A model generated the notes under the pieces. It searched no databases. It was given only the letters and a program-made list of their open reading frames with translations, and was not told where the DNA came from. Both the position numbers and the translations under genes were made by a program. From assembly GCA_043821365.1 (NCBI GenBank), contig JBDRCX010000003.1, positions 32,001-96,000 on the forward strand: a stretch of DNA of 64,000 nucleotides. Reading direction: 5' to 3'. The stretch is from Candidatus Micrarchaeota archaeon (GTDB taxonomy: Archaea > Micrarchaeota > Micrarchaeia > Anstonellales > Bilamarchaeaceae). Below are positions 1 to 64,000 of this stretch, in pieces (within the stretch, counting starts at the first letter, position 1; the number at the start of each line of letters is the position of its first letter).

Positions 1-351
1 GCAAGAGTTGCAATAGAAAGATTGTGGAAATCAGCTAAGCATGCAGAAAAACAAAGAAAAACAAAAATTATGATACAGGATTTAGAAGATATTCTGCTAC
101 TAACTCCTGATTTTAAAAAACAGGAACTAAATCTATCAAAAGAGGAAAAATGTATCCTGGAAATTCTTAAGAATGGCCAATTAAGTTCCACCGAAATTTA
201 CGAAGATTTCTCCAAAAAATTCAATAAATCAAAACGTCAAATAAGAAACTATCTTGATTCACTAGAAAAGAAGCGTCTAATAGAATCAGAAGAAATTACA
301 TCTGATGTCATGCTTAAATTAAAGAAATTTAAATTGATTAATCGGAATTGA
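1..351 (+). CDS. C-terminal part of a Cdc6/Orc1-like AAA+ protein with winged-helix domain (5' truncated by window)
   Basis: Frame is open from base 1: ARVAIERLWKSAKHAE resembles the Cdc6 GDAR-x-A-x-x-x-L lid helix, followed by a wHTH-like segment (LSSTEIYEDF...RQIRNYLDSLEKKRLI). Confidence 0.55.
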   Translation, partial: ARVAIERLWKSAKHAEKQRKTKIMIQDLEDILLLTPDFKKQELNLSKEEKCILEILKNGQLSSTEIYEDFSKKFNKSKRQIRNYLDSLEKKRLIESEEITSDVMLKLKKFKLINRN

Positions 352-1154
352 TTAGAATGGATTTTGATGAAATTCAAGGAAAAAACGAACATGTGTATGT
401 ACAAAGCGGCCAGTTGTTCTCAGAGCAGTGCCAACTTCTAGAAAATTCGATCTCACTATCATTTCAAATCTGTTCTATCCTCTTTAATAAAAATCTAAAT
501 GAAAAACAAAAATACCTTCTTGCATTTTTTCACAGAAATATAATCTATTCATCTGCATCATATCAAATGATACGTATGGGCTTTCTTGATCCTGCAGGGA
601 ATAACATGAGAACCATATTTGAGACTATCATATGGCAGTATGCATATCTTACTGAGGATGAAGTATATTCAAATTTCAAAGAAATTGAAGATCTAGAATC
701 TCAAAAAATGAAATCAATTACTGATAAAAAATGGTCTAATACTCAGGAGAGGAAACTCGAAAACTACCGGAGAAAGTATAGTTTCCAGAAAATGATGAAA
801 AAATTATATTCTAAAAAAACATTTGAACAATTTTTCTTTAATCAATATTGGGTTCTATGTCAAAAATCACATTCAAGCATATTTGGTCTTAACTATAATA
901 CACCTAATTTTGAGGGAACAACAACAATTGAAAAAAGGCCAAGTGAAATAAAAGACAATCTTATTGCCCTTTTGTATTTAGAAACAGAAAATCTTATTTG
1001 TTTCCTAAATTGTTTTTCTGATTACCTAACCCAACAACAAATAGACAAAATTCTAATCTTTATAAATAATGTAAATTCAAAAATTCCTCCAGCATTAACT
1101 CTTGCTCCAGATACCAAAGAACTTAAGTTCAACTTAAGATTCAAAGAAGTGTAA
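348..1154 (+). CDS. DUF5677-like (HEPN-related) helical protein
   Basis: Motifs MRTIFE and YWVLCQKSH resemble DUF5677 RxxxE and YxxLxxxxH; very AT-rich; ATGA-type overlap with the upstream gene. Confidence 0.5.
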   Translation: MIRMDFDEIQGKNEHVYVQSGQLFSEQCQLLENSISLSFQICSILFNKNLNEKQKYLLAFFHRNIIYSSASYQMIRMGFLDPAGNNMRTIFETIIWQYAYLTEDEVYSNFKEIEDLESQKMKSITDKKWSNTQERKLENYRRKYSFQKMMKKLYSKKTFEQFFFNQYWVLCQKSHSSIFGLNYNTPNFEGTTTIEKRPSEIKDNLIALLYLETENLICFLNCFSDYLTQQQIDKILIFINNVNSKIPPALTLAPDTKELKFNLRFKEV

Positions 1155-1775
1155 TCAATCCATTCTTATCAGGAATGTTGTTCGATAAAGTCTCTTTCCC
1201 TGGTCTCTTCCAACTAGTTTCTTAGTTATTACGGTCGTTATACCAAGATCAGATACAAGCCTTACGATTGGTTTTGATCTTCCAATATAAATATCAATTC
1301 CTTCGTCTTTTTCTTCAGTTTTTGTTAGAAAAGTAACATTTTCTAATTTGCTGATTAACATAATTGCAGTTTTTTCTATTTTTTTTCTATCCCCTCTAAG
1401 CTGGATTATGCCTTCATAATAACCACCACTAATACGTGAACAATCTTGGCAAATTGTTTTTTTCAGTTCAAGTGGTATTGAACGTTTTACCTTTGCACTG
1501 CTCGACATAATAAAAGTTGCATCCTGACTTTCAAAATCATATGTTGAAGATTCGATGTCACCTTTACACTTACCTAAAATATAATCACTTAATTTTCTCT
1601 TATTGTATGGTACCCATTCTCCGCGGAATTTTATTTTCTCACAACGCGTACAAGTTTCAAATTCTATTTTCTTCGGTATTTCTATCTTTATTGGATAGCA
1701 ATCTGGACAAAATGCTTCTATGAATTCAATTTGATTATTAGTTCTCCCGCATTTGGGGCAAATAAGGTTCGACAT
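1155..1775 (-). CDS. nmd3: NMD3 family ribosome biogenesis protein
   Basis: CPKCG, FCPDC, CTRC and CQDCSR Zn knuckles plus YYEGIIQLRG; likely start MSNLICPKC. Confidence 0.88.
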   Translation of the reverse strand: MSNLICPKCGRTNNQIEFIEAFCPDCYPIKIEIPKKIEFETCTRCEKIKFRGEWVPYNKRKLSDYILGKCKGDIESSTYDFESQDATFIMSSSAKVKRSIPLELKKTICQDCSRISGGYYEGIIQLRGDRKKIEKTAIMLISKLENVTFLTKTEEKDEGIDIYIGRSKPIVRLVSDLGITTVITKKLVGRDQGKRLYRTTFLIRMD

Positions 1776-1860
1776 ACATTTTAAACCATTGAGAATGATA
1801 TTAAAAAACGATGACATTGAAATTCTGGAAAAATTTCAATAATAAAAATCAGGGATTTTT

Positions 1861-3621
1861 ATGACAAAGAACATTAATCAAGCCATAAACTTGACATCTT
1901 ATTTTATCACACTGCCAGAATCACGTTTTATCGTCAGTGGAATCGTTCTCATCGGATTTATCTTTGGTTTGCTCATGAATTTAGATGATCCAAACATCAT
2001 TGAAAGTGCTGTTATTGATGGGATGATGTTGCTTGTTGCCCCTGCACTTTTATCTTCTTTTGTTATCAAAGTTTTAGTTAGAAAAATGCCTTACCGTAGG
2101 ATTGCCGCAACTGCTTTTGCTGGGGAGGTAGTTTATGCTACTGCGTATGTTTCGAGTATGCTACTTTCCAATATTAATCAATTCTGGGCACAACTAGTGA
2201 TTCTAATTGGAGCTGCTATTGTTTTTGTTTTTTGGTATGTAATTGCAAGATTTGTATTTATACTCAAATACCGTTCAATCCTGTTCTCCATAATCCAGCT
2301 TCTATTCTATCTGATATTTTTGTTGAGTGATCAGGCGCTCTATACTTCAAATGCACCATTTTGGGATATTGCAGCCAAATTCTACATATCTTCATTTGTT
2401 CTCTTGGGTGCAATAGTGATCTTCTTTTTTATAATAAATGCACCAATGAAGAAGAATCTTGGTTTAAGTAGTACTGATGCCGCATCTTATTTGTTCAGTG
2501 CATGGTTATATCACAATAAAGATATGGAAAATGCATTTGATCAGGTTGGTGAGGATGCAAAAACTCTTCTAAGTCTAAGTGGATTTAAACGTAAAAATGA
2601 TACTATTTTCTTTGTCACTCCATATGTGCATTATGGTCCATTTGGGAATCTTGGTGGTAGTGAGTTCTCGCATCTTATCGCTGATGCAATGGATAAAAAG
2701 TACAAATCAACTTCGTTTATTTTCCATGGTACTGTTACTCACGATCTAAATCCAGTTGCGACTACAGAAATTAAGAAAATATTGGATGTAGTGGACGAAT
2801 CTATAAAATCAGCAATTTATAAAGATGCAAAAGTGTCCATCTCATTAGGTAAAGAGGCAGAATGCAAAGCTCAAGCACTTAGAATAAACAACTCTGCCAT
2901 AGTGGGTCTAAGCCGCGCTCCAGAAGTTACTGAAGATATTAACCTTGGCCTTGGTATGGCATTGATGTTTGAAGCAGAAAAACACGTAGATAGGGCAATG
3001 ATCATTGATCAGCATAATGCAGAGACTGGTGATATAACTAGTTTTGAACCAGGAAGTCCAATTGCTTTTGGTTATATCCATGCAATTAAGGATGCCATTT
3101 CCAAAAAACCTAAATTCAAAAAACTCAATGTTGGTGTCGCTACACGTTCAATCGATTCAAACACAATAGGGAAAGCTGGCATTAAAGTTGCAATATTCTC
3201 GTCAATTCCAGAATATGTGATCGTGTTAATTGATTCAAATGGTGTTACACCTGGATTCAGAGATCAGATAGAATCATCAATACTTGAACTTGGTAAAAAG
3301 CATAAAAGGAATTTTACAGTCGGTGTGTTCACCACAGATACTCACCAAACAAATATGGTGCGGGGGGTATTGAATCCAGCCAAGGATCAAGAAACAACAC
3401 TTGAACTTATATGTGAGGCGTGTATTGTTGCCATGAATGATATGCAAGAGGCAAAATTCTTTTCAGATACTCGTTGGTTTGATATTAGGGTCATCGGTGC
3501 AAAACAGTCAATTGAAGTCATATCAACAATAAATTCAATTGTTGCAATATCAAAAATTACATTACCATTAATCCTTTTGGGTGGGATACTACTTTTGATA
3601 GGTGTTGTATCGACGTTCTAG
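1861..3621 (+). CDS. DUF2070 family membrane protein (predicted lipid hydrolase)
   Basis: N-terminal TM bundle; PYVHYGPFGNLGGS, FHGTVTHDLNP, IDQHNA and TTDTH motifs typical of archaeal DUF2070. Confidence 0.8.
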   Translation: MTKNINQAINLTSYFITLPESRFIVSGIVLIGFIFGLLMNLDDPNIIESAVIDGMMLLVAPALLSSFVIKVLVRKMPYRRIAATAFAGEVVYATAYVSSMLLSNINQFWAQLVILIGAAIVFVFWYVIARFVFILKYRSILFSIIQLLFYLIFLLSDQALYTSNAPFWDIAAKFYISSFVLLGAIVIFFFIINAPMKKNLGLSSTDAASYLFSAWLYHNKDMENAFDQVGEDAKTLLSLSGFKRKNDTIFFVTPYVHYGPFGNLGGSEFSHLIADAMDKKYKSTSFIFHGTVTHDLNPVATTEIKKILDVVDESIKSAIYKDAKVSISLGKEAECKAQALRINNSAIVGLSRAPEVTEDINLGLGMALMFEAEKHVDRAMIIDQHNAETGDITSFEPGSPIAFGYIHAIKDAISKKPKFKKLNVGVATRSIDSNTIGKAGIKVAIFSSIPEYVIVLIDSNGVTPGFRDQIESSILELGKKHKRNFTVGVFTTDTHQTNMVRGVLNPAKDQETTLELICEACIVAMNDMQEAKFFSDTRWFDIRVIGAKQSIEVISTINSIVAISKITLPLILLGGILLLIGVVSTF

Positions 3622-4454
3622 GCTCCTATCATCATTCTTAATATGTCTCTTATACCCGGTGCAAATCCCATTATTATAATTACTAATGCAATGTAATGTT
3701 TATCTTCTATTGATATTTTTTCTTTGTTTATTACATCTGCAGCTAAGAATGCTATTCCTGTTTTTATAAGGTAAAAGAACAAATATGTTCCACCTATTGC
3801 TCCTATTGCTGCTGAGAATACATGTTGTTCAAAATATCTAATACCAGATATTGTAGAAAAATAATCAATTACAAAAAATGTCGCAGCTCCATCAAGTGCC
3901 TGGCCAGCTACGACTGTGGCCAGTATTTCATTTTTGAAAAATTTCCACGCTATATAGGTTGGTATGGCTGCCAAAATCAATATTGGTATAGAGTAAATCC
4001 AATATTCCATGAATGGTATCAATATCAAGAAATGGGGGAGCCAGAGTGCCAATCCAACATACTTAACCAAGTCCATTCTCTTCAATTTATTGAATACTGC
4101 GATGGATGCTAGAAGTATTGCTGCAGTCAATATATACACTCCTGGGGTTACTGTAACATATCCATAATCCCAAAGATGACTGTTAAGCACAAATTCATGT
4201 ATTGGGGTTACTGGAGCAAAAACATTTGAATCAATTGAATCAGTTACAACTCTTACTGTTGATCCGAATAATACGAAAGCCATAATTCCAAAAATAAAAT
4301 TTTCATCAATTTTCAATTTTATTGTTTTGAACCATCTATGTATGAAAAAAATCGCTACCATTGCAATTACTGCGTATGTAATCGTATTCACTATATTGTA
4401 TCCGCTATGATCCCAAATAGGCTTGATAAAGTATTCGTATATAAAGTTTTCCAC
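3618..4454 (-). CDS. DUF63 family membrane protein
   Basis: GYNIVNTITYA, VTPGVY, QALDGAATF, EQHV and GFAPGIRD motifs; multi-TM. Confidence 0.78.
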   Translation of the reverse strand: MENFIYEYFIKPIWDHSGYNIVNTITYAVIAMVAIFFIHRWFKTIKLKIDENFIFGIMAFVLFGSTVRVVTDSIDSNVFAPVTPIHEFVLNSHLWDYGYVTVTPGVYILTAAILLASIAVFNKLKRMDLVKYVGLALWLPHFLILIPFMEYWIYSIPILILAAIPTYIAWKFFKNEILATVVAGQALDGAATFFVIDYFSTISGIRYFEQHVFSAAIGAIGGTYLFFYLIKTGIAFLAADVINKEKISIEDKHYIALVIIIMGFAPGIRDILRMMIGA

Positions 4455-4466
4455 CGTACCACTTCC

Positions 4467-4766
4467 ATGGATAGTAGACTGAAAAACATTATAAAATCAA
4501 GTGTGCGTTCATCAATTGAAAAATTATTAGATCAATCACGTGATTCATACCTACATAAAAACAAGGCCAGATCTATTCGCTATGTAAAAATGGCGTTTGA
4601 ATTATTAAAAAAGCACAAAATCAAATTGCCAAAACATCTAAGAAATAGTTTCTGCAGAAAATGTTATCTTATTTGGATTCCAGATAAAACAATAAAAATT
4701 CAATTTGATAAGAGAAGTAATTGTTTACGGGTACAATGTAATTGTGGGCATTCAAAAAGACTTTAA
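4467..4766 (+). CDS. rnp4: RNase P protein subunit Rpp21
   Basis: SIRYVKMAFEL...RNSFCRKC...VQCNCGHSKR Zn ribbon; start moved to ATG 4467 because the ORF extension overlaps the opposite-strand gene. Confidence 0.82.
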   Translation: MDSRLKNIIKSSVRSSIEKLLDQSRDSYLHKNKARSIRYVKMAFELLKKHKIKLPKHLRNSFCRKCYLIWIPDKTIKIQFDKRSNCLRVQCNCGHSKRL

Positions 4767-4826
4767 TATACACGAATCCAAGTCCTTTTTAAATCCCATT
4801 TGGTAATATTTTTGTAAGGTAATTCT

Positions 4827-5813
4827 ATGGATTTTTGTCCTCATATTAAACCATACTTAAATCAAGTAGAAGAAACTATCGAATCTGAACTTTCAAAGGA
4901 AGATCAGAATACTTATGGTATGCTTGCTCCATTTATCAAAAGAGGAGGGAAACGTATCCGTCCAGCATTAATATTTCTGTCAGCTGGTGCCACTGGTGGA
5001 AAATATGAAGATGTTTTACAACCATCAATTATACTCGAGTTATTTCATAATTTTACTCTAATACATGATGATATAGAAGACAATTCTCAATTTAGAAGAG
5101 GAGAACCAGCAATACACATATCTCATGGTCTTCCAATTGCATTAAACTCTGGTGATGCACTATATACTTTTCTTTGGAAAAAAATCGTATTTCTTGATAT
5201 CAAACCATCAAAATTACTCAAACTTCAAAGATTGTATGCAACTTCTTTCAAAAGAGTTGTGGATGGGCAAGGTGCTGAGCTTTCCTGGATACAATCAGGT
5301 AAATTTGATGTAACTGAACTAGAATATATAACTATGATAAATGGAAAAACATCCGCACTGATAAGTCTTGCCTGCGAAGTTGGTGCATTGGTGGGTGATG
5401 CACCAAAAAAGATCAGAACTGCATTGAATGTTTATGGTGAGAAAATAGGCGCTGCTTTCCAAATACAGGATGACATCCTGAATCTTACTGGGAATTTTGA
5501 TAGTTATAAGAAAGAGATTGGTGGGGATATAACAGAAGGAAAAAGAACACTGATAGTTGTCCATTGTCTAAATAAGGCTAATGGTCAAGACAAATCACGG
5601 CTAATCGAAATTCTATCTTCACATTCAGCTAATCAGAACGATGTTTCTGAAGCAATTTCAATTCTGAAAAAGTATGGATCAATAGAATATGCAAGAAAAT
5701 ATGCACAGAATTTAGTTGATCAGGCAAAGAAGAAACTCAATGTTCTTCCTGACTCAATTGATAAAACAGCAATGATTAATTTGGCTGAATATGTGGTTAA
5801 TCGTGAATCTTAA
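4827..5813 (+). CDS. idsA: Geranylgeranyl diphosphate synthase (polyprenyl synthetase)
   Basis: GGKRIRP, first Asp-rich motif FTLIHDDIED..RRG, GKT and second motif FQIQDDILN; GGDITEGK. Confidence 0.92.
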   Translation: MDFCPHIKPYLNQVEETIESELSKEDQNTYGMLAPFIKRGGKRIRPALIFLSAGATGGKYEDVLQPSIILELFHNFTLIHDDIEDNSQFRRGEPAIHISHGLPIALNSGDALYTFLWKKIVFLDIKPSKLLKLQRLYATSFKRVVDGQGAELSWIQSGKFDVTELEYITMINGKTSALISLACEVGALVGDAPKKIRTALNVYGEKIGAAFQIQDDILNLTGNFDSYKKEIGGDITEGKRTLIVVHCLNKANGQDKSRLIEILSSHSANQNDVSEAISILKKYGSIEYARKYAQNLVDQAKKKLNVLPDSIDKTAMINLAEYVVNRES

Positions 5814-5883
5814 TTATCTTCTCTCTCGTATCCTCGTCGTTTGAATTCAATGAAAAAGTATTTAAATTAGAGTTACAAAATTA

Positions 5884-7989
5884 TTGTCGATGACCTCCCT
5901 CAAATCAGTAGCGTTCCTACTGTTATTTTCAAGTTTGTTTTTCGCTCTTAACTTGTCACCTTATTTTTTGACAACTGAGGCGAATGTTACTGTTACTTAC
6001 ACTAATTTTTCTATGGATGGCAATAATTATTCCATAGTGAAATTAAATTCCATCAAGACATTTCTTCTGAAAAACGATACAATCATCACAGATCAAACTG
6101 AGTTTGATTCCACACTTTATTCTTACTACATGCAACTTTATTATCCTACAGAAGCTGAAATCGATGAACTTATGGATGCAATAACAACATTCAATGATAG
6201 TAGAAATGATGGATATGATTTCAAGAATAAAGAGGAATATGTCTGTCGTGATGATGTTTTGCTTTCAAATGGAAAAATCTCTGTTTTTAATGAGCCAGTC
6301 ATATGCAAGGATACTGAATCTTGCACCAACAATGCAATGTTATTATTTAGTGTATACGGGCAGGGCCTTGGACTTGGATCGATATCTGTTATTATTGATC
6401 CTCTTATGAACTTTACTCCATCAAGCCTCAAAATGGATTCGCTTCTTGAAAACTATACTGCTAAGCTTGATGATCTAGATGAAGATAATCTTATTTCAAC
6501 ACTTGATTACATAGCAACAACATCACCAGAAATAGAAACATTATCTGAAATGATTGAATATACTATATTCCGTACTCCAAAATTGAATAGCAGCACTGAC
6601 AGGAAAGCATGCGAATACAAGTGCTGGGCAATTTGTCCCTCATTTGATCTTGACCAGGATGCAGCAGAGGACATAGCATCACTATCAGATGCATTGGCAG
6701 ATAAAGTGGCTCCTTTGGATGATTTTGATTCTAATGCTGCTGCAATGTACAATCTCACTATGACGAGGGTGAATTATGCACTCAACACTGCAATTGCTGA
6801 AAATTATACTAATCAATTCAAACCACTAAATAGTTCTGGGAATAAAACAATGGCAGCTGCAAAAGACATTTTGAAACATGTTCTAAATTCTACACTTACA
6901 TTAAAACTCAACCAATTACAAGCACTACACACTTCGATTCCCAATTCAATATCTCAAAGAAACTTCTCCAATCTTAGTAGTGATTTCTTCAACTACCAAA
7001 AACTTGTTATTGAAGTTTCAAATCTTACAAATATTTCTGTTGATCAGTACAACAAAACATTAACTGCCAAAAACCAAGAAAATTCCTTGATAATGTTACT
7101 TGAAACAAAAGATCTTGATCCAATTACTGTTTCTTCACTTGAAGTTTTGAAAGCACAAACAACTGATCTTAACACTCAATTCAGAGATGGATTAACTTTA
7201 GATGAATTGGCAGCTTTAGAAAGCAATTATACAAAAATAACTGAAAGTGCTCAGGATCTATTACGTTCTGAAGGGGAGAGTCCAACAAAGAAAGCAACAT
7301 CTATGTTTAGGGGGCTTGCAAGAAGAGTCAATGTTGGGATTGCTGCTTTGGCAGACAGTACCAATTTTATGCCACGCTCTGAGATTCCAAGTAACCAAAT
7401 GGTGCTTGCTGGGTTTTCATTAGTTATTTTCCTTTCTTTTGCTTCATTAATCGTCTTAGTTTTCCTTTATTTATTTGCACTTAATAATTTCAAAGTTCCA
7501 AAAACACCTCAGATAATGGCAGTAGCCATGTTCTCGATCTTAATCATTCTGTTTATGTTCAGTGCATTTTTGTTTATATTTTTAGATAAGACAGCAACAA
7601 GTGCAACCCTAACTGAGTTTGTGGCTGACTTTGGTCCAAAACAATCTACTGCAATACTGGTAGATCTTAGAAATACTACTCTATCTGATGCTCAAGCTAT
7701 GCAAGATTGCGCAAACAAATTCGCTGATCTTCTTTCAGACCAAAACAAAACATGGACAATTTATTCAGTTTCATCTACCTTCTGTACTGTTTATTATCAT
7801 TCTGGGACCAATTCAAGTTCCACACCAACTGCATGCGAATCCAATGCATCTATCTCAGATTCATCATTTGTACTTGGTTATTCAGATATAATAGATACTA
7901 ACTTCTCAATTATTTATGAAAATAAAGCAGAAATCTCTGCAGATGGAGATTATTATGAGTCCTGCCCGTTAGTTGCTATGTTTGGTTGA
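5884..7989 (+). CDS. Large secreted/membrane protein of unknown function
   Basis: Signal peptide, long helical extracellular region with Cys cluster, two TM helices near residues 505-565, Cys-containing C-terminal domain. Confidence 0.7.
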   Translation: MSMTSLKSVAFLLLFSSLFFALNLSPYFLTTEANVTVTYTNFSMDGNNYSIVKLNSIKTFLLKNDTIITDQTEFDSTLYSYYMQLYYPTEAEIDELMDAITTFNDSRNDGYDFKNKEEYVCRDDVLLSNGKISVFNEPVICKDTESCTNNAMLLFSVYGQGLGLGSISVIIDPLMNFTPSSLKMDSLLENYTAKLDDLDEDNLISTLDYIATTSPEIETLSEMIEYTIFRTPKLNSSTDRKACEYKCWAICPSFDLDQDAAEDIASLSDALADKVAPLDDFDSNAAAMYNLTMTRVNYALNTAIAENYTNQFKPLNSSGNKTMAAAKDILKHVLNSTLTLKLNQLQALHTSIPNSISQRNFSNLSSDFFNYQKLVIEVSNLTNISVDQYNKTLTAKNQENSLIMLLETKDLDPITVSSLEVLKAQTTDLNTQFRDGLTLDELAALESNYTKITESAQDLLRSEGESPTKKATSMFRGLARRVNVGIAALADSTNFMPRSEIPSNQMVLAGFSLVIFLSFASLIVLVFLYLFALNNFKVPKTPQIMAVAMFSILIILFMFSAFLFIFLDKTATSATLTEFVADFGPKQSTAILVDLRNTTLSDAQAMQDCANKFADLLSDQNKTWTIYSVSSTFCTVYYHSGTNSSSTPTACESNASISDSSFVLGYSDIIDTNFSIIYENKAEISADGDYYESCPLVAMFG

Positions 7990-7993
7990 TTAT

Positions 7994-8557
7994 ATGAAAA
8001 AGAGTAAGAAAAATTCTACTAAAAAAGTTGTCAAAAAGGTTCTTGATAAACCTACAATGGATGTTAAGCCAGAAGTGGTTAAGTCTCAAGATAAAGGCGG
8101 TAAACTTAAGCTAGTAGCTGTGGCAATTCTGTTTTTAATCTCTGTTTATCTAGCTCTTTATTTTATCACTGGGTCACAATTCATACCTGGAACTGAAATT
8201 ACACAAGATGAATTCAAGGATGTTTTTTCTTCTGCTGATACTGTGTATATTGTCATGGATGTTAGACAAATAGTAGATGCAACTACTTCTAATGGTGTTC
8301 TCCAATGTGGTGTTGATTTTGCTGCCAGTAATGGAATGGGTGGAAAAACTGTTATTCCTTTGTCTATATCTGATGATGGCTGTATTATTCAATCTGGTGC
8401 AACTCCAACAAATGATTGCATTTCAATGCTTAAGGGTGGCTCTACTATCTATGTCAAAGGTGGAACTGAGCAAACTAAATATTATTCAAATGGAATGGTA
8501 GTTAGTGTTAGTGGTAATTATACATTAGGTACTTGTGGAATTAAAGTATTAAACTGA
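7994..8557 (+). CDS. Single-TM protein with a domain similar to the C-terminus of the upstream gene
   Basis: Lys-rich N-terminus, one TM, then VYIVMDVR...LQCGVDFA resembling AILVDLRN...QDCANKFA upstream. Confidence 0.65.
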   Translation: MKKSKKNSTKKVVKKVLDKPTMDVKPEVVKSQDKGGKLKLVAVAILFLISVYLALYFITGSQFIPGTEITQDEFKDVFSSADTVYIVMDVRQIVDATTSNGVLQCGVDFAASNGMGGKTVIPLSISDDGCIIQSGATPTNDCISMLKGGSTIYVKGGTEQTKYYSNGMVVSVSGNYTLGTCGIKVLN

Positions 8558-9760
8558 TTACCTACTTCGATATCTTAGAAAAGCTCCTATCCCACCAAAA
8601 CCAGTTAGGAACTGTGCGCCTTCAACAGTGTTTGTTGAGATGATTTCAACTGGTATTTCCATCTGTTTTGCAAGTGCATCAAGATCATCTATTAATAGTT
8701 CTTTTGACTGAAGCTTCATTTGTCCATTACAAGTCTTGCACTTTATTGTATCTTCAGGATCTTTTGATGCTTTTTTTTCTTCTATATTACATGCCGGGCA
8801 AGTGTATATCCCAGTTAAATAAGTAAGTCCTTCTGATAGTAAAACTTTTTCTGCCTGTTTGGTCATTATGGTTTCTCGAACCTGTCGTTCACCATATGTT
8901 GCAAGCCCATCACTTACAACGTCCCTTATGAATCTATCAACTAATATCTTTTCTTTAATTGCTTCTTGCTGTGCCAGTATACCATCACTTTTTGATAATA
9001 CTTCTCTGACACCATACTCATCAGTATATCCAGTGTCAACAACTCCCAATACTTTTAATTGGTAGTTAAAAGGACTCATTTTCATGAAGAATTCTTTTGT
9101 TGGTCCGGGTCCACCCACTATAATTCCTTTTACTCGGTTGAGGAATCCTGAATCCATAGCATTTCCAACTCGCTTATAGTAAACTTCAATTTGTTCCTCT
9201 ATCAATCTTTCATATCTACGAGCGCTCTGGCCTCCCTTTCTAATCTTAGCATGTGCAGTTGAATTAAGTTTTTTTATGACAGTTATATTTGTTCCTTTAA
9301 CAATTGCTATGGTTGCTTCTCTTCCATCCATAACTACTATTCCATAGGAATCAGTTGATCCCATCATACTTTGAAGTGGCTCAAGGAAAAATTTACTATC
9401 ACACCTATAGGCTCCAATGTTGAGTGGCTCAGGTGGCTCTATTGTGAATAATTGTATGTCATTTTTAGCTGCATTGTCAGATACATTCCCTGCAAATACT
9501 GCAACTCCATTTTCTGGAGTTTTTTTATAAATTTTAAGATGATTTATGATTCTTTCAAGTGCTCCTAGGACATTTAGTTTGGTTGACTTTGATTTTATGT
9601 TGCTTGCCTGGCTCATTTCTTCCCTTAATTTACCGTTCATTTCATGCACTGCAGATCCTGAAGGAATGTAAACTGATATAAGTTCAGTTCCACTACCGTG
9701 AAACTGTTCCAAAACACGCAATTGTTTACGTAAACGATACATTTTTTCAGAGTCAGCCAT
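8558..9760 (-). CDS. prf1: Peptide chain release factor aRF1
   Basis: GTELISVYIP, NIKS, YRCDSKF and KGGQSARR motifs; C-terminal CxxC-CxxC minidomain. Confidence 0.97.
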   Translation of the reverse strand: MADSEKMYRLRKQLRVLEQFHGSGTELISVYIPSGSAVHEMNGKLREEMSQASNIKSKSTKLNVLGALERIINHLKIYKKTPENGVAVFAGNVSDNAAKNDIQLFTIEPPEPLNIGAYRCDSKFFLEPLQSMMGSTDSYGIVVMDGREATIAIVKGTNITVIKKLNSTAHAKIRKGGQSARRYERLIEEQIEVYYKRVGNAMDSGFLNRVKGIIVGGPGPTKEFFMKMSPFNYQLKVLGVVDTGYTDEYGVREVLSKSDGILAQQEAIKEKILVDRFIRDVVSDGLATYGERQVRETIMTKQAEKVLLSEGLTYLTGIYTCPACNIEEKKASKDPEDTIKCKTCNGQMKLQSKELLIDDLDALAKQMEIPVEIISTNTVEGAQFLTGFGGIGAFLRYRSR

Positions 9761-9762
9761 TT

Positions 9763-9794
9763 CGAAACCACATCTGTCTACATATGAGGTTTCG
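9763..9794 (-). promoter_or_regulatory. Hairpin directly upstream of the aRF1 start, enclosing an ATG-TAG mini-ORF
   Basis: CGAAACC (9763-9769) / GGTTTCG (9788-9794) inverted repeat; minus-strand ATGTAG at 9783-9778. Confidence 0.35.
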
Positions 9795-9846
9795 GCTTCC
9801 TTCCTGAGATATACTCAGAAAGATACCAATACCCCGTCAATCAATA

Positions 9847-10302
9847 CTATTGTTTTAATTTTTCTTTGAAATCAGAAAGTTTTGCTAACAAATCTTGGTC
9901 ATTTAAAGCTAAAATCTGTATTGCCAAAAGTGCAGCATTCTTTCCCATTCCAATACCAACACATGCAACTGGAACATTTGGTGGCATCTGTGCTATTGAA
10001 AAAAGGGCATCCATACCATTTAGTGCTGCATTAACAGGAACTCCAATAACTGGTTTTGTCGTCCTTGATGCTACCATTCCAGGTAAAGCTGCACTTAGAC
10101 CTGCAATTGCAATAAATACTCTCGCAGTTGATTCAGAAATCAATGCCTCTACTTTATCTGGATTACGATGTGCTGACGCTACTTCGTATCTTGCAGATAC
10201 TCCAAATGCAGTAAAAACATCAAGAGCCTGTTTTGCAATTTCCTCATCACTTTTACTTCCAGATAAAATCAGTACTTTTTCCATACAATCATTCTCCCTC
10301 AA
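9847..10302 (-). CDS. purE: N5-CAIR mutase / AIR carboxylase PurE
   Basis: GSKSD, SAHR, PVIGVP and [11 protein letters not shown] motifs; start may be MEKV. Confidence 0.93.
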
Positions 10303-10327
10303 AATAATTAAAAAGAATAGGTAAAAG

Positions 10328-10930
10328 TTAATCTATTATGTCAACTCTGCCATCTTCAAAATAATATTTCATTGCAATAAGTTTCAACTTTCCTTCTTTC
10401 TCCAATTGTCGAACTACCTCACTTCTACCTCGAATTTCTTCAAGAACCACCTTCGTATTTATGCACACTGCTTTTTCGATATCTTTCTCACCCATATGGA
10501 CAGGTAATTTTAGCTTATCAATTATTGACTGGATGTTTGGTGGACAGACTCCTCCATGACATGCAGCTGTTATTGCACCACATTTTTCGTGACCCAAAAC
10601 TACTAATAGTTGAGTGTGTAAGTGATCAACTCCATATTCAATAGAACCTAATGTAATCGTGTCAACTATATTTCCTGCTGTGATTATTGTGAATACTTCC
10701 CCTATATTCAAATCAAATATATATTCAGGAACTACTCGTGAATCACTGCACGAAACTATAGTTACAAATGGTTTTTGACCATCTTTGGTTGCTTCTCTGG
10801 CTGCCTTATGATCCTTTGGAGATATGTCTCCGGATGCAAATCTTTTATTGCCCTTTATCAATTTTTCTAATGCTTCTTCTCCATCCATTAAATCACCTAA
10901 GCATCCCCAAATAAAATTAGTCTTTAACAT
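10328..10930 (-). CDS. Beta-class carbonic anhydrase
   Basis: GNKRF, SCSDSRV, AGN, GSIEYG and GHEKCGA Zn-ligand motifs; true start may be MDGEEA. Confidence 0.92.
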
Positions 10931-11079
10931 TTATATTGTTGTCTTTCTTCAACCATATTAATTAAATTTTTAAAACCATCCGAATACATATAAAATCAGT
11001 TAAGTTTAGAAGGGGTTAGAGGTAATTTAAGCATTTTAGATGTCTTTTTAAACTCTTCTTACCATATATTATAACATAG

Positions 11080-12270
11080 GTGAAAATTATGGCTGGTTCA
11101 ATTGTAGCTAGATGTCCAGAAGCTTTAGAAAAAGTTAGAAAACACCAAAAATTGACTGTTCCTGAATCTATTAGTGTATTAGCTGAAGGTTTTATGAGAT
11201 TCCAACAAAGAACAACTCCTTCTTCTATGAATGGCGTAAGTTTTTTGAGAGTTGCTGGGCAGGCGGCATGCTTGGATGAACCATTACCAAGAAGTGAAAT
11301 AAAACGATTACTTGAAAAAATAAAACCAGGAGGAGTTTTCTTAATTTTTGGGCATGGCCATATTGCAAAATGTGGTGCTGTTGCTGCAAAACAAGCAGCT
11401 CTTGGTTTACCCGAAGGAGAACATCTTCATGAACCAGAGGTCGTTCTGAAACTATTAGACAGTCTCCCCAAGGATGTTCGCGGCCTAGAGTCACCAGATG
11501 CAGAATTGGTTAATGCAAGATATCAGGCAACCAGGGTGTTTGAAGATCCTGAATTAAGAGAAATAATCGATAAAAAGAATCTAACTGTTGCTTATGCTGT
11601 TTGTTCAGATATTACTCCATTTACCTATCATCTACTTAATCGTACCTGGAACCAGGATAAGATTTTTGAAAGACATCCAAAACTAATTGCATTAAGATTA
11701 CAAATGCCAAAAGCATTGGGTAAGGTAATCGATGCTAATAGAGAAGGGCTTGATTCTCATTATGCTCATGCTGCATTTTTGTATGATCCACTTGACATGA
11801 GAACTGTTTTGGATCCGTTTACCTCTGCATTGGATGTTGGTGGAATTTGTTGCGTTGATGCAAGAGTAACTCCAAATGTGCCTGATAGCCCAAAATATCT
11901 TTTTAGAATACCTCCAAATCAATCATTCATGGTAACAATGGCAATAAATGGCGGTGCACAATTAAGCACTGAAAATCTAGGTTCATTGATTTATTCTTAT
12001 GGGCATGTTGCTGGTATAAATAGCCTTAATCAGCATGGTGAACCAGGTTCAGGACACACAGTTGTTTTGACATCTGGGTCAGATCTTGACCGTGCTTTAG
12101 CAGTAAGGATGGCTCTTGTTCAGCATGAAGTTGTTAACCAAGCCACATCGCATGGAGAGAATATATCTATGGCAGTTTTTGATGGAGAAAAACTACGTTT
12201 ATGGAATCCAAATCATGGAATTGATATGGTAATCCCATACACTCCACAGATCAATATTCTTTCTATTTAA
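11080..12270 (+). CDS. Divergent tandem beta-carbonic-anhydrase-like protein
   Basis: N-half LAEGFMRF, LRVAGQ and GHGHIAKCGAVAA; C-half ICCVDARV, YLFRIPPNQSF and LGSLIYSYGH align to separate parts of the neighbouring CA. Confidence 0.5.
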   Translation: MKIMAGSIVARCPEALEKVRKHQKLTVPESISVLAEGFMRFQQRTTPSSMNGVSFLRVAGQAACLDEPLPRSEIKRLLEKIKPGGVFLIFGHGHIAKCGAVAAKQAALGLPEGEHLHEPEVVLKLLDSLPKDVRGLESPDAELVNARYQATRVFEDPELREIIDKKNLTVAYAVCSDITPFTYHLLNRTWNQDKIFERHPKLIALRLQMPKALGKVIDANREGLDSHYAHAAFLYDPLDMRTVLDPFTSALDVGGICCVDARVTPNVPDSPKYLFRIPPNQSFMVTMAINGGAQLSTENLGSLIYSYGHVAGINSLNQHGEPGSGHTVVLTSGSDLDRALAVRMALVQHEVVNQATSHGENISMAVFDGEKLRLWNPNHGIDMVIPYTPQINILSI

Positions 12271-13134
12271 TTATTCTAAAAATTCTACAGTATCTACCTG
12301 CCCATCTCCATTCTCGTCAAATCCTTCAACTACTCTAGTTTCTTGAATCTTATCTATGTTCTTGATCATTGCAAGTACTGCTGCCCTTGTTCCATGTTGG
12401 TTTAGACCTCCAATAACTAAAACTTTTCTTGAGCTGGCAAAAGGACTTTTAATAAGTTCAATCACTCCTATATTTCCGCTATAGGCTTTTCCTGCATTGG
12501 TACTATACACCTCAGCATTATCCCTGGTGAATCTAATTGGCAATTTATTATTAATCTCAGCAACTAATGTGTTTACTTTTGGTCCACCCGCGAGTATGAG
12601 GTTTTTCTTTTTATCGAGTTCAGTGATTTGTGTGTCTAATTTGTAGATTGGAAAGATCGGTGCAGCATATCTTCCAAATAACATGGAAAGTTCTAACATA
12701 CCAAATTCACTTGCTCTCGCTCTATGTTTTCCATGTGGTTCTGGTGATCCAACAACCATAAGCCCACTGAAAACACCTTCTTCGAAAAAGGGTTTTAGGA
12801 TCGGTGGTGTATCTTTCAATGGTGGTGTAGAATCTCTCCAGCCATTATCATCTACAACCATAGCAAAACTCTGAGCTTTGGCAATGTATTTTTTTGCTAT
12901 TCCGCCATTTTTCTCTTCATAATCTACAAATCCTATCATTCCAGCTTTTTCAAGTACTTTAATGTGGTAGTAAGTTATTTGAGGTTGAAGACCAATTTCA
13001 CGTGCAATCTCAATTGCATATGCAGGTCTTCTACTAAGATATTTCAGGATCTTGAGACGTTCTCCTGAAATTGCTTTCAGTTGTTCTATTCTCATACAAC
13101 CAATTGCTTTTCCATCATCGTTTATTAGCATCAT
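12271..13134 (-). CDS. ArsR-like wHTH regulator fused to an S-layer-C-like domain
   Basis: RLKILKYLSRRPAYAIEIAREIGL..QITYYHIKVLEKAG wHTH; LILAGGPKVN and GTRAAV in the C-domain; likely start MMLIND. Confidence 0.7.
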   Translation of the reverse strand: MMLINDDGKAIGCMRIEQLKAISGERLKILKYLSRRPAYAIEIAREIGLQPQITYYHIKVLEKAGMIGFVDYEEKNGGIAKKYIAKAQSFAMVVDDNGWRDSTPPLKDTPPILKPFFEEGVFSGLMVVGSPEPHGKHRARASEFGMLELSMLFGRYAAPIFPIYKLDTQITELDKKKNLILAGGPKVNTLVAEINNKLPIRFTRDNAEVYSTNAGKAYSGNIGVIELIKSPFASSRKVLVIGGLNQHGTRAAVLAMIKNIDKIQETRVVEGFDENGDGQVDTVEFLE

Positions 13135-13229
13135 TTCAGCATACCTCAGACCCTTACAATTTTTTTTGAATACTAATAAAAATATTTTAATAGTAGTATT
13201 AAAAAGGCTATCTATTATCATTCTTTTCT

Positions 13230-14951
13230 ATGTGTGGCATTATTGGCTATGTTGGTTACCAGAAAGCAGATGAAGTTCTTATTTCTGGCTTGGAACGTTT
13301 GGAATATCGTGGTTATGATTCTGCAGGTATATGTGTTTGTGATAAAAAATTACAAGTACATAAAGTTGTTGGAAGAGTTGAAAATCTAAAAACAATTGAT
13401 TTCACTGGAAATATTGGTATTGCTCATACAAGATGGGCAACACATGGGAAACCAACTGTTGAAAATGCACACCCTCATATGAGTGCTAATGGCAAAATTG
13501 CAGTAGTCCATAATGGTATTGTTGAGAATTATTTATCATTAAAGGAAGAATTGAGAGGAGTGACTTTTAAGAGTGAGACAGACACAGAAATAATTGCTCA
13601 TTTGATAGAAAAATTTTATTCTGGTGATCTTAAGGATGCAGTTCTAAAAGTAATTAACAAAATGCAAGGATCCTATGCAATTTGTGTTTTAATGGAAGGT
13701 CATGATGAACTCATTTTTGCCCGAAACGGCAGTCCATTGATATTAGGGGTTGGGAGCAATGAAAATTTTGTTGCATCAGATGTTGCTGCATTTGTCGAAC
13801 ACACAAAAAAAGTAATCTATCTTGATGATCTTGAAATGGGTGTTCTACACAATGATGGTTTTGAAATTTTCGATAATACTGGTAAAAAAATATCAAAAGA
13901 AGTTTCTATTGTTGATTGGGATTTAGCACAAGCTCAAAAAAGCGGCCATCCACATTTTATGTTAAAGGAGATTCTTGAGCAACCAACTGTGGTTGAAGAA
14001 ACACTAAAGGTCAATATCGATCTAGATTTTAGTGCAAAAAGAATATTTATGGTTGCATGTGGGACTGCTTCCTATGCTGGTTTTGTGGGCAAGTATTTAA
14101 TAGAAAAAATTGCCCGCATCCCGGTTGAATGGATGCCAGCATCTGAATTTCGTTATTCTGATCCCATCATTGGTAATGATGATCTTATGTTTGTAATATC
14201 ACAAAGTGGGGAAACTGCCGACACTCTTGCTGCCCTAAGACTTGCAAAAGAGAAAGGTGCACGTGTTGTTAGTATAGTCAATGTTGTTAACAGTACTATC
14301 GCGCGAGAATCTGATTCAGTTATTTATACCCGTGCTGGTCCTGAAATAGGTGTTGCAAGTACAAAAGCATATCTGGCACAATTGGTGATTCTTTATAAAA
14401 TAGCTGAGAAAATGGGAGGAAAAAAACTAGGTTTGGACAAACTCCCATCAGCTATCAAAGAAATTCTTTCGAATAGAGAGAAAATAAAAGAAATTGCAAA
14501 AAAATATTTCTTATGCCACAATCTCCTTTTCATAGGCCGCGGTATCAATTATCCAATTGCTATTGAGGGTTCACACAAACTAAAAGAAATCAGTTATATC
14601 CATGCAGAAGCTTATGCTGCAGGTGAATTAAAGCACGGTGCTATTGCATTGGTTACTGAGGACACACCAACTATAGTAATTGCTACGGATAGCAAGATTA
14701 AGGAAAAACTTTTCAATAATATCCAGGAAGTAAAAGCAAGAAACGGGAAGACAATTGCAATTGCCAGCAATGGTGATGAATTAATAAAAAAATACTCTGA
14801 TGATGTTTTCTATGTTCCTAAAGTTGATGAAATACTAACCCCAATTCTAACTATTATCCCACTTCAACTTTTTGCATATTATATTGCTGATATGAGGGAA
14901 TGTGATATAGATAAACCAAGAAATTTAGCAAAATCAGTTACTGTGGAGTAA
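13230..14951 (+). CDS. glmS: Glucosamine-6-phosphate synthase
   Basis: N-terminal MCGI, LEYRGYDSAG, HTRWATHG, SQSGET, LKEISY, GELKHG and PRNLAKSVTVE. Confidence 0.98.
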   Translation: MCGIIGYVGYQKADEVLISGLERLEYRGYDSAGICVCDKKLQVHKVVGRVENLKTIDFTGNIGIAHTRWATHGKPTVENAHPHMSANGKIAVVHNGIVENYLSLKEELRGVTFKSETDTEIIAHLIEKFYSGDLKDAVLKVINKMQGSYAICVLMEGHDELIFARNGSPLILGVGSNENFVASDVAAFVEHTKKVIYLDDLEMGVLHNDGFEIFDNTGKKISKEVSIVDWDLAQAQKSGHPHFMLKEILEQPTVVEETLKVNIDLDFSAKRIFMVACGTASYAGFVGKYLIEKIARIPVEWMPASEFRYSDPIIGNDDLMFVISQSGETADTLAALRLAKEKGARVVSIVNVVNSTIARESDSVIYTRAGPEIGVASTKAYLAQLVILYKIAEKMGGKKLGLDKLPSAIKEILSNREKIKEIAKKYFLCHNLLFIGRGINYPIAIEGSHKLKEISYIHAEAYAAGELKHGAIALVTEDTPTIVIATDSKIKEKLFNNIQEVKARNGKTIAIASNGDELIKKYSDDVFYVPKVDEILTPILTIIPLQLFAYYIADMRECDIDKPRNLAKSVTVE

Positions 14952-16592
14952 TTATCTTCTTGGTTTTCTTTTTCTTATCTTAACCCAAATTTGCCATAAT
15001 AAAATAACTATCACTATTATAGCACCAACGAGCACAAATGGACTAACACCAGTTGAATTTACTGTTATTTTTTTAGTTGCTTCAATGAATCCAATCTTAT
15101 TAACTGCAATTGTATATTCTCCTGGTTCGTTTATTGTTATGTTTAGGGTTTTATCCACAAAATAACTTTGTCCATTCACACTTATGTTAATTCTATCTAC
15201 TGGTTCTCCATTTTCAAGGTCATTCACAAATACAGTGAATGGAGTTCCCTCTACTACGTCTGATGTTGTAGTAATAACAAAACTATTCAAAGGTATTGTT
15301 GAATCGTAATTTATCGCAATTGTTGTGTACGTTGTTCCACTCTCTTGTCCATAATCATCAACCACTAAACATGATATTGTATTAAGACCAAATATCAAAT
15401 TTTTAGTTGGGTCAACATATTGATTCCAACCATCTTGTGTTGTGTTAGTGTAATCCCATTCGCCACCGTTTATGCTCATAAGCACATATGCATTACTTCC
15501 TTCTGCAACATACTTTCCACCAACTACTAATTCTTTCTGTCCAATTAATTCAGCTTCAAGTGGATTTGTTATCGAACATGCTCTTTCAGTGCTATATGCA
15601 TGTACAGAACCATCCTGGGCACCAAACATGATTTTATTTTGATAGAATAACGGATCACCTACTGCACCACCTATAACTGTTTTCCAGACAATTTCTCCAT
15701 TGTCCTTTGCAATTGCATAAATGCTTTTGTCTGTACTTCCAACAAAAATAACTTCTCGCCCACCCATAAATCCTGTTTCAGGCATTGTTTGTACTGCTAA
15801 TTGTGTTTGGGCAGACCATTTCATTTCGCCGTTTCCTGCATCGACAGCATAAACATTACCATCATTACCGCCAAAATAAATTATACCATTGCTTATATGT
15901 GGGGTACTCATTATCCAATTTCTTAGTACTACCTCCCAGACTACTAATCCATTGTTTGCAACATAGGCGTGCATTTTATTGTCTAATGCACCAACATAAA
16001 CCACTCCGCTTTCTATTACTGGTCTAGATGTCCAAAAAGTTCCACCATCAAGTTTTACCTTCCACAAAATAACTCCATTTTCATTCATTTTTACAAGTTC
16101 GTTTTCTTTCCCATAAATAACATAATCTGATCCTGCAGCTGGCAATCCGACAATAGATTCATTAAAGCTGCTTATTTTTTTGATACTAAAACTCTTATCA
16201 ATAACGTAAATTCCATTACTTGCAGTAACAAAAATTTCATCACTGTTTGCACTCATACCATACACATATGTTGCATTTTGGGACGTTAGATCAATTGTCA
16301 ATGATACTACTCCATTATTTCCAATCTTCTTTATCTTCCCGGTTGTTGTTGATACAAAAACCGAGTTTTCAAAAATAAGCATATCTGTTGGTTTTTTTTC
16401 TAATGTTGTTTGCCATTTTTTCAATCCACTATTGGGGTCTATGGCATATAGTTTTCCGTCATCAGATGCACTGACTATCATATTTTGGTATGCAACTGGT
16501 TTTAGGCTAATTTCACCGCCAGTACTATACTCCCATACTAGTGAAGCATAGGAAAACGAAAGAAGCAAGATAAATAGAAAAGCTTTCCTCAT
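14952..16592 (-). CDS. PQQ/BamB-like beta-propeller surface protein with C-terminal TM anchor
   Basis: Repeated DGxxYAxDxxxGxxxW blades, signal peptide MRKAF..., C-terminal TM plus basic tail. Confidence 0.85.
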   Translation of the reverse strand: MRKAFLFILLLSFSYASLVWEYSTGGEISLKPVAYQNMIVSASDDGKLYAIDPNSGLKKWQTTLEKKPTDMLIFENSVFVSTTTGKIKKIGNNGVVSLTIDLTSQNATYVYGMSANSDEIFVTASNGIYVIDKSFSIKKISSFNESIVGLPAAGSDYVIYGKENELVKMNENGVILWKVKLDGGTFWTSRPVIESGVVYVGALDNKMHAYVANNGLVVWEVVLRNWIMSTPHISNGIIYFGGNDGNVYAVDAGNGEMKWSAQTQLAVQTMPETGFMGGREVIFVGSTDKSIYAIAKDNGEIVWKTVIGGAVGDPLFYQNKIMFGAQDGSVHAYSTERACSITNPLEAELIGQKELVVGGKYVAEGSNAYVLMSINGGEWDYTNTTQDGWNQYVDPTKNLIFGLNTISCLVVDDYGQESGTTYTTIAINYDSTIPLNSFVITTTSDVVEGTPFTVFVNDLENGEPVDRINISVNGQSYFVDKTLNITINEPGEYTIAVNKIGFIEATKKITVNSTGVSPFVLVGAIIVIVILLWQIWVKIRKRKPRR

Positions 16593-16644
16593 TGGATTTG
16601 AATATCCAAATGCTGAAGAATTCTTATGAAAATTTTTCATAATG

Positions 16645-17115
16645 TCATCCTTTTAACAATGAGTCGTGCTTTCCTTCATTTACCTCCTTTATAACTTCTC
16701 TTGCATTTTTGTTATCAATTGTCACGCCCATACTAACGCATGTACCAAGAACCTCTTTAAGTGTTTCCTTTAAGTCCTTGCCCAAAGAATTTCTTTTAGA
16801 CTTTGAAACAACAACTAATCTTTCCAAAGCAACATTGCCAGCTGGTGCATCTTTTGATCCAGCGCCCTTTTCAATGCCAGCTTCTTTTTTTATGATCTCT
16901 GCGGTTGGTGGGCTGCCAACTTCAACTGTAAATTCCTTTGTTTTTGGATCAACACTTACCTTTACCGGTACTTTCATACCTTCAAAATCTTTTGTTGCTT
17001 CGTTTATCTTCGAAACTACTTGACCAATATTAACTCCCATGGGTGCTAATGCCGGTGCCAAAGGTGGACCAGCCGAAGCTTTGCCACCGTCTACTATAAT
17101 ATCTATCGTTTTCAT
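16645..17115 (-). CDS. rpl11: 50S ribosomal protein uL11
   Basis: GGKASAGPPLAPALAP, GMKVPVKV and GTCVSMGV. Confidence 0.97.
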   Translation of the reverse strand: MKTIDIIVDGGKASAGPPLAPALAPMGVNIGQVVSKINEATKDFEGMKVPVKVSVDPKTKEFTVEVGSPPTAEIIKKEAGIEKGAGSKDAPAGNVALERLVVVSKSKRNSLGKDLKETLKEVLGTCVSMGVTIDNKNAREVIKEVNEGKHDSLLKG

Positions 17116-17222
17116 TCAAAAACCTCTATTACCTATCTTTTGTAATTATTCGTAGAAGAATGGATTCAATTGGTCTGGTTTGTTTTTTAAATTTAACTTG
17201 TTTGGTTTACTAAGAGTTTTGA

Positions 17223-17245
17223 TGAAACTTTTAGTAAAAGTTTCA
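17223..17245. repeat. Perfect 10-bp palindrome with 3-nt loop (REP-like family; may act as terminator)
   Basis: TGAAACTTTT-AGT-AAAAGTTTCA, overlapping the stop codon of the FNR-like gene. Confidence 0.7.
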
Positions 17246-17950
17246 ACCCCATCCTTCCATTTTGATTCTTTTTGTATCAACTTTAAGTTCAATAAGAAAT
17301 TCTTTCATACTTTTAATCATACCCATCGATCCACACATCCACCAGTCAGTGTTTTTTGGATCTTGAATGTATTTTGTTATTAATTCTTTGTTTATTCTCC
17401 CCTTTTCTCCGTTCCATTCTGATTCTTCTCTTGTTAATGTTATAATTATTTTTATTTTTGGATTTAATTTTTGTATTCTTTCAAATTCTTCCTGGTAAAT
17501 TATTGTTTCTTTGGTTCTAGTACTATATAGTAAAACAAAATTTCCATCTAGTTTTTTCCCTGCAATATCTCTAAGTATGCTTAGCATCGGGGCAACCCCT
17601 GTTCCAGATGCTATCAACCCTACATTTTTTTGTTCATTATATTGAAAATGACCCAATGGCCCCTCAATACCAATATCTGTTCCAATCATTAATTTTTCTA
17701 GTTTGCTGGTCATGGCTCCATTAACCATCTTTATGCAAAATTCCAAATAATCTGCACTCGGAGATGAGGCTATTGAATATGGTTTTTTTATTATTGTATT
17801 TCCTTGTTCATCAAAAATATGTATGTATACAAATTGCCCTGGTTTAAACTCTAATTTTTTTTCTATGGGTTCCATTCTGTATATATTAACACTGTCAGTT
17901 GACTTTTCTATGCTTGTTATTTTGTATTTAATAATTGACAGATGGTTCAC
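17243..17950 (-). CDS. Ferredoxin-NADP reductase-like FAD/NAD(P)-binding oxidoreductase
   Basis: FKPGQF, PYSIASSP, IASGTGVAP and MCGS...MEGW. Confidence 0.88.
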   Translation of the reverse strand: MNHLSIIKYKITSIEKSTDSVNIYRMEPIEKKLEFKPGQFVYIHIFDEQGNTIIKKPYSIASSPSADYLEFCIKMVNGAMTSKLEKLMIGTDIGIEGPLGHFQYNEQKNVGLIASGTGVAPMLSILRDIAGKKLDGNFVLLYSTRTKETIIYQEEFERIQKLNPKIKIIITLTREESEWNGEKGRINKELITKYIQDPKNTDWWMCGSMGMIKSMKEFLIELKVDTKRIKMEGWG

Positions 17951-18004
17951 CTAAGAGATCTAAGTTCCGATATGAATTAAAAGATAGGTTGCTTTGAATT
18001 TATT

Positions 18005-19441
18005 ATGTTCTCTATAAAAAATTTCTCACTTTTATTTTTGATTGTAAGTGTCTTTCTACTGTTTGGTTGTTTTTTTCCAAACACGCCTTCAGATAATGGA
18101 CTACCTTCGAATCATCTAACAAATCAATCTAAGAATAATACTATGAAACCGCCACTACCCAATACTAGTATTAAATCTAATATTGTTGATGTAAATATTC
18201 CATCGTCAAGTGGTAATGGGACAATTGCAGTTCGTCTTCAAATACCAAACAAAACTAGATATTCTGATGGTGCACCAGTTGTCATATGGATTTCTGGTGG
18301 CTATGATGGTGGCGGACTCAATCATGGTTTTGCTTCAGAATTAGACGATACAGCAGTAATTACATTTCTTTTTCCTGGTATAGAGGATCCATGGGCAGGA
18401 ATTAAGTCTGATGGTGTTTATGATTATCGTGGTGAGAATTGTATTATCTCACTTAAAGATGTAATTCTCTATGCAGCTGGAGAAAAAACAGACAATCTTA
18501 ACCGTACTATTGATGAAATTTCAAACATTGATATTCTTCATAATAATATTGGGTTAGTTGGTTCATCAAATGGTGGCAACATAATAGTTGCTCTACCTGC
18601 GTTTTATGGTGATGAACTTGTTGGTCATTTGCGCTATGTTATCCAATGGGAAACACCAGTTTCAAGTCAAATAGCGAATCGTGATTTTGGTAGAGTCTGG
18701 CTTAAACCAGCAACTGGACAAGGTGATTATTTCAATCCACGTTATTCTGGTTATGGCCCACTTATTCTTGGTTCAAATTATAGTGATCTTACTTACAATC
18801 CGAGTTATTCATATTACACTATATTCCATGATGGTAATGGTGATGGTCAATATACTACTGTCTCAGTAGCTGGTAAAGACCTTCCTGATCTTGATGGAAA
18901 CGGAAAACTTGAACTTAATGAAGATTTCCCACTTGATTACTATCCTGGTGGAGAGAATGGTACAATCCTCTTCTATTCCCGTCCAGTAACTTATGCAATG
19001 GAAGAAATGAATATCTTCAATGGTTCTTGGCCTTCAAATATTGCAACACCAGAGCAAGCAGATGAGTATTGGGATTTGAGAGAGTCAGTTGTTCTATATG
19101 ATGATGCAATTGCAAATATGCCAGATCTTGAAGCCATGGTTTTAGCAGGCGAAGTTGATCATGTTCAATCCTCATATGATAAGTTCAATATCCAACAAGC
19201 TTTTGGTGGATTAATGAAAGCAAATGTATCCTGGGTTCAAATAAATCCAAGTAGTAGCTATCTTACTTCAATTAACCCGCTTTACAGCAATAGGAATGAT
19301 CTTCCAGATAATCAGCCATTCACATCGCCGACAAATTGGAAGAATTTCTCATCATACACCATTCCTGCTGATGTTTTCAAAGGATTTTATCAATCTGCAT
19401 CAGTCTGGCAGATGGCTGATAGAGCGCATAATAACAATTAA
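18005..19441 (+). CDS. Secreted lipoprotein, alpha/beta-hydrolase-like
   Basis: LLFGC lipobox-like signal; GLVGSSNGG nucleophile elbow; DGNGDG and DLDGNGKLE Ca-binding-like motifs; GEVDH. Confidence 0.6.
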   Translation: MFSIKNFSLLFLIVSVFLLFGCFFPNTPSDNGLPSNHLTNQSKNNTMKPPLPNTSIKSNIVDVNIPSSSGNGTIAVRLQIPNKTRYSDGAPVVIWISGGYDGGGLNHGFASELDDTAVITFLFPGIEDPWAGIKSDGVYDYRGENCIISLKDVILYAAGEKTDNLNRTIDEISNIDILHNNIGLVGSSNGGNIIVALPAFYGDELVGHLRYVIQWETPVSSQIANRDFGRVWLKPATGQGDYFNPRYSGYGPLILGSNYSDLTYNPSYSYYTIFHDGNGDGQYTTVSVAGKDLPDLDGNGKLELNEDFPLDYYPGGENGTILFYSRPVTYAMEEMNIFNGSWPSNIATPEQADEYWDLRESVVLYDDAIANMPDLEAMVLAGEVDHVQSSYDKFNIQQAFGGLMKANVSWVQINPSSSYLTSINPLYSNRNDLPDNQPFTSPTNWKNFSSYTIPADVFKGFYQSASVWQMADRAHNNN

Positions 19442-19496
19442 GTGGTGAAATTCTGTTTAGGCTAAGCCTAATAAATTATGCGTTCATATTTTGATT

Positions 19497-20234
19497 ATGC
19501 ATGATAAATTAGCAAGATCATTCAAGTATGCTTGGGAATTTTATCTAAAAAGATGGGGTATTATTGTTGCTTTTTCAATCCCATTCATTGTTGCATTTCT
19601 AATTCCAACACTTGTTCCAGCACCAACATACCTAGCCCTTGGTGCTGTTTTCCTAAGAACCGGGAGTCTTCCCGATCTAACTCTTTTCGACATAGTAATT
19701 ACAGCACTAGCATACGCATTATCTGTTTTCATAATCGCAGACACCATAGTCAATATCAATATAGTTGTACGATCAAAAAGAACACTAACATCTATTCAAT
19801 ACGAAGTTGTTCATGCATTGGGAACCTACGGTACAAGGATATTCTACATATATACAATGGTACTATTGCTGATGTTTATTTTCCAACTTTTGACCTATGA
19901 TAATCCTCTTCAAACTTGGATATACCCACTTGCATCATTTATACTGTCATTCTTACTATTCTTTATTCCACCTGCAGTTGTAATTGATAATTCAGATACT
20001 CCAACTGCAATAAAACGTTCAATTAAGATGGCAATGAAGAATCCACATTTCATTTTAGTGTGGGCAGTTGCATCTCTGATATTATTATCTGTGGTTAAGA
20101 TATTCGCTGATCTTATATTTTCAGATCCATTTTCAGGATACTTTGTATTATTGGTGAATTCATTACTGATACTTCCCTATCTTACAATCTTACAAACTCA
20201 AATGTACATGGAGAAATATCCACTAGCAAGGTAA
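19497..20234 (+). CDS. Multi-pass membrane protein of unknown function
   Basis: About six hydrophobic helices; co-oriented with fni, 4 bp apart. Confidence 0.7.
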   Translation: MHDKLARSFKYAWEFYLKRWGIIVAFSIPFIVAFLIPTLVPAPTYLALGAVFLRTGSLPDLTLFDIVITALAYALSVFIIADTIVNINIVVRSKRTLTSIQYEVVHALGTYGTRIFYIYTMVLLLMFIFQLLTYDNPLQTWIYPLASFILSFLLFFIPPAVVIDNSDTPTAIKRSIKMAMKNPHFILVWAVASLILLSVVKIFADLIFSDPFSGYFVLLVNSLLILPYLTILQTQMYMEKYPLAR

Positions 20235-20238
20235 TTCA

Positions 20239-21228
20239 ATGCCAAAAAATCAGACAGAGTCCAGAAAAAAAGACCATGTTGATCTAGTTGTTGATGATGG
20301 AGCACAATATGCAAAAACAACTGGATTCGAACGTATGGATTTTGTCCATAATGCATTGCCAGAAATATCTCTTCAATCAGTTGATCTTTCAACAAAGTTC
20401 TTCAATAAAAAAATCAAATATCCAATTCTAATAACTGGAATGACTGGTGGGTATTCTGATGCTGAAAAAATCAATAGACAACTAGCAGCAGCTGCACAGA
20501 AATACGGTCTTGCATTTGGTGTTGGTTCACAAAGAGCAATGATCGAAAAACCAGAATTAGCAAAAACATATAAAGTTCGTGATGTTGCTCCAGATATTCC
20601 ATTACTCTCCAATATCGGTGCATTTCAACTTAAGAAATATTCAACCAAACAAATTGAATCATTGGTTCAAGATATCGAGGCAGATGCTCTTGCAATCCAT
20701 CTTAATGCACTTCAAGAGGTTATCCAACCAGAAGGCGATACTGATTTTACTGGAATTTTAGCTGCAATAGAGAAAACATGTGACGGATTGTCAGTTCCTA
20801 TTATTGTTAAGGAAACTGGTGCAGGCCTTAGTCAGGATGTTGCAATTGCATTGAAAAAAGCAGGTGTGAAATATTTGGATGTTGCAGGAGCAGGTGGAAC
20901 ATCCTGGAGTGTTGTTGAATATCTTCGTGGTGGTGGTGTTCCTGGTTTTGAAAACTGGGGGATTCCAACTGCTGAATCAATAATCCAATGTAAGGGAGTT
21001 CTGCCAATAGTTGCTACTGGTGGAATCAGAACTGGTGTTGATGGTACAAAAGCAATAGCTCTTGGTGCAGATATGTGTGGTGCAGCCTACCCATTCATCA
21101 AATCATTAAAGAAAAACAAACTAAATCAATTTATAGAGATTTTTGAGAAGCAAATGGCAATATCAGCTTATCTTACTGGTTCTAAAACTATTTCTGATCT
21201 AAAAAAGGCCAAACTTCGATTTTTGTAA
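20239..21228 (+). CDS. fni: Type 2 isopentenyl-diphosphate isomerase (FMN)
   Basis: RKKDHV, MTGG, GVGSQR, HLNALQE, VKETGAG, DVAGAGGTSW and ATGGIRTG. Confidence 0.96.
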   Translation: MPKNQTESRKKDHVDLVVDDGAQYAKTTGFERMDFVHNALPEISLQSVDLSTKFFNKKIKYPILITGMTGGYSDAEKINRQLAAAAQKYGLAFGVGSQRAMIEKPELAKTYKVRDVAPDIPLLSNIGAFQLKKYSTKQIESLVQDIEADALAIHLNALQEVIQPEGDTDFTGILAAIEKTCDGLSVPIIVKETGAGLSQDVAIALKKAGVKYLDVAGAGGTSWSVVEYLRGGGVPGFENWGIPTAESIIQCKGVLPIVATGGIRTGVDGTKAIALGADMCGAAYPFIKSLKKNKLNQFIEIFEKQMAISAYLTGSKTISDLKKAKLRFL

Positions 21229-21273
21229 CACTTATTTAAAAACTTACTACCATATTCTAACATTCAATGTACC

Positions 21274-21305
21274 TTAGTGGCTAAACTCTTAGATTTAGTG
21301 CTAAA
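21274..21305. promoter_or_regulatory. Two tandem TTAG-N2/3-CTAA palindromes upstream of the TATA box of the RSH-like gene
   Basis: TTAGTGGCTAAA (21274-21285) and TTTAGTGCTAAA (21294-21305); TTTAAATA follows within about 10 bp. Confidence 0.4.
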
Positions 21306-21342
21306 AGTAGTATTTAAATAATGTTATAAACAGTGTATATAC

Positions 21343-22962
21343 ATGCAAAGAGTAGAAAAAATGCTAGCTCAGCGATCGCATTGGCCTCCTCAGCTTCAAG
21401 CATCAGCTAGAAGGTGGGCTGATTGTTATGCCAAGTTCGGTGGCCAAGATGCATTTTCCCATCCACTCCGTGTTCTTGACCGTGCAATAGACCATGATAT
21501 GGTTGAACTGCATAAAATTGGGGATAGGCGGGTAGATCCTAAACAACTTAATCTTAAACTAGCGAACATCATACTCGGACATATATTTAGACATGGAAGA
21601 AATAATCGGAGAGATTTCCCATCAGAAGACTTTGAAAGAAGCCAGCTGACCATGAGTGGATTTGAAATTTTTGATGCATTAAGGGAGAATGATCTTAGTG
21701 CAATGTCACGGGCTAGATATGGTGAACTTTTAGAAACTCCATCGCTCGGCACATTAGCAAGATGTATTGATGTTGCACAATATGGGCCAGATGGACTTAC
21801 TTCTGAAGGTGAACTTGCTAACTTAGATCCAAATATTTTCTACCGATTCAGTCCATATACAGGTAAAAGTGAATATGAACATATAGCTCGCGTTGCAAGA
21901 ATGGTTTATGCACCTCTATGTGATCTTTTCAGTTATAGAAAATTAGCTGGAGATTTGATGCAAATGTCCTATTACCATCTTGATCGTGGGATTTATGATG
22001 ATGTAAATCTGTATTTAAAACTTCTAGAAACTAAAATTGCTGCAACTCAGAGACTTATGGAGGCAGTACTTCTCCAATTAAAAGAGAGACTGGATAGTGC
22101 TGGTTATAGGTATGATATAATCTTTAGAGAACAAAAACATCCTGGGAAAGTTATGGAGAAGGTTGACAGGTATTCGCGTGGTGATGGCCTTTCAACCGAA
22201 ACACATATTGAATCGCTTAGTGATCTTGTTGCTTTTACTGTTGTTTTACACTCAAAAAAAGATGGTAATGGTGGTAAGGTTATTACACAAAATGATCTTG
22301 ATGATTTTGAATTTGTAGCAAAATCTATAGTTGAAATCGTATCGGGATTGAAAAAATTACGTAATAATAATTACAGCGCTAGTCTTTTTACTGATAGAAT
22401 CACTAATCCTAAAGAAAGTGGATACCAGTCCTATCATGTTGACATGGCATTTGAAGACCATAGTTTAGTTGGGCTTGAAGCAATAGTACGAAATACCATA
22501 ATGCATACATATGCCGAACGAGGTGGTGCAGCCCATCATCTATTCAAAGGAGGGGCTGGATTAACAAAAACAGTTGAAAAAGCTTACAGGAATATCAAAG
22601 ATGCAATTGCAGGGGGTCAAAATCCAAATGACACTGACCGATCAGTTTCTTATCAAAGAATTCAATTTGTTGTTCCAGGTTCTGAACCATATCTGCGCAT
22701 TGTTCCGGGAGGTGCATCAGTTGGAGAAGCTCTTATTTGCGGTGGCATCAGCCTATTTGATAGACTTTCCATTGATCCACCAAGATCAATTTTTGATCAA
22801 ATTCGTGGTACTTCAGAATTACGTTTAGTTACGTCTGGTTATCCTCTTGTTGCTAATGAACAAATTCTAAGAGAGCTTCAAATGATGGCAATTAATCCAT
22901 CTACTGCACGTGAAATTCATGGTTTAATAAGAGAACTAAGACTTACTCCTAGATCTCCTTGA
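21343..22962 (+). CDS. RelA/SpoT homolog (long RSH-like) with degenerate hydrolase and variant synthetase motifs
   Basis: SHPLRV; IARVARMVYAPL; REQKHPGKVMEK; SDLVAFTVV; DRITNPKESGYQSYHV; EAIVRNTIMHTYAERGGAAHHLFK; VPGGASVGEA (TGS-like). Confidence 0.8.
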   Translation: MQRVEKMLAQRSHWPPQLQASARRWADCYAKFGGQDAFSHPLRVLDRAIDHDMVELHKIGDRRVDPKQLNLKLANIILGHIFRHGRNNRRDFPSEDFERSQLTMSGFEIFDALRENDLSAMSRARYGELLETPSLGTLARCIDVAQYGPDGLTSEGELANLDPNIFYRFSPYTGKSEYEHIARVARMVYAPLCDLFSYRKLAGDLMQMSYYHLDRGIYDDVNLYLKLLETKIAATQRLMEAVLLQLKERLDSAGYRYDIIFREQKHPGKVMEKVDRYSRGDGLSTETHIESLSDLVAFTVVLHSKKDGNGGKVITQNDLDDFEFVAKSIVEIVSGLKKLRNNNYSASLFTDRITNPKESGYQSYHVDMAFEDHSLVGLEAIVRNTIMHTYAERGGAAHHLFKGGAGLTKTVEKAYRNIKDAIAGGQNPNDTDRSVSYQRIQFVVPGSEPYLRIVPGGASVGEALICGGISLFDRLSIDPPRSIFDQIRGTSELRLVTSGYPLVANEQILRELQMMAINPSTAREIHGLIRELRLTPRSP

Positions 22963-23413
22963 ATTCAGTAAGTCTAGTTATAACATTCAAAACCATGTTT
23001 GTATTTGTTTTTTCTACACCAGAAACTGCAAGTATCTTTTTTACTGTTGAACTGAGTTCACCGCGTGTTTTACACATAACAACTGCAATTGCATCATATC
23101 CACCAGTTGTATCCCATACTGCTGCCACATGTGGTATTTTTGCCACCTTTCCTTCTATCTGCAGTAAATCCTTTCCTGAGATGCTTATATCTACAACTGC
23201 CATAAATTCAAAGCCTAGTTTGTTGTAATCCAGTTTAGCCCCATACCCAGTTATGTATTCTGATTCTTCGAGAGATTTTACTCTTTCTATTATTGCAGTT
23301 GTTGACATTCCAATATCCTTTGCAAGTTTTCGATAGGAACGTTTTGAATTTTTTACTAATTCCCCAAGTAGTCTTTTGTCCATTTCGTCCAGTTTTCTTG
23401 TAATATTTTTCAT
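22949..23413 (-). CDS. Lrp/AsnC family transcriptional regulator
   Basis: LDEMDKRLLGEL...SYRKLAKDIGMSTTAIIERVKSLE HTH; TTGGYD RAM domain; likely start MKNITRK. Confidence 0.92.
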   Translation of the reverse strand: MKNITRKLDEMDKRLLGELVKNSKRSYRKLAKDIGMSTTAIIERVKSLEESEYITGYGAKLDYNKLGFEFMAVVDISISGKDLLQIEGKVAKIPHVAAVWDTTGGYDAIAVVMCKTRGELSSTVKKILAVSGVEKTNTNMVLNVITRLTEFKEI

Positions 23414-23416
23414 ATA

Positions 23417-23468
23417 AACCAAACATTTGTATGTAATATTTATATATTTATTGGACATTTGTTTGGTT
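23417..23468. promoter_or_regulatory. Candidate operator in the Lrp/glnA divergent intergenic region
   Basis: AACCAAACA (23417-23425) / TGTTTGGTT (23460-23468) inverted repeat flanking an AT-rich TATA-like core; ACATTTGT occurs twice. Confidence 0.45.
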
Positions 23469-23555
23469 AAAAACCATTTCACAAGCTTTTTAATCTTTGT
23501 TTTCTTATTTTAACAAATATTTGGGAGTTTTTAGTTTAATTTGGGAGGTTTTATT

Positions 23556-24899
23556 ATGGAATTTAAAGAAGTTACTGACGAAGAAATATTGGAAAGAGTT
23601 GCGAAAGACAATGTAAAATTTGTGAATCTGCAATTCACTGATCTTTTTGGTGTTGTTAAGAATGTTACAATTACTTCTGAACATCTTGAAGATTCACTCG
23701 AAAGTGGAACCTGGTTTGATGGCTCTTCAATCGAAGGGTTTGCAAGAATCCATGAAAGCGACATGTTTTTGAAACCAGATAAAGACACGTATGTTTCAAT
23801 CCCATGGTTACATTCTGCTGATGGTAATACTGCGAGGTTGATTTGTGATATATATAACGCAGATGGAAAGCCGTTTGAGGGAGCTCCAAGAACAATTCTA
23901 AAAAAAGTATTAGCAGAAGCAAAAGAACTTGGATATGAATATAATACTGGACCAGAACTAGAATTTTTTCTTTTCAAAAAAGAGAATTGTAAATTGCAAC
24001 CACTTCCACATGATAAGGGTGGCTATTTTGATTTAAGTATGGATCATGCCTATGAAATAAGAAGAGACATGGCCATAGCATTAGGAAAATTTGGTATAGC
24101 TGTTGAAGCACTTCATCATGAAGTTGCGGTTGGTCAGCATGAGATTGATTTTAGATATGGTGATGCTCTAAAAACTGCTGATAATGCAACAACAATGCGA
24201 TATGTAGTGAAAGCTGTTGCAGAAAAACATGGTTTACATGCTACTTTTATGCCAAAGCCAATTACGGGTATAAATGGCAGTGGTATGCACATCCATCAGA
24301 GTCTTTTCAAAGATGATGTCAATCTATTCTTTGATGGGTCTGATTCTCATAACATGTCTTCACTTGCAAAAAATTTCATTGCCGGACAATTGAAACATAT
24401 TCGTGGTATGTGTGCGATAACTTCACCCACAGTCAATTCATACAAAAGGCTTACTCCGGGGTATGAAGCCCCAGTTTATTTAAGCTGGGCAAGAACAAAT
24501 CGTTCTGCATTAATTCGTGTGCCTGCCATCAAGAAAGATAAGCCAAAAGCTGCTCGTATTGAATTACGTTGCCCAGATCCATCCTGCAATATTTATCTTG
24601 CATTTGCAATAATGTTAAAGGCTGGCCTGGATGGAATAAAGAATAAACTTGAACCACCAGTACCTGTAGAAGAAGATCTTTATGAGTTTGATGATAATAA
24701 ACTTTCAAAACTCAATATTGCACAACTTCCCTATTCTTTATTTGAGGCAACAAAAGAAATGAAAAAGAGTGAGCTTGTAAAAGATGTTCTGGGAGAAACA
24801 ACTTTCAACAAGTATATTCATGCAAAGATTTCTGAATGGGATGAGTACAGATTACAAGTTACCGAGTGGGAGCTTGATCGCTATCTGGAAAGTTATTGA
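23556..24899 (+). CDS. glnA: Glutamine synthetase type I
   Basis: FDGSSIEGF, GPELEFF, HHEVAVGQHEI, FMPKP, NGSGMHIHQSL, NRSALIRVP and RIELRCPDP; SD GGAGG before ATG 23556. Confidence 0.98.
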   Translation: MEFKEVTDEEILERVAKDNVKFVNLQFTDLFGVVKNVTITSEHLEDSLESGTWFDGSSIEGFARIHESDMFLKPDKDTYVSIPWLHSADGNTARLICDIYNADGKPFEGAPRTILKKVLAEAKELGYEYNTGPELEFFLFKKENCKLQPLPHDKGGYFDLSMDHAYEIRRDMAIALGKFGIAVEALHHEVAVGQHEIDFRYGDALKTADNATTMRYVVKAVAEKHGLHATFMPKPITGINGSGMHIHQSLFKDDVNLFFDGSDSHNMSSLAKNFIAGQLKHIRGMCAITSPTVNSYKRLTPGYEAPVYLSWARTNRSALIRVPAIKKDKPKAARIELRCPDPSCNIYLAFAIMLKAGLDGIKNKLEPPVPVEEDLYEFDDNKLSKLNIAQLPYSLFEATKEMKKSELVKDVLGETTFNKYIHAKISEWDEYRLQVTEWELDRYLESY

Positions 24900-25784
24900 A
24901 ATAGTTCAGTGGTGAAATATCTCTCTCCATTATCTGGAAGTAGGGAAATCACTATTCCTTTTATTTTTTTCGCAGTTTGAATTGCAGCCCACATTGATGC
25001 CCCACTACTAATGCCAACCAATATACCTTCTTTTTTTGCTAAATTTCTTGCAGTTTCAAAAGCATCATTGTCACTAACATAGATTATTTCATCTACTTCT
25101 TTTCTATTGAATATTTTTGGAACAATTGATGTTTGCATATTTTTTAACCCCTGAATCTTATGGTTTGGGTATGGTTCTGCTGCAATAATTTTAATTTCTG
25201 GATTTTTTTCTCTTAGTAATTTTCCAACTCCCATAACTGTTCCTCCAGTTCCAATACCAGAAACAAATGCCCTTATTTCACCGTCAGTCTGTTCCCATAT
25301 TTCATTTGCTGTTTGTGCATAATGTGCCAATGGGTTGTTTTCATTGGAATATTGATCTGGCATAAAATATTTTTCTGGATTTTTTTCTAATTTTTTATTT
25401 GCAAGATTTATGGCCCCATCAATCCCAAGTTCTGCTGGTGTTAATGTTATCTTTGCACCAAATGCAGTCATTGCTTTTCTTCGTTCCAAACTTGCATTTT
25501 CTGGCATAACTATTTCAATTTGGTACCCTCTCACTGCACCAATCATGGCAAGAGCTATACCAGTATTTCCAGATGATGCTTCAATTACAATTCGATTTTT
25601 TATCAAATCCAATTTTTCTGCAGCTTCAATCATTTTCTGAACAGGACGATCTTTTATGCTGCCACCAGGATTTCTACCTTCTAATTTTGCGTATAATTCG
25701 TTTTCACTTAATCTATTTATTCTAACTAACGGAGTCCATCCTATTGTCTCCAGTATGTTAGCAGGCCAACCACCTATTTTTCAT
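24893..25784 (-). CDS. cysM: Cysteine synthase (CysK/CysM family) with a +1 frameshift between the SD-led ATG and the main frame
   Basis: Main frame is open 25780-24893: NILETIGWTPLVRI, KLEGRNPGGSIKDR (PLP Lys), SSGNTG, GIGTGGT and GISSGA. No in-frame ATG/GTG/TTG before 25633; the SD-led ATG at 25784 is in another frame. Confidence 0.85.
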
Positions 25785-25870
25785 TTTTACACCTCATAAA
25801 AATTCTGATTTTTATTAAGTAAAAATGTACGACATTTTTACACCTCATAAATTTTTATTAAATAAAAATG
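25782..25870. repeat. Imperfect tandem duplication with nested inverted repeats in the cysM upstream region
   Basis: CATTTTTACACCTCATAAA at 25782-25800 and 25833-25851; GTAAAAATGT-ACG-ACATTTTTAC hairpin between them. Confidence 0.8.
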
Positions 25871-25919
25871 AAATTTTGAAGTTTATAAACTAATGTAACA
25901 ATTTTGTTTTGGTTAGATG

Positions 25920-25938
25920 AAACTTGCTTCGCAAGTTT
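25920..25938. repeat. Triloop palindrome
   Basis: AAACTTGC-TTC-GCAAGTTT; the reverse complement contains GCGAAGC. Confidence 0.65.
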
Positions 25939-25991
25939 GAGGATTCGGGAGGGGTATTATGCTTTGTGATGTTAATAAAATAAAAGGGATG

Positions 25992-26012
25992 TGTGAAACC
26001 GTAGGTTTCACA
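25992..26012. terminator. Triloop palindrome downstream of tRNA-Lys (terminator or REP-like)
   Basis: TGTGAAACC-GTA-GGTTTCACA, 12 nt past the tRNA 3' end. Confidence 0.55.
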
Positions 26013-26024
26013 AACAAACAAAAA

Positions 26025-26150
26025 CGGGCCCAGAGGGATTTGAACCCTCGACCTGCGGATTCCACCTTTTACCAAAAAGTGGAGCCAAAAGTGGCTCTCC
26101 ATTTGATAAAATTAAAAGTCCGACGCTCTACCAAGCTGAGCTCTGGGCCC
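26025..26150 (-). tRNA. tRNA-Lys(UUU) with a 52-nt intron at 37/38 (26112-26061)
   Basis: GGGCCCA/TGGGCCC acceptor stem, G73, D arm GCTC/GAGC, anticodon loop CT-TTT-A|A, T arm GAGGG-TTCAAAT-CCCTC; the intron forms a 7-bp outer helix TTTTATC/GGTAAAA of a relaxed BHB; no encoded CCA. Confidence 0.93.
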
Positions 26151-26198
26151 TGATTTGTATGGTAAATTATTTACATTCGTTTTAAAAACACCACTTGT

Positions 26199-26222
26199 GT
26201 CAACGCTTTTAAAAGCATTGAC
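26199..26222. promoter_or_regulatory. 24-bp near-perfect palindrome containing a TATA-like TTTTAAAA
   Basis: GTCAACGCTTTT|AAAAGCATTGAC with one mismatch, between the tRNA promoter and the candidate ncRNA. Confidence 0.5.
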
Positions 26223-26239
26223 GCCTATTTACATAACTT

Positions 26240-26530
26240 CGGGTTTGATTTGAACTGTAGTAGTCTAAATCATCTCGATTCGCCGGGTTGGCAGATCGGT
26301 TATGCATCCGCCTGCAACCGCTTTTATGAGGTTTTGTCTTTAGACAGAATCAATGATAAGCTGAAAGCGGAATAGAGGGGTTCAATGTACCTTTTTAGGA
26401 AAACGTTCTTGAACGAAACATCGTTCAAGATGCGTATGGAACGTCTTGACGTTCCATGACGAGGTACACCCAAAAACTGGGTTGCTATGTCGAATAAGAA
26501 GGTAGCGAACAATTCCTCTACCCGGCTCTC
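26240..26530 (+). ncRNA. Candidate multibranched structured ncRNA, family not recognised
   Basis: Mutually compatible nested helices, GC-richer than flanks, TATA about 26 nt upstream, T-run downstream, no credible ORF; strand inferred from TATA and T-run. Confidence 0.45.
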
Positions 26531-27899
26531 TCTTTTTAGTTAGTTTGTGTTTTGTATCGAGGTAAAAGCCTTTCTATGCTTTTTGGTAGTTAACCAAAAC
26601 TCTTTTTTATGTAAGAACTTTCCTAAATACACTAATCCTAACATTACTGGAACTTCCCAAAACAATCCCATTGTTGTTCCTAGGGCAGCTTGTGAACTTA
26701 AACCAAAAAGAGTTATGGATGTAGCAATAGCGATTTCGAAATGGCTGGAAGAACCTATTATTACAGAAATTATTGCTTCTTTATATTTAAGTTTAAACAG
26801 TTTTGTCATGAAAATATTTATGGCAACAATGATCACAAAACCAAGCAATAATGGAACAGATACAAGTAGCATTTTTCCTGGATTTTTGAGTAGAACATCC
26901 CCATTTAAAGTAAATAAAACTATTAGTGTAAAAAGTAGTGCAAGAATTGAGATTTTACCAACAATTGGTTTGTATGTTGTTTCAAACCAATCTAATCCTT
27001 TTTTAGCAACAAGTACTTTTTTCGAGATATGCCCCATAATCAACGGTAATCCTATGAAAACAAGTACTGAAAGTAATAATGCAGTTACATCTAGGGGTAT
27101 CCCCTGTATTCCTGTAAGGAGTACAACAACAGGAGCATACAAAAACATAATTGTTAATGTGTTAATGCTTGTAGTTATCACATTTTGCTCTTGGTTTCCT
27201 TTTGCTAAACTTCCCCACACAATTACCATGGCAGTACAGGGACTTGAACCCAACAGTATCAAAGCAATAATTAACTGATCGTAACCTTTCAAAAAAATAT
27301 TTGCTAGAATAACCGTAATAATTGGAGCAATAATCCAATTAGATAAAAGTGTTAATAATATTGGTTTGGGTGCTTTTATTAGTTTTTTTACTTCTTTAAT
27401 TTGAAAGTTCAAAAGAGCTGGGTACATCATTAGAAATAAACAAATTCCAATTGGAATAGAAACATTTCCAATTTGCCAACTATTTAACAAAACGCTTAAT
27501 CCTGGGATATATTGAGAAAAAAGGATACCAATCAACATACAGGTAAAAACCCATACATACAAGTATTTTTCAAAATTATTTAATACCTTTTTCATACTTT
27601 AACCTTTCTATCTAATTCCTTATGAATATCCTAAGATCCAAAGAATGCATCAAATATTGAAATGTGTATTCTGCTTTTTTCTGTATTGTTTAATCTGGGC
27701 ATGGATGTCCTTCCGACCTATCCAAAGCAATTCTCCAAGAATATACTTATAATGGGGGTGGTGAGAAAATTATTCTGTGGTATGTTGATCGTTAACTGTC
27801 CTTTATAAAAGCTATCCGCTGAAATGTTGAAAAAGCCTCCAAATCACCTGGCGTCAAAGTAAACAAACACACTATTTTCTCTATGGCGTCTACCCGGCT
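26517..27899. repeat. 11-bp direct repeat TCTACCCGGCT bracketing the acr3 module
   Basis: Identical copies at 26517-26527 and 27889-27899. Confidence 0.6.
26540..27595 (-). CDS. acr3: ACR3 family arsenite efflux transporter
   Basis: IGICLFLMMYP, LLSNWIIAP, SPCTAMVIVW, SSHFEIAIA and GLFWEVPVML; about 10 TM. Confidence 0.92.
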   Translation of the reverse strand: MKKVLNNFEKYLYVWVFTCMLIGILFSQYIPGLSVLLNSWQIGNVSIPIGICLFLMMYPALLNFQIKEVKKLIKAPKPILLTLLSNWIIAPIITVILANIFLKGYDQLIIALILLGSSPCTAMVIVWGSLAKGNQEQNVITTSINTLTIMFLYAPVVVLLTGIQGIPLDVTALLLSVLVFIGLPLIMGHISKKVLVAKKGLDWFETTYKPIVGKISILALLFTLIVLFTLNGDVLLKNPGKMLLVSVPLLLGFVIIVAINIFMTKLFKLKYKEAIISVIIGSSSHFEIAIATSITLFGLSSQAALGTTMGLFWEVPVMLGLVYLGKFLHKKEFWLTTKKHRKAFTSIQNTN

Positions 27900-27938
27900 A
27901 ATATTTATTTATTCCATTCTTATTCTCTTTGTGATATT

Positions 27939-28712
27939 ATGAAATTACTTGCGTCTATCCTAATTATCTTTTTAATGTTTAATCTTATTTTTGCTTCTTC
28001 TCAAGGACAAAATTATGGGCAAAACCAACAACTTAATAACTCAAATCAACAGTCCGGCACCAATCCGAGTGCTCAGGTAGAAAACCAAACAATGGCTCAA
28101 GTTCAAAACCAGTCTAATATTCAAAATCAAGCTTCCAACCAAACCAAGAACCAACAACAGTTTGCAAATCAATCTCAAGGTATTTCTGCACAGGTTCAAC
28201 AGATAGTTGAACAAAGAAAAAATGGTTCAATTGTAATGCCCCAAGGTATTTTAGTTAGAATTGAAGCACAAAATCATGTGATGAATGTTGGCAATGAGAC
28301 CTCACTTCAAATAACTGAAAAACTCCAACTAAACTTGACTGTCAATGGTAAAAATAAGTCATTCATAGTTGAACCAGGACTTAATCAGGTAAATATGACT
28401 GATGGAAATGTATCAATTACAACAAATGAAACTTTGGACATTTTAAATGGTTCATTATCAGTTAACGGCAAAAATGTTGGTCTAATGCCTTCTGATATTC
28501 CAGCATTAGTTCACTCTAAAGAACTAAAATCAGTGTATCTAAAAAGCGAACCAGGCGGAGTTGTCTATCATATTAATGCAACTAAAAAGGCTAAAGTTTT
28601 GTTCTTTTTTGATGCAGATATGGATGTGGAAATTCAACTTGATGCAACTAATGGTGAGTTGTTAAAAGAGAACAAACCATGGTGGGCATTTCTAGCCAGC
28701 ACCCAAGATTAA
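27939..28712 (+). CDS. Secreted protein with Gln/Asn-rich N-terminus and PepSY-like C-terminus
   Basis: Signal peptide, QNQ-rich low-complexity tract, C-terminal KVLFFF...DATNGELLKENKPWWAFL. Confidence 0.65.
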   Translation: MKLLASILIIFLMFNLIFASSQGQNYGQNQQLNNSNQQSGTNPSAQVENQTMAQVQNQSNIQNQASNQTKNQQQFANQSQGISAQVQQIVEQRKNGSIVMPQGILVRIEAQNHVMNVGNETSLQITEKLQLNLTVNGKNKSFIVEPGLNQVNMTDGNVSITTNETLDILNGSLSVNGKNVGLMPSDIPALVHSKELKSVYLKSEPGGVVYHINATKKAKVLFFFDADMDVEIQLDATNGELLKENKPWWAFLASTQD

Positions 28713-28752
28713 AACCATATTCTTTATTTATGTATCTATCTAAACTTCTATT

Positions 28753-29019
28753 ATGGCCGGTATTCGAAGATTGATATTAGATGTGGTTATCCCATCAACA
28801 ATGCCCTCAAGTGAATTGGCAGTTAAATTAGCCAAACTTGGTGGCGTGGATGGAGTTGATATAATAACTCAGGAAGTTGAACATAGAGTTGATAAGATTA
28901 AAGTAACAATAGAAGGAGACGACATTAATTTTGAGTCAGTAAAAGTCGTACTTGATAAATTGGGTGCTTCACTTCAAGGTGTTGACCGCATCAGCTGCGG
29001 CAAGAGGTTAGTAAATTAA
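28753..29019 (+). CDS. DUF211 family protein
   Basis: IRRLILDVVIP...VDGVDI...KVTIEG...GASLQGVDRISCG. Confidence 0.8.
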   Translation: MAGIRRLILDVVIPSTMPSSELAVKLAKLGGVDGVDIITQEVEHRVDKIKVTIEGDDINFESVKVVLDKLGASLQGVDRISCGKRLVN

Positions 29020-29612
29020 TGCTTGGATTTTTTAAGAAACACCATGAAAAATTTCATTATTACGATAGGATAACTGGCATGACTAAAATCATGCGCCGTT
29101 ATTTTGTAATGAATTCGTTTGATGGGGCTTTAACTATTTTTGGACTTTTAATTGGATCTTTTACAGCAAATGTTACTGATCCAACATTAGTCATAAGCAT
29201 AGGTATAGGTACTGCAATTGCAATTGGATGTTCTGGACTTACTGGTGCTTTTGTAGCAGAAACTGCAGAACGGGCTAGCGAATTAAAAAAACTAGAGCGG
29301 GCATTACAAAGAAAATTAGATAATACAGACTACAAATCTGCACATGATTTCGCAAGTTTGATCACTGCTATTGTGAATGGTCTGATACCTGTTCTATCTG
29401 CGTTAGTTCTACTTTTTCCTTTCTTTTTTATGTCAATTCCAGAAGCCTATTACGTTTCATTTGGTAGTGCTTTGGTTATATTTTTTGGGTTGGGGGTTTT
29501 CCTTGGTAAATTCTCTTCAAAAGATCTTTTCATATCTGGTATGAAATTACTATTATCTGGTATTGGATGTATGGCTTTGATATTGTTCATTGAAGGCTTA
29601 AAAGGCGGTTAA
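29019..29612 (+). CDS. VIT1/CCC1-like membrane transporter (DUF211 partner)
   Basis: RRYFVMNSFDGALTIFG and GAFVAETAER; TAATG overlap with the DUF211 gene. Confidence 0.78.
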   Translation: MLGFFKKHHEKFHYYDRITGMTKIMRRYFVMNSFDGALTIFGLLIGSFTANVTDPTLVISIGIGTAIAIGCSGLTGAFVAETAERASELKKLERALQRKLDNTDYKSAHDFASLITAIVNGLIPVLSALVLLFPFFFMSIPEAYYVSFGSALVIFFGLGVFLGKFSSKDLFISGMKLLLSGIGCMALILFIEGLKGG

Positions 29613-29630
29613 TTATATTTACCAAATAAA

Positions 29631-29873
29631 CTAACTACTACACCTATAATCAATGCAACCTAGTCCTTCTCTACAATCCTCTTCATAAATACAATATTCT
29701 CCTTCTGCAGATTTGATTGATTCAGCTGTCATAAAATTTATTCTATCAGTTTGATTTTGAATATTTTTGCTTGTTTCTTTAGCTGATCCCATTAGTTGGT
29801 TTGCTGCAATTGCAACAACTGCCAGAACAACAACAATCAAAATCAACATTTCAGCTGATAACTGTCCTTTCAT
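29631..29873 (-). CDS. Small class III signal peptide (pilin-like) protein
   Basis: MKGQLSAEMLILIVVVLAVVAIAA prepilin motif; C-terminal C-x5-C-x4-C-x4-C. Confidence 0.8.
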   Translation of the reverse strand: MKGQLSAEMLILIVVVLAVVAIAANQLMGSAKETSKNIQNQTDRINFMTAESIKSAEGEYCIYEEDCREGLGCIDYRCSS

Positions 29874-29899
29874 ACCTATCCCCTTCGAATAGAATAAAC

Positions 29900-29967
29900 A
29901 AGCTGGCGAGAGGTGTGGGGACAGTTATGTCCGATCTGTTCCCGCCAAGCCTGCCCATTCCATCCCC
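29900..29967 (-). ncRNA. GC-rich structured leader or small RNA upstream of the pilin-like gene
   Basis: TGGCG (29904-29908)/CGCCA (29943-29947) stem with inner GGACA/TGTCC hairpin; minus-strand TATAAAT about 24 nt upstream of a GGGG start. Confidence 0.3.
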
Positions 29968-30131
29968 TAATAAGAGCATAAAATTTGATTATTTATATTT
30001 TTTGTAATTTTTTATATGTTAATCCACACCAAATCAATCTATTTATTGTTATTTCCCACTTAACTATCTTCATTTTCCATCAGTTTAAGCATTTCCTTCA
30101 CAATTAAATAATTTCTTTACTTGAAATAAAC

Positions 30132-30545
30132 ATGAAATCAAAAACAGTGTATCTAACTTTTAAAACTGATAAAAAAATAGATATAATCAGAATAACTGAC
30201 AAAATCAACCAGGCAATAACTGAGAGTGAAGTAAAAGAAGGACTTGTTTTGATAAATCCAATGCACATAACTGCAGCAGTGATAGTAAATGATAATGAAT
30301 CTGGATTACATAGCGATTATTTGAAAGTTTTAGAAAGATTAGTTCCCTACAAAGAAGATTATCGCCATAATGATACTGGTGAAGATAATGCTGCTGCTCA
30401 TATATGGCGCCAGTTAATCGGTCACCAGGTGGTGATGCCAATAACAAACGGAAGATTAGATCTTGGAACTTGGGAACAAATTTTTTATTTTGAATTTGAT
30501 GGCCAAAGAAGCAAGAGAGTATTGGTAAAAGTTATGGGTGATTAG
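30132..30545 (+). CDS. YjbQ/UPF0047 family protein
   Basis: [29 protein letters not shown] and [16 protein letters not shown]. Confidence 0.9.
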
Positions 30546-31309
30546 TAGGGTTCTTCGAGTGGTTCTGCTTTTGTTAAATTTGCCTTCCATCCATTTTTCT
30601 TCAACCATCTTCTCTTTTCCTTGTGATCTGGTATTATCTTTTCTACAAGTCCCCAGAATCGTGGGCCGTGACTCAAATATTTAGTGTGTGCAAGTTCGTG
30701 TACTATCACATACTCTAAAATATCTGATGGCATTAGGAGTAAACGAAAATTAAGTGTAATTCCTCCATGAGTAGAACAACTTCCCCATCTACTAACAGAA
30801 TCTTTTATTTTCACGCTGGATATTTTTGATTGAAAATATTTCTGATTTAGTGTGTTTATTTTATCCATAAGTTCTGGCATTACTACTTCTGATATTTTTT
30901 TCATTACTAATTTTGATGTGGTATTTTTGTCTGTATTATCACCTGCATAGACTTCTACTTTCCTTCCAGTTATTCTCACTCTGGATCTTCTGGATTCTAT
31001 AAAGCACATTTGAAACTCATTACCCAAAACAATAATTGTTTCTCCATCTTCGAACTCCAACCGTTTTCCAATATCAACATTCCATCTTCCATTTTCTATT
31101 GATCTTATCGCTCTTTTTCTAAGATTCGATTTTATCTTTTCTCGTTCGTGAACAGGCCATCTTGACGGGAGACTTATTATTATGGTATTATCCCTAAGTC
31201 GTGCTGTAGCATTTTTATTATTGCAAACTACTTCTTGCACTGTAAAAATCTTCCCATTAATTTCTATTGCTTCCACAAAATTTCTAATAAAAGAAACTAT
31301 TTTAATCAT
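30542..31309 (-). CDS. YgjP/DUF45 zinc metallohydrolase (M48-like)
   Basis: SRWGSCS, LNFRL and [16 protein letters not shown]. Confidence 0.88.
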
Positions 31310-31345
31310 AAGGTACTTATCAGTCTATCCCATGCAGAGGTTTAT

Positions 31346-32509
31346 ATGTGTCCATTCCATGCTATAAGAAAAAATGAAGGGCTTAGGCGCCTTTTATTTA
31401 TAAATTTTCTATACAGTTTCATGGTGGCAGCTTTGACTGTTCTGGTTCCTCTTTATCTTATAGAAAATAATGTTGATCTTGCACATATTGGTCTGCTACT
31501 TGCCATAGCACCACTTACTTTCATGATTGTTCGCATTAATTTTGCTAGTTTTGCTGATGAACTAGGTACAAAAATAATAGATATAATATATTCCTTATCA
31601 AGTTTCTTCTCAATTCTCCTCTATCTTGTTGCATCAAATACTCTTTTACTTGCACTTGCAATTTTCGGAGAGAGTATACGAAATTCTGCTTTCTGGGCAG
31701 TAGTAAGAACTGAGATAATTTATGATACTGGGAATCCTCAGGGTGCACTTGCATTCTTCTCAGGTGTACGTCAATTTGCTGATGCACTTGGAAGAGTTTC
31801 AATTGGGTTTATACTTGCTTTTTTTGCTTTTCAAAATTCATTTCTATTACTTTCATTAATCTCTCTAGTAATGCTTTATCTTGCACTGAAATCTACTAAC
31901 GACAATCACAGACCATTACAATCAGTGAACTATCGCCAGGATGTTTTAAGCAAAATAACAAAAAAACATCCAAAAACATTCTGGCAGGCATCTTTACTTC
32001 TTGGTCTAGTTGTGCTGCCAACAAATATGCTTCTAGGCTATTTAATTCCTGTTTATACCCGTTCTAATCTTGGTTTTGATTATGGGCAAATTGGTACACT
32101 TGTTGCACTTTTTTCATTTGTGTCAGCTGCAGTTTCAATTCTTTCGATTAGGTGGAAAATAAACATAAACTGGTTACTTCTTGTAATACTATTTACTGCT
32201 CCATTGTTGGTGTTTTTCCAATTCTTCGGGACTCTTGTTGTTATCCCGGTAATACTTGCGGCAATAGGGGCTGGATGTGGCAACCTAGTCTATGAACACA
32301 TACTTCTTGATCAGATCTACAGAAGTAAATCAGTTTCTACTGATATTGGAGTTATTAATGTACCATTAAAACTTATGGAAATAATCTTCCTATCTATGAG
32401 TGGTTTTGTTATTGCAGCATTTGGTTATACCCCATTATTTGTTATTTTGTCTATGAGTGCATTGCTATTTGTTGTATTTTGTAGAAGTTTCCTTAAACTC
32501 CACCACTAA
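31346..32509 (+). CDS. Major facilitator superfamily transporter
   Basis: About 12 TM, FADELG loop motif; SD GAGG before ATG 31346. Confidence 0.8.
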   Translation: MCPFHAIRKNEGLRRLLFINFLYSFMVAALTVLVPLYLIENNVDLAHIGLLLAIAPLTFMIVRINFASFADELGTKIIDIIYSLSSFFSILLYLVASNTLLLALAIFGESIRNSAFWAVVRTEIIYDTGNPQGALAFFSGVRQFADALGRVSIGFILAFFAFQNSFLLLSLISLVMLYLALKSTNDNHRPLQSVNYRQDVLSKITKKHPKTFWQASLLLGLVVLPTNMLLGYLIPVYTRSNLGFDYGQIGTLVALFSFVSAAVSILSIRWKININWLLLVILFTAPLLVFFQFFGTLVVIPVILAAIGAGCGNLVYEHILLDQIYRSKSVSTDIGVINVPLKLMEIIFLSMSGFVIAAFGYTPLFVILSMSALLFVVFCRSFLKLHH

Positions 32510-32549
32510 TTTATGAAAAATATTTAAAGATAGCTATCTAATACAAATT

Positions 32550-32930
32550 GTGAAAATTCCACAATCAGCAATAACCATAGGTATTTTGCTTGTAGTTCTA
32601 GTTGTAAGTTACATGCTACTTAGCTCTGCACCCAAAGGACATTATCCGAATTTTGCAAGCTGTCTAACAGAAAAAGGTGTAAAATTCTATGGTGCTTTTT
32701 GGTGTACTCACTGTGAGGAGCAAAAGACACTCTTTGGTGATAGTTGGAGTCTTATTAATTATACAGAATGTTCTACTCCTGATGGAAGCGGTCAAACTCA
32801 AGTATGCAAAGATGCAGGTATTAAGTCATACCCAACATGGGAATTCTCTGATGGAAGCAGACGTGTTGGGGCATTACCTCTGGAAGAACTAAGTAATAAA
32901 ACTGGCTGTGCTATTGATCCACAAGAATAA
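32550..32930 (+). CDS. Membrane-anchored thioredoxin-fold protein (VKOR-associated type)
   Basis: N-terminal TM; FYGAFWCTHC, YTECS, QVC and SYPTW. Confidence 0.82.
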   Translation: MKIPQSAITIGILLVVLVVSYMLLSSAPKGHYPNFASCLTEKGVKFYGAFWCTHCEEQKTLFGDSWSLINYTECSTPDGSGQTQVCKDAGIKSYPTWEFSDGSRRVGALPLEELSNKTGCAIDPQE

Positions 32931-32966
32931 AGTCTTATTCTTAAAAGCTGTAAGTGTAATGGGATT

Positions 32967-34346
32967 ATGAAATTAACATTTAACGGAGCAGCCCAGATGG
33001 TTACTGGATCCTGTTATCTGTTGGAAGCAGCAGGACAAAAGATACTAATTGATTGTGGTATGTTCCAAGGTACCAAAGACATAACACGATTGAATTACGA
33101 ACCATTCAGATTCAATCCAAAAGAAATTTCTTATCTATTACTTACGCATGCACATATAGATCATTCAGGTCTTATTCCAAAACTAGTCAAAGAGGGGTTT
33201 AGAGGTAAAATAATTGCAACACCACCCACGGTTGATCTTGCAAAAATTATGTTGGAAGATTCAGCTCATGTTAATGAAGATGATACATTTTTAGAAAATA
33301 AAAGACGTCTTAGGTTGGGTCTTGCACCAAGAAATCCATTATACACTCTTGATGATGTAAATACAGCATCAAATCTTTTCAAATCTCTTGGTTATGATAA
33401 ATCTTATACAATAAATAAAACATTCCGAATGATCTTTCGAAATGCTGGACATATATTTGGATCTGCCATAATAGAACTCTGGGTTACTGAAAATAACAAA
33501 ACAACAAAAATTGTGTTCTCTGGTGATCTTGGTCAATGGAATACTCCAATTGTTAGTAATCCAACTCTAATTGAAGAAGCTGATTTTGTACTTGTAGAAT
33601 CAACCTATGGAGACAGAACTCATGGGGTATCTGGTATACGCGGTGATCTTCTATTGAATGTGGTTAAGGAAACATTCAATTCCAATGGCAAATTAATGAT
33701 TCCTTCTTTTGCAGTTGAAAGAACCCAAGAACTACTCTTCTATCTTCATCAGGAAATTCGTGATGGTAAATTTCCATCTCAAAAAATATTCCTCGATAGT
33801 CCTTTGGCCATAGCAGTTACTGAAATTTTCAAAAAACACTTGAGTTATGCTTCACCTGAATTAAAAAAAGAGTTTTCAAATCCATTTTCCTTCAAGCAAT
33901 TACAATATCTAAAAACTGCAAAGGAATCTCGTAGGATGAATGATTATGGTCAGCCGTGTATTATAATTGCCGGAAGTGGGATGTGTACTGCCGGAAGAAT
34001 AAGACATCATCTCAAACACAATCTTTGGAACTCTAAAAACACTCTTCTTTTTGTTGGTTATCAAGCAGAAGGAACGTTAGGGCGTGTAATTCTTGACGGT
34101 GCAGAAGTTGTGAGGATGATGGGGATTGAGGTTGCAGTAGAAGCAAAAGTAAAAAAAATCGATAGTTTTTCTTCTCATGCAGATGCAACAGAACTTGTCA
34201 AGTGGGTTGGTGGTTTCAAAAACAATCCAAAAATATTTGTTGTTCATGGTGAAGTTGCATCTACCCAAGCACTTAGTACTAATCTGAAAAATAAAGGATT
34301 TAGAACTCACATTCCCAAATTTGGTAGCACAGTTGAACTCAAATAA
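32967..34346 (+). CDS. MBL-fold beta-CASP ribonuclease
   Basis: VTGSC, IDCG, THAHIDHSG, AGHIFGS, FSGDLG, ESTYG, GSGMCTAGRI and FSSHAD...VHGE. Confidence 0.92.
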   Translation: MKLTFNGAAQMVTGSCYLLEAAGQKILIDCGMFQGTKDITRLNYEPFRFNPKEISYLLLTHAHIDHSGLIPKLVKEGFRGKIIATPPTVDLAKIMLEDSAHVNEDDTFLENKRRLRLGLAPRNPLYTLDDVNTASNLFKSLGYDKSYTINKTFRMIFRNAGHIFGSAIIELWVTENNKTTKIVFSGDLGQWNTPIVSNPTLIEEADFVLVESTYGDRTHGVSGIRGDLLLNVVKETFNSNGKLMIPSFAVERTQELLFYLHQEIRDGKFPSQKIFLDSPLAIAVTEIFKKHLSYASPELKKEFSNPFSFKQLQYLKTAKESRRMNDYGQPCIIIAGSGMCTAGRIRHHLKHNLWNSKNTLLFVGYQAEGTLGRVILDGAEVVRMMGIEVAVEAKVKKIDSFSSHADATELVKWVGGFKNNPKIFVVHGEVASTQALSTNLKNKGFRTHIPKFGSTVELK

Positions 34347-34368
34347 TCCGAGTTTTGGACAAAATAAC

Positions 34369-35559
34369 CTACCTTATCAATTCCAATTCTTTTCCAATTA
34401 TTGTTATTTTATCAATTGCAAATTCCAAATCTTCTTTTGAATGATCTGCAGATATCATAGTCCTTATTCTTGCCTTTCCTTTTGCAACCATCGGGAAAAC
34501 AATTGGTAATGCGTAAACTCCTTCTTCCCAGAGTCTCTGACTCATTTTCGATGCTTTGCCTTCGTCATAGGTCATCACTGGCGTAATTGGAGTTTCGCTT
34601 ATTCCGGTATCAAAACCAAGTTCCTTGAGTCTTTTCTTGAACATTTTGGTGTTTCTCCAGAGTTTTTTAACAAGTTTATCGCTTTTTTCCAAAAGTTCAA
34701 GCGCAGCAATGCTTGCTGCAACTGTTGCAGGAGGGTGAGAACCAGTTAATAGCCAGGTTCTTGATTTGTTTAATAGGTAATTTTTCATTGTTTTAGTACC
34801 TGCGATGTAGCCTCCCATAGTTCCAAATCCTTTTGAGAAAGTTCCCATGTCCATATCCACTTTTCCTTCAACTTTGAAATGGTTGACTATCCCTCTGCCA
34901 TTTTCACCAAGCACTCCGTCACCATGTGCATCATCTACGTAGACACATGCGCCATATTGCTCTGTTAATTTCACTATTTGGTCTAATGGTGCAATGTCCC
35001 CATCCATGGAGAAAACACCATCAGTAATTACTACAATTCTTTTTGGGTTTTTAGCTTGTGCTTCTTTTAATCGTGTTTCTAATTCTCCCATGTCTCTGTG
35101 TTTGAAAATCATTCTTTCTGCTTTAGTTAATCTTACACCATCAATAATTGATCCATGATTCAATTCATCAGAAATGACAATATCTCCTTCTCTTAGTAAT
35201 GCAGGTATTGCACCACTATTTGCAGTAAAACCAGAATTGTAATATAATGCATCTTCAGTATGCTTGAACTTTGCAATTGTTTCTTCTAATTTTATATGGA
35301 GATCCATGCTTCCTGCTATTGGTCTTACACTTCCTGAACCTGCACCATATTTTCTTATTGCTTCAATTGCAGCTTTTTTTAGTAATCTGTTAGTTGAAAG
35401 ACCAAGATAATTATTTGAACAAAGCATCACAACATCTCTACCTGCTATTTTGGATTTTGCAGATGATGGTCCTTCTAATGTTTTTGGATTCCAAAGTAAA
35501 TTTTTTTGTTCCAAGACTTCTAATTCTGCTCTTAAATCATTTTGAAGTTGTTCGTTCAT
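34369..35559 (-). CDS. kbl: Glycine C-acetyltransferase (2-amino-3-ketobutyrate CoA ligase; BioF-like)
   Basis: CSNNYLGL, SDELNHGSIIDG, DGVFSMDG, DDAHG and GTFSKGFG (PLP Lys); divergent from tdh. Confidence 0.88.
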   Translation of the reverse strand: MNEQLQNDLRAELEVLEQKNLLWNPKTLEGPSSAKSKIAGRDVVMLCSNNYLGLSTNRLLKKAAIEAIRKYGAGSGSVRPIAGSMDLHIKLEETIAKFKHTEDALYYNSGFTANSGAIPALLREGDIVISDELNHGSIIDGVRLTKAERMIFKHRDMGELETRLKEAQAKNPKRIVVITDGVFSMDGDIAPLDQIVKLTEQYGACVYVDDAHGDGVLGENGRGIVNHFKVEGKVDMDMGTFSKGFGTMGGYIAGTKTMKNYLLNKSRTWLLTGSHPPATVAASIAALELLEKSDKLVKKLWRNTKMFKKRLKELGFDTGISETPITPVMTYDEGKASKMSQRLWEEGVYALPIVFPMVAKGKARIRTMISADHSKEDLEFAIDKITIIGKELELIR

Positions 35560-35714
35560 AGAAAACACCGAGAGGAACTCTTAGATAAAATATTAAAAGC
35601 TACACCCAATTCTATATATTCTGTCCCAAATTCGTTTATAGTCGAATTTTCATGCGTCAGTTTGCATGATTTTAAATGCTTTTTGTGCTATCTCTTAACA
35701 ACCGAGGCGAAACT

Positions 35715-36638
35715 ATGAAAATTTTAGTAACCGGAGCTGCAGGACAGATCGGGTCTGAGCTCTTGCCAACACTTAGTAAAAAATATGGTGAGGATAATGT
35801 CATTTCGCTTGATCTAAGACCATTAGATAGCAAACATCATGAAGTTGGAGATGCTACTGATAAATCATTTTTAGAATCTATTATCAAAAAATACAGCATA
35901 ACAGAGATCTACCACCTAGTTGGTATATTATCTGCAAAAGGCGAACAAAACCCAGATCTTGCCTACAATGTAAATATGAATTCACTAAAAAACATTTTAG
36001 ATATTGCAAAAGAATTGAAGATGAAAATATTCTGGCCAAGTTCTATTGCTGCATTTGGACCCACCACTCCAAAGGATAATACTCCTCAAAGGACAGTGCT
36101 TGAACCTGGTACTATGTATGGTATCACAAAAGTTGCAGGCGAACTTTTAGCAAGTTATTATTTTCACAAATATGGAGTTGATGTAAGAAGCCTTCGTTAT
36201 CCCGGAGTAATTGGGTGGAAAGCACCACCTGGGGGCGGAACAACTGATTATGCGGTGAATATTTTCCACGAAGCATTAAAAGAAAAGAAATTTTCTTGTT
36301 TTTTAAAACCAGGAACCTACTTGCCAATGATGCATATAGAAGATGCTGTGCGTGCTACCATTGAACTTATGGGAGCAGATGGTTCTAAACTTTCTGTTAG
36401 GACAAGTTATAATATTTCTGCAATAAGCTTTTCTCCTGATGAGGTTGCTGCAGAGATCAAAAAACACATTCCAGAATTTGAAATTACCTATGCTCCTGAT
36501 TTCAGACAACAAATAGCAGAATCATGGCCAAATTCAATTGATGATTCTTCAGCAAGAAAAGATTGGAACTGGAAGCATCATTATGATCTTCCGAAATTAG
36601 TTGAAAACATGATAACTAATTTGAAAGGTCATAGGTAG
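35715..36638 (+). CDS. tdh: L-threonine 3-dehydrogenase (SDR/epimerase type)
   Basis: GAAGQIG, SSIAAFGP, MYGITK, RYPG and GGGTTDYAV, as in SDR-type TDH. Confidence 0.88.
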   Translation: MKILVTGAAGQIGSELLPTLSKKYGEDNVISLDLRPLDSKHHEVGDATDKSFLESIIKKYSITEIYHLVGILSAKGEQNPDLAYNVNMNSLKNILDIAKELKMKIFWPSSIAAFGPTTPKDNTPQRTVLEPGTMYGITKVAGELLASYYFHKYGVDVRSLRYPGVIGWKAPPGGGTTDYAVNIFHEALKEKKFSCFLKPGTYLPMMHIEDAVRATIELMGADGSKLSVRTSYNISAISFSPDEVAAEIKKHIPEFEITYAPDFRQQIAESWPNSIDDSSARKDWNWKHHYDLPKLVENMITNLKGHR

Positions 36639-37059
36639 TTTGTGTTGTTCTTCCACCTTTTTTCTCAATTCCATCATACCAGAAATCATATCTTATTGTT
36701 ATGTGTAATTTTCCGCCAGCTAATGAATTGGAAGAAACCTCATAACAAAGATTCATGGTTTTCTGAGCTCCAGGTGCCAACTGTTCACCAACAAGTCCTC
36801 TATAACAATTGGAGTTTATTGGCATGACTCTATTTAGTTGGGTACCATTTGCCAATACGATGCTTGCACTTGAAAGAAAGACATTCGTATTCTGTTCACC
36901 AGTATTCATAACATCTAATGGAATAGTTGTCATCTGACCGTTATCTGTCATAGTACTCAAACTCATCTGTATCTTATCATTTTGATTAAAAACTCCACAA
37001 CATCCAAAAAGTAATACTCCCAGAATAAGAATTGCGAATTTTTTGAGTAACATAATCAT
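36616..37059 (-). CDS. Small lipoprotein with Ig-like (DUF4352-like) domain
   Basis: LLFGCCG lipobox-like; VMNTG and LAPGAQKTMNLCYEV. Confidence 0.55.
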   Translation of the reverse strand: MIMLLKKFAILILGVLLFGCCGVFNQNDKIQMSLSTMTDNGQMTTIPLDVMNTGEQNTNVFLSSASIVLANGTQLNRVMPINSNCYRGLVGEQLAPGAQKTMNLCYEVSSNSLAGGKLHITIRYDFWYDGIEKKGGRTTQTTYDLSN

Positions 37060-37092
37060 TATCTTTCAGGAAAATTTATATCTTTGTCTGAT

Positions 37093-38115
37093 TTATGCTT
37101 TTCTTATCATATTCTCGTATTTTGAGTCTTTTCTTTTCAAAAGAACAATGTGAGATTGCTGGTCTTCATCAATTATTTCATATTTAGCTAAATGTTCAAT
37201 AAGTTTTTCACTCCAAGCACGCACATACTCTGGATATGCCATAAAAGGGACTCCCAGTCGTTTTCTTGAAAAACCAAGTGCCATGTAGGATTTTACTTCA
37301 ACAAAATCAACCTTTGATTTTTCAATTAATTCAGCATATTCTGGGAGGTTTTTATCCTCGTCATTAAGGGTTTTTATTAATGTAAGTCTAATTACTCTTC
37401 TACAAGGTAATTTTGAAACCAGTTTAAGTGTTTTGTTTAATCTTTCCCATCCATCTTTGTAGACACTCCTATTTATTTCTTTGAATTTTTTTTCATTAGA
37501 TGCTGCCAATGAAATGTATAATTGGGTTGGAAGTGCGTTTTTCTTTTTTAATTCTAATATTCTGTCAGGTTCTTGTCCATTTGTTACTATGAAAATACTT
37601 TTCACTTCTTTATTTTCTCTTAGTTGTTTTACCATCTCTGCTAGTTTTGGATAGATTGTTGGTTCCCCGCTTAATGAAATTGCCCAATGGGATGGAAATC
37701 TTTTGAACCCTTCATCAAATTTCTGTCTATCTGCTCCATCTGCTCCTCCAATACCAGATAATAATCGTTTTCTTTGTTTTACTGTCTCAGCTATAATTAG
37801 GTCTGGCTCATCAACTTCAGTTTCACTAAATTTTGTTTTCTTCATCCATTCCATTGGTCTCCAGCAGAATGTGCATGCTTCATTACACCAGGCTAATACA
37901 GGAGACATTTGTGCACATCTATGACAGTCAATTCCATAGAATTTTACTTTATAGCATCCCCTATGGCCTTTTATTGATTTTTTATTCCATAAACAGATTT
38001 GAACTCCGCTGTGGTTGCCAACTATACCATAGTTTTTTTCATATTTCTTTCTAACAGCTTCGTTAAATGTAATTTTACCTTTAGAATAATTATCTTCTAT
38101 TCTTTTTTCTTTCAT
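37093..38115 (-). CDS. taw1: 4-demethylwyosine synthase (radical SAM, Taw1/TYW1)
   Basis: HSGVQICLWNKK, CYKVKFYGI, CNEACTFCWR, SLSGEPT and EVKSYM. Confidence 0.93.
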   Translation of the reverse strand: MKEKRIEDNYSKGKITFNEAVRKKYEKNYGIVGNHSGVQICLWNKKSIKGHRGCYKVKFYGIDCHRCAQMSPVLAWCNEACTFCWRPMEWMKKTKFSETEVDEPDLIIAETVKQRKRLLSGIGGADGADRQKFDEGFKRFPSHWAISLSGEPTIYPKLAEMVKQLRENKEVKSIFIVTNGQEPDRILELKKKNALPTQLYISLAASNEKKFKEINRSVYKDGWERLNKTLKLVSKLPCRRVIRLTLIKTLNDEDKNLPEYAELIEKSKVDFVEVKSYMALGFSRKRLGVPFMAYPEYVRAWSEKLIEHLAKYEIIDEDQQSHIVLLKRKDSKYENMIRKA

Positions 38116-39500
38116 CGTTTCCCTTTGTATAAATGAATTGCTTTGTCTAATCCATCTTCTGCAGCTTCAGCTAAAGATTCTGACATAGTGGGATGAGTAT
38201 GTATTGTTATGGCCAAATCCTCTAAGGTTGCACCCATTTCAATTGCAAGTGCAGCCTCAGCTATTATCCCTTCAGCACCAACTCCAATCACATGAACTCC
38301 CTGTACAATTTTGTTTGTGTCTGCTACAATTTTTACAAAGCCTTCTGTTTTACCAATTGCCTTTGCTCTGCCTGATGATGTTAATGGCATTTTTCCTATT
38401 TTTGGATTTTCAACTTCATTTTCTTTCAATCCAACTGTTGCTATCTCTGGTTCAGAAAAAACTACAGATGGGATTACAATATTATCATAAGCACTTTTTA
38501 GGCCTGCAATGACTTCTGCAGCAACTTTTCCTTGCCTAAATGCTTTGTGTGCTAATTGCGGTCCAGTAACAACATCCCCAATTGCAAATATTTTTTCATC
38601 TGTTGTTTTCATTTTATTATCAACAATGATAAGATTATTTCCAACCTTTACTTTTGTTTTATCTAGTCTTAATTCACTATAATCTGGGACTCTCCCCACT
38701 GTAATAAGAAGTTTGTCAAACTCTATCTGTTTTTCTTCTTTCAGAGTTTTTACTAGTGCCACATTTCCTTCAACCTTTTCTATATTGCTTTCAAAAATAA
38801 TTTCACAACCAATCTCTTTCATTTTTTTAGTTAGAACATCACTTATTTCATGATCCATATTTTTCAGAAGTCTTGTTCCTCTGTAAACAACAGTTACTTT
38901 AGAACCTAATTTTGCAAATAAACATGCCATTTCAACTGCAATGTACCCTCCACCAACTACAATTAGGTTTTTTGGCAATTCTTTCAATGAAAAAATATCA
39001 TCAGAATTTAGTATTTTTTTATGATCAACTTTCAAATTAGGTAATTCCTTTGTTTTTGTTCCAGTTGCAATTATAGCATTTTTGAATTCAATTTCCCTTA
39101 AACCTGATTCTGTTTGAACTGAAAGCTTATCTGATGATTCAAAAAATGCATTCCCCTTTATTATTTCAATTCCGTTGAGCTTACAGAGTTTTTCTATTCC
39201 TTCTCTTAATCTAGCTACTTTTTCATCTTTCCAATTTTGCATTTTTTCAAAGTTTAGAGTTAGGTTACTTATAATGCCCATTAGTTCAGCTTTTTCTGCC
39301 TCATACTTTACATTTGAAGCATGTATCAATGCTTTTGATGGGATGCACCCAACATTTGTACAGCAGCCACCAACCTTATTTTTTTCAATTAGTACAACTT
39401 CAAGTCCAAGCTGGGCTGCCCTTATGGCTGCCGTATACCCACCTGGACCTGCACCAATAACTGCGAGATCCACGCGTGTTGTTAATTCTCCCATAACCAT
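38112..39500 (-). CDS. lpdA: Dihydrolipoamide dehydrogenase (E3)
   Basis: GAGPGGY, GGCCTNVGCIPSK, GGGYIAVE and HTHPTMSE. Confidence 0.96.
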   Translation of the reverse strand: MVMGELTTRVDLAVIGAGPGGYTAAIRAAQLGLEVVLIEKNKVGGCCTNVGCIPSKALIHASNVKYEAEKAELMGIISNLTLNFEKMQNWKDEKVARLREGIEKLCKLNGIEIIKGNAFFESSDKLSVQTESGLREIEFKNAIIATGTKTKELPNLKVDHKKILNSDDIFSLKELPKNLIVVGGGYIAVEMACLFAKLGSKVTVVYRGTRLLKNMDHEISDVLTKKMKEIGCEIIFESNIEKVEGNVALVKTLKEEKQIEFDKLLITVGRVPDYSELRLDKTKVKVGNNLIIVDNKMKTTDEKIFAIGDVVTGPQLAHKAFRQGKVAAEVIAGLKSAYDNIVIPSVVFSEPEIATVGLKENEVENPKIGKMPLTSSGRAKAIGKTEGFVKIVADTNKIVQGVHVIGVGAEGIIAEAALAIEMGATLEDLAITIHTHPTMSESLAEAAEDGLDKAIHLYKGKR

Positions 39501-39512
39501 TTTTGTTCACCT

Positions 39513-39535
39513 GCACTTTTTTGGAAAAAAAGCGC
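39513..39535. repeat. Triloop palindrome between pdhC and lpdA
   Basis: GCACTTTTTT-GGA-AAAAAAGCGC with one mismatch. Confidence 0.55.
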
Positions 39536-39574
39536 CCAAAAAACTTTTGTTTAACTTGAAGTATTGAGTCCTTT

Positions 39575-40750
39575 TCATATCATATCTACTAACATCAGAT
39601 CAGGATCTTCAAGATGCTTCATAACTTCATTCATAAACTCTGTTGCTTTTGCCCCATCATTTACCCTATGATCAAAACATAATGAAATCCCCATAACTTT
39701 TCTTGCTTTTATCTTTTCTTTTATCACTAATGGCATGTCTTTTATTCTATGAACTCCCATGATTGCAACTTCAGGCGGATTGATTATTGGTGTTGAATAC
39801 ATGCCACCAACACTACCAACATTTGTTATGGTAAAAGTTCCACCTTTTATTTCTTCTAATTTTATTTTTCTTTCTCTTGCAGCTACTGCCAAATGCTCTA
39901 TCTCTTGTGCAATTTCCACTATTGATTTTTTGTCTATATTCTTGATTACTGGAACCATTAGTCCATCTGGAGTTTCAACTGCAATTCCAATGTTAAGTTG
40001 CTTTTTTACTATTATTTTTTCATTATCAAAATGTGCATTGAACTCAGGAAATTTGTGGAGTGCTATCCCACATGCCTTTACAATAAAAGGCAAATAGGTT
40101 AATTTTACTCCTCTTGCTTCAATTACTTTTTTTTCTTTTTCCCTTAATTCAGTTAATTTTGTTACATCAACATAGTCCATTCCACATGCATGTGGTATGT
40201 GTGTTTTTGAATAAAGCATTCTTTCAGATATGACTTTTCTCATATGACTTAATTCGATTATTATATCTCCTTCTTCAGTTTTTAGTTCTGGAGTTTTTTC
40301 AATTACTTTTGGTACACTGGTTGGTCCATTTCTTACATCATCTTCGGTTATTCTTCCTGCTGTTCCTGTTCCATGTATTTCGCTAAGATTGACTCCAAGT
40401 TCTCTTGCTAGTTTTCTTACTGATGGAGTTGCCAGAGCATGTTCAGCATGTGTTTCTGTAATTGGTTGGGTTTCAGTTCTAATTATCTCTTCTTTAAGCT
40501 CGATCTTCTCTCCTTGTTCCCCAACAACTACTAAAACCTGACCAACTTTTATTCCATCTCCTTCTTTGAAATTTAATTTTAGTATTGTTCCAGTAAATGG
40601 TGATGGTAACTCAACCACTGCTTTGTCAGTTTCGACCTCGGCTAGAATTTGATCTGCTTTAACAGAATCCCCTTCCTTTACTCTCCATTTTACCAATACA
40701 CCTTCATGTATTCCTTCGCCAACATCAGGAAATCTAAATTCAGATGCCAT
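39575..40750 (-). CDS. pdhC: 2-oxoacid dehydrogenase E2 (dihydrolipoamide acyltransferase)
   Basis: Lipoyl domain ETDKAVVE, E3-binding ATPSVRKLARE and catalytic DHRVNDG. Confidence 0.94.
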   Translation of the reverse strand: MASEFRFPDVGEGIHEGVLVKWRVKEGDSVKADQILAEVETDKAVVELPSPFTGTILKLNFKEGDGIKVGQVLVVVGEQGEKIELKEEIIRTETQPITETHAEHALATPSVRKLARELGVNLSEIHGTGTAGRITEDDVRNGPTSVPKVIEKTPELKTEEGDIIIELSHMRKVISERMLYSKTHIPHACGMDYVDVTKLTELREKEKKVIEARGVKLTYLPFIVKACGIALHKFPEFNAHFDNEKIIVKKQLNIGIAVETPDGLMVPVIKNIDKKSIVEIAQEIEHLAVAARERKIKLEEIKGGTFTITNVGSVGGMYSTPIINPPEVAIMGVHRIKDMPLVIKEKIKARKVMGISLCFDHRVNDGAKATEFMNEVMKHLEDPDLMLVDMI

Positions 40751-40760
40751 AATAACAACC

Positions 40761-41744
40761 TTAAAATTTGACAGTTTCTAAAATTCCTTTTATTATTCTT
40801 TTTTTATCAGGAAAATAATAGTCCTCTTGTTTTGGGTATGGTATTTGTATATCCCAACCAGTTACTCTTTTTATTGGTGCTTCTAAACTTAGAAAAGAAT
40901 TTTCCATAATTCTTGTTGCTATCTCAGCTCCAAAACCCATTGTCTTACTTGCTTCATGGACAATTATCGCTCTTCCTGTTTTTTTCACTGATTTTGTTAT
41001 TGTTTCCCAATCGCATGGTGCAAGTGTTCTGAGGTCAACATGTTCTACTGAAATTCCTTGTTTTTCAATTTCTTCAACTGCATCTTTGCTAACAAAAGTC
41101 ATTGCTCCCCATGATATTAATGTTATATCTTTTCCTTCTTTGATTATATTTGCTTTACCGATTTCAATGGAATATTCCTCTTCTGGTACTTCTTCTTTGA
41201 ATGCTCGGTAAAGTCTTTTTGGTTCGAAAAATAATACTGTGTCTTCATCTTTGAGTGCAGATGCAAGAAGTCCTTTTGCATCATATGGTGATGATGGATA
41301 AACTACTTTCAAACCAGGTATGTGTAAGTAGATAGCCTCCAAACTTTCTCCATGGTGTTCTAGTGCCCTTATTCCTCCACTACATGGCAATCGTATTGTC
41401 ATTGGTACAGTAATCTGCCCTCTAGTTCGATTTCTTAATCTTGCTGCATGTTGGACAATCTGGTGATATGCATTATATTCAAAACCTTGAAATTGGATTT
41501 CAGGAACTGGTCTAAGTCCCATTGCAGCCATACCTATTGCAACTCCTATAATTCCTGATTCTGATAGTGGAGTATCAATTACTCTTTCTCTACCAAATTT
41601 AGTGTAAAGTCCGTCTGTTACTCTAAAAACTCCCCCATCAACTCCAACATCTTCCCCGAGTACAACTATGTTTTTGTCTCTTTCCATCTCTTGCTTTAAG
41701 CACATGTTAATAGCGTCAACCATATTCATTTTCATTGGAAACAC
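40761..41744 (-). CDS. pdhB: Pyruvate/2-oxoacid dehydrogenase E1 beta
   Basis: GEDVG, DTPLSESG, PVPEIQF and HHGES. Confidence 0.94.
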   Translation of the reverse strand: MFPMKMNMVDAINMCLKQEMERDKNIVVLGEDVGVDGGVFRVTDGLYTKFGRERVIDTPLSESGIIGVAIGMAAMGLRPVPEIQFQGFEYNAYHQIVQHAARLRNRTRGQITVPMTIRLPCSGGIRALEHHGESLEAIYLHIPGLKVVYPSSPYDAKGLLASALKDEDTVLFFEPKRLYRAFKEEVPEEEYSIEIGKANIIKEGKDITLISWGAMTFVSKDAVEEIEKQGISVEHVDLRTLAPCDWETITKSVKKTGRAIIVHEASKTMGFGAEIATRIMENSFLSLEAPIKRVTGWDIQIPYPKQEDYYFPDKKRIIKGILETVKF

Positions 41745-42790
41745 TCCCCCATTTGCTCTTGCAAGTCTTTAGTCATTTTTGAATATAAAAATTTGAACAT
41801 GTCCTTTGGATCCTGTTTGAATGATTCTGCTTTTACAACTGCATCCTCAACTATTTTTACTGCCCAATCACCAACTTCTTTTTCATGTTGTTCATTCCAC
41901 AATCCTTTTTTGTTCATGTAAAGTTTTAGTCTTTTGATTGGGTCTCTGTCTCTCCAATATGCTAGGTCAGTTTCTGGCCTATACTTTTTTGGATCATCTG
42001 CTGTTGTGTGCGCTCCCATTCTGTACGTTATTGCTTCAATTAAAATCGGACCTTTTCCGTTTTTTGCATTTTCAATTGATTCTTTCACTGTTTTGTAAAC
42101 AGAAACAACATCATTACCATCTATTTGGATTCCTTTGAAACCATAAGCAAGTGCTTTTTGGGCAATAGTTTCTGATTTAGTTTGCCATTTTCTTGGAACT
42201 GATATTGCCCATTGATTATTTGATATTAGAAAAACACAAGGTGCATTTAGTACGCCTGCAAAGTTTAATGCATCGTGGAAATCCCCTTCACTTGTTGATC
42301 CGTCTCCACCGCATACAACTACTGCTGCTTTTTCACCTTTCATTTTTAGTGCATGCGCAGCACCAACTGCGTGAGTGTACTGTGTTCCTATTGGTATGGC
42401 ATGCGGAAATGATTTTACATTTTTATCTAATTTTAAACCATCTTCAATTCCCATCCAACCAATGTTTATTGTTTCCAACGGTACTCCTCGTATGTAATAG
42501 CCAAAACTTTCTCTATAAGTTGGAAAAAACCAATCATCCTTTTCCATTGCAAGTGTAATTCCAACTGAAATTGCTTCCTGGCCTTCAAGTGGAGGGTAAG
42601 TGTACATTCTTCCGGTTCTTTGCAATGCTATACATTTTTTATCCCATATTCTAGCAAGATACATTAATCGATACATTTTGTCTAATAATTCGTTTGATAG
42701 TTTAGGATCAAGACTTTCATCACTATTACCTTCTTTATCTATAATTTGTAAGTAGTCGACACTACCTTCAAATACTTTTTGAATAGACAT
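41732..42790 (-). CDS. pdhA: Pyruvate/2-oxoacid dehydrogenase E1 alpha
   Basis: GQEA, PTYRE, TPP motif GDGSTSEGD...NN, and YRMGAHTTADDP. Confidence 0.94.
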   Translation of the reverse strand: MSIQKVFEGSVDYLQIIDKEGNSDESLDPKLSNELLDKMYRLMYLARIWDKKCIALQRTGRMYTYPPLEGQEAISVGITLAMEKDDWFFPTYRESFGYYIRGVPLETINIGWMGIEDGLKLDKNVKSFPHAIPIGTQYTHAVGAAHALKMKGEKAAVVVCGGDGSTSEGDFHDALNFAGVLNAPCVFLISNNQWAISVPRKWQTKSETIAQKALAYGFKGIQIDGNDVVSVYKTVKESIENAKNGKGPILIEAITYRMGAHTTADDPKKYRPETDLAYWRDRDPIKRLKLYMNKKGLWNEQHEKEVGDWAVKIVEDAVVKAESFKQDPKDMFKFLYSKMTKDLQEQMGECFQ

Positions 42791-42862
42791 AGTAAACTAA
42801 CAGAAGTAAATTTAATAAAGGAATTTTTATGTGGCTTGTTTGGTTTTTATAAATAAAAAATG

Positions 42863-43277
42863 GGACAATTGAATTTTGTTCAATGGTCCAACATTTTATC
42901 AGAATAAAATGGGGTCACTGAGAATTTCACTCGCATCGCTCGTGAAAAAATCGCCGAGCGATCGGCGAAGATTTGAATTTCTGAAGCTTTTTTTACTTGG
43001 TTTTTGCCAAGCTTTTTCCAAAAAAGCTTGCTCAGATCACCGCCTTTTCCGCCCACCTTTTGGTAAAAGGTGGATCAAAACTTGTTGTTGATTTTCGCTG
43101 CGCGAAAATAAGCGTACTCAAAACCGCGTAGCGGTTTTCAACCGTAAGTTTTTGATCCAAACTTTTTTCCAAAAAGTTTGGCCCGAAGGCGATAGTCTAC
43201 CAGGTTAGCCCATGACCCCATGAACGTAAGTGAATGGGGCATTCAAGAAATAACAGTTTCTTGTACATGACCCCATG
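42863..43277. repeat. Mosaic of more than 10 palindromes (REP/BIME- or MITE-like) between pdhA and a surface-protein gene
   Basis: Examples: CAAGCTTTTT-CCA-AAAAAGCTTG, CCACCTTTT-GGT-AAAAGGTGG, ATTTTCGC-TGC-GCGAAAAT, AAAACCGC-GTA-GCGGTTTT, CCAAACTTTTT-TCC-AAAAAGTTTGG; bounded by ATGGGGTCA / TGACCCCAT. Confidence 0.85.
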
Positions 43278-43336
43278 CAATATGTTAGGAGGTTAGTTAT
43301 GCTAACTTATTTAAACTTAGGCAACATTCTAATTTT

Positions 43337-46036
43337 ATGAAATTTACATATCTTGCTTTGGTATTGTTATTGTTGTCAACTGCCTATGCTGTTAATGTTT
43401 CGTTATGTCAGAAAATAGACACTCCTGGTGAATATGTTGTTAATGAGTCACTCTCAGGTGTATCTCCATATGTGCCACCACCATTTGATGTGGATGTTTG
43501 TATATGGATTAATGTATCTAATGTTGATTTCGATTGCAATGGTTCTACTATGACTGGTCCGGATGATTATATTGCAGTTGTTATTTATAGTCAATCGGAA
43601 CAACTATCTAATGTTACAATTAGAAATTGTGATATTTCTGATTATGATTATGCATCTCATTCATATAATTCAACTGTCACTTATATCAATAATAATGTGA
43701 GTAGTGTTATTTCGGGTGGATTCTATTCAGAATATTCCAACTCAACATATATTGATAATCGTGTTAATGACGCAGTAGGGTATGGTTTTTACTCTGACAC
43801 CTCTGAGGTTACTTACTTAGATAATAGTGTTAACGATACTGGGATAACCGGTTTTTATCTTCTAGCTTCAAATTCAACATTTACTGGAAACAATGCGAGT
43901 TACTGTGGAAATCATGGATTCTATACCTATGGTTATACCTCAACATTTTTCAACAACACTGCAAAAAATAATGCTGAATACGGTTTCTATCTTCAAAATT
44001 CAACTACTACTGCCATAAATAATACTGCGCATGATAATGACAATTCTGGTTTTAGGTCTGAAGATTCTATTTCACTCTTTAGCTATAATGACGCATATTC
44101 TAATGATATAGGTTTTATTACTGTATATTCTAATTCTACTTTCATAAACAACACTGCTTTTAACAATATTAATGGTTTTGATTCTCGTTATTCTAATTCT
44201 ACTTTCATAAACAACACTGCTTTTAACAATTCTAATTTTGGGTTTAATCCGTCTGGTTTCTATTCTATAGGATCAAATGATTCGTTTACGAATAACTTTG
44301 CTTATGATAACTCTGGCTATGGTTTCAGATTAGTTGACTCCAATTCTATATATTTACTAACAGACAATTTCGCTAATGGTTCTGAATATGGTTTCGTAAT
44401 AACAAATTCAAATGCAACATTTACAAATAATAATGCCAATAATAATGATTATGGTTTCTTTATCTCTACTTCCTCGAATGCAACATTAACAGATTGTGTT
44501 GCATATGCCAATAACATTAATGGAATGCGGATTTACAATCCATTTTACACAACTATAACCAATTCTTGGTTCTATTACAACAATCTATCATTCGGTGCAA
44601 CTACATCTGGAGCAACTTGGCCACTTGAAATAATCAATAGTAAGTTTGGTTATTCCAGTGTGAATATTTCCATAAATGACGATTTTAATTCTTCATATTA
44701 TATAAACGAAACTACTTCACCAGGATCTCCACCTACGGGATATTCATCATTTAGAAATAAATACATCGCATTGTATGACTTGGATCTTGGCAATTCTGTA
44801 CTAGATCTTCTTCAATTCCATTGGTCAGATTCAGAAACAAATGGTTATAATGAATCTTCAATGACTTTATTTGCATGGAATGGCACCAGTTGGATTCTTG
44901 TTCCTGATCAATCACTTGATACTGCTTCAAACACACTTAATGTGACTAATTTCACTTCCATCAATGATCCAAATGTTCTTGGTCTATTTGCTAATACAAC
45001 ATCATCTGGTGGAAACAACAATGGTGGCCAATCAGATCCAGAACTTTCTATTGAATTTGAAACTGATTGTTTCAATCATACAATAATTGTAACAAGCGGT
45101 AATGATCCAGTAGAAAATGCTAAAGTTGTAGTCAATGGAGATACAATAGGTTATACGGATGAAAACGGTGAAATAGAATTTGAAGGATGCACTGATTCAG
45201 TAATAATCCGTGCAACTAAAAGCGGTTATGATTCAGCATTATATAAGGAAGATTTAGACTGTGATTGCAGCCAAGGAGGCCAAGAACCTGAATGCACTAC
45301 TGACCAGAACTGTGCATATAATCAAGAGTGTACAGACAATGTCTGTGAAGACATTGATTGTTCCTGCGGAACAATCCAAGATCATGAATGTGTTTCCTAT
45401 GAATGCTGTTCAGATTCAGAATGTTCTACAGGCTATTCATGTGTGTCAAATAACTGTGAACAAACTCCAGAAGATGAATGTTCAACTGATGCAGACTGTG
45501 CTGAAACACAATACTGCTCAAACGGAAGCTGTCTTGATGTAACAGGAACATGTGGTTATGTTGCAAACCATGCATTCGTAGCATATGAATGCGGAACTGA
45601 TGCAAACTGCCCAACCTGTCCAAATGGTCTTTGCATCAACAATGAATGTGTTGCAAATGATCTTACTTGTGAAGATGGTTTAGTTGGAAGCACAGCAAAT
45701 TGTGCAGCAACAGAAGATAATGCTCCTTGTGCAAACTGTGAATATGAAGTAACAACTCCAGATGGTCAAACTCTAACAGGAACAACAGATGAAAATGGTA
45801 ACTTTAATCTACCATTAAACCTTGTTGGTACCTACACAGTTTCACTCATTAAAGGTGGAGTTGAAGTATCTTCAACTGAAGTAACCTCAAGTCAAACTAC
45901 AGTTGTTGACGATGATAATCCACCAGTTGTTGGTTCTGATCCAATGCAGTTTATTTTCTTAGCAGTGATTTTGTTGCTAATAGCTGCAATAGTGATATAC
46001 TGGTATAGTACAAGGGGAAAGAGTAAGTACAAGTAA
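43337..46036 (+). CDS. Large surface protein: right-handed beta-helix (PbH1/NosD-like) repeats, Cys-rich repeats, C-terminal TM
   Basis: Signal peptide; repeated GFY-x3-S-x-S-T-F-x-NN-x-A; CxxDxxC repeats; C-terminal hydrophobic helix plus basic tail. Confidence 0.85.
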   Translation: MKFTYLALVLLLLSTAYAVNVSLCQKIDTPGEYVVNESLSGVSPYVPPPFDVDVCIWINVSNVDFDCNGSTMTGPDDYIAVVIYSQSEQLSNVTIRNCDISDYDYASHSYNSTVTYINNNVSSVISGGFYSEYSNSTYIDNRVNDAVGYGFYSDTSEVTYLDNSVNDTGITGFYLLASNSTFTGNNASYCGNHGFYTYGYTSTFFNNTAKNNAEYGFYLQNSTTTAINNTAHDNDNSGFRSEDSISLFSYNDAYSNDIGFITVYSNSTFINNTAFNNINGFDSRYSNSTFINNTAFNNSNFGFNPSGFYSIGSNDSFTNNFAYDNSGYGFRLVDSNSIYLLTDNFANGSEYGFVITNSNATFTNNNANNNDYGFFISTSSNATLTDCVAYANNINGMRIYNPFYTTITNSWFYYNNLSFGATTSGATWPLEIINSKFGYSSVNISINDDFNSSYYINETTSPGSPPTGYSSFRNKYIALYDLDLGNSVLDLLQFHWSDSETNGYNESSMTLFAWNGTSWILVPDQSLDTASNTLNVTNFTSINDPNVLGLFANTTSSGGNNNGGQSDPELSIEFETDCFNHTIIVTSGNDPVENAKVVVNGDTIGYTDENGEIEFEGCTDSVIIRATKSGYDSALYKEDLDCDCSQGGQEPECTTDQNCAYNQECTDNVCEDIDCSCGTIQDHECVSYECCSDSECSTGYSCVSNNCEQTPEDECSTDADCAETQYCSNGSCLDVTGTCGYVANHAFVAYECGTDANCPTCPNGLCINNECVANDLTCEDGLVGSTANCAATEDNAPCANCEYEVTTPDGQTLTGTTDENGNFNLPLNLVGTYTVSLIKGGVEVSSTEVTSSQTTVVDDDNPPVVGSDPMQFIFLAVILLLIAAIVIYWYSTRGKSKYK
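44126..44230 (+). repeat. Perfect 42-bp intragenic duplication with a 63-bp period
   Basis: TATTCTAATTCTACTTTCATAAACAACACTGCTTTTAACAAT at 44126-44167 and 44189-44230. Confidence 0.85.
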
Positions 46037-46049
46037 TTTTTTGTCATTG

Positions 46050-46067
46050 ATGGGGCGATAGCCCCAT
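46050..46067. terminator. GC-rich hairpin between convergent genes
   Basis: ATGGGGC-GATA-GCCCCAT; shares ATGGGG with the upstream mosaic. Confidence 0.55.
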
Positions 46068-46071
46068 ATCT

Positions 46072-47568
46072 CTATAGTTTTATTTTTTTATTTAATTTTT
46101 TAAATTTCTTCAACCACATTACTCTCTCTAATTTAAGTTCAGCATTCAGTTTTTCATATTCTTCTTTTGTATAATACTTTTTCCAATCAAATTTCGCTAA
46201 ATCAATCCCGTTTGCTTTTTCTGGCACTAAATATCCCCAAAATTCATCTTTCTTCCATTTTATGCATCCTCTAGCAACATCAACAATAAGGGCAGATGAA
46301 TCATGGACTGTTATGTTCACACCTTTCTTTCGTCCCCCCCCAAAATGCCCTGTATTAAGCAAATAACACTCAATTTTGCCTTTTTTTATCATTTTATGAA
46401 ATCTATTACCTTCCTCATGTTCAGGACCAACAATGAATGGATTTGTGCCAACGACCCTAACTGACTTTCCAGCATGTTCAGGATCGCCAGCAGAAGTTTC
46501 AATTGATTCTCCAAGCATAAAAAACGCAGCAGCTTGCTCTGAATTGAGTTTAGCTATTGGTGGGACAATGGTATTCCTTCTTGTAATAAAAATGATAATA
46601 TTCACTTTTTTCAGATCAATAGACTCATCCCAATAGTGCCCAAGTTCTTTTCTAATTACAACTGCGCGACCATTTGAAGTAATTGAAGAATCATGAAACT
46701 TAATTTTTCCTTTAGTTACTTTCACATTCTCTAGAATCGCTCTTTTACTTGTAACTGCTTTGTAAAGCAGTGGTTCTGTTTTTCTATCTAAATTCTCTGT
46801 TTTCATATAAAAATTATCTTCTGTACCAGTACATGATCCATCTTGCCAAAGAAAAACAACATCATCCTGTCTTATTACTACTTTTTCACCTTTTTTCTCA
46901 TTCAACCAGTGGTGGTGACAAGTTAGAGTTGTTTTTCCAGTTGCACTAAGTCCAAATAATAAAATGCCTCTCTCGATTAGTCTATTTTTCTTATTCCGAA
47001 CAAATATATCCTTACATCCAGCATGCAGTCCCAATCCGCCATGCTTCTTTGCATAATACATACCCAAGCGTAAACCCGCTTTTTTCATTTCTCCAGAATA
47101 ATCAGATCCCAAAGCTATTGTTATGTAAGATTTAGGATAAACAAGAATTTTCCTTTCAGGCCATTCAGGTACAAACAAAACCTGTATATTTGGTTTTCTT
47201 TTTTTAGGTGGAAATAACATCTCATGCCACATATGGATGACTCTTGCATATTTTTTTGTTATAAAAGACCTGCATGCAAGTTTGTGTTTTGGGTCTAAAC
47301 ACATTGTTCTATCAACCTGAACCAATTCCTTTCCTTTCAAATACTTTACAACTTTTTCTAAAGTTTTTTGTTGTTCTTTTGTTGGTTTATCATAAATAAT
47401 CTCAGTGAATTTTGCACTTCTACTTCTTACTTTTGTTATGTATGATGGACTGCCAAATTCTGTTATTCTCTCGTCTCTTTTTGCTAATCTTCTCAATTCT
47501 TTAGAACTAGGGTTATCAATTACTTTGGCATTTGAAACTATTTCTTTGAGTGCACGTTCAATTAACAT
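46072..47568 (-). CDS. pckA: Phosphoenolpyruvate carboxykinase (ATP)
   Basis: YSGEMKK, LHAGC, FGLSATGKTTL (P-loop), QDD, TSNGRA and YLLNTG. Confidence 0.88.
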   Translation of the reverse strand: MLIERALKEIVSNAKVIDNPSSKELRRLAKRDERITEFGSPSYITKVRSRSAKFTEIIYDKPTKEQQKTLEKVVKYLKGKELVQVDRTMCLDPKHKLACRSFITKKYARVIHMWHEMLFPPKKRKPNIQVLFVPEWPERKILVYPKSYITIALGSDYSGEMKKAGLRLGMYYAKKHGGLGLHAGCKDIFVRNKKNRLIERGILLFGLSATGKTTLTCHHHWLNEKKGEKVVIRQDDVVFLWQDGSCTGTEDNFYMKTENLDRKTEPLLYKAVTSKRAILENVKVTKGKIKFHDSSITSNGRAVVIRKELGHYWDESIDLKKVNIIIFITRRNTIVPPIAKLNSEQAAAFFMLGESIETSAGDPEHAGKSVRVVGTNPFIVGPEHEEGNRFHKMIKKGKIECYLLNTGHFGGGRKKGVNITVHDSSALIVDVARGCIKWKKDEFWGYLVPEKANGIDLAKFDWKKYYTKEEYEKLNAELKLERVMWLKKFKKLNKKIKL

Positions 47569-47618
47569 ACTTCACATTCTACCTGCTTAATTATAAATTT
47601 TCTTCACATAGCAATTTT

Positions 47619-48071
47619 ATGCATATCAATCCTGGTGCAATTCTGTTTGTACTATTTAGCATGGCATTTTTTCTCGTCGGAATCTACATGGTGTTCAGTG
47701 AAGTTTTAATTCAAAAAACATGGCAACAAATTCATGCTAATGTTGAATCATCCTATGTAGAATCAGATTATGATCCTGATGGTTCATATTATTGGCCAGT
47801 TATTGAATATTCCTATCGTTATAATGGCAAAAATTATGAAGGTAGTTGTTGCCAGAATAGCTTTTTTGATAATGACGAAGCAGAAGAATTTGTCACTAAT
47901 ACTATTGGTAACGAAAGAATCGAGATATATATCAATCCAAATAACCCATCTGAATCAAGACTAAAAGATGATCTACACCCATTTAATATTGCAAATATGG
48001 TTGTTTTGGCAATAGGTGCATTATTAACTATTTCGAGTCTTGTACATCTCTATGGCCAATCTGAATTCTAA
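47619..48071 (+). CDS. DUF3592 family membrane protein
   Basis: TM, YWPVIEYSYRYNGKNY, IYINPNNPSES, TM. Confidence 0.75.
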   Translation: MHINPGAILFVLFSMAFFLVGIYMVFSEVLIQKTWQQIHANVESSYVESDYDPDGSYYWPVIEYSYRYNGKNYEGSCCQNSFFDNDEAEEFVTNTIGNERIEIYINPNNPSESRLKDDLHPFNIANMVVLAIGALLTISSLVHLYGQSEF

Positions 48072-48985
48072 TCAACAAAGTCAAGCCATTTGAGGTATTT
48101 TTCATCCCTTCCTTTTACTATGTCGAAAAATTTGTTTCTTATTTTACACGTAATTTTTCCAGGGTGTTTTCCATTTCCAAGTGGTCTTCTATCAACATTA
48201 AGCACTGGGGTTATTTCTGCTGCAGTTCCACATAAAAACAATTCATCTGCAGTGTAAAGTTCATCTCTTAAAATTGATCGTTCTTTTACATTGATTCCTA
48301 ATCCTCTTGCAATTTTTATCACTGTGTTTCTTGTTACACCTGCCAGTACACCATCATGAAGTGGTGGGGTCAACAATTCATCATCCCTATAAATGAATAA
48401 ATTCTCACCAGTTCCTTCAGATACATGGCCATCTTGTGAAAGCATAATCGCTTCATCATATCCTGCATTAATTGCATCAACTTTAGCAAGAGCAGAATTC
48501 AGGTAATTTGCACTTGCTTTTACATGTGGGGAAAGTATGTTTGAACTTACTCTTCTCCAACTTGAAATAGTACATCCAATGCCCCTTTCTGCTTTTTTAC
48601 CAAAATATTTTGAAAAATCAACTGGTATTATTGCTAATGAGAATGGCTTATCCAACATATTTATACCAATTGAAGAATAGCCAATATAAGAAATGGGTCG
48701 TATGTAACAATTTTTTACTTTATTTTTCTTTACTAATTCTTTTGTTATTTTGCAAAGATAATCTAGTTTATAATTAATCTTGAATTGGTAGGCCTTTGCC
48801 CCTTTGAAAAATCTCTTATAGTGATCTGTCATTCTAAAAATTGCAGGGCCGTCTGCTGTTTCATAACATCGCATCCCTTCAAATATGGCAGTTCCATAGT
48901 GGAGTCCATGGGTTAAAATGTGAATGTTGGCATCTTTCCAATTTACGAATTTTCCATTCATCCATATTTTGCTGAGTGGTTTCAT
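48068..48985 (-). CDS. ilvE: Branched-chain amino acid aminotransferase
   Basis: GLHYGTAIFEG, YIRP, KASANY, EGTGEN, GVTRNT and GTAAEI. Confidence 0.95.
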   Translation of the reverse strand: MKPLSKIWMNGKFVNWKDANIHILTHGLHYGTAIFEGMRCYETADGPAIFRMTDHYKRFFKGAKAYQFKINYKLDYLCKITKELVKKNKVKNCYIRPISYIGYSSIGINMLDKPFSLAIIPVDFSKYFGKKAERGIGCTISSWRRVSSNILSPHVKASANYLNSALAKVDAINAGYDEAIMLSQDGHVSEGTGENLFIYRDDELLTPPLHDGVLAGVTRNTVIKIARGLGINVKERSILRDELYTADELFLCGTAAEITPVLNVDRRPLGNGKHPGKITCKIRNKFFDIVKGRDEKYLKWLDFVD

Positions 48986-49036
48986 GCATTTGCTAATCTC
49001 TCATTATTTTTAATTATTGTGGATCAATCTTTATTT

Positions 49037-49267
49037 ATGAAACCAATTGTTTACTCTACAACAGAATGTCCATGGTGTGTTAAAGTTAAGGAGTTTTTCA
49101 AAGAAAATAATGTTGAATATGAGGAGAGAAACGCTCAGGAAAATCCTAAATACGCAGAAGAACTATTTCAGAAAAGCGGTGGTTATGCAGTTCCAGTTAC
49201 TGATGTTGGTGGAACAATAATAATTGGGTTTAATGTAAACAAATTGAAAGAAGCACTAAAACTTTAA
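49037..49267 (+). CDS. Glutaredoxin/NrdH-like protein
   Basis: YSTTECPWC, AVPV and IIGFN. Confidence 0.88.
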   Translation: MKPIVYSTTECPWCVKVKEFFKENNVEYEERNAQENPKYAEELFQKSGGYAVPVTDVGGTIIIGFNVNKLKEALKL

Positions 49268-51009
49268 CGATCATAATAGAAGTATTCTCCAGCTGCTCTT
49301 TGTTCACTATCAAGTTGGCTGTTTGGTTTGTTTATTCTTGGTCTTCCACTATCTTTGTCTCTTCTCATTGTTATTCCAGTAACTTTCAGGAAACTATTCA
49401 TCCCATCTTTTTTGCTGAATGGTTTTGATGCATGGCCATTTATTGAGCTTTTACCATCAAACACAATCAATCTATTTGCAATTGCATCAACAAAAACTAT
49501 GTCGTGGTCAACAACAAATGCACTTTTTTCATTTTCACTAATTACTTTTCTAAGTAATCCTGCAAATTCAAACCGTTGTTCAATATCCAAGAATGCACTT
49601 GGCTCGTCAAAAAGATAAATATCTGCTTTCTGACTTAATGCAAGTGAAAGTGCGACTCTTTGGAGTTCTCCACCGGATAGTTCTGTTAGTTTTTTCTCAA
49701 ACAACATCCCAACGTTTAATCTTCTCTTACAGTCCTCCAAAACTGATAGATCAAGGCTTTTTCCTACAAATAATTCATTAACATAAATATCTTCTGCTGT
49801 TATGTACTGAGGTTTATACGAAACTTTAAGTGAAATTTTTTCTCCTTTATCTGCTTTTTCAAGTCCAACTAACATTTTTACAAAAAGTGATTTTCCAAGT
49901 GCATTTTTTCCAACCAGTCCCAATATCTCTCCTTTTCTAATTTCTCCAGACTCACTTGAAAAGTCAAAACCAGTGAACTTTTTCTTTAAACCTTCGTATT
50001 TGAGTAATGTCGGGGTTCTTACTTCACCTTCACTATGTCTACTAAACTCAATTTCATGATTTCTAAATCTAACATTTTCATCTTTCAAATATCCTGCAAT
50101 ATATTCGTTTATGCCAGTTCTTACATTTTTAACTCCTGAAACAACACCGTAAACATTTTCATCCCCATAAATCACATAAACATAACTACTAACATAATCA
50201 AGAATAGTCAGGTCATGTTCAGCCATCATAACTCTTTTTTTCTCTGATAACTCTTTGATGATAACTCCGACTCTTAATCTCTCCTCAATATCCAGAAAAT
50301 TAGTTACTTCATCAAAATAATAAACATCTGCATCCTTCATACATGCAACTGCAATTGATACTTTCTGTAATTCTCCCCCTGAAAGTTGCCCAATTTCTCT
50401 GTTCAAAATATCATGTATTTTGAATTTTTCAACAATTTTATCTATCTCTTTTTTATTTACTGTCCCTAATAATTCCAATACTGTTCCTTTGAAGGCACCT
50501 CTTACTCTGTCAATATGCTGTGGTTTTACACTAACCTTAATCTTATCTTTTGTTGTTATGAAATATCTTCTCATTTCTAATGATAGTTTTTCTAGTATTT
50601 CTCCTTCAATAAATTCTTTATCAAACACTGCAAAATTCGGTGAGATTTGCCTGGTCAAAAGTTTTATCGCACTTGTTTTTCCAATACCATTCTTTCCTAT
50701 TATTGAAACTGCTCCACCAAGTGGTAGCGGTAAACCATAGAGTCTGAATGTGTTTATCCCATACTGGTATATTGGTTCTGAAAGCTCCTGTGCAAGGTTT
50801 ACAATTGCAATGCAGTCTACAGGGCATTTTTTTACACAAAGACCACATCCAATACATATGGATTCAGCTATTGTTGGGAAGTCTGTTTCTTTTTCTACTA
50901 CTATACATTCATCCCCCATTCTATTAGGGGGGCATACCTTCGTGCATACGTAGCCACATTTCTTCCTTGTGCATATGTCTCTGTCTATTACTGCTACTCT
51001 AGTTACCAT
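49264..51009 (-). CDS. rli: Ribosome recycling factor ABCE1/Rli1
   Basis: Eight-Cys 2x[4Fe-4S] domain, two NBDs (GKNGIGKT, GKNALGKS, LSGGELQ twice), C-terminal GRPRINKPNS; SD GAGGAG before ATG 51009. Confidence 0.96.
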   Translation of the reverse strand: MVTRVAVIDRDICTRKKCGYVCTKVCPPNRMGDECIVVEKETDFPTIAESICIGCGLCVKKCPVDCIAIVNLAQELSEPIYQYGINTFRLYGLPLPLGGAVSIIGKNGIGKTSAIKLLTRQISPNFAVFDKEFIEGEILEKLSLEMRRYFITTKDKIKVSVKPQHIDRVRGAFKGTVLELLGTVNKKEIDKIVEKFKIHDILNREIGQLSGGELQKVSIAVACMKDADVYYFDEVTNFLDIEERLRVGVIIKELSEKKRVMMAEHDLTILDYVSSYVYVIYGDENVYGVVSGVKNVRTGINEYIAGYLKDENVRFRNHEIEFSRHSEGEVRTPTLLKYEGLKKKFTGFDFSSESGEIRKGEILGLVGKNALGKSLFVKMLVGLEKADKGEKISLKVSYKPQYITAEDIYVNELFVGKSLDLSVLEDCKRRLNVGMLFEKKLTELSGGELQRVALSLALSQKADIYLFDEPSAFLDIEQRFEFAGLLRKVISENEKSAFVVDHDIVFVDAIANRLIVFDGKSSINGHASKPFSKKDGMNSFLKVTGITMRRDKDSGRPRINKPNSQLDSEQRAAGEYFYYDR

Positions 51010-51201
51010 AATGCTCCTCATATATTTTCTGTATACTTATATTTTCCATCACTTTTCTTATCAACACACAGACTCATACTAACACTGTGTGGGTCCAAGA
51101 ATGTATTTTAGATCATATTTATGTTATTACTTTTATGGCTAGAAATTATAAAGTTTCTTTGCTTAGAATAATTAGCGGAATATATGTATTTGGGTGAATT
51201 T

Positions 51202-51438
51202 ATGTCTAAATCCGTAATAGTTTATGTGGCAGATTGGTGCCCCTGGTGCCATAGGGTTACTGATTTTCTTAAAAAACACAAAATAAAATTCAAGGAATGC
51301 GACGTGGATGATGAAAAATATGCAGAAGAATGCATGAAAAAAAGCGGTCAAACAAGCATTCCAGTAATTGATATTGATGGTAAAATTCTTGTTGGGTTTG
51401 ATGAATCAAAAATAAAGGAATTTCTAAAACTCAAATAA
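51202..51438 (+). CDS. Glutaredoxin/NrdH-like protein
   Basis: YVADWCPWC, SIPV and LVGFD. Confidence 0.88.
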   Translation: MSKSVIVYVADWCPWCHRVTDFLKKHKIKFKECDVDDEKYAEECMKKSGQTSIPVIDIDGKILVGFDESKIKEFLKLK

Positions 51439-52629
51439 TTAGTATTTCTTTGATTTTTTGTGCTGATGGCTAGGTTTTCTAGTGTAAGTTCTTCTTCTTG
51501 TGGTTGGCACATCTGAACTTCTTTTGTATGGGTCATGTCCCTGTCTCATCCATGCAAAATCAGGATGGCTCTCATCCATTCTTTCATCTAATGTTTGTTT
51601 TCTTTTTACAAAATTAATTGCTTTGCCTTCCTGTCCCATCCTTCCAGTTCTACCTATTCTGTGTAGGTGAACTTCTTCATTTTGTGCTTTATCATAATTA
51701 ACAATCAATCCAAGATTGTCAATATGCAGTCCACGTGCAGCAACATTTGTGGCAACCAAAACATCTATTCTACCTTCTTTGAAGTCCTGTATTGTTTTGT
51801 TTCTCCTTGATTGGGACATATCTCCTTGCAATGCTCCTGATTTTATTCCCCTTCTCCAAAGTCTTTCCTGGAGTTTCGCAGTGCCCATTTTCGTTTCTCT
51901 AAAAATCAGTGTTTTCACTCCCTTATGTGAGCTTAATATGTCAATTAGTTTTGAGAACTTATCAATATCAGTTATCTCAACATGTTCTTCCTTTATTGTG
52001 TCTGCAGCTTTTATCTCGCCAATCTCTATGATTTTTGGTTTTTTGACATATTTTGCTGCGATACGCATAATGCTATCATCTAATGTTGCTGATAATAGCA
52101 TACTAAGTCTTTGTTGAGGTAATTGATCCAGAATTTCAGTAACTTCGTCTAAAAATCCCATATCAAGCATTTGGTCTGCTTCATCAAGAACAATAATATC
52201 AAATTCATTTATTCTAACTACCCCGCGTCTGTTCAAATCTAAAAGTCTTCCTGGTGTTGCTATTAATATGTCTGTTCCTGTTCTTAACTGCCTAATCTGT
52301 GTTTCTATGCTTTGTCCACCATAAACAACATGTATGTGTATTTTGTGTGTTTGCCCTATACTTTGCAGTTCTTTGCATACCTGCACTGCAAGTTCTCGGG
52401 TTGGTGTAAGTATCAATGCTTTTTTTGATTGTTTACTATCTATCCTTTCAATTATTCCAATTCCAAATGCAGCTGTTTTCCCAGTTCCAGTCTGACTTCT
52501 TACCACAAGATTATGTCCTGCAATTATTTCTGGTATTGCTTTTTGTTGCACTTCTGTTGGTTCTTTGTAATCTATTTTATCTAATGCTAATAAGGTTTTT
52601 TCACTCAAACCTAGAATTCTAAAGTCCAT
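51439..52629 (-). CDS. DEAD-box RNA helicase
   Basis: Q motif, GTGKT, PTRELA, TPGR, DEAD, SAT, ARGL and HRIGRTGR. Confidence 0.95.
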   Translation of the reverse strand: MDFRILGLSEKTLLALDKIDYKEPTEVQQKAIPEIIAGHNLVVRSQTGTGKTAAFGIGIIERIDSKQSKKALILTPTRELAVQVCKELQSIGQTHKIHIHVVYGGQSIETQIRQLRTGTDILIATPGRLLDLNRRGVVRINEFDIIVLDEADQMLDMGFLDEVTEILDQLPQQRLSMLLSATLDDSIMRIAAKYVKKPKIIEIGEIKAADTIKEEHVEITDIDKFSKLIDILSSHKGVKTLIFRETKMGTAKLQERLWRRGIKSGALQGDMSQSRRNKTIQDFKEGRIDVLVATNVAARGLHIDNLGLIVNYDKAQNEEVHLHRIGRTGRMGQEGKAINFVKRKQTLDERMDESHPDFAWMRQGHDPYKRSSDVPTTRRRTYTRKPSHQHKKSKKY

Positions 52630-52790
52630 CTTTTTATCTCCTTGATTTTTCTTTTGCCAGTTTTCTTATCCAAACCCTGGTTGTTCCACAAATAGGATAC
52701 TCTTTATCAATATTTGATATTGATTTTATCTTTGGAAGTTTTTTTAACTTCTTCTTTTTCATACTAATAAAAATAAATAAAGAAATAAAA

Positions 52791-52988
52791 TCATTGTGGT
52801 AGGGCTGGTGGACCACTATTTGATGTTATTTCCTGTTCTTCACCAGGTAGTGGGGGTGGAAGATCACTATCATACGGAGCCACACTTATTGTATTGTTAG
52901 TTGCGTTCCTCTTCTGCACATCCCATTCTGGTAAAATACATCCAAAAAATAAAAATAAAAAAATTAAACCTGCTATAATTAATTTCAT
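52791..52988 (-). CDS. Small lipoprotein with Pro-rich tail
   Basis: LFFGC lipobox-like; LPPPLP and GPPALPQ. Confidence 0.55.
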   Translation of the reverse strand: MKLIIAGLIFLFLFFGCILPEWDVQKRNATNNTISVAPYDSDLPPPLPGEEQEITSNSGPPALPQ

Positions 52989-52997
52989 AGACACACC

Positions 52998-55106
52998 TTA
53001 GCTTGGTAATGAAGGTGGCATTGATGATGCACCTAGTGTACACGCATCTGCTACCTTAACAAAGTATCCTTCGCCAGGTCTTATAGCTGTTGCTTTTTCC
53101 CATTGCCATGCTGTGGTATTGAATTTCCATGGGCCACTTACCACATTACAATCGCCTACAAAATCACTCCAGCTAGTGGATGTATAGGCTCCACCAAACC
53201 CAACCCAACCTGCGGATACTGCCCATCCATTTGTGTATTCCATTTTAGATGAACCAGTAAATGTTATTTTGCATGGTTCTGTTGTTTTTACCCACATTGC
53301 ATTTGGCACTGGAACAACATCACCAACATCAACTCCATATCCGCTTGTTACGTATGACCTGTAAGCTTGGTCATGTACATACACTTGAGATATGTCACAA
53401 GTTGTAGCAGTAACAACAGCTTCAGACCTTGAACTGCTACTTCCCATCACTGGCGATGATATCAGGTTCCATCCTGTTTGCAATGTAATCGAGTATGTAT
53501 AATTATATTCTTCTGGTAAGGTTGGTATCCCAGCATCTTCATCTTGGTATGGTGTGCTTAATGAACTTGCACATGATGCTTCACCATTGCTTTCCATGAT
53601 AGTTGTACTATCTAAGAAATTTATCTGGCATAATGCATTAGTGTTGCCAAAATGTTTGTATGGTGGTGAACTAAAAGTCCAGCTTGTTGCGGCATTGGCA
53701 TTTGTTTGATATTTAAATCCAACAAAATCAACTATTTCACCATATTCAACAGTGAATGAAGCCCCATTGTCTTCAGTTGCTTGTTTTGTTTCTAGCAGTG
53801 TACCTTTGTATTGTCCATTGACAACTGCAACTGAGTACATATTCACCCAACCATCAATATTTGTGGTTAATGAATAATCTTCACTATCTGGGTAGTTGTT
53901 TACAGCAACCTCAAATGTTACTGGTAATGTATCTATTTGCCAATTTGGAGTCATTCCATCAGCTATACAAGCCCCATTAGAACATCCATAACCTGATGGA
54001 CAAGTTTCATAACTCACATCCCATTGATCACCATTACAAGTTATTTCAGCTACAGTGCTCAAATCTTTACAATAATCGCTTGCAGAAGCAAACAAAGTGC
54101 CGTTACTGTAATAGATATAATTTGTTCCTGCATTGTATCTATCTTTTCCTTGATCTGTCTCTTTACAATATTTGGATATTGTTTCTGTTTCTTCTATACA
54201 TGCACCATCTGAACATTCATATCCAGAAGGACACAATACAGTTGTTGTATATCCAACATCTCCACTGCACCATGTTTCTATTAGGTAGTCTCCGCTACAA
54301 TAATCAGTTGCGGTTACTCCATTTACAGTGCGTGTACCTTTTGTATAGATATTGTATGCACCATTTGTTTCATCGGTGCTTGTACAATCATATTCCGAAT
54401 CTTCTCCACTATTTTCTTCTTCAATATCTACATTATACAAAATTTCTACACAATCAGAATCCAGACTATATAGTGTAATTGTGATATTGACATCGTTACC
54501 AGTGTAGATATGAGTTGTTCCATCTATGTTCAAAGTAGGATCCCAAACTGAAGGTGAGAAACTTAATTCTGCCTTGTCGATTGGTGTGGCTGGTTTAATT
54601 ATGTTGTCCAAAGTTACTGTATACCCATTGTCAGTTAAACTTTCATCAATGCATAATTCTTTTCCACCATGTGTTGGTCCATTATTTTCACTATCATATA
54701 ATTTGTAGAGTATCAATAATGGTGTTGAGCTGTAAGAACATTCACTTGTAGAAACTTTACAAAGTGCGTAGATACTGCCATTTTTACTAATGGTGAAAGT
54801 AGGTACGCCCTTCCCTTCAAGCTCCTGTAGGAAACCATATTTTCCACCGAGTGCACCTGTTGCTGCAGTGGTTATATAGAACGATTCATCTAGTTCTGGG
54901 TATACTATTGCTCCTGCAGTAGTGGTTGTATCAGAATCTAGAATAACACCTGTTGATGGGTCTTTCATATAAACATCAACATTTGAAACAGAAGGGGTGC
55001 CATACCCTGCTGGTCCATTGTTGACTGCAATAACAGTCAAAGGTGCTGTTTCAGCAAATGCCAATCCTAAAATCAGCATCATGATCATCAAATTCATTAT
55101 TTTCAT
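52998..55106 (-). CDS. Secreted Cys-repeat surface protein
   Basis: Signal peptide; two modules C-x-x-TD-x-G...DYC...E-x-x-C...CPSGY-x-C-x-x-GAC; C-terminal GWNLISSP domain. Confidence 0.75.
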   Translation of the reverse strand: MKIMNLMIMMLILGLAFAETAPLTVIAVNNGPAGYGTPSVSNVDVYMKDPSTGVILDSDTTTTAGAIVYPELDESFYITTAATGALGGKYGFLQELEGKGVPTFTISKNGSIYALCKVSTSECSYSSTPLLILYKLYDSENNGPTHGGKELCIDESLTDNGYTVTLDNIIKPATPIDKAELSFSPSVWDPTLNIDGTTHIYTGNDVNITITLYSLDSDCVEILYNVDIEEENSGEDSEYDCTSTDETNGAYNIYTKGTRTVNGVTATDYCSGDYLIETWCSGDVGYTTTVLCPSGYECSDGACIEETETISKYCKETDQGKDRYNAGTNYIYYSNGTLFASASDYCKDLSTVAEITCNGDQWDVSYETCPSGYGCSNGACIADGMTPNWQIDTLPVTFEVAVNNYPDSEDYSLTTNIDGWVNMYSVAVVNGQYKGTLLETKQATEDNGASFTVEYGEIVDFVGFKYQTNANAATSWTFSSPPYKHFGNTNALCQINFLDSTTIMESNGEASCASSLSTPYQDEDAGIPTLPEEYNYTYSITLQTGWNLISSPVMGSSSSRSEAVVTATTCDISQVYVHDQAYRSYVTSGYGVDVGDVVPVPNAMWVKTTEPCKITFTGSSKMEYTNGWAVSAGWVGFGGAYTSTSWSDFVGDCNVVSGPWKFNTTAWQWEKATAIRPGEGYFVKVADACTLGASSMPPSLPS

Positions 55107-55153
55107 TTTTTCACCAGCAATATTCCTGTTTTCTTTCTTTAAAAATAAACTGT

Positions 55154-55179
55154 TCGAAAGCTTTAGCTAAACCTTTCGA
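55154..55179. promoter_or_regulatory. 26-bp palindrome between divergent genes
   Basis: TCGAAAGCTTTAG|CTAAACCTTTCGA with one mismatch, just upstream of TTTAAAA. Confidence 0.5.
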
Positions 55180-55213
55180 TAGTATTTAAAATATCCTTTT
55201 CTATTCGTAACAC

Positions 55214-55909
55214 ATGCGCTTATTAGTGCTTTTTATGCTGTGTCTTACTTTACTACATTCTACCACTATTTCTGGTAAAATCTATGATGCAGATAACATG
55301 AAACCGCTTAATAATACCATAATTACAGTTGAAAATTCTGATAATAATGTTGTGTTACAACAGGTTTGCGATAGTCCCTATAATGTAGAAATTGAAACTG
55401 GGAATTACACTTTCAGAGCATACTATTTTGATAATGGTTCCTTGAAGTATTATTCAGATTACAACATCCAAGTGAATCAGAATAATATGCAACTTGACCT
55501 CATACTTATGCCATATGAACTTCTATCTTTATCTCCTGGTTTTAATCCACCACCAGCAGTTAATCCTTCAAATACTGTGAACAATTCAAATCCAAACGAT
55601 CAAACTATTGTTGATTATTCTCTCTACATCATTGTTCTTGCTATTGTTATTGTATTTACATTGGCATGGTTCTTCTTACGTAAAACTCCAGTTACTTCTC
55701 TTGAACCAGAATTAGATGATGATTGTATTAAAGTTTTGAAAATACTTGGAGAAAATGAGGGTAGAATGGTGCAAAAAGAACTTAGAGAGATACTTAAGTT
55801 TTCAGAGACCAAAATGAGCATTATAATAACTGAATTAGAAGTATCCGGATATATCAAGAAAATTAAAAAAGGTAGAGGCAATGTTCTTAAGCTGGTGAAA
55901 CAATGCTAA
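55214..55909 (+). CDS. Membrane-anchored regulator: extracellular beta domain, TM, cytoplasmic wHTH
   Basis: Signal peptide, ISGKIYD..., TM near residues 138-155, then VLKILGENEGRMVQKELRE...SETKMS...LE..GYIKKIKKGRGN. Confidence 0.75.
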   Translation: MRLLVLFMLCLTLLHSTTISGKIYDADNMKPLNNTIITVENSDNNVVLQQVCDSPYNVEIETGNYTFRAYYFDNGSLKYYSDYNIQVNQNNMQLDLILMPYELLSLSPGFNPPPAVNPSNTVNNSNPNDQTIVDYSLYIIVLAIVIVFTLAWFFLRKTPVTSLEPELDDDCIKVLKILGENEGRMVQKELREILKFSETKMSIIITELEVSGYIKKIKKGRGNVLKLVKQC

Positions 55910-56511
55910 AACAAAATAAGAAACTAAAAACAACCCAAAGTTCATTTGGTAGTTTTTTTGCTAGGTTTCCATTATCACCAAACCAATGGACATTATTATC
56001 CCTAATCATTGCGTTGATAGCTGGTTTTGCAATTGCCTTTCTACATGATCTTATTGCCGGTCTTATGCTCTTTGTTTTGGCTGCGGGGGTTGATGCAATT
56101 GATGGTGCAGTTGCACGTGCCAAAAAACAAGTTAGTAAAATTGGTGGTTTTTTAGATGGCGTAATAGACAGATTTGTTGAAGCAATTTTTCTTTTTTCAT
56201 TTATGTTCTATCAACTACCAACTATCTATGTGGATACAAAAATTTGGCTTTCTGCTGTTATTTTTCTTGGTGCATGTATGCCATCATTTATTCGGGCATA
56301 TGCTGATCATAAAGGAGTTTTGTCAACAGAGAAGGCATTGAAATTAGGAGGAATTTGTGAAAGAATCGAACGTTTGATGATCTTAATTATCGGGCTTGTT
56401 GTTGGTATCTTTTACAATATGGATTTCTTTATCTATTCACTTATCCTAGTTGTTGCTCTGTCGCTAATAACAATCATCCAACGAATTGTTAGTGTTGTTA
56501 ACCAAAAGTAA
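55903..56511 (+). CDS. CDP-alcohol phosphatidyltransferase (archaetidyl-inositol-phosphate synthase-like)
   Basis: SPNQWT and DAIDGAVAR...GGFLDGVIDR signature. Confidence 0.92.
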   Translation: MLKQNKKLKTTQSSFGSFFARFPLSPNQWTLLSLIIALIAGFAIAFLHDLIAGLMLFVLAAGVDAIDGAVARAKKQVSKIGGFLDGVIDRFVEAIFLFSFMFYQLPTIYVDTKIWLSAVIFLGACMPSFIRAYADHKGVLSTEKALKLGGICERIERLMILIIGLVVGIFYNMDFFIYSLILVVALSLITIIQRIVSVVNQK

Positions 56512-57382
56512 ATGCATAAACTCTTACTTTTTTATTGAAAATTAGTTCCAGTTCCCTCTCTGCATATTTTTTATTTTTGAAAATATTATACATATTTGCT
56601 GTGTCATTTTTTATTTTCTTAATTCTCTTCTTATTTACAAATATGTCTAAGGTGGCTTTCTTTTCTAGTGGAACAACTACGATGTTGACTTCTCTTGCAT
56701 TAAATACATAACTAATTTTTCCTGGTGTTTTTTCAAGTTCTAAGTAATCTTTTTCCTGTATCCATTGTCCATGTGGGTATATTACCCCAGGTTCTTTTTC
56801 AGATGGTTCAATATATATGTTACATCCATCCTCTCCACAAACCAACCCAGATCCAAGACCAGTATTTCTTTCATATCCTACATATGTTTCAGGGGTTTGA
56901 TCAAACATATATCCTGCATATTTTTCTTTTTTTATTTTTGTTTTGATTCCCAGTGCTTCTTGGATTCGTTGCTCTATTTTTTCATAATCTCCTTCGCCAA
57001 AATGCACATAATCAACATAACCCTCTTTAGTTATCAAAAATTTAGCTGGCCAATAATGATTGTCAAATGAATTCCACGTTTCTCTATCATTATCGAGAGC
57101 AATTGGGTATTTTATCTTAAGAGCATCAACCTGAGCTTGGACATTTTTTACTTCTTTTTCAAAATCAAATTCTGGTGTATGAACACCTATTATTTCAAGA
57201 CCTTTTTTTGAATACTTTTTGTGCCATTCTTTAAGGTATGGTAAAGTCCTCAAACAATTGATGCAAGTGTAGGTCCAAAAATCAACTAAAACTACCTTTC
57301 CCTTAAGATCACTTATCCTGAGAGCTTTAGAATTGAGCCATGTTTTAATTCCCTTTATTTCTGGTGCCCTTACTTCAAACAT
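56498..57382 (-). CDS. Thioredoxin-like redoxin, DipZ C-terminal type
   Basis: LVDFWTYTCINC, GVHTPEF, NHYWPA, HFGEGDY and YAFTFG. Confidence 0.88.
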   Translation of the reverse strand: MFEVRAPEIKGIKTWLNSKALRISDLKGKVVLVDFWTYTCINCLRTLPYLKEWHKKYSKKGLEIIGVHTPEFDFEKEVKNVQAQVDALKIKYPIALDNDRETWNSFDNHYWPAKFLITKEGYVDYVHFGEGDYEKIEQRIQEALGIKTKIKKEKYAGYMFDQTPETYVGYERNTGLGSGLVCGEDGCNIYIEPSEKEPGVIYPHGQWIQEKDYLELEKTPGKISYVFNAREVNIVVVPLEKKATLDIFVNKKRIKKIKNDTANMYNIFKNKKYAERELELIFNKKVRVYAFTFG

Positions 57383-57433
57383 AATCTATCTTCCATTCCA
57401 AAGGTTTAAAGCATTTTTCTGGGTTTCCAATTT

Positions 57434-58732
57434 ATGGCACCAAAAATAGACTGGTATGATGAATTTATTGATTTTAAGCATAAACCTGCAAAAGACGATC
57501 TTGTTTGCTTATTTTATTTTGAGCCAGATAAAGGCATATCAAAAAAAGAAGCAATAGGTAGAATTGCGTCTGAAAGTTCAACTGGAACTTGGACAACACT
57601 TTTCAAATTACCTCCACGTATGCGTAAGCTTCAAGCAACTGGATATGAAGTTTCTGGGAATTATGTGAAAATTGCATACCCACTTGATTTATGGGATGAA
57701 GGAAATGCCCCACAGCTTCTTAGTGGAATTGCAGGGAACATTTTTGGCATGAAAGCAGTCAAGAATCTGAGATTGATTGATGTGTCATTGCCAAAAGCTT
57801 ATATTAAGCATTTCAAAGGACCACACCATGGTATGGATGCAATAAGAAAGATGATGAAGGTTTACAAGCGTCCTTTAACTGGTGCAGTACCAAAGCCAAA
57901 AATTGGATTCAGTGCAGCAGAGCATACTGATATTGGATTTGAAACCTGGATGGGTGGATTTGATTTTGTTAAAGATGATGAGAACCTCACTTCAACATCA
58001 TTCAATCGCTTTGAAGAAAGAGTAAAATTAATGGCAAAAATGCGTGAAAAAGCAGAAAAATTAACTGGTGATAAAAAATCAGCATTTCTCAATGTCACTG
58101 GCGACATAGAAACCATGAAAAAAAGAGTAGATCTACTTGCTGAATATGGGTGGAATTATTGTATGCTTGATGTTGTGGTTATAGGTGCTGCCGGAGTCAT
58201 GACCATGCGAGATTATTGTTCTGATTATGGAATTGCAATACATGCCCACCGTGCAATGCATGCTTCCTTTGACAGAAATCCAAAGCATGGTATGACAATG
58301 CAGTTTTTGGCCAAAATGATGCGATTGATCGGTGTTAGCCAAATCCATACAGGTACTGCTGTTGGTAAATTAGTTGGGAGTAAAAAAGAAGTTACTGCAT
58401 TGGCAGATGTTTTACGTGAAAAAAATGTTAAACCATTAAAAGAAACATTATTAGCCCAGGATTGGGGCCATATAAAAAGTGCATTTCCAGTTTCATCTGG
58501 TGGTCTTCATCCGGGTCTTGTACCTGATGTTCTGAAGATTTACGGCATTGATCTTGTTTTATTAGTGAGTGGTGGTATTCATGGCCATCCAAAAGGAACA
58601 CGGGCAGGTGCTAAAGCTTCTATGCAAGCTGTTGATGCATATTTAGCTAAAGAATCCCTAGAAGAAAAAGCAAAAACTTCTCCAGAACTTGCTCAAGCAT
58701 TAGAAAAATGGGGGCATTACAAACCAAAGTGA
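57434..58732 (+). CDS. rbcL: Form III RuBisCO large subunit
   Basis: ESSTGTW, KPKIG, KDDENL, HAHRAMH, HTGTAVGKL, PVSSGG and GGIHGHP; catalytic residues intact. Confidence 0.95.
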   Translation: MAPKIDWYDEFIDFKHKPAKDDLVCLFYFEPDKGISKKEAIGRIASESSTGTWTTLFKLPPRMRKLQATGYEVSGNYVKIAYPLDLWDEGNAPQLLSGIAGNIFGMKAVKNLRLIDVSLPKAYIKHFKGPHHGMDAIRKMMKVYKRPLTGAVPKPKIGFSAAEHTDIGFETWMGGFDFVKDDENLTSTSFNRFEERVKLMAKMREKAEKLTGDKKSAFLNVTGDIETMKKRVDLLAEYGWNYCMLDVVVIGAAGVMTMRDYCSDYGIAIHAHRAMHASFDRNPKHGMTMQFLAKMMRLIGVSQIHTGTAVGKLVGSKKEVTALADVLREKNVKPLKETLLAQDWGHIKSAFPVSSGGLHPGLVPDVLKIYGIDLVLLVSGGIHGHPKGTRAGAKASMQAVDAYLAKESLEEKAKTSPELAQALEKWGHYKPK

Positions 58733-58749
58733 TTTTTTTGCCAAATATT

Positions 58750-58932
58750 ATGTTTTGTCCAAGATGTAAAAAACCAACAAAGGCAAAAGATTATCTTGCA
58801 AATTTAGCAGTTGTTGCAGTTCTTGAATCAGTACTACCTACAATTAGTTGCAAATGTGGTTATCGTGGGTTACCTGTTCAATTACCACTGAGTGATTATA
58901 AAAATCTCATTAAAAAATCAAAGAAATCCTAA
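58750..58932 (+). CDS. Small Zn-ribbon protein
   Basis: MFCPRC...CKCGYRG, immediately after rbcL. Confidence 0.6.
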   Translation: MFCPRCKKPTKAKDYLANLAVVAVLESVLPTISCKCGYRGLPVQLPLSDYKNLIKKSKKS

Positions 58933-59469
58933 GTGTTCTAGGAGTATCCTAAGACCTATGAATATTAGTATTATTCCCCCAAGAATCTCAACTTTACCTC
59001 CTAACACCTCTCCGAATTTTTTGCCAAGTTTACAACCAATTAGAGAAACAACAAATGTTATGACTCCAATTATGGCTGCAGCTTCCAATATATTTACTTT
59101 AAGAAAAGAGAATGTCAATCCAATTGCAAATGCATCAATACTTGTTGCAATGGCAAGTATGAACAACGTTTTTTGATCAGTATGACTGTCTTTTTTTACA
59201 ACTTTTGATTCGTAAACCATCTTACCTCCAACAAAACACAAAAGAAAAAATGCTACCCAATGATCTATGCCAGAAACAAAATCTATAAGCCTGGTTCCTA
59301 TAGAATATCCAAAAATTGGCATCAATCCTTGGAAAAAACCAAAATAGGTTGCCATAGTTAATGATGTTTTCATTGTGATTTTTTTATTTGCCATTGACCG
59401 TGCTACTGCAACTGTAAAAGAATCAGCTGCCAGTCCAAAGGCAATTAAAATTATTATAAAATAATCCAC
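58918..59469 (-). CDS. mntP: Manganese efflux pump MntP family
   Basis: GLAADSFTVA, FGFFQGLMP, DHWVAF and ATSIDAFAIG. Confidence 0.92.
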   Translation of the reverse strand: MDYFIIILIAFGLAADSFTVAVARSMANKKITMKTSLTMATYFGFFQGLMPIFGYSIGTRLIDFVSGIDHWVAFFLLCFVGGKMVYESKVVKKDSHTDQKTLFILAIATSIDAFAIGLTFSFLKVNILEAAAIIGVITFVVSLIGCKLGKKFGEVLGGKVEILGGIILIFIGLRILLEHLGFL

Positions 59470-59475
59470 AAAGCA

Positions 59476-59907
59476 TCACAAATTATTTACGATATTTCGT
59501 CTTCTTTTTTCAGGAATTTTATTTTTTATCTTTTTTTCTTTTGCATCATAATATCCTAATCCTAGAATGTAATCCGAATACTTCAGGATTATATGCATGT
59601 TTTTATTTCCAAGATCCATTTTCATACCTTTGCCAAAAGCAAAACCCTTCGCTGTTCGTTCATCTTTTATTTCAATTACGTTTTTAGTTGCAAGTTGGCC
59701 GAAATTTTGAATTAATGCGTTGGTTGGATTAAATCCACTATCACATGCCGCATAACCTCGGTCTCCATATATGTGGCTTTTTTGTATCTCTTTATTTCCA
59801 ATTCTGACTCCATCAGCATAGAATATGTCTATTCCATTTGGAATAACAATGCCAAAGTGGTTTTCCAGGTATTTTTTGAAATTTTTCTCTTTATTTGCAA
59901 TAAACAT
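59476..59907 (-). CDS. NIP7/PUA-like accessory protein of the adjacent m5C methyltransferase
   Basis: FKPTxxxIQxFG-like GFNPTNALIQNFGQLATKNVIEI...FAFG; 1-bp overlap with the methyltransferase. Confidence 0.5.
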   Translation of the reverse strand: MFIANKEKNFKKYLENHFGIVIPNGIDIFYADGVRIGNKEIQKSHIYGDRGYAACDSGFNPTNALIQNFGQLATKNVIEIKDERTAKGFAFGKGMKMDLGNKNMHIILKYSDYILGLGYYDAKEKKIKNKIPEKRRRNIVNNL

Positions 59908-60776
59908 TATTCTCCCTTTTTTATTTTTGCTATGAAAAATCCTTCACTTTCCAGATGTTGGGGATAAATTCTATAGCATTTTCTGAATTCCTTCCCATAC
60001 TCGCTTAATCCGTGTTCGTGCGGGATATCAAGTTTGATATCAACTAGTTTTGCATTAAGATTATTAAGTAAATTAGCTACGACTTCTTCATTCTCTTCTT
60101 TTGCATAAGTGCAAGTAGAGTAAACCAGTTCTCCTCCTGGGCGCAATGCGTCATAAGCAGAGAATAACATTCTTTTTTGTAATGATGAGATTTTTTCTGA
60201 ATTGCCTATCTCCCATCTTGAAAACGCTTTCATGCCACTGCCAAGTGCAGTACATGGAGCATCAACTAAAATTTTTGTGAATCTTGATTTCCAGTTTAGA
60301 TTTGCACCATGGTGCATTGTTGTTATTGAATTCAATATGTTCATTCTATTTATTGTAGAATAAAGCGTGGATATCTTTTCTGGTGTCAAATCATTGCCAA
60401 CAAGAACACCATTATTTTCCATTAACATTGCCATATGTGAAAATTTTGAACCTGGTGCTGCTGCAACATCCAAAACAATATCATCATGTTCTGGTTCAAG
60501 TACTAATGAAACCAATATCGATGGTAGACTTTGAGGATAGATATAACCAAGGAAATACTCCCAAGTTTTTCCTATTTGGACTTTCTTATCAAATTCAAAT
60601 GCAAATTCATAATATTTATTTTCAGTTATATCCAAAGTTGTTCTTTCCAATAATTTTTCTTTATCGATCTTTATTGTGTTAATACGAAAAAATTGTTTCT
60701 GATTACAAAACGCAAAATTACATTTGTCATAATCAGTGTAACTTGCCATCCAATCTCTATATTCTCTCTCTTCCAT
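59907..60776 (-). CDS. RsmB/NOP2 family RNA m5C methyltransferase
   Basis: FRINTIK, LDVAAAPGSK, DAPC (motif IV), YSTCT (motif VI), EENE and GFFIAK. Confidence 0.93.
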   Translation of the reverse strand: MEEREYRDWMASYTDYDKCNFAFCNQKQFFRINTIKIDKEKLLERTTLDITENKYYEFAFEFDKKVQIGKTWEYFLGYIYPQSLPSILVSLVLEPEHDDIVLDVAAAPGSKFSHMAMLMENNGVLVGNDLTPEKISTLYSTINRMNILNSITTMHHGANLNWKSRFTKILVDAPCTALGSGMKAFSRWEIGNSEKISSLQKRMLFSAYDALRPGGELVYSTCTYAKEENEEVVANLLNNLNAKLVDIKLDIPHEHGLSEYGKEFRKCYRIYPQHLESEGFFIAKIKKGE

Positions 60777-60829
60777 CTAGATCAAGGTTGTTCAATACAC
60801 ATTTAATTAGTATTTATTGTTATTTTTTT

Positions 60830-61333
60830 GTGGGATCTTGCTTAAGAAGTGGAAATTGTTGTACAAGCTTTGCTGTTTGTATTACTTCTTTTGATGTTTC
60901 ACGAATATCAAAACATCTCAATCTTAAGCCCATTGAGTTTGTTCAAATTGTTTCTGCACCAACTGAAAGAGAGAGAAAGGAACCTACAGTACTTATAGAA
61001 GGTGAATATGCCTTACTTGTTTTAAGATGGAAAAAGAAATTTGATTGCTTATTTTATGGAAATGGTTGTGATATCTATCAATATAGGCCATTCCTTTGCC
61101 GTACTTACCCATTTTGTTTTAAAAATAATAAATTCATCGAAGTAAAATTACGTGCATGCCCATCGTGCTGGATGCCAGATGGCAAAGAAAAAGAACAGTA
61201 TCTATCTGATTTAAAGAGATATGAAAAAGAAGTCAAAAAATATAAAAAAATAGTTAAAAAATGGAACAAACAAGGTGGAGGAAATCTAAAAGAATTTCTG
61301 GAATTTTCGTTTAAACTATCTTACCACTCTTGA
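60830..61333 (+). CDS. YkgJ family Cys-cluster protein
   Basis: CLRSGNCC...CLFY...CDIYQYRPFLCRTYPF; start taken at an in-frame GTG. Confidence 0.78.
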   Translation: MGSCLRSGNCCTSFAVCITSFDVSRISKHLNLKPIEFVQIVSAPTERERKEPTVLIEGEYALLVLRWKKKFDCLFYGNGCDIYQYRPFLCRTYPFCFKNNKFIEVKLRACPSCWMPDGKEKEQYLSDLKRYEKEVKKYKKIVKKWNKQGGGNLKEFLEFSFKLSYHS

Positions 61334-61562
61334 GTTTTGCACTTATTTGGAAACTATATCCATACTCTTCATAACCTTCCATTACGCTTGAAGTACACCT
61401 TATGGGATCTAAAACTATTTTTTTCTTTTCTGCAGTCTCTATGGTTATTTTTGTTGCGTTGATGTTGAACATTTTGACTCCCATTTCTTTTGCGAATTTA
61501 TCTGCTTCTTTTGCAACTGTTATAATCTTCTTATTAGAAGCTTTACCTTTCTTTTTTGCCAT
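61311..61562 (-). CDS. Short NAC-domain-like protein lacking the UBA domain
   Basis: AKEMGV...INATKITIET...IVLDP...SFQIS resembles the archaeal NAC barrel. Confidence 0.4.
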   Translation of the reverse strand: MAKKKGKASNKKIITVAKEADKFAKEMGVKMFNINATKITIETAEKKKIVLDPIRCTSSVMEGYEEYGYSFQISAKLKSGKIV

Positions 61563-61629
61563 GGATTCACCGACATTTATTCTCCTCAACGGTTTTAAAT
61601 TTTATCTAAGTAATCGATTTGGTGTTTTT

Positions 61630-62022
61630 ATGGGTATATTAGATAGTATAGCTGGAAGCGCTAAGAGCGCAGTTGGAAGTACAGTTAGTGGTGCAGTGAG
61701 AAGGGCAGGTTCAGAAGCAACTAATGTGGCATCAAAAACAATTAGTCAAAAAGTGAAGGAAGCTGCAGTAAATGTTGATGCTGAATTAAAAAAACTAGGT
61801 TTTGATCGTCAAGATGATGGCAGTTATGTCATAAATTACGAAGGTAGAAAGGTTGGAGTCTTGAATCTCAGAGAAGTTACTAATTTCAAATCAAAAAAAC
61901 GAACCGAAGCAATTAGTTCTCTTTATTATAATCTGAGTCCTATGCACCAATCCTTAAAAAACAAGGAAGTGTCTAGAAAATTTAGTGAAAAATTAGTCGA
62001 TGACATGGGTTTAAAGGATTGA
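61630..62022 (+). CDS. Hypothetical protein (tandem paralog 1)
   Basis: ATG 61630 with GGTG upstream; N-terminal Ala/Gly/Ser amphipathic helix; DDGSYVINYEGRKVG. Confidence 0.65.
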   Translation: MGILDSIAGSAKSAVGSTVSGAVRRAGSEATNVASKTISQKVKEAAVNVDAELKKLGFDRQDDGSYVINYEGRKVGVLNLREVTNFKSKKRTEAISSLYYNLSPMHQSLKNKEVSRKFSEKLVDDMGLKD

Positions 62023-62026
62023 TTAA

Positions 62027-62455
62027 ATGGGGATTACAGATGCGTTTGGAAATTTTATTGGCAGTCTTTTGAGCGGAGCAATTAGAAAAGCAGGAGACTT
62101 GGCAGGTTCATTTGTAGCTAAAAAAATTCGTGCACCTGAAAAATGGGAATTGATTAAAGTCGATGACGAAGAAAAGAAGGTTAGTTTTAGCAGAATAGGT
62201 GACGGTGGCTATAACCTTCTGTATGATTCCAAGGATATAGGACAGATAAGCAGGCATGAAACTAAAGTGTATAAAGGTAAAAGTGAAAATTCAACTAAAT
62301 ATGCGATAATCTATAAATTAGAAGTAATGCACCAAAATTTCAAAAACCGTGAACTTGCAACTCGAATTGCAATGAAGATCTACAAAGATTATCTTGAATA
62401 TGCAATTTTGCTTGATAAACAGTATGATGAAGCTGTTGGTAAAAAGTCTAAATAA
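62027..62455 (+). CDS. Hypothetical protein (tandem paralog 2)
   Basis: MGITDAFG...SGAIRKAG resembles MGILDSIAG...SGAVRRAG; GDGGYNLLYDSKDIG. Confidence 0.65.
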   Translation: MGITDAFGNFIGSLLSGAIRKAGDLAGSFVAKKIRAPEKWELIKVDDEEKKVSFSRIGDGGYNLLYDSKDIGQISRHETKVYKGKSENSTKYAIIYKLEVMHQNFKNRELATRIAMKIYKDYLEYAILLDKQYDEAVGKKSK

Positions 62456-62506
62456 TAGTTTTATATTCTATTTTGTTTATTTTTTATCTTATTATATGGT
62501 GGATTT

Positions 62507-63667
62507 ATGTCTTCAAAAAATTATTTATTTAGTTCTGAATCAGTAACAGAGGGTCATCCTGATAAAATTTGCGATCAAATATCTGATGCTATTTTGGATG
62601 AATTGCTTAAACAAGATCCAAATTCACGTGTTGCAGTTGAGACTGCAGTTACTACTGGTCTGGTTGTTGTTATGGGCGAAGTAACCACAAAAGCATATGC
62701 TGAAATTCAGCAAATAGTAAGGGACGTAGTAAAAGATATTGGTTATACTAATCCCGAATATCAATTTGATAATCAGTCTTGTGGCGTTCTTGTATCTATT
62801 CATTCACAATCACCTGATATTGCTCAAGGAGTTAATGTGGCTAAAGAACATGAACAAGGTGCTGGAGATCAAGGCATTATGTTTGGTTATGCAAGCAATG
62901 AAACACCTGAACTTATGCCACTACCCATTGTTCTTGCTCATAAATTAGCAGAACGTTTGGCTGTTGTTAGAAAGAAAAAAATCATCCCATATTTACGTCC
63001 TGATGGTAAAACACAAGTAACTATAGAATATGTTGATCATAAAGTAGTTAGAGCACACACTATAGTTATTGCAGCTCAGCATGATGAAGGGATTGAACAA
63101 CATCAAATCAAAAAAGACATTATTGAAAATGTCATAAAACCAATTTGTGGAAATTTAATAGATGATAACACAATCATCCATATCAACGGCACTGGTAAAT
63201 TTGTTATTGGTGGACCTGCAAGTGATACTGGAGTTACTGGCCGTAAAATTATTGTGGATACCTATGGTGGCCGTGGTCATCATGGTGGTGGATGTTTCTC
63301 TGGCAAAGACCCATCAAAAGTTGATCGATCTGGTGCATATATGGCTAGGTATGTTGCAAAAAACGTTGTTGCAGCTGGTTTAGCTGACCAATGTGAAGTT
63401 CAAATCTCCTATGTTATTGGGGTTGCAAAACCTCTTTCAGTATTTGTTGATACAAAAGGAACAAACAAAATTCCTGTAGAAAAAATACAAGAATTAATCT
63501 TAAAACATTTCTCATTCAAGCCTGCAGACATGATCAAAAACCTGAATCTTCTAAGACCAATTTATAGAAAAACAGCAGTTTATGGTCATTTTGGAAGAAC
63601 TGATCCTGATTTTACTTGGGAAAAAACTGATGTTGCAGATAAATTGAAGAAGGATGCAGGACTTTAA
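62507..63667 (+). CDS. metK: S-adenosylmethionine synthetase, bacterial/eukaryotic type
   Basis: [47 protein letters not shown] and YGHFGR. Confidence 0.97.
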
Positions 63668-63724
63668 ACTCGTTATTACCCATCTTTAATAACATTTATT
63701 AATCATTTCTATGCATAATAAATC

Positions 63725-64000
63725 ATGGCAATTCACTTAGACCCACGCAAAGTGCCAGCAGATCATGCTATACGTCTTAATGCACGTGGTGTCAGAGATC
63801 GACTACAGTACTTCCAAAGGATGTTTCTTACTGCTCCAGATGATTTTAATCGAGCTCTTGTTTGTTGTGCAGCATTTGATATGGGATTTAAGGATTTTGC
63901 AAGAGCTAATAATCCTGTTTTGGTACATCCAAATCAAGAAATATTTGAAAAATTAGTTCAGATTGCAAAATCAGTTGTTGGAACATCTGCTTCTGTTGAT
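63725..64000 (+). CDS. Hypothetical protein (3' truncated by window)
   Basis: Open frame from ATG 63725 to the window end: MAIHLDPRKVPADHAIRLNARG... Confidence 0.6.
   Translation, partial: MAIHLDPRKVPADHAIRLNARGVRDRLQYFQRMFLTAPDDFNRALVCCAAFDMGFKDFARANNPVLVHPNQEIFEKLVQIAKSVVGTSASVD

What the first reader, a model, noticed from the sequence alone, without database searches (positions are those of the whole stretch)
21343..22962. Long RelA/SpoT-like protein in an archaeon, with altered synthetase motifs, next to the Lrp-glnA locus
Seen: ordered RSH landmarks. The HD domain is degenerate (SHPLRV; LGHIF where HD is expected). The linker reads YAPL, Syn1 R-x-x-K...K, Syn2 DLVAFT (conserved Arg to Thr), Syn3 PKESGYQSYH and Syn4 EAIVRN (EIQIRT Gln lost), followed by MH..AE.G.AAH..K and a TGS-like remnant; there is no ACT/ZFD. 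Known: long RSHs are bacterial or plastid proteins and archaea generally lack a (p)ppGpp stringent response; divergent RSH synthetases can make (pp)pApp or pyrophosphorylate tRNA. Inference: an archaeal alarmone-like or repurposed nucleotidyltransferase system, possibly nitrogen-linked given convergence on Lrp and proximity to glnA and cysM.
Basis: partly seen in the sequence, partly recalled or inferred. Interest (0 to 1): 0.8.

Follow-up and report, generated by a model that had tools for sequence, protein, structure and literature searches.

The report
Truncated RelA/SpoT-type alarmone synthetase in Micrarchaeota
This gene encodes a conserved, lineage-specific cut-down version of the bacterial stringent-response enzyme RelA/SpoT in tiny DPANN archaea (Micrarchaeota), which probably still makes a (p)ppGpp-like signal nucleotide, a molecule not yet described in any archaeon.

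Summary

**Family and fold.** Pfam RelA_SpoT scores 41.5 bits (cut-off 27). An AlphaFold model (pLDDT 86.5) superposes on B. subtilis Rel at Z 23.5. Profile-profile comparison with bacterial long RSHs gives probability 99.9%, E 2.5e-34.

**Architecture.** Pseudo-hydrolase with an HD fold (dyad reads H-[V/I/L]), three-helix linker, SYNTH domain, TGS and two helices. There is no ZFD or RRM/ACT.

**Origin.** It is not a decaying recent transfer:
- about 30 homologues (32-59% identity) occur, named Micrarchaeota wherever a name is given;
- the slot fni-RSH-lrp-glnA is conserved across genera;
- GC3 is native;
- a TATA box lies 22 nt before the ATG.

**Active site.** The catalytic Asp and Glu, the Syn1 Arg/Lys residues and the G-loop PKxNGYQSxH are (nearly) invariant. 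Three residues invariant in the 32 bacterial-type long RSHs compared are replaced family-wide: R to T (adenine sandwich), S to K and Q to I.

**Reading.** Most likely it is a monofunctional pyrophosphokinase making (p)ppGpp (about 0.5). Altered donor or acceptor specificity is the main rival.

**Not supported.** The proposed nitrogen link rests only on general synteny. A stand-alone small HD_4 hydrolase exists in this genome but is not a consistent partner.

The scan noted this gene before, and a similar one in another genome. I class it as a new variant of a known kind.

The parts
21313..21320 (+). TATA-box-like TTTAAATA, 22 nt upstream of the ATG; implies its own archaeal promoter and a leaderless or near-leaderless mRNA
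   Evidence: Read directly from the sequence. The same TTTAAAWA box lies about 22-24 nt before the start in orthologue loci L026, L030, L032 and L033, and closer to the start in L025. Its function as a promoter is inferred.
21343..22962 (+). RSH-like gene, 539 aa plus stop
21343..21867 (+). N-terminal pseudo-hydrolase domain (aa 1-175). It has the HD fold, but the HD dyad reads H80-I81. H40, H80 and D143 sit at the positions of three of the four canonical metal ligands.
   Evidence: VIA-align places model 3-439 on B. subtilis Rel 8-391 at Z 23.5, and model 13-220 on the small alarmone hydrolase 7p1y at Z 8.7. hhalign pairs H80 with the His of HD and D143 with the Asp of LADRL. There is no HD_4 Pfam hit. 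The domain alone against bacterial HD profiles gives E 0.31. It is as conserved as SYNTH, with 33 of 160 columns at 90% or more.
21868..22098 (+). Central three-helix linker (aa 176-252) with YAPL, a long-RSH hallmark
   Evidence: The PDB profile search aligns aa 178-307 to E. coli RelA 168-298. See also hhalign and the model's helices 176-252.
22099..22557 (+). SYNTH (RelA_SpoT) nucleotidyltransferase domain (aa 253-405). Present: R262, K265, K273, D294, K357, Y361, H365, E379, R383. Variant: K269, T299, I381.
22645..22842 (+). TGS-like beta-grasp (aa 435-500), VPGGASVGEALICGG
   Evidence: hhalign pairs it with LPxGATxLDFAYxIHS. VIA-align places model 435-537 on B. subtilis Rel 391-489 (6htq) at Z 8.1, rmsd 3.0. 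There is no Pfam TGS hit.
22843..22959 (+). Two C-terminal helices (aa 501-539) matching the start of the helical domain of long RSHs; the protein ends before any ZFD or RRM
20239..21228 (+). Context: type 2 IPP isomerase (fni), the conserved upstream neighbour
   Evidence: TIGR02151 380.6 bits against a cut-off of 281; synteny
22949..23482 (-). Context: Lrp/AsnC regulator, convergent with RSH, 14-nt 3' overlap
23541..24899 (+). Context: glutamine synthetase type I, divergent from lrp

Best explanation
The gene encodes a member of a Micrarchaeota-specific subfamily derived from bacterial-type long RSH (Rel/RelA/SpoT) enzymes. Shown: the architecture is pseudo-HD, three-helix linker, SYNTH, TGS and two helices, without ZFD or RRM. 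Shown: the family is conserved, syntenic and compositionally native. Inferred: it works like RelA, as a monofunctional Mg2+-dependent pyrophosphokinase. D294 and E379 would hold the metal. R262, K265, K269 and K273 would hold the triphosphate of the donor ATP. The G-loop (P356-K357-x-x-G360-Y361-Q362-S363-x-H365) would stack and bind a guanosine acceptor, whose 3'-OH receives the beta,gamma-pyrophosphate to give (p)ppGpp. Inferred: the pseudo-HD domain is as conserved as SYNTH, and together with the TGS it acts as the regulatory part, replacing ribosome sensing through ZFD and RRM. The donor pocket is remodelled (R to T at the second adenine-sandwich Arg, S to K at the alpha-phosphate Ser, Q to I in EIQIRT). 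Kinetics or donor preference therefore probably differ from bacterial enzymes. Inferred: in this genome the product could be removed by a stand-alone small HD_4 hydrolase or by Nudix enzymes.
For: RelA_SpoT is above the Pfam cut-off. The best PDB sequence and structure matches are long RSHs, well above the small alarmone synthetases and CapRel: Z 23.5 and 19-21 against 9-12. hhalign to long RSHs gives E 2.5e-34 through the TGS. In 29 homologues at 32-59% identity, R262, K265, K269, K273, D294, P356, K357, G360, S363, E379, A396, A397, H398 and K402 are invariant; Y361, Q362, H365 and R383 are at 90% or more. The N-domain and SYNTH are equally conserved. The core family forms a clade with support 100. 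fni-RSH-lrp-glnA synteny holds in 8 of 10 loci, including other genera. GC3 is 0.207 against a window mean of 0.230, sd 0.025. A conserved TATA box lies 22 nt before the ATG. The same genome holds a 140-aa HD_4 protein with an intact H..HD..D site and four Nudix genes.
Against: The Arg that sandwiches the ATP adenine together with R241 (RelSeq R269, RelTt R277) is Thr in this family. ATP-site and G-loop substitutions in RelTt, including the R249A/R277A double mutant, strongly reduce activity (PMC7983052; bioRxiv 10.1101/670703). The Ser that contacts the alpha-phosphate (SaRelP Ser84, PMC5794853) is Lys here. The Gln of EIQIRT is Ile here. Most orthologue-bearing genomes of the genus show no recognisable RSH-type hydrolase, and Ppx-GppA was not found in this 87%-complete genome. 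(p)ppGpp was not detected in the archaea assayed so far (PMC10249747). No expression or activity data could be obtained.
Confidence: 0.5

Rival explanations
1. It is an active pyrophosphokinase with changed specificity. The remodelled donor pocket (T299, K269, I381) or the acceptor site directs synthesis of another product, such as (pp)pApp or pGpp, or pyrophosphorylation of the 3'-CCA end of tRNA as in CapRel/FaRel2. A donor other than ATP is also possible.
For: Three residues invariant in the 32 bacterial-type long RSHs compared are replaced, and the replacements are themselves nearly invariant in the family. One of them is an experimentally important adenine-stacking Arg (PMC7983052, bioRxiv 10.1101/670703). 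A TGS domain is retained; in RelA it contacts the tRNA CCA end (established knowledge). Sister subfamilies carry K or R at position 299, so the Thr is a derived, subfamily-specific state.
Against: The acceptor (G-loop) motif PKxNGYQSxH matches the (p)ppGpp-making long RSHs of the comparison set almost letter for letter. Structural similarity to Tas1 and CapRel is much lower (Z 8.6-9.3) than to Rel (Z 23.5). No antitoxin-like neighbour and no convincing PADLOC match were found; the only hit is PDC-S33 at E 0.0013, 16 bits.
Confidence: 0.25
2. It is bifunctional after all. The N-terminal domain keeps a non-canonical metal site (H40, H80, D143, plus D65 or D117 in place of the lost Asp) and still hydrolyses the product.
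For: Three of the four metal-ligand positions are (nearly) invariant, and the domain is as conserved as SYNTH. Most orthologue-bearing genomes lack any other RSH-type hydrolase.
Against: The Asp of the HD dyad is a defining metal ligand of the HD superfamily and is hydrophobic here in all members. There is no HD_4 or HD Pfam hit. The profile comparison of the domain alone is not significant, E 0.31. The catalytic ED pair has no aligned counterpart.
Confidence: 0.1
3. It is a catalytically dead pseudoenzyme used as a nucleotide sensor or scaffold.
For: An ATP-stacking Arg is lost, and in RelTt the R249A/R277A double mutant strongly reduces activity (bioRxiv 10.1101/670703). (p)ppGpp has not been described in archaea (PMC10249747).
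Against: The metal-binding D294 and E379, the triphosphate-binding R/K residues and the whole G-loop are invariant over 32-59% identity. That is not expected if catalysis were lost.
Confidence: 0.1
4. It is a recent, decaying bacterial transfer or a binning contaminant.
For: Total GC is slightly high, 0.383 against a mean of 0.350, sd 0.018. Long RSHs are otherwise bacterial (PMC3153485).
Against: The 539-aa frame is intact. GC3 is native. Orthologues occupy the same slot in at least three genera. The clade is specific to Micrarchaeota-named sequences. An archaeal TATA box is present. The contig neighbours are archaeal housekeeping genes shared with relatives.
Confidence: 0.02
5. It is functionally coupled to nitrogen control through Lrp and glnA.
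For: The RSH-lrp-glnA order is kept in 7 of 10 orthologue loci.
Against: The genes are convergent (RSH and lrp), and RSH has its own promoter-like box. Upstream neighbours (L11, FNR-like, DUF7847-like, fni) are equally conserved, so this is block synteny. G169 keeps fni-[unrelated 584-aa ORF]-lrp-glnA. Divergent members such as L027 and L029 sit elsewhere.
Confidence: 0.1

Closest known systems
Bacterial long RSHs: Rel (B. subtilis 6yxa, S. equisimilis 1vj7, T. thermophilus 6s2t), RelA (E. coli 5iqr), SpoT (7qpr)
   Same: Same domain order from the N terminus through the TGS: HD-fold domain, three-helix linker with YAPLA, SYNTH, TGS and the start of the helical domain. It shares the catalytic Asp and Glu, the Syn1 R/K/K residues, the G-loop PKxNGYQSxH and the AAHxxYK motif. 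As in RelA, the hydrolase domain has lost the HD dyad.
   Different: It is 539 aa rather than about 700-750, with no ZFD (CCxP...C) and no RRM/ACT. The adenine-sandwich Arg is Thr, the alpha-phosphate Ser is Lys with a one-residue insertion in Syn1, and the Gln of EIQIRT is Ile. The TGS His (IHS) is lost. The N-domain is no longer detectable by HD_4 profiles, yet it is strongly conserved with its own set of polar residues.
Small alarmone synthetases RelP/RelQ and toxSAS/CapRel/Tas1
   Same: The nucleotidyltransferase-fold SYNTH core (Z 8.6-11.8).
   Different: Those proteins are single-domain, or SYNTH plus an unrelated C-terminal domain. They lack the HD-fold N-domain, the three-helix linker and the TGS. 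They score far lower than long RSHs. This gene has no TA-like or defence context.
RelA/SpoT genes annotated in other DPANN phyla (PMC8407392) and the canonical 647-652-aa long RSH of another Micrarchaeota family (L015-L018)
   Same: These are archaeal carriers of RSH genes attributed to transfer from Bacteria. L015-L018 show that the phylum also holds conventional long RSHs.
   Different: The L015-L018 proteins keep an intact HD_4 (E about 1e-44) and the EAQIRT and RxKHIYS motifs, and they fall on the bacterial side of the tree. The present family lies in a separate clade of Micrarchaeota-type sequences that has three subfamilies.

Membership tests
RSH superfamily (RelA_SpoT / SYNTH domain) | Match to Pfam PF04607 above the gathering score | tested here: met
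   41.5 bits against a cut-off of 27; 44.3 bits in the genome scan
RSH superfamily (RelA_SpoT / SYNTH domain) | Catalytic metal-binding Asp (RelSeq D264) and Glu (E323) | tested here: met
   D294 and E379 are invariant in 29 sequences and aligned to the invariant D and E of long RSHs
RSH superfamily (RelA_SpoT / SYNTH domain) | Syn1 basic residues that bind the ATP phosphates (R241, K243, K251 in RelSeq) | tested here: met
   R262, K265 and K273 are invariant
RSH superfamily (RelA_SpoT / SYNTH domain) | Second adenine-sandwich Arg (RelSeq R269, RelTt R277, SaRelP R112) | tested here: not met
   T299 in at least 90% of the family, aligned to the invariant Arg; its role is described in PMC7983052 and PMC5794853
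RSH superfamily (RelA_SpoT / SYNTH domain) | G-loop with stacking Tyr (RelSeq Y308) in PKxNGYQSxH | tested here: met
   PKESGYQSYH at 356-365; P, K, G and S are invariant, Y, Q and H at 90% or more
RSH superfamily (RelA_SpoT / SYNTH domain) | Gln of the E-x-Q-x-R strand | tested here: not met
   I381 in at least 90% of the family, aligned to the invariant Gln
RSH superfamily (RelA_SpoT / SYNTH domain) | Pyrophosphotransfer from ATP to the 3'-OH of GDP or GTP | not testable with these tools
   This needs an enzyme assay
Long RSH (Rel/RelA/SpoT) | N-terminal HD-fold hydrolase or pseudo-hydrolase domain joined to SYNTH by the three-helix linker | tested here: met
   Z 23.5 over model 3-439 against B. 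subtilis Rel 8-391; a small alarmone hydrolase on model 13-220 at Z 8.7; the linker is aligned
Long RSH (Rel/RelA/SpoT) | Functional hydrolase site H...HD...D with ED (needed for Rel/SpoT type, absent in RelA type) | tested here: not met
   The HD dyad reads H-[V/I/L] (H80-I81 here); there is no HD_4 hit. In this respect the protein is RelA-like.
Long RSH (Rel/RelA/SpoT) | TGS domain after SYNTH | tested here: met
   hhalign continues through the TGS to template column 482; Z 8.1, rmsd 3.0, over model 435-537 against Rel 391-489. There is no Pfam TGS hit, and some orthologues lack this part (L031, L032).
Long RSH (Rel/RelA/SpoT) | C-terminal ZFD (conserved Cys motif) and RRM/ACT domains that dock on the ribosome | tested here: not met
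   The protein ends at aa 539, which corresponds to template column 482 of about 750. The CCxP...H...C columns of the bacterial alignment have no counterpart.
toxSAS / CapRel-type toxin or defence RSH | Bicistronic toxin-antitoxin or defence-island context and a match to defence models | tested here: not met
   The neighbours are fni and lrp, conserved housekeeping genes. PADLOC gives only PDC-S33 at E 0.0013, 16 bits.
Small alarmone hydrolase (for the separate 140-aa ORF, L002:1483-1905) | HD_4 match above the cut-off with the H...HD...D ligands | tested here: met
   PF13328 43.8 bits against a cut-off of 27.2; TIGR00691 N-terminal region 58.6 bits; the motifs HP, HDVIEN and CDMIDN are read in the sequence

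The most novel reading that the evidence does not exclude
Micrarchaeota of the Bilamarchaeaceae type run an archaeal alarmone system of their own. An anciently acquired long RSH radiated into at least three lineage-specific subfamilies: this 530-aa pseudo-HD-SYNTH-TGS form, a roughly 460-aa form often found in tandem pairs, and a 530-700-aa form. The present enzyme, with its re-engineered donor pocket (T299, K269, I381) and no ribosome-docking domains, would make (p)ppGpp or a related nucleotide under a new kind of control. That would make it the first experimentally tractable route to an alarmone in archaea.
Probability: 0.35. Interest if true: 0.8.

Novelty: new variant of a known kind. Interest (0 to 1): 0.58.

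Why it matters
Reviews state that (p)ppGpp has not been described in archaea (PMC10249747). The reference RSH survey states that archaea lack long RSHs (PMC3153485). One genomics paper lists RelA/SpoT annotations in other DPANN phyla as lateral transfers, without analysing them (PMC8407392).

This gene shows something more specific. A long-RSH-derived enzyme has been kept under purifying selection in a fixed chromosomal slot across genera of Micrarchaeota. Its catalytic and guanosine-binding residues are intact, its ATP pocket is systematically altered, and it has no ribosome-sensing domains.

If the enzyme is active, it gives a concrete protein to express and assay. That would test whether any archaeon makes an alarmone. 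The natural R-to-T, S-to-K and Q-to-I triple variant would also inform how RSH enzymes bind their donor nucleotide.

If it is inactive, it is a case of a conserved RSH pseudoenzyme. In either case the finding concerns enzyme-family diversity rather than a new kind of system.

Tried and rejected
Expression remains untested.
2. Obligate synthetase/hydrolase pair: I supposed that the small HD_4 ORF of this genome was the dedicated partner.
   - HD_4 was found in only 3 of 21 genomes of the genus.
   - None of the strong-orthologue genomes listed for the genus showed it.
   - A protein search found a close orthologue of it only in one other genus, G188, at 62% identity.
   - I rejected it as a consistent partner.
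3. N-domain alone against bacterial HD domains by profile-profile comparison: not significant, E 0.31. The top local alignment is nevertheless the expected H40 region. The ESM Atlas feature search of aa 1-180 gave HD_4 clusters at 0.87-0.88, below the 0.9 level, so this is a lead only.
4. Supplementary tables of the toxSAS/RSH classification preprint: no archaeal entries were found in the files held. Whether this family already has a subfamily name could not be checked.
5. PADLOC: no convincing match. The bacterial promoter and terminator scan was uninformative for an archaeon.
6. Ppx-GppA was not found in this 87%-complete genome.
7. 'Compositionally foreign', from an earlier first-reader note: total GC is +1.8 sd but GC3 is -0.9 sd. 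Rejected.
8. Coordinates of the structure model are not exposed, so I could not measure whether H40, H80, D143, D117 and D65 cluster, nor what lies next to T299.
9. The tree is FastTree only, midpoint-rooted, without an outgroup. It was built from the 150 best profile hits plus family members and four added sequences. Support for the wider Micrarchaeota-type clade is only 75, so no donor lineage is claimed.
Full report
**1. Observation**

window:21343-22962 (+) is a single open frame of 539 codons starting with ATG.

| Motif | Residues |
|---|---|
| SHPLRV | 39-44 |
| LGHIF | 78-82 |
| YAPL | 189-192 |
| FREQKHPGKVMEK | 261-273 |
| DLVAFT | 294-299 |
| PKESGYQSYH | 356-365 |
| EAIVRN | 379-384 |
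| MHTYAERGGAAHHLFK | 387-402 |

- Pfam recovers RelA_SpoT above its curated cut-off: 41.5 against 27 bits, aa 264-403.
- Pfam finds no HD_4, TGS or ACT domain.
- NCBIfam gives only sub-threshold matches to the spoT_relA models.

**2. Fold and architecture**

An alignment of 29 homologues (A1) gave an AlphaFold2 model with mean pLDDT 86.5 and pTM 0.80.

- Foldseek's best hits are full-length or N-terminal long RSHs, at E 1e-11 to 1e-8.
- VIA-align places model residues 3-439 on B. subtilis Rel 8-391 at Z 23.5. RelSeq, RelTt, S. aureus Rel, RelA and SpoT follow at Z 19-21.
- Small alarmone synthetases reach only Z 10-12. CapRel and Tas1 reach Z 8.6-9.3.
- A small alarmone hydrolase covers model 13-220 at Z 8.7.
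- The TGS plus helical segment of ribosome-bound Rel (6htq 391-489) covers model 435-537 at Z 8.1, rmsd 3.0.
- A profile of the family against PDB sequences hits E. coli RelA at 1e-16, over the linker and SYNTH.
- hhalign of the family against 32 bacterial-type long RSHs (A2) gives probability 99.9% and E 2.5e-34. It covers aa 82-536 against template columns 76-482 of about 750.
- The protein therefore consists of an HD-fold domain, the three-helix linker, SYNTH, TGS and two helices.
- It stops before the Cys-rich ZFD and the RRM/ACT domain.

**3. Residue-level comparison**

Residues conserved with long RSHs:
- Syn1: R262, K265, K273
- Catalytic Asp: D294
- D351
- G-loop: P356, K357, G360, Y361, Q362, S363, H365
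- Catalytic Glu: E379
- R383 and M387
- A396, A397, H398 and K402

Three columns that are invariant in the bacterial-type set are replaced, and the replacements are themselves (nearly) invariant in the family:

| Bacterial residue | Residue here | Known role |
|---|---|---|
| Arg (RelSeq R269, RelTt R277, SaRelP R112) | T299 | Sandwiches the ATP adenine together with R241; the RelTt R249A/R277A double mutant strongly reduces activity (PMC7983052, PMC5794853, bioRxiv 10.1101/670703) |
| Ser of Syn1 (SaRelP Ser84) | K269, with a one-residue insertion | Contacts the alpha-phosphate (PMC5794853) |
| Gln of EIQIRT | I381 | Not looked up here |

- In the N-domain, H80 aligns with the His of the HD dyad. 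The Asp position is V, I or L (Ile in this protein).
- H40, H80 and D143 sit at three of the four canonical metal-ligand positions.
- The domain alone is not significantly similar to bacterial HD profiles (E 0.31).
- It is nevertheless as conserved as SYNTH, with 33/160 against 36/153 columns at 90% or more.
- Its invariant polar residues include D65, H80 and D117.
- So it is a constrained domain with a changed site, not a decaying one.

**4. Distribution and history**

- The word-indexed search found 30 proteins including the window's own, of about 480-560 aa and 32-59% identical. Wherever a source gives a name, it is Micrarchaeota.
- The exhaustive profile search found 41 representatives at E<=1e-30. 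Behind them come thousands of ordinary RSHs.
- The named intermediates are Candidatus Bilamarchaeaceae.
- In 301 genomes of the phylum the profile matches 51. These include 36 of 64 genomes in the window's family and 18 of 21 in its genus, with strong orthologues (E<1e-120) in about ten.
- A FastTree of linker plus SYNTH from 175 sequences puts the core family in a clade with support 100.
- That clade lies inside a 94-sequence clade of Micrarchaeota-type proteins (support 75). The larger clade also holds a roughly 460-aa subfamily and a 530-700-aa subfamily.
- Bacterial-type long RSHs lie on the other side. So do the canonical 647-652-aa long RSHs of another Micrarchaeota family, which have an intact HD_4 at E about 1e-44.
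- The Thr at 299 is specific to the core family. Its nearest sisters have Lys, and the other subfamilies have Arg.
- This tree has no outgroup and only local supports, so I claim no donor.

**5. Genomic context**

- In 8 of 10 orthologue loci, from at least three genera, fni lies directly next to the RSH gene, mostly within the block L11, FNR-like reductase, DUF7847-like membrane protein, fni (type 2 IPP isomerase, TIGR02151 380 bits), RSH.
- In 7 of those 10 loci a convergent lrp follows, then a divergent glnA.
- RSH identities in these loci go down to 27-32%.
- RSH GC3 (0.207) lies within the window's range (0.230, sd 0.025). Total GC is 1.8 sd high.
- TTTAAATA lies at 21313-21320, 22 nt before the ATG. 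The same box recurs at that distance in four orthologue loci, and closer to the start in a fifth.
- This is the geometry of an archaeal TATA box with a leaderless mRNA. That reading is inferred.
- Together these points refute the idea of a recent decaying transfer or a contaminant.

**6. No specific nitrogen link**

- The whole block is syntenic, not only RSH with lrp and glnA.
- RSH and lrp are tail to tail.
- A congeneric genome (G169) has an unrelated 584-aa ORF without any Pfam family in the same slot.
- Divergent family members sit elsewhere (L027, L029).
- Two orthologues in the slot lack the TGS part (429-444 aa; L031, L032). The pseudo-HD plus SYNTH half is therefore the constant core.

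**7. Turnover of the product**

- The same genome encodes, on another contig, a 140-aa HD_4 protein with an intact site: HP, then HDVIEN, then CDMIDN.
- Its scores are 43.8 bits against a cut-off of 27.2 for PF13328, and 58.6 bits for the TIGR00691 N-terminal region.
- It lies between a class I Trp/Tyr-type tRNA synthetase (Pfam tRNA-synt_1b) and a glutamine amidotransferase.
- It could act as a small alarmone hydrolase.
- It is sporadic, however. HD_4 was found in 3 of 21 genomes of the genus, and none of the strong-orthologue genomes listed showed it.
- A close orthologue of it turned up only in one other genus.
- Four Nudix genes are present, and no Ppx-GppA was found.
- How a product would be degraded in most carriers is therefore open.
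- This keeps a non-canonical hydrolase role of the N-domain on the table.

**8. Mechanism**

- Shown: the architecture, the conservation, and the intact catalytic and acceptor residues.
- Inferred: a RelA-like monofunctional pyrophosphokinase that transfers the beta,gamma-pyrophosphate of ATP to the 3'-OH of GDP or GTP.
- Inferred: regulation through the pseudo-HD and TGS rather than ribosome docking.
- I put this at about 0.5.

Rivals:

| Rival reading | Confidence |
|---|---|
| Changed donor or acceptor specificity, prompted by the T299/K269/I381 triad | 0.25 |
| Retained non-canonical hydrolase activity | 0.1 |
| Pseudoenzyme | 0.1 |
| Recent transfer or contaminant | 0.02 |

**9. Comparison with what is known**

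- The reference survey states that archaea lack long RSHs and lists only a few small ones (PMC3153485).
- A 2023 review states that (p)ppGpp has not been described in archaea and was not detected in Haloferax or Sulfolobus (PMC10249747).
- A 2021 DPANN genomics paper reports RelA/SpoT annotations in Diapherotrites, Woesearchaeota, Pacearchaeota and Nanoarchaeota as transfers from Bacteria. It does not list Micrarchaeota and gives no analysis (PMC8407392).
- Some members of the present family already carry automatic names such as 'ppGpp synthetase/RelA/SpoT-type nucleotidyltransferase'.
- The gene family is therefore visible in databases but uncharacterised.
- What is new is the defined subfamily: its truncated architecture, its systematic donor-site substitutions, its strongly conserved pseudo-HD, and its vertical inheritance and radiation within Micrarchaeota.
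- I class it as a new variant of a known kind, of moderate to fairly high interest.
- The scan's first readers noted this gene twice before, and a similar gene in another genome.

Noticed in passing
L002:1483-1905 (+) = G000 contig C6, about 568403-568825: A stand-alone 140-aa HD_4 protein with an intact H..HD..D site, a candidate small alarmone hydrolase. It lies between a class I Trp/Tyr-type tRNA synthetase gene and a glutamine amidotransferase gene. A 62% orthologue was found only in one other genus (G188).
   Followed up: partly
L045:5029-6783 (+) (G169, same genus): In the fni-[X]-lrp-glnA slot this genome carries an unrelated 584-aa ORF with no Pfam family and no profile similarity to the RSH family. 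This is gene replacement at a conserved slot.
   Followed up: partly
L050:5128-8142 (-) and L051:5363-8388 (-) (G275, G180, same genus): Tandem pairs of 461-506-aa RSH-like paralogues (N-domain plus SYNTH, no TGS). Each pair is flanked by a 332-aa ORF and a 465-495-aa ORF without matches to the RSH profile; these were not compared with each other. Possibly a conserved multi-gene cluster of a second Micrarchaeota RSH subfamily.
   Followed up: partly
L015-L018 (G274, G093, G168, G051; another family of the phylum): Canonical-looking long RSHs of 647-652 aa with a full HD_4 (E about 1e-44) and the EAQIRT and KHIYS motifs. They lie on the bacterial side of the tree, so they look like a separate, more conventional acquisition.
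   Followed up: partly
window:18005-19441 (+): A 478-aa ORF with no Pfam or NCBIfam match. It lies between the FNR-like gene and the DUF7847-like gene, where the relatives compared show no homologue of it. It looks like an insertion specific to this genome.
   Followed up: no
window:24893-25633 (-): The cysK/M-like ORF starts at about profile position 44-52 of cysteine synthase models, so roughly 45 N-terminal residues are missing from the called frame. Earlier scan notes suggest a frameshift or recoding at its start.
   Followed up: no
window:26025-26150 (-): A tRNA match spanning 126 nt (Rfam 53.8 bits). That is too long for a plain tRNA, so it presumably carries an intron.
   Followed up: no
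window:16645-17115 (-): The ribosomal protein L11 gene lies 4 kb upstream and is part of the same conserved block. In bacteria L11 is needed for RelA activation. Here the proximity looks like plain synteny and is not evidence of a link.
   Followed up: no

Follow-up and report, generated by a model that had tools for sequence, protein, structure and literature searches.

The window, by which we mean the whole 64,000-nt stretch of DNA that was analysed, belongs to a Micrarchaeota genome of 1.2 Mb (six contigs, 87% complete) and carries on its minus strand a CysK/M-family gene whose 5' end is overlapped by a short open reading frame led by a Shine-Dalgarno (SD) sequence (Table 1). This leader reads MKNRWLAC-stop, exactly as it had been described in the initial annotation of the sequence, and the enzyme frame that overlaps it lies at +1 relative to the leader ATG. 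The enzyme frame, as had also been observed there, offers no ATG, GTG or TTG before position 25633, which is past SIKDR, the PLP-lysine motif. If the U of the leader UGC codon is skipped, the two frames join through GCT AAC ATA CTG (ANIL), and the predicted frameshift product, MKNRWLA followed by ANILETIG..., has 296 aa, with WLAANILETIGWTPLVR as the predicted junction peptide. The deposited annotation (P0002, 294 aa) takes the ATA at 25777 as a Met start codon, and the enzyme genes of the relatives are annotated from internal Met codons. ARAGORN with default settings returned no tRNA in the window, and a match to Rfam placed a tRNA-Lys with a 53-nt intron near the locus.

Table 1. Features of the leader and enzyme gene, by position in the window.
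Feature	Position	Strand	Remarks
Putative TATA box TTTATAAA	25882-25889	-	Conserved GTTACAT before it; four-locus (type-A) alignment; putative promoter element
Extra upstream SD-ATG cassette	25815-25851	-	Specific to the window's genome
Extra cassette SD, GAGGTG	25846-25841	-	
Extra cassette ATG	25835-25833	-	Opens a 6-codon uORF, MSYIFT-stop
Leader SD, GAGGTG	25790-25795	-	5 nt (TAAAA) ahead of the ATG; kept in all relatives
Leader ORF, zero frame (MKNRWLAC-stop)	25758-25784	-	ATG AAA AAT AGG TGG TTG GCC TGC TAA
Leader start, ATG	25784-25782	-	SD-led; opens the 8-codon frame
TGA overlapping the leader ATG	25781-25783	-	Closes the enzyme (+1) frame upstream
Leader codon AGG	25775-25773	-	
Internal SD-like AGGTGG	25770-25775	-	3 nt before the P-site codon; within the 14-nt core GGTGGTTGGCCTGC
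GCC, putative P-site codon at the proposed shift	25764-25766	-	Family-wide geometry
TGC, putative cysteine sensor codon (A site)	25761-25763	-	Cys codon here in 12/12 cysK leaders
Leader stop, TAA	25760-25758	-	
CysK/M-family coding region, +1 frame	24893-25762	-	289 codons and stop

In the type-A alignment, which comprises the window's locus and its three closest counterparts, the putative TATA box lies about 45-50 nt ahead of the leader ATG in the relatives. At the window's locus, the conserved box and the leader are separated by a segment that is absent from all three relatives and therefore represents an insertion of roughly 54 nt. This segment is the extra SD-ATG cassette, which also holds a 9-bp hairpin (GTAAAAATG/CATTTTTAC), and an exact 19-nt direct repeat makes positions 25833-25851 identical to positions 25782-25800 at the leader start. 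Similar SD-ATG cassettes were seen ahead of proB and of a ferritin-like gene in the same genome.

The enzyme matches the cysKM subfamily model TIGR01136 over model positions 2-299, with 366.5 bits against a cut-off of 344.15 (1e-109), and falls below the cut-offs of both equivalog models, namely TIGR01138 for cysM (345.9 vs. 394.2) and TIGR01139 for cysK (333.9 vs. 350.95). Since neither equivalog cut-off is reached, the name cysM under which the gene had initially been listed is not justified. The search for cysE, the O-acetylserine partner, yielded only a 24-bit match to TIGR01172 in the 87%-complete genome, and the enzyme, whose role in net cysteine synthesis is putative, could act on O-phosphoserine or on an imported substrate. 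A CysRS gene is present in the genome, and charging of Cys-tRNA should therefore report free cysteine; tRNA genes for Leu-GAG, Leu-UAG, Ala-GGC and Cys-GCA are likewise present.

Conservation of the leader among cysK genes

Besides the window's species, the type-A set includes the congeneric G015 and G024 (Ca. Bilamarchaeum dharawalense) and a species represented by a JGI contig and a Logan contig (L101/L102), whose enzymes are respectively 81%, 74% and 68% identical to that of the window. In all four species the SD is retained, the leader ATG lies in the -1 frame with respect to the enzyme, and the 14-nt core is invariant. The initial annotation had asked whether relatives would keep both the out-of-frame ATG and the pairing of a TGY codon with a stop; the ATG and the TGC are found in all three, but the stop is not retained in G024, where AAA takes its place (Table 2). 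Directly after the TGC, synonymous change begins in the enzyme frame (GCT/GCA, AAC/AAT, ATA/ATT and CTG/CTA/CTT), and the dN/dS of the enzyme ORF is 0.05-0.11 within the set (0.07-0.11 for the window's gene against the three relatives), with dS above 1.3, at 1.4 to above 3. Such low dN/dS at high dS indicates that the enzyme gene has been under long purifying selection with its offset start kept. The reading frame of the G015 enzyme gene is interrupted a second time, at an A9 run close to the C-terminus.

Table 2. Leaders of the cysK loci in the three closest relatives (first three rows) and at eight further loci.
Locus	Leader sequence	Remarks
G015	ATG ACA AAA AGG TGG TTG GCC TGC TAA	
G024	Same as G015 up to TGC, then AAA TAT TCT TGA	
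L101/L102	ATG AAA CAA GGG TGG TTG GCC TGC TAA	Two separate assemblies (JGI and Logan); no A-run
L105	ATG AAA AAC AGG GAT TTA CTT TGC	Sister lineage; MKNRDLLC
L103	...GGG TGG TTT GAC TGC	
L111	...AGG GAT TTA CGT TGC	
L113	ATG GAA AGG GGT TTA CTT TGC C	Near-identical to the E. coli prfB site
L118	...AGG AGT TTG CTT TGC	
L014	...GGT GGC CGC CTT TGC	
L112	...GGT GGC CTA CGG TGT	
L009	...GGT GAC TAT CGG TGC	

A cysK/M gene is present in 34 of the 176 genomes of the order, and among the approximately 100 cysK/M loci examined a canonical start is lacking only at L001, L002/L017, L003 and L101/L102, which represent four species. Eighty metagenome homologues with identities of at most 58%, which served as an ordinary-start control and contributed no members to the leader family, all begin at an ordinary ATG or GTG that precedes the IGNTP motif by 7-12 codons. 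Within the order, another eight cysK loci show an SD-led ATG, a short frame with a Cys codon and the enzyme in the +1 frame, bringing the total to 12 (Table 2). Each of these leaders has an SD-like AGG or GGT whose first base lies about 12 nt ahead of the Cys codon, in the prfB register, and the prfB-like geometry that had been pointed out at the window's locus (an SD-like hexamer, 3 nt, a P-site codon and a sensor codon) thus turns out to recur at all 12 cysK loci. The leader peptides of relatives include MTKRWLAC, MKQGWLAC, MKNRDLLC and MENGWFDC.

In a maximum-likelihood tree, the leader-bearing cysK genes are distributed over at least three to four separate clades, between which normally started and bacterial-like sequences are interspersed. 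The genes of L105 and L103, with leaders that are clearly homologues of MKNRWLAC, cluster with that of the window. Judged from its retention in four species and from the homologous leaders at 12 cysK loci, the out-of-frame arrangement is far beyond what chance would produce.

Leaders ahead of other pathway genes

A first genome-wide scan for short SD-ATG frames was too loose, returning mostly out-of-frame ATGs inside genes, and a refined scan, which looked for long +1 ORFs overlapped by a short SD-led ORF, identified three genes in the window's genome: cysK, proB and a SAM hydrolase gene. The ProB protein, a glutamate 5-kinase (TIGR01027, 4e-34), is preceded by the leader ATG GAA CGG GAT TTA CTT CCA, and the (R)-SAM hydrolase (NF058624, 2e-40) by ...GGA AGG GGT TTA GAA ATG C; the hisD leader in the same genome reads MEDKKDLGRGLL-CAC. 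A match to CTT TGA in this genome was discarded as a chance site within the CysRS gene, and an unannotated 487-aa ORF with an overlapping short ORF (G000:C6:53370-54833) had no family match. Five proB genes of the order, mutually 37-40% identical, share the arrangement ...(A/G)GG NNT TTA CTT CC(A/G), the enzyme lying at +1, and the consensus of the leaders ahead of the non-cysK genes is GGA AGG GAT TTA CTT followed by a codon cognate to the pathway.

To assess how widely such leaders occur, genomes were searched with the pattern GGTG-N4-9-ATG-N3-30-RGGNNTTTRCTT, using the reversed pattern as control. The search returned 79 matches in 60 of the 176 genomes of the order, vs. 8 for the reversed control, and a stricter version gave 43 matches vs. 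1 in the control across 401 genomes of the phylum. Matches to the stricter pattern reach three families outside the order, and none were obtained in the 177 genomes of the two largest families.

We tabulated 37 enzyme-linked sites, at all of which the sensor codon is cognate to the pathway (37/37, from related genomes that are not independent samples). Cysteine codons (TGC, or TGT in L112) stand ahead of cysK (12/12), proline codons (CCA or CCG) ahead of proB and proC (9/9), histidine codons (CAC or CAT) ahead of hisG and hisD (10/10), the tryptophan codon TGG ahead of trpE (TIGR01820, 7e-155; 2/2) and the methionine codon ATG ahead of the (R)-SAM hydrolase gene in four lineages (4/4). The AGGTGG-TTG-GCC-TGC of the window, with its 3-nt spacer, has the same register as the leaders of other cysK genes and of the pro, his, trp and SAM hydrolase genes. 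The +1 frame lacks any ATG, GTG or TTG in reach at 17 of the 37 sites; at the remaining 20 no candidate start has an SD, as is the case for the in-frame ATG or GTG near the sites of L103, L130, L014 and L009, whereas every leader start has one. Individual genes of a cluster can have their own leader, as do proB and proC in both G128 and G142. Judged by these sequences, the window's locus is one of a Micrarchaeota family of leaders in which the putative sensor codon specifies the amino acid made by the controlled gene.

Two further arrangements were noted during this survey. Cys and Phe leaders also occur ahead of small HTH_7-like ORFs, and many His leaders are double, with a second GRDL(L/V)-His site in the +1 frame that leads into an AbrB-like small ORF.

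Proposed frameshift and alternative explanations

The 16S rRNA of the window's genome ends in ...GGAUAGAUCACCUCCA, with GAUCACCUCC as its anti-SD part, and pairing with this tail was computed for the 12 nt upstream of the P-site codon. The resulting duplex energy is -9.8 kcal/mol for the window's cysK leader and -10.3 and -10.9 kcal/mol for consensus leaders, as compared to -9.5 kcal/mol for the true SD and a mean of -3.1 kcal/mol for 12-mers of the genome, 2.5% of which reach -8 and 0.7% of which reach -10 kcal/mol. The predicted pairing of the SD-like elements (-9.8 to -11 kcal/mol) is therefore as strong as that of a true SD. We know of no demonstration that SD:anti-SD pairing stimulates frameshifting in archaea. 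Of the 37 family sites, 25 have CUU in the P site, where re-pairing with UUU or UUC is possible as at prfB and Ty1; the window's locus and its three closest relatives have GCC there, and L103 has GAC. After a +1 slip onto CCU, tRNA-Ala(GGC) would keep only two of its three pairs, and the concern over poor GCC-to-CCU re-pairing that was raised at the outset thus stands, most members of the family using CUU. Folding of the leader regions of cysK (from the window and G015) and of proB detected no significant RNA structure and no bulge-helix-bulge (BHB)-like fold (z-scores 0.2-1.0), a result that speaks against any attenuator hairpin, stimulatory pseudoknot or BHB mini-intron.

These features are consistent with the following scheme. 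Ribosomes would start at the SD-led AUG and translate MKNRWLA until GCC occupies the P site and UGC the A site, at which point AGGUGG would pair with the 3' tail of the 16S rRNA in the translating ribosome. With plentiful Cys-tRNA(Cys), UGC would be read, UAA would follow and only the 8-residue peptide would be made. With scarce Cys-tRNA(Cys), the A site would stay empty, the ribosome would move by +1 and read GCU, and the 296-aa enzyme would be produced; more enzyme would restore cysteine, closing a negative feedback loop. In the window's clade, either the P-site tRNA may slip or the incoming tRNA may bind out of frame.

We consider it quite probable, on the strength of these comparisons, that the CysK/M gene is expressed through a programmed +1 frameshift at an A site left empty when the cognate charged tRNA is scarce, and that this establishes feedback control. 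It is from conserved sequence features that we infer a shift by the ribosome itself, its efficiency, a part played in it by the SD-like element, and its control through charged tRNA. The idea that the site senses a shortage of Cys-tRNA, put forward from the window's locus by itself, gains strong support from the occurrence of homologous leaders with Pro, His, Trp and Met codons at the same position, ahead of proB/proC, hisG/hisD, trpE and the SAM hydrolase gene.

The most elementary objection, which had been proposed as the null explanation, is that the gene is broken, through an indel introduced during sequencing or assembly into the A5 run that follows the leader ATG or through recent pseudogenization. 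One A fewer would restore a continuous frame (MKIGGWPANIL, with IGGWPANILETIGWTPLVR as the peptide expected on that reading), and the frame break at the A9 run of G015 lends it some plausibility. Yet three more species keep the out-of-frame ATG, one of them, known from independent JGI and Logan assemblies, without any A-run; the dN/dS values are those of a maintained gene, and the same design is present at dozens of other loci, leaving a broken gene a very improbable explanation. The frame might also be repaired in the RNA, through transcriptional slippage or the removal of a 3n+1-nt mini-intron, as could be envisaged in a genome with many BHB introns and a leader whose A5 run is shared by all but one of the closest relatives. 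Five A residues are nonetheless too few for efficient slippage and are missing from L101, the folding analysis showed no helix-bulge structure that could define a mini-intron, and neither process accounts for the cognate sensor codons; we regard such repair as extremely unlikely. Homopolymer error or slippage at A5 and a stimulatory hairpin or BHB mini-intron were rejected on these grounds, as was termination-reinitiation at TGC TAA, because G024 has AAA for the stop and no start codon after it.

Two other explanations accept the leader as real. The leader might be a separate regulatory uORF, with the enzyme starting independently at a non-canonical codon, either the ATA at 25777 that the deposited annotation uses or the Ile codon of ANIL, and homologues do tolerate N-termini that begin just 1-3 residues before 'IL'. 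However, the three relatives have AAA or AAG in place of the ATA, which was rejected as a start for that reason, while the Ile codon, 13 nt from AGGTGG, varies synonymously (ATA/ATT) and is never ATG. The 17 of 37 sites devoid of a canonical +1 start, and the lack of an SD for the candidates at the other sites, also speak against an independent start, which moreover leaves unexplained both the constant +1 relation of the enzyme to the leader and the position of the junction at the sensor codon. We thus deem this reading improbable. Alternatively, the +1 shift could be real and yet constitutive, a fixed-efficiency or 'corrective' event supporting low expression in which the A-site codon is no regulated sensor; Ty1 and Ty3 provide a precedent by using hungry sense codons constitutively (Atkins 2016, PMC5009743). 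A constitutive site would have no reason to carry a cognate A-site codon at 37 of 37 sites and for five amino acids, and the double sites, arranged in tandem and using the same His codon, look like sensors, so that a constitutive shift appears unlikely. Regulated frameshifting at the sensor codon is the reading that we retain.

Relation to known systems and significance

Bacterial prfB, which encodes release factor 2, is expressed through an autoregulatory +1 frameshift at AGG GGG UAU CUU UGA C. The Micrarchaeota leaders share with it the SD-like hexamer placed 3 nt before the P-site codon and, in most cases, CUU as that codon, and the proposed logic is also the same: a slow A-site codon would drive the +1 shift, the zero frame ends soon afterwards, and the product would relieve the shortage that caused the shift. 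They differ in that the A site holds a sense codon (UGC here) read by an aminoacyl-tRNA, and not a UGA read by the gene's own product, and in that the archaeal leader is a unit of 6-15 codons common to unrelated enzymes and not a site inside one conserved gene; at the window's locus, furthermore, GCC replaces CUU. The window's site would work like prfB, yet it lacks two defining features of that site, the UGA stop and the CUU, and is no member of the prfB group.

Attenuation at hisL, trpL and pheL, and T-box control, both in bacterial amino-acid operons, resemble the proposed leaders in coupling a leader to charged tRNA, attenuation also through a short ORF with codons for the end product. In Micrarchaeota, by contrast, the output would be a change of frame by the same ribosome, and no terminator or antiterminator RNA was found; in addition, the leaders contain one or two sensor codons, unlike the runs used in attenuation. 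Among eukaryotic sites, Ty1 (CUU AGG C) also places a P-site CUU beside a slow sense codon, and the window's GCC UGC U resembles Ty3 (GCG AGU U), with an Ala codon in the P site and no good re-pairing, as well as antizyme (UCC UGA U), with which it shares the form NCC UGN U; antizyme is, besides, a case of metabolite-feedback frameshifting. The Ty sites, however, set a fixed ratio through a rare tRNA, and antizyme frameshifting responds to stimulation by its metabolite, at a stop codon with a pseudoknot downstream. In contrast to what is proposed for the leaders described here, none of the three couples the sensing of an amino acid to control of that amino acid's synthesis.

Frameshifting at hungry codons has been known from starvation experiments for decades. 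As of a 2016 review, no natural starvation-specific products of hungry-codon frameshifting were known (Atkins 2016, PMC5009743), and a 2021 review lists as established recoding in archaea only Sec/Pyl stop-codon recoding and a single -1 frameshift, in fucA1 (PMC8211752). A full-text literature search found no publication on frameshift leaders of the present kind. To our knowledge, the means by which archaea sense amino-acid supply are largely unknown.

The leaders point to an undescribed way of sensing amino-acid shortage. It seems likely that Micrarchaeota, and possibly other archaea, perform regulon-wide amino-acid sensing by means of hungry-codon +1 frameshifting at a portable leader of about 30-45 nt. 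Such a leader would consist of a start preceded by an SD, a brake resembling an SD, a slippery codon and a single sensor codon, and would allow expression of its gene only under a shortage of the cognate charged tRNA; the genes under its control would include cysK, proB/proC, hisG/hisD, trpE, the SAM hydrolase gene and those for small HTH- and AbrB-like regulators. The proposal is directly testable, given that a changed sensor codon should change the specificity of the response, and the leader may offer synthetic biology a programmable amino-acid-responsive part. It also bears on annotation, correcting genes that are now truncated at an internal Met or begun at ATA or at the GTG of the SD, and the biosynthetic capacity credited to DPANN archaea would be revised with them. 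If the proposed mechanism is true, these leaders would be a naturally occurring prfB-type switch operated by a sense codon, and the first case in nature of hungry-codon frameshifting serving gene regulation; as compact, modular translational sensors they would distinguish at least five amino acids through a single codon, and would provide Micrarchaeota with an archaeal counterpart of bacterial attenuation and T-box control.

Leader-bearing genes elsewhere in the genome

Outside the window, the same genome carries leaders of the proposed +1-frameshift type on proB (glutamate 5-kinase), hisD and a gene for (R)-SAM hydrolase. In the proB leader, MERDLL runs up to a Pro codon (CTT CCA T) and the +1 frame encodes the kinase; five proB genes within the order keep this design. 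At hisD a His codon (CTT CAC A) comes directly after the leader MEDKKDLGRGLL, whose +1 frame encodes a 426-aa histidinol dehydrogenase. (R)-SAM hydrolase activity sets methionine free from SAM, and in the leader of its gene (...GGA AGG GGT TTA GAA ATG C) the sensor codon is one for Met. This Met-codon leader is common to three other lineages (L204, L215 and L216); the hydrolase has an ordinary start in 16 relatives.

Coordinates of features in the window, in its genome (G000; contigs C1, C2 and C6) and in loci extracted from G000 and its relatives (L-numbers)
Feature	Location	Strand	Remark
tRNA-Lys(UUU)	window 26025-26150	-	53-nt intron; Rfam, 53.8 bits
Cassette copy at cysK	window 25815-25851	-	
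Cassette copy	G000:C2 about 53030-53090		
Cassette copy	G000:C1 about 20790-20860		
Cassette copy	G000:C6:588693	- (strand index)	
proB with leader	G000:C2:53093 onward = L123:594-1314		outside window
hisD leader	G000:C6:9897-9941 = L157	-	outside window
(R)-SAM hydrolase with leader	G000:C6:351799 onward = L124/L201		outside window
CysRS gene	G000:C6:32561-34222		
Small HTH ORF	L007:1091-1390		
Small HTH ORF	L189:117-305		
Small HTH ORF	L194:104-295		
Small HTH ORF	L148:1287-1499	-	
Small HTH ORF	L177:1308-1604	-	

Surroundings and annotation of cysK

The tRNA-Lys(UUU) gene, missed by ARAGORN with default settings, lies upstream of cysK at all four type-A loci, namely those of the window genome and its three closest relative species. 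The genome also encodes CysRS, and a search of its 87%-complete sequence for serine acetyltransferase (cysE) returned nothing above the cut-off. Directly 5' of their starts, cysK, proB, a ferritin-like gene and a fourth gene of this genome each have a copy of a repeated cassette of ~50 nt. It comprises TTTATGAGGTGTAAAAATG, GTAAAAATG/CATTTTTAC as a hairpin, a very short uORF and a tail rich in T. The copy at cysK is an insertion, absent from the three relatives.

Public annotations of the window gene (24893-25780, minus strand) and its orthologues (proteins P0002-P0005) have the wrong N-terminus: one begins at an ATA taken as Met, the remainder at internal Met codons 3' of the true N-terminus, and one orthologue is named "threonine synthase". 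The orthologue in the related genome G015 (L002, contig C41) has a frame change near codon 271, close to the C-terminus, where nine A's stand in a row (GCAAAAAAAAATG); possible causes are misassembly, transcriptional slippage and decay.

Double His leaders and small HTH proteins

His leaders are often double: 2-3 codons past the first site, GRDL(L/V)-His occurs again, this time in the +1 frame (L152, L169, L172, L153, L173, L181-L183 and L190 among the relatives). Judging from the reading frames, two shifts in succession would lead into a small AbrB-like ORF (IRLDKKARLVLPLEIREA...). At three loci (L151, L158 and L162) the +1 frame of the first leader extends to the SD of the second.

Leaders with Cys and Phe codons occur, too, before ORFs for small HTH proteins (63-100 aa) that match HTH_7 or HTH_23; in the related genome G039, such a leader-bearing gene lies directly 5' of a cysK with an ordinary start. 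The HTH proteins preceded by leaders may be transcription factors made in response to amino-acid supply.

Follow-up and report, generated by a model that had tools for sequence, protein, structure and literature searches.

Palindromic hairpin cassettes as shared building blocks of tRNA introns in a Micrarchaeota archaeon

Introduction

No settled account exists of how archaea come by their tRNA introns. In the Thermoproteales, intron sequences are common to unrelated tRNA genes (2010, Mol Biol Evol 27:2233, as cited in PMC4090602), and, according to PMC4090602, the gains are recent relative to speciation and the copying is thought to take place at the DNA level by a mechanism that is not known. 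That copying has no visible vehicle. In Asgard archaea, repeated gain has produced heavily interrupted tRNA genes, with lineage-specific introns at sites permitting bulge-helix-bulge (BHB) splicing (bioRxiv 10.64898/2026.10.13.758758). The Asgard study found no general way in which the introns arrive, neither copying from gene to gene nor a connection with mobile elements; in the genome considered here, sequence is plainly shared among introns and also with non-genic DNA.

The locus that raises the question is a tRNA-Lys gene in a 64,000-nt stretch (hereafter the window) of the Candidatus Micrarchaeota archaeon contig JBDRCX010000003.1. The 3′ end of its intron, read on the minus strand from 26082 to 26061, is matched on the plus strand at 43053-43074. 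A first-pass annotation counted 21 of 22 identical nucleotides, which we confirm, placed the second copy in an intergenic mosaic, and proposed that a REP-like hairpin had invaded or seeded the tRNA intron. The question is what the two copies have to do with each other, and whether either came from intergenic DNA.

Results

The tRNA-Lys(UUU) gene and its intron

The features of the gene are as follows.

26025-26150, minus strand: tRNA-Lys(UUU) gene; exon 1 26150-26113, intron 26112-26061, exon 2 26060-26025
26061-26112, minus strand: intron of 52 nt at the canonical 37/38 site
26111-26102, minus strand: intron 5′ segment TTTTATCAAA, the 5′ strand of helix h′, pairing across the cassette loop with 26067-26076
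26097-26082, minus strand: small hairpin GAGCCA-CTTT-TGGCTC
26062-26082, minus strand: terminal hairpin cassette CCACT-TTTT-GGT-AAAA-GGTGG, 9 bp including one G·U

Rfam RF00005 scores the locus at 53.8 bits with a 53-nt insertion past model position 37, and splicing in silico leaves a 74-nt tRNA that ARAGORN calls tRNA-Lys(ttt). By these two measures, the intron limits proposed earlier, 26061-26112, are those of an exact 52-nt tRNA-Lys(UUU) intron, and the small GAGCCA-CTTT-TGGCTC hairpin noted in it is likewise found. The small hairpin includes a GTTTTGG-type tail, and such tails precede the 3′ cassettes of longer introns.

The minimum free energy (MFE) fold and its pair table give an outer helix h′ of 10 bp, TTTTATCAAA (26111-26102) with TTTGGTAAAA (26076-26067). 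In the 37/38 register the central helix reads C-G, U·U, U·G, U·G, with bulges UA/A and GA/A. The cassette contributes the 3′ strands of both helices, with its A-run in h′ and its GGTG (26066-26063) in the central helix. The proposal that the element's own bases supply the BHB, with a weak central helix, thus agrees with the fold in both register and pairs. The motif is a relaxed one, combining one Watson-Crick pair, two G·U pairs and one mismatch in the central helix with the 10-bp h′; that single Watson-Crick pair counts against explaining the insert as a BHB intron.

The 22-mer has just these two matches in the window at up to 3 mismatches, and none was found in 100 dinucleotide shuffles, so the 21/22 match is not due to chance.

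The second copy lies in a three-intron tRNA-Pro(CGG) gene

The second 22-mer sits in a 550-nt gap between a minus-strand gene that ends at 42790 and a plus-strand gene that starts at 43337. Reading the gap on the minus strand, a tRNA 5′ half (43219-43182) comes first and CTCAG-TGACCCC-A comes last, and between them is the rest of a tRNA gene.

42910-43219, minus strand: tRNA-Pro(CGG); exons 43219-43182, 43045-43031, 42977-42971 and 42922-42910
43046-43181, minus strand: intron 1, 136 nt, at 37/38
43157-43181: 5′ cassette of intron 1, CCAAAC-T5-GG-A6-GTTTGG
43053-43073: 3′ cassette of intron 1, on the tRNA sense strand CCACC-TTTT-ACC-AAAA-GGTGG, which is the second 22-mer (43053-43074, plus strand)
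42978-43030, minus strand: intron 2, 53 nt, at 53/54, composed of one cassette with a GCAAAAAC tail, plus a third arm
42923-42970, minus strand: intron 3, 48 nt, at 59/60

Removing the three inserts in silico leaves a 73-nt cloverleaf that ARAGORN accepts as tRNA-Pro(cgg). Exon 1 is found at 84-92% identity in most genomes of the genus, and in 5 of them (G015, G048, G041, G009 and G024) it is followed by one intron and then by A-GGCGG-TGAT-CTGAG-TTCAAAT-CTCAG-TGACCCCA, with the T-arm uninterrupted. Other assignments were tried. The closing pair GGGGTCA/TGACCCC had suggested a known noncoding RNA, SRP or RNase P RNA, for which there is no Rfam match; at E ≤ 10, Rfam returns noise only on 42700-43500. 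Exon 1 was considered as tRNA-Arg(UCG), and the 3′ half in relatives, GGCGG-TGAT-CTGAG, fits Pro(CGG) instead. A second GGCGA site, in the 42950s, was considered as the 3′ strand of the anticodon stem, and it falls within intron 3.

Hence the second copy is not part of an intergenic mosaic: it belongs to the 37/38 intron of tRNA-Pro(CGG). Since it is itself intronic, it is uninformative on invasion from intergenic DNA, and the 21/22 identity is not the capture of an intergenic element by the Lys intron. Both 22-mers lie at the 3′ end of a 37/38 intron, adjoining the 3′ splice site. They agree at 17/22 when compared sense to sense and at 21/22 sense to antisense, because the loop is inverted (GGT/GGU in Lys, ACC in Pro). 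Probably, both are terminal cassettes of predicted enzyme-spliced BHB introns belonging to a lineage-restricted family, and they owe their identity to copying or common descent among introns.

The 3 introns of tRNA-Pro(CGG) have the same kinds of parts. In intron 1 the 5′ cassette and its tail are followed by two inner hairpins, then by a GTTTTG tail and the 3′ cassette, with GCGGAAA last. Its central helix is T-A, T·G, C-G, G-C, pairing 4/4 with one G·U included, and 8/10 positions pair in its h′, which joins the 5′ arm of the first cassette to the 3′ arm of the 22-mer cassette. Intron 2 forms an hBHBh′ motif of the strict kind: its central helix is a perfect 4 bp and its bulges are 3 nt long. 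Its layout is the three-arm one of the Lys intron, mirrored. Intron 3 also has a perfect 4-bp central helix and 3-nt bulges, and its exon helix is the T-stem as it stands after intron 2 has been removed.

Every module of this gene has a close copy in another tRNA gene of the same genome. Over 34 nt, the 5′ cassette of intron 1 shares 97% identity with the first cassette of a D-loop intron (C6:58360-58393); for the intron 2 cassette the counterpart is at C6:753789, at 96%. The 22-mer of intron 1 is 94% identical to the first cassette of the tRNA-Leu(CAA) intron. Intron 3, extended by the preceding seven T-loop bases and the following five exon bases, agrees at 56/62 aligned positions with the same stretch of tRNA-Gly(UCC), within C2:13885-14010. 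The Pro isoacceptors have intron positions and boundary sequences in common.

Across 7 species compared, the Pro(CGG) orthologs have from one to three introns each, with differing content. The 53/54 intron is absent in 6/6 relatives examined and so is found here alone. The 59/60 intron is present in G019 and absent in G015, G024, G041, G048 and G009, and a D-loop intron occurs in G024 only.

A family of hairpin cassettes

The genome (1.198 Mb on 6 contigs, 36% GC, estimated completeness 87%) contains perfect hairpins far above a Markov control. The recurrent cassette has a variable distal stem of 4-6 nt, a T-run, a loop of 2-4 nt and an A-run, and it is often flanked by CCAAAAC after it or GTTTTGG before it. 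With a perfect stem of at least 9 bp there are 55 copies in the genome, and they occur in both orientations. Their distal stems are far from random: 50 pairs are identical, where 1.45 would be expected for random 5-mers, and GCGC, GAAAC, CAAAC, CCGCC and CCACC are the commonest. The match between the two 22-mers is one of these 50 pairs. It marks membership in a family, not a private tie between two loci.

Nearly all clusters of cassette hairpins are tRNA genes with one to three long introns, recognized by the closure of T-arm and acceptor and then by reading the exons. About 35 of 43 delimited tRNA genes, a map made partly by eye, are interrupted, with introns of up to ~180 nt. At a 7-bp threshold, 37 of 90 hairpins fall in the delimited tRNA spans, which are 0.57% of the genome. 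About two thirds of the well-formed copies are in tRNA genes, one is in 23S rRNA, and about 17 tailed copies are outside delimited RNA genes, fractions that are approximate because the tRNA gene map was drawn partly by eye. A cassette plus CCAAAAC opens the long introns and GTTTTGG plus a cassette closes them, as in one element of a tRNA trailer, so that they have terminal inverted repeats. Cassettes, single or as inverted pairs enclosing small hairpins, make up most tRNA introns of the genus.

Some observations fit the BHB reading poorly. The tRNA-Thr(CGU) gene at C2:12177-12385 has a 135-nt intron for which no acceptable BHB register was found by hand, and this counts against that reading, as do the T5-T7 runs inside introns, which should act as archaeal termination signals. 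The cluster at C3:124355 has no Rfam match.

The Lys intron in relatives

Homologous Lys introns at 37/38, 50-61 nt long, are found in 15 species of the genus, in UUU and CUU isoacceptors, and in this genome both Lys isoacceptors carry an intron with the terminal hairpin. The tRNA-Lys of G004 has no intron and that of G008 has a 14-nt mini-intron. With 15 species and both Lys isoacceptors carrying it, the Lys intron is old, and the comparison of orthologs with which the first-pass annotation proposed to check its idea does not support a recent invasion.

The orthologs exhibit two sets of compensated changes. In the distal stem both arms change together (CCACC/GGTGG, CTCGC/GCGAG, CCGCC/GGCGG, CCTACC/GGTAGG, and also GCGC). 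In the second set the loop of the cassette covaries with the 5′ segment of the intron, as GGT-ATC, ACT-AGT, CCT-AGG, CCC-GGG and CC-GG among the 15 orthologs. Pairing of the 5′ segment across the loop, which forms h′, gives the MFE structure in 13/15, and in most orthologs this fold is better than the hairpin-enforced one by 3-8 kcal/mol. The predicted helix next to the Lys BHB is therefore backed by compensation, and the covariation shows a putative h′ that forms from a cassette arm and a third arm.

In the pre-tRNA, one cassette arm would pair with the complementary third arm at the other end of the intron, making a long h′ that abuts the BHB. In tRNA-Lys, the distal GGUG of the cassette and the anticodon-loop bases 32-35 would then make up the weak central helix.

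The Lys palindrome is conserved even though its 5′ distal arm is unpaired in the BHB fold, and because that arm is unpaired yet complementary, the RNA model leaves the perfect palindrome unexplained. Among the intronic copies of this genome, 33/34 are without internal mismatch, the exception being the G·U in the Lys cassette. The 15 Lys ortholog cassettes, classed by eye, include 9 perfect ones, 4 with one G·U and 2 others, one with a double A·C and one with G·A. A comparison of G·U against A·C, which bears on whether upkeep is at the RNA or the DNA level, has few imperfect hairpins to draw on, one of them in this genome.

Copying between tRNA genes

In relatives, introns of Phe(GAA), Arg(CCU), Thr(GGU), Asn and other tRNAs close with the 3′ module of the Lys type, GCCAGTTTTGGCTCCACCTTTTnnnAAAAGGTGGA, which is also found reversed in one T-loop intron. 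Sharing with the Phe, Arg, Thr and other introns is at 87-91% over 31-47 nt, so that the similarity between tRNA genes is at the level of modules and not of whole introns. With the Pro(CGG) comparison, these results show that cassettes and whole introns are gained, lost and swapped, both between species and between unrelated tRNA genes of one genome.

The distribution is bounded. The pattern CCRCC-TTTT-NNN-AAAA-GGYGG is found in 27/39 genomes of the genus and in 5/5 genomes of two sister genera of the same family, and is absent in the other 45 genera (131 genomes) sampled in the order; a reversed-pattern control gives 0.

Could unrelated introns have evolved U-run/A-run hairpins independently, through a preference of the endonuclease or of folding, so that 21/22 is an AT-rich structural convergence? 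The stems do vary while the T- and A-runs and the shape stay constant, and both structures are under visible compensation, as would be expected in that case. We consider convergence very improbable, since it has to contend with the 26-47 nt blocks at 87-91% between introns of different tRNAs, the 56/62 agreement that takes in the flanks of the Pro and Gly T-loop introns, and the excess of identical stem pairs, and with the absence of the family in the order's other genera, which have close homologs of the 393-aa EndA described below.

If the modules were copied, they may have been introns from the start. Cassettes could have arisen as closing helices of BHB introns and moved by recombination, by gene conversion, or by reverse splicing and reverse transcription, with the intergenic and rRNA copies as spill-over. 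The strong concentration of copies in tRNA genes is in line with this, as are shared intron ends at equal tRNA positions (37/38, 53/54, 59/60, and the D-loop after GCTCAGT), the common positions and boundaries of the Pro isoacceptors, and the precedent of the Thermoproteales (PMC4090602). Copying at the RNA level does not predict the reverse-oriented cassettes found in introns, and this origin also leaves intergenic copies without adjacent tRNA remnants to be accounted for. On balance, we think an origin of this kind rather unlikely.

Copies outside RNA genes

The copies outside RNA genes that were inspected lie between protein genes or directly beside tRNA ends. Examples are at C6:209946, 720443, 549091 and 707613, and there is one in the window.

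17223-17245: cassette outside RNA genes, TGAAAC-TTTT-AGT-AAAA-GTTTCA followed by a TCAAAAC tail and directly adjoining the stop codon of a protein gene on the minus strand

G024 and G015 have this cassette at the corresponding position, with further hairpin modules nested within it. Two non-genic sites hold the cassette at a conserved place in two or three species, the changes in its stem being compensated. The single copy in 23S rRNA is inside a ~43-nt insertion relative to the Rfam model, and this insertion is flanked by a 13-nt imperfect direct repeat, GGGGCCCATGAAA / GGGTCCATGATAA.

Such copies raise the alternative that the cassette is an autonomous DNA repeat, REP- or MITE-like, that enters any non-coding DNA, and that the insertions surviving in tRNA and rRNA genes are those that give a spliceable BHB and so seed introns. 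The ~17 tailed copies outside RNA genes argue for it, as do the rRNA insertion with its flanking repeat, the use of both orientations, and an orthologous intergenic site where modules are nested within a cassette. As a constraint at the DNA level would give, the stems pair perfectly by Watson-Crick rules with almost no G·U, and the species-specific 53/54 intron of Pro(CGG) consists of a cassette, a tail and a third arm. On the other side, the copy cited by the first-pass annotation is intronic, no target-site duplication is visible at the tRNA sites, and strong targeting or a strong filter is needed to place two thirds of the copies in 0.6% of the DNA. Moreover, the intergenic copies checked occupy a common site in two or three species and are therefore old, not recently mobile. 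Nor is any transposase tied to the family, as described below. We hold the autonomous repeat to be a possibility worth keeping, though a tentative one.

A more specific form of this idea bears on the unexplained palindrome. The cassette might be a self-propagating DNA hairpin, its palindrome kept by a process at the DNA level such as hairpin-templated correction or recognition of an extruded hairpin, and its insertion into any structured RNA gene would bring along a closing helix and so make a spliceable BHB intron de novo. We regard this as doubtful. If true, the hairpin would be a natural generator of introns, from which most tRNA introns of this Micrarchaeota family, and an rRNA mini-intron, would have come.

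Splicing endonuclease and transposases

Cassettes that terminate predicted BHB introns, the reading we prefer, call for an endonuclease that accepts relaxed motifs. The genome encodes an EndA of 393 aa at C6:408.6-409.8 kb with PF02778 and PF01974, the N-terminal and catalytic domains. It aligns over its full length to PDB ID: 4fz2, the epsilon2 EndA of ARMAN-2, with E = 3.6 × 10−132. A second ORF with an EndA domain, of 171 aa, is at C6:480.6 kb. The ARMAN-2 enzyme cleaves strict and relaxed BHB motifs in vitro (PMC3239211), and its broad specificity is experimental (PMC3239211, PMC3488258). An epsilon2-type EndA could then excise the Lys intron, judging from the relaxed motifs cut by the ARMAN-2 homolog. 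Other genera of the order, which are without the cassette family, carry close homologs of the 393-aa EndA.

REP elements are associated with RAYT. A search for a REP-type transposase linked to the cassettes, or for an autonomous partner element, covering Y1 and TnpB genes, found none. The one Y1 gene (PF01797, C3:96659-97006) is flanked by GC-rich GCGCCGC..GCGGCG, by CTGCGGGCT..AGCCCGCAG and by TTGAACG-type hairpins, not by cassettes, and the TnpB gene is a fragment only. We also looked for a link to the omega-RNA circles of IS200/IS605, and the paper examined holds nothing relevant. A REP/RAYT system was thus set aside, the repeats being mostly in tRNA genes and not extragenic, and the sole Y1 gene not being flanked by cassettes. 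What stands of the proposed REP-like seeding is that the same cassette occurs in tRNA introns and outside RNA genes, and that its bases supply strands of the BHB; the dispersed palindrome and the tRNA introns do share building blocks at the level of the family. What does not stand is the invasion itself as argued from this pair, with the cited copy intronic, the Lys intron old, and the Y1 gene provided with hairpins of its own.

Discussion

The closest known system is Candidatus Micrarchaeum acidiphilum ARMAN-2, with its disrupted tRNA genes and epsilon2 splicing endonuclease (Fujishima et al. 2011, PMC3239211; Hirata et al. 2012, PMC3488258, PDB ID: 4fz2). It is of the same phylum, its EndA is the full-length match, and many of its tRNA genes are interrupted at non-canonical sites, as they are here. 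The pre-tRNA-Pro(GGG) of ARMAN-2 has paired T-loop introns at 53/54 and 59/60 (PMC3239211), a pair found here in tRNA-Pro(CGG), and its tRNA-Pro(CGG) has a near-absent D-stem (PMC3239211), which is weak in the present Pro(CGG) as well. The interrupted share of tRNA genes here, ~35/43 on a map made partly by eye, looks higher than the 56% of ARMAN-2. The introns here also differ from the ARMAN-2 description in being long (up to ~180 nt), modular, and made of a palindromic cassette that is also found outside tRNA genes. Neither PMC3239211 nor PMC3488258 describes shared repeat content, and the word "repeat" is absent from PMC3239211.

With the Thermoproteales, the likeness is that similar intron sequence is found across isoacceptor identities and that one site may be filled or empty among relatives. 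That is another phylum with another type of endonuclease, and the unit shared there was the whole intron (PMC4090602), whereas the shared unit here is one small palindromic cassette or two of them paired. The present cassette also differs in being found between genes and in 23S rRNA, and in staying a perfect palindrome while the stem sequence drifts.

Bacterial REP/REPIN elements and MITEs resemble the cassettes in being short dispersed palindromes, sometimes in inverted pairs, of non-coding DNA, with stem complementarity kept (for REP, PMC3733652); the terminal inverted repeats of the long introns are a further likeness to MITEs. The differences are that most copies here are in RNA genes and presumably spliced out, that there is no conserved head, that the host is archaeal and, for REP/REPIN, that no RAYT-like gene is flanked by cassettes. 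Our literature search, which was incomplete in its coverage, found no description of palindromic cassettes that build DPANN tRNA introns.

Already known, then, are heavily interrupted Micrarchaeota tRNA genes with an epsilon2 EndA, and shared introns in the Thermoproteales. New from the window are the identity of the mosaic as a three-intron tRNA-Pro(CGG), the covariation of loop and 5′ segment in the Lys intron, the copying of an intron between Pro and Gly, and the order-wide distribution. Here a vehicle is visible, a tailed palindromic cassette found at the ends of introns, within introns, in 23S rRNA and between protein genes. This is a concrete lead on how archaeal tRNA introns spread. Because its range is three genera, with dozens of species genomes in which different sites are filled, gain, loss and the direction of transfer are testable by comparison.

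The gene structures also bear on tRNA detection. Rfam finds 18 tRNAs in the whole genome, and ARAGORN at default settings finds no tRNA in the window. Standard finders miss tRNA genes of this kind, and therefore DPANN gene sets look falsely incomplete; hairpin mosaics in DPANN genomes are worth checking for hidden tRNA exons. With the -i option, ARAGORN calls the Lys gene "tRNA-Stop(tta)" and places a false tRNA inside a tnpB fragment.

Cassettes within and outside RNA genes

In all of the introns that carry the cassette, a hairpin family built of a variable 4-6 nt stem, a T-run, a 2-4 nt loop and an A-run, often with a CCAAAAC tail, the sense strand of the tRNA gene contains runs of 5-7 T. 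Examples are T5 at window positions 26073-26077, in the intron of tRNA-Lys(UUU), and T6 in introns 2 and 3 of the three-intron tRNA-Pro(CGG). Runs of this length on the sense strand are expected terminators of archaeal transcription. The cassette is also found at the following places on contigs C3, C4 and C6 of the genome under study (G000).

Further cassette sites
C4:16853-16915 (L148:2854-2916), cassette with ATCAAAAAC tail within the 23S rRNA gene
C6:717440-717581, complete inverted cassette pair around two inner hairpins, in the trailer of tRNA-Pro(GGG)
C3:124250-124520 (L147), cassette with tail in a GC-richer, structured-looking non-coding stretch

Set against the Rfam LSU model, the 23S rRNA cassette and its tail are an insertion of about 43 nt; an imperfect direct repeat of 13 nt, GGGGCCCATGAAA / GGGTCCATGATAA, borders it on both sides. 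The same gene has a weak group I intron match at C4:17781-17921 (L148:3782-3922; RF00028, 29.3 bits, E = 1.5e-4), which falls below the gathering score of 50 for that family. Because the pair at C6:717440-717581 belongs to a trailer, it is no intron and the mature tRNA does not include it; the next gene's start codon follows immediately. No Rfam family matches the C3 stretch at E <= 0.01, and the stretch may be an unrecognised ncRNA carrying an insert.

The non-genic cassette at window 17223-17245 adjoins a stop codon. At the orthologous sites in two relatives (G024:C1 and G015:C41), the loop or arm of the same hairpin contains further hairpin modules, nested within it, and at the G024 site the arm is duplicated. 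These arrangements suggest that hairpin tips are points of insertion.

Other palindromes and duplicated tRNA ends

Two other palindrome classes occur genome-wide, one of the form GTAAAAATGC-loop-GCATTTTTAC with about 12 near-identical stems, and one of the form (C/A)TTGAACG-loop-CGTTCAA(G/T). Both are frequently found upstream of protein genes, and they also occur within long tRNA introns, as with CCCTATAAAAACGA..TCGTTTTTATGGG, found in two introns. The two classes may serve as promoter or operator sites.

Example sites of the second and third palindrome classes
C6:209441, 480944, 563836, 786413; C6:720416

At C6:474990-475100, the 5' end of tRNA-Leu(CAA) (ACTTCGCTACTCCTGCATGA, plus strand) has a second copy about 90 nt away, and at C6:684840-684925 the 3' end of tRNA-Asn (CCCCGGGGCG) recurs beyond a hairpin-rich spacer of 55 nt. 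These doubled ends may represent more acceptor-stem introns, or else partial duplications.

Transposase-related genes

The genome has a single Y1 transposase gene, just beyond the window end and flanked by GC-rich hairpins of its own.

C3:96623-97072, Y1 transposase gene, IS200/IS605-type (PF01797, 106.6 bits)

The only clear TnpB match, C6:553800-553997, is within an open frame of just 137 aa. It lies upstream of a tRNA-Val(CAC) gene with two introns, at a distance of about 200 nt.

Surroundings of tRNA-Lys

Features near tRNA-Lys(UUU), window coordinates
26282-26527, plus strand, stretch with the 5' half of tRNA-Cys(GCA) (GCCGGGT..CTGCAAC), the half read by eye
26199-26222, palindrome GTCAATGC-TTTTAAAA-GCGTTGAC, 50-70 nt upstream of tRNA-Lys
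25992-26012, hairpin TGTGAAACC-tac-GGTTTCACA, directly past the T-rich 3' end of tRNA-Lys

The tRNA-Cys half is divergent to tRNA-Lys at a distance of about 130 nt, and is followed by TTGAACG-type and GGAACG-type hairpins and one T-run/A-run hairpin.
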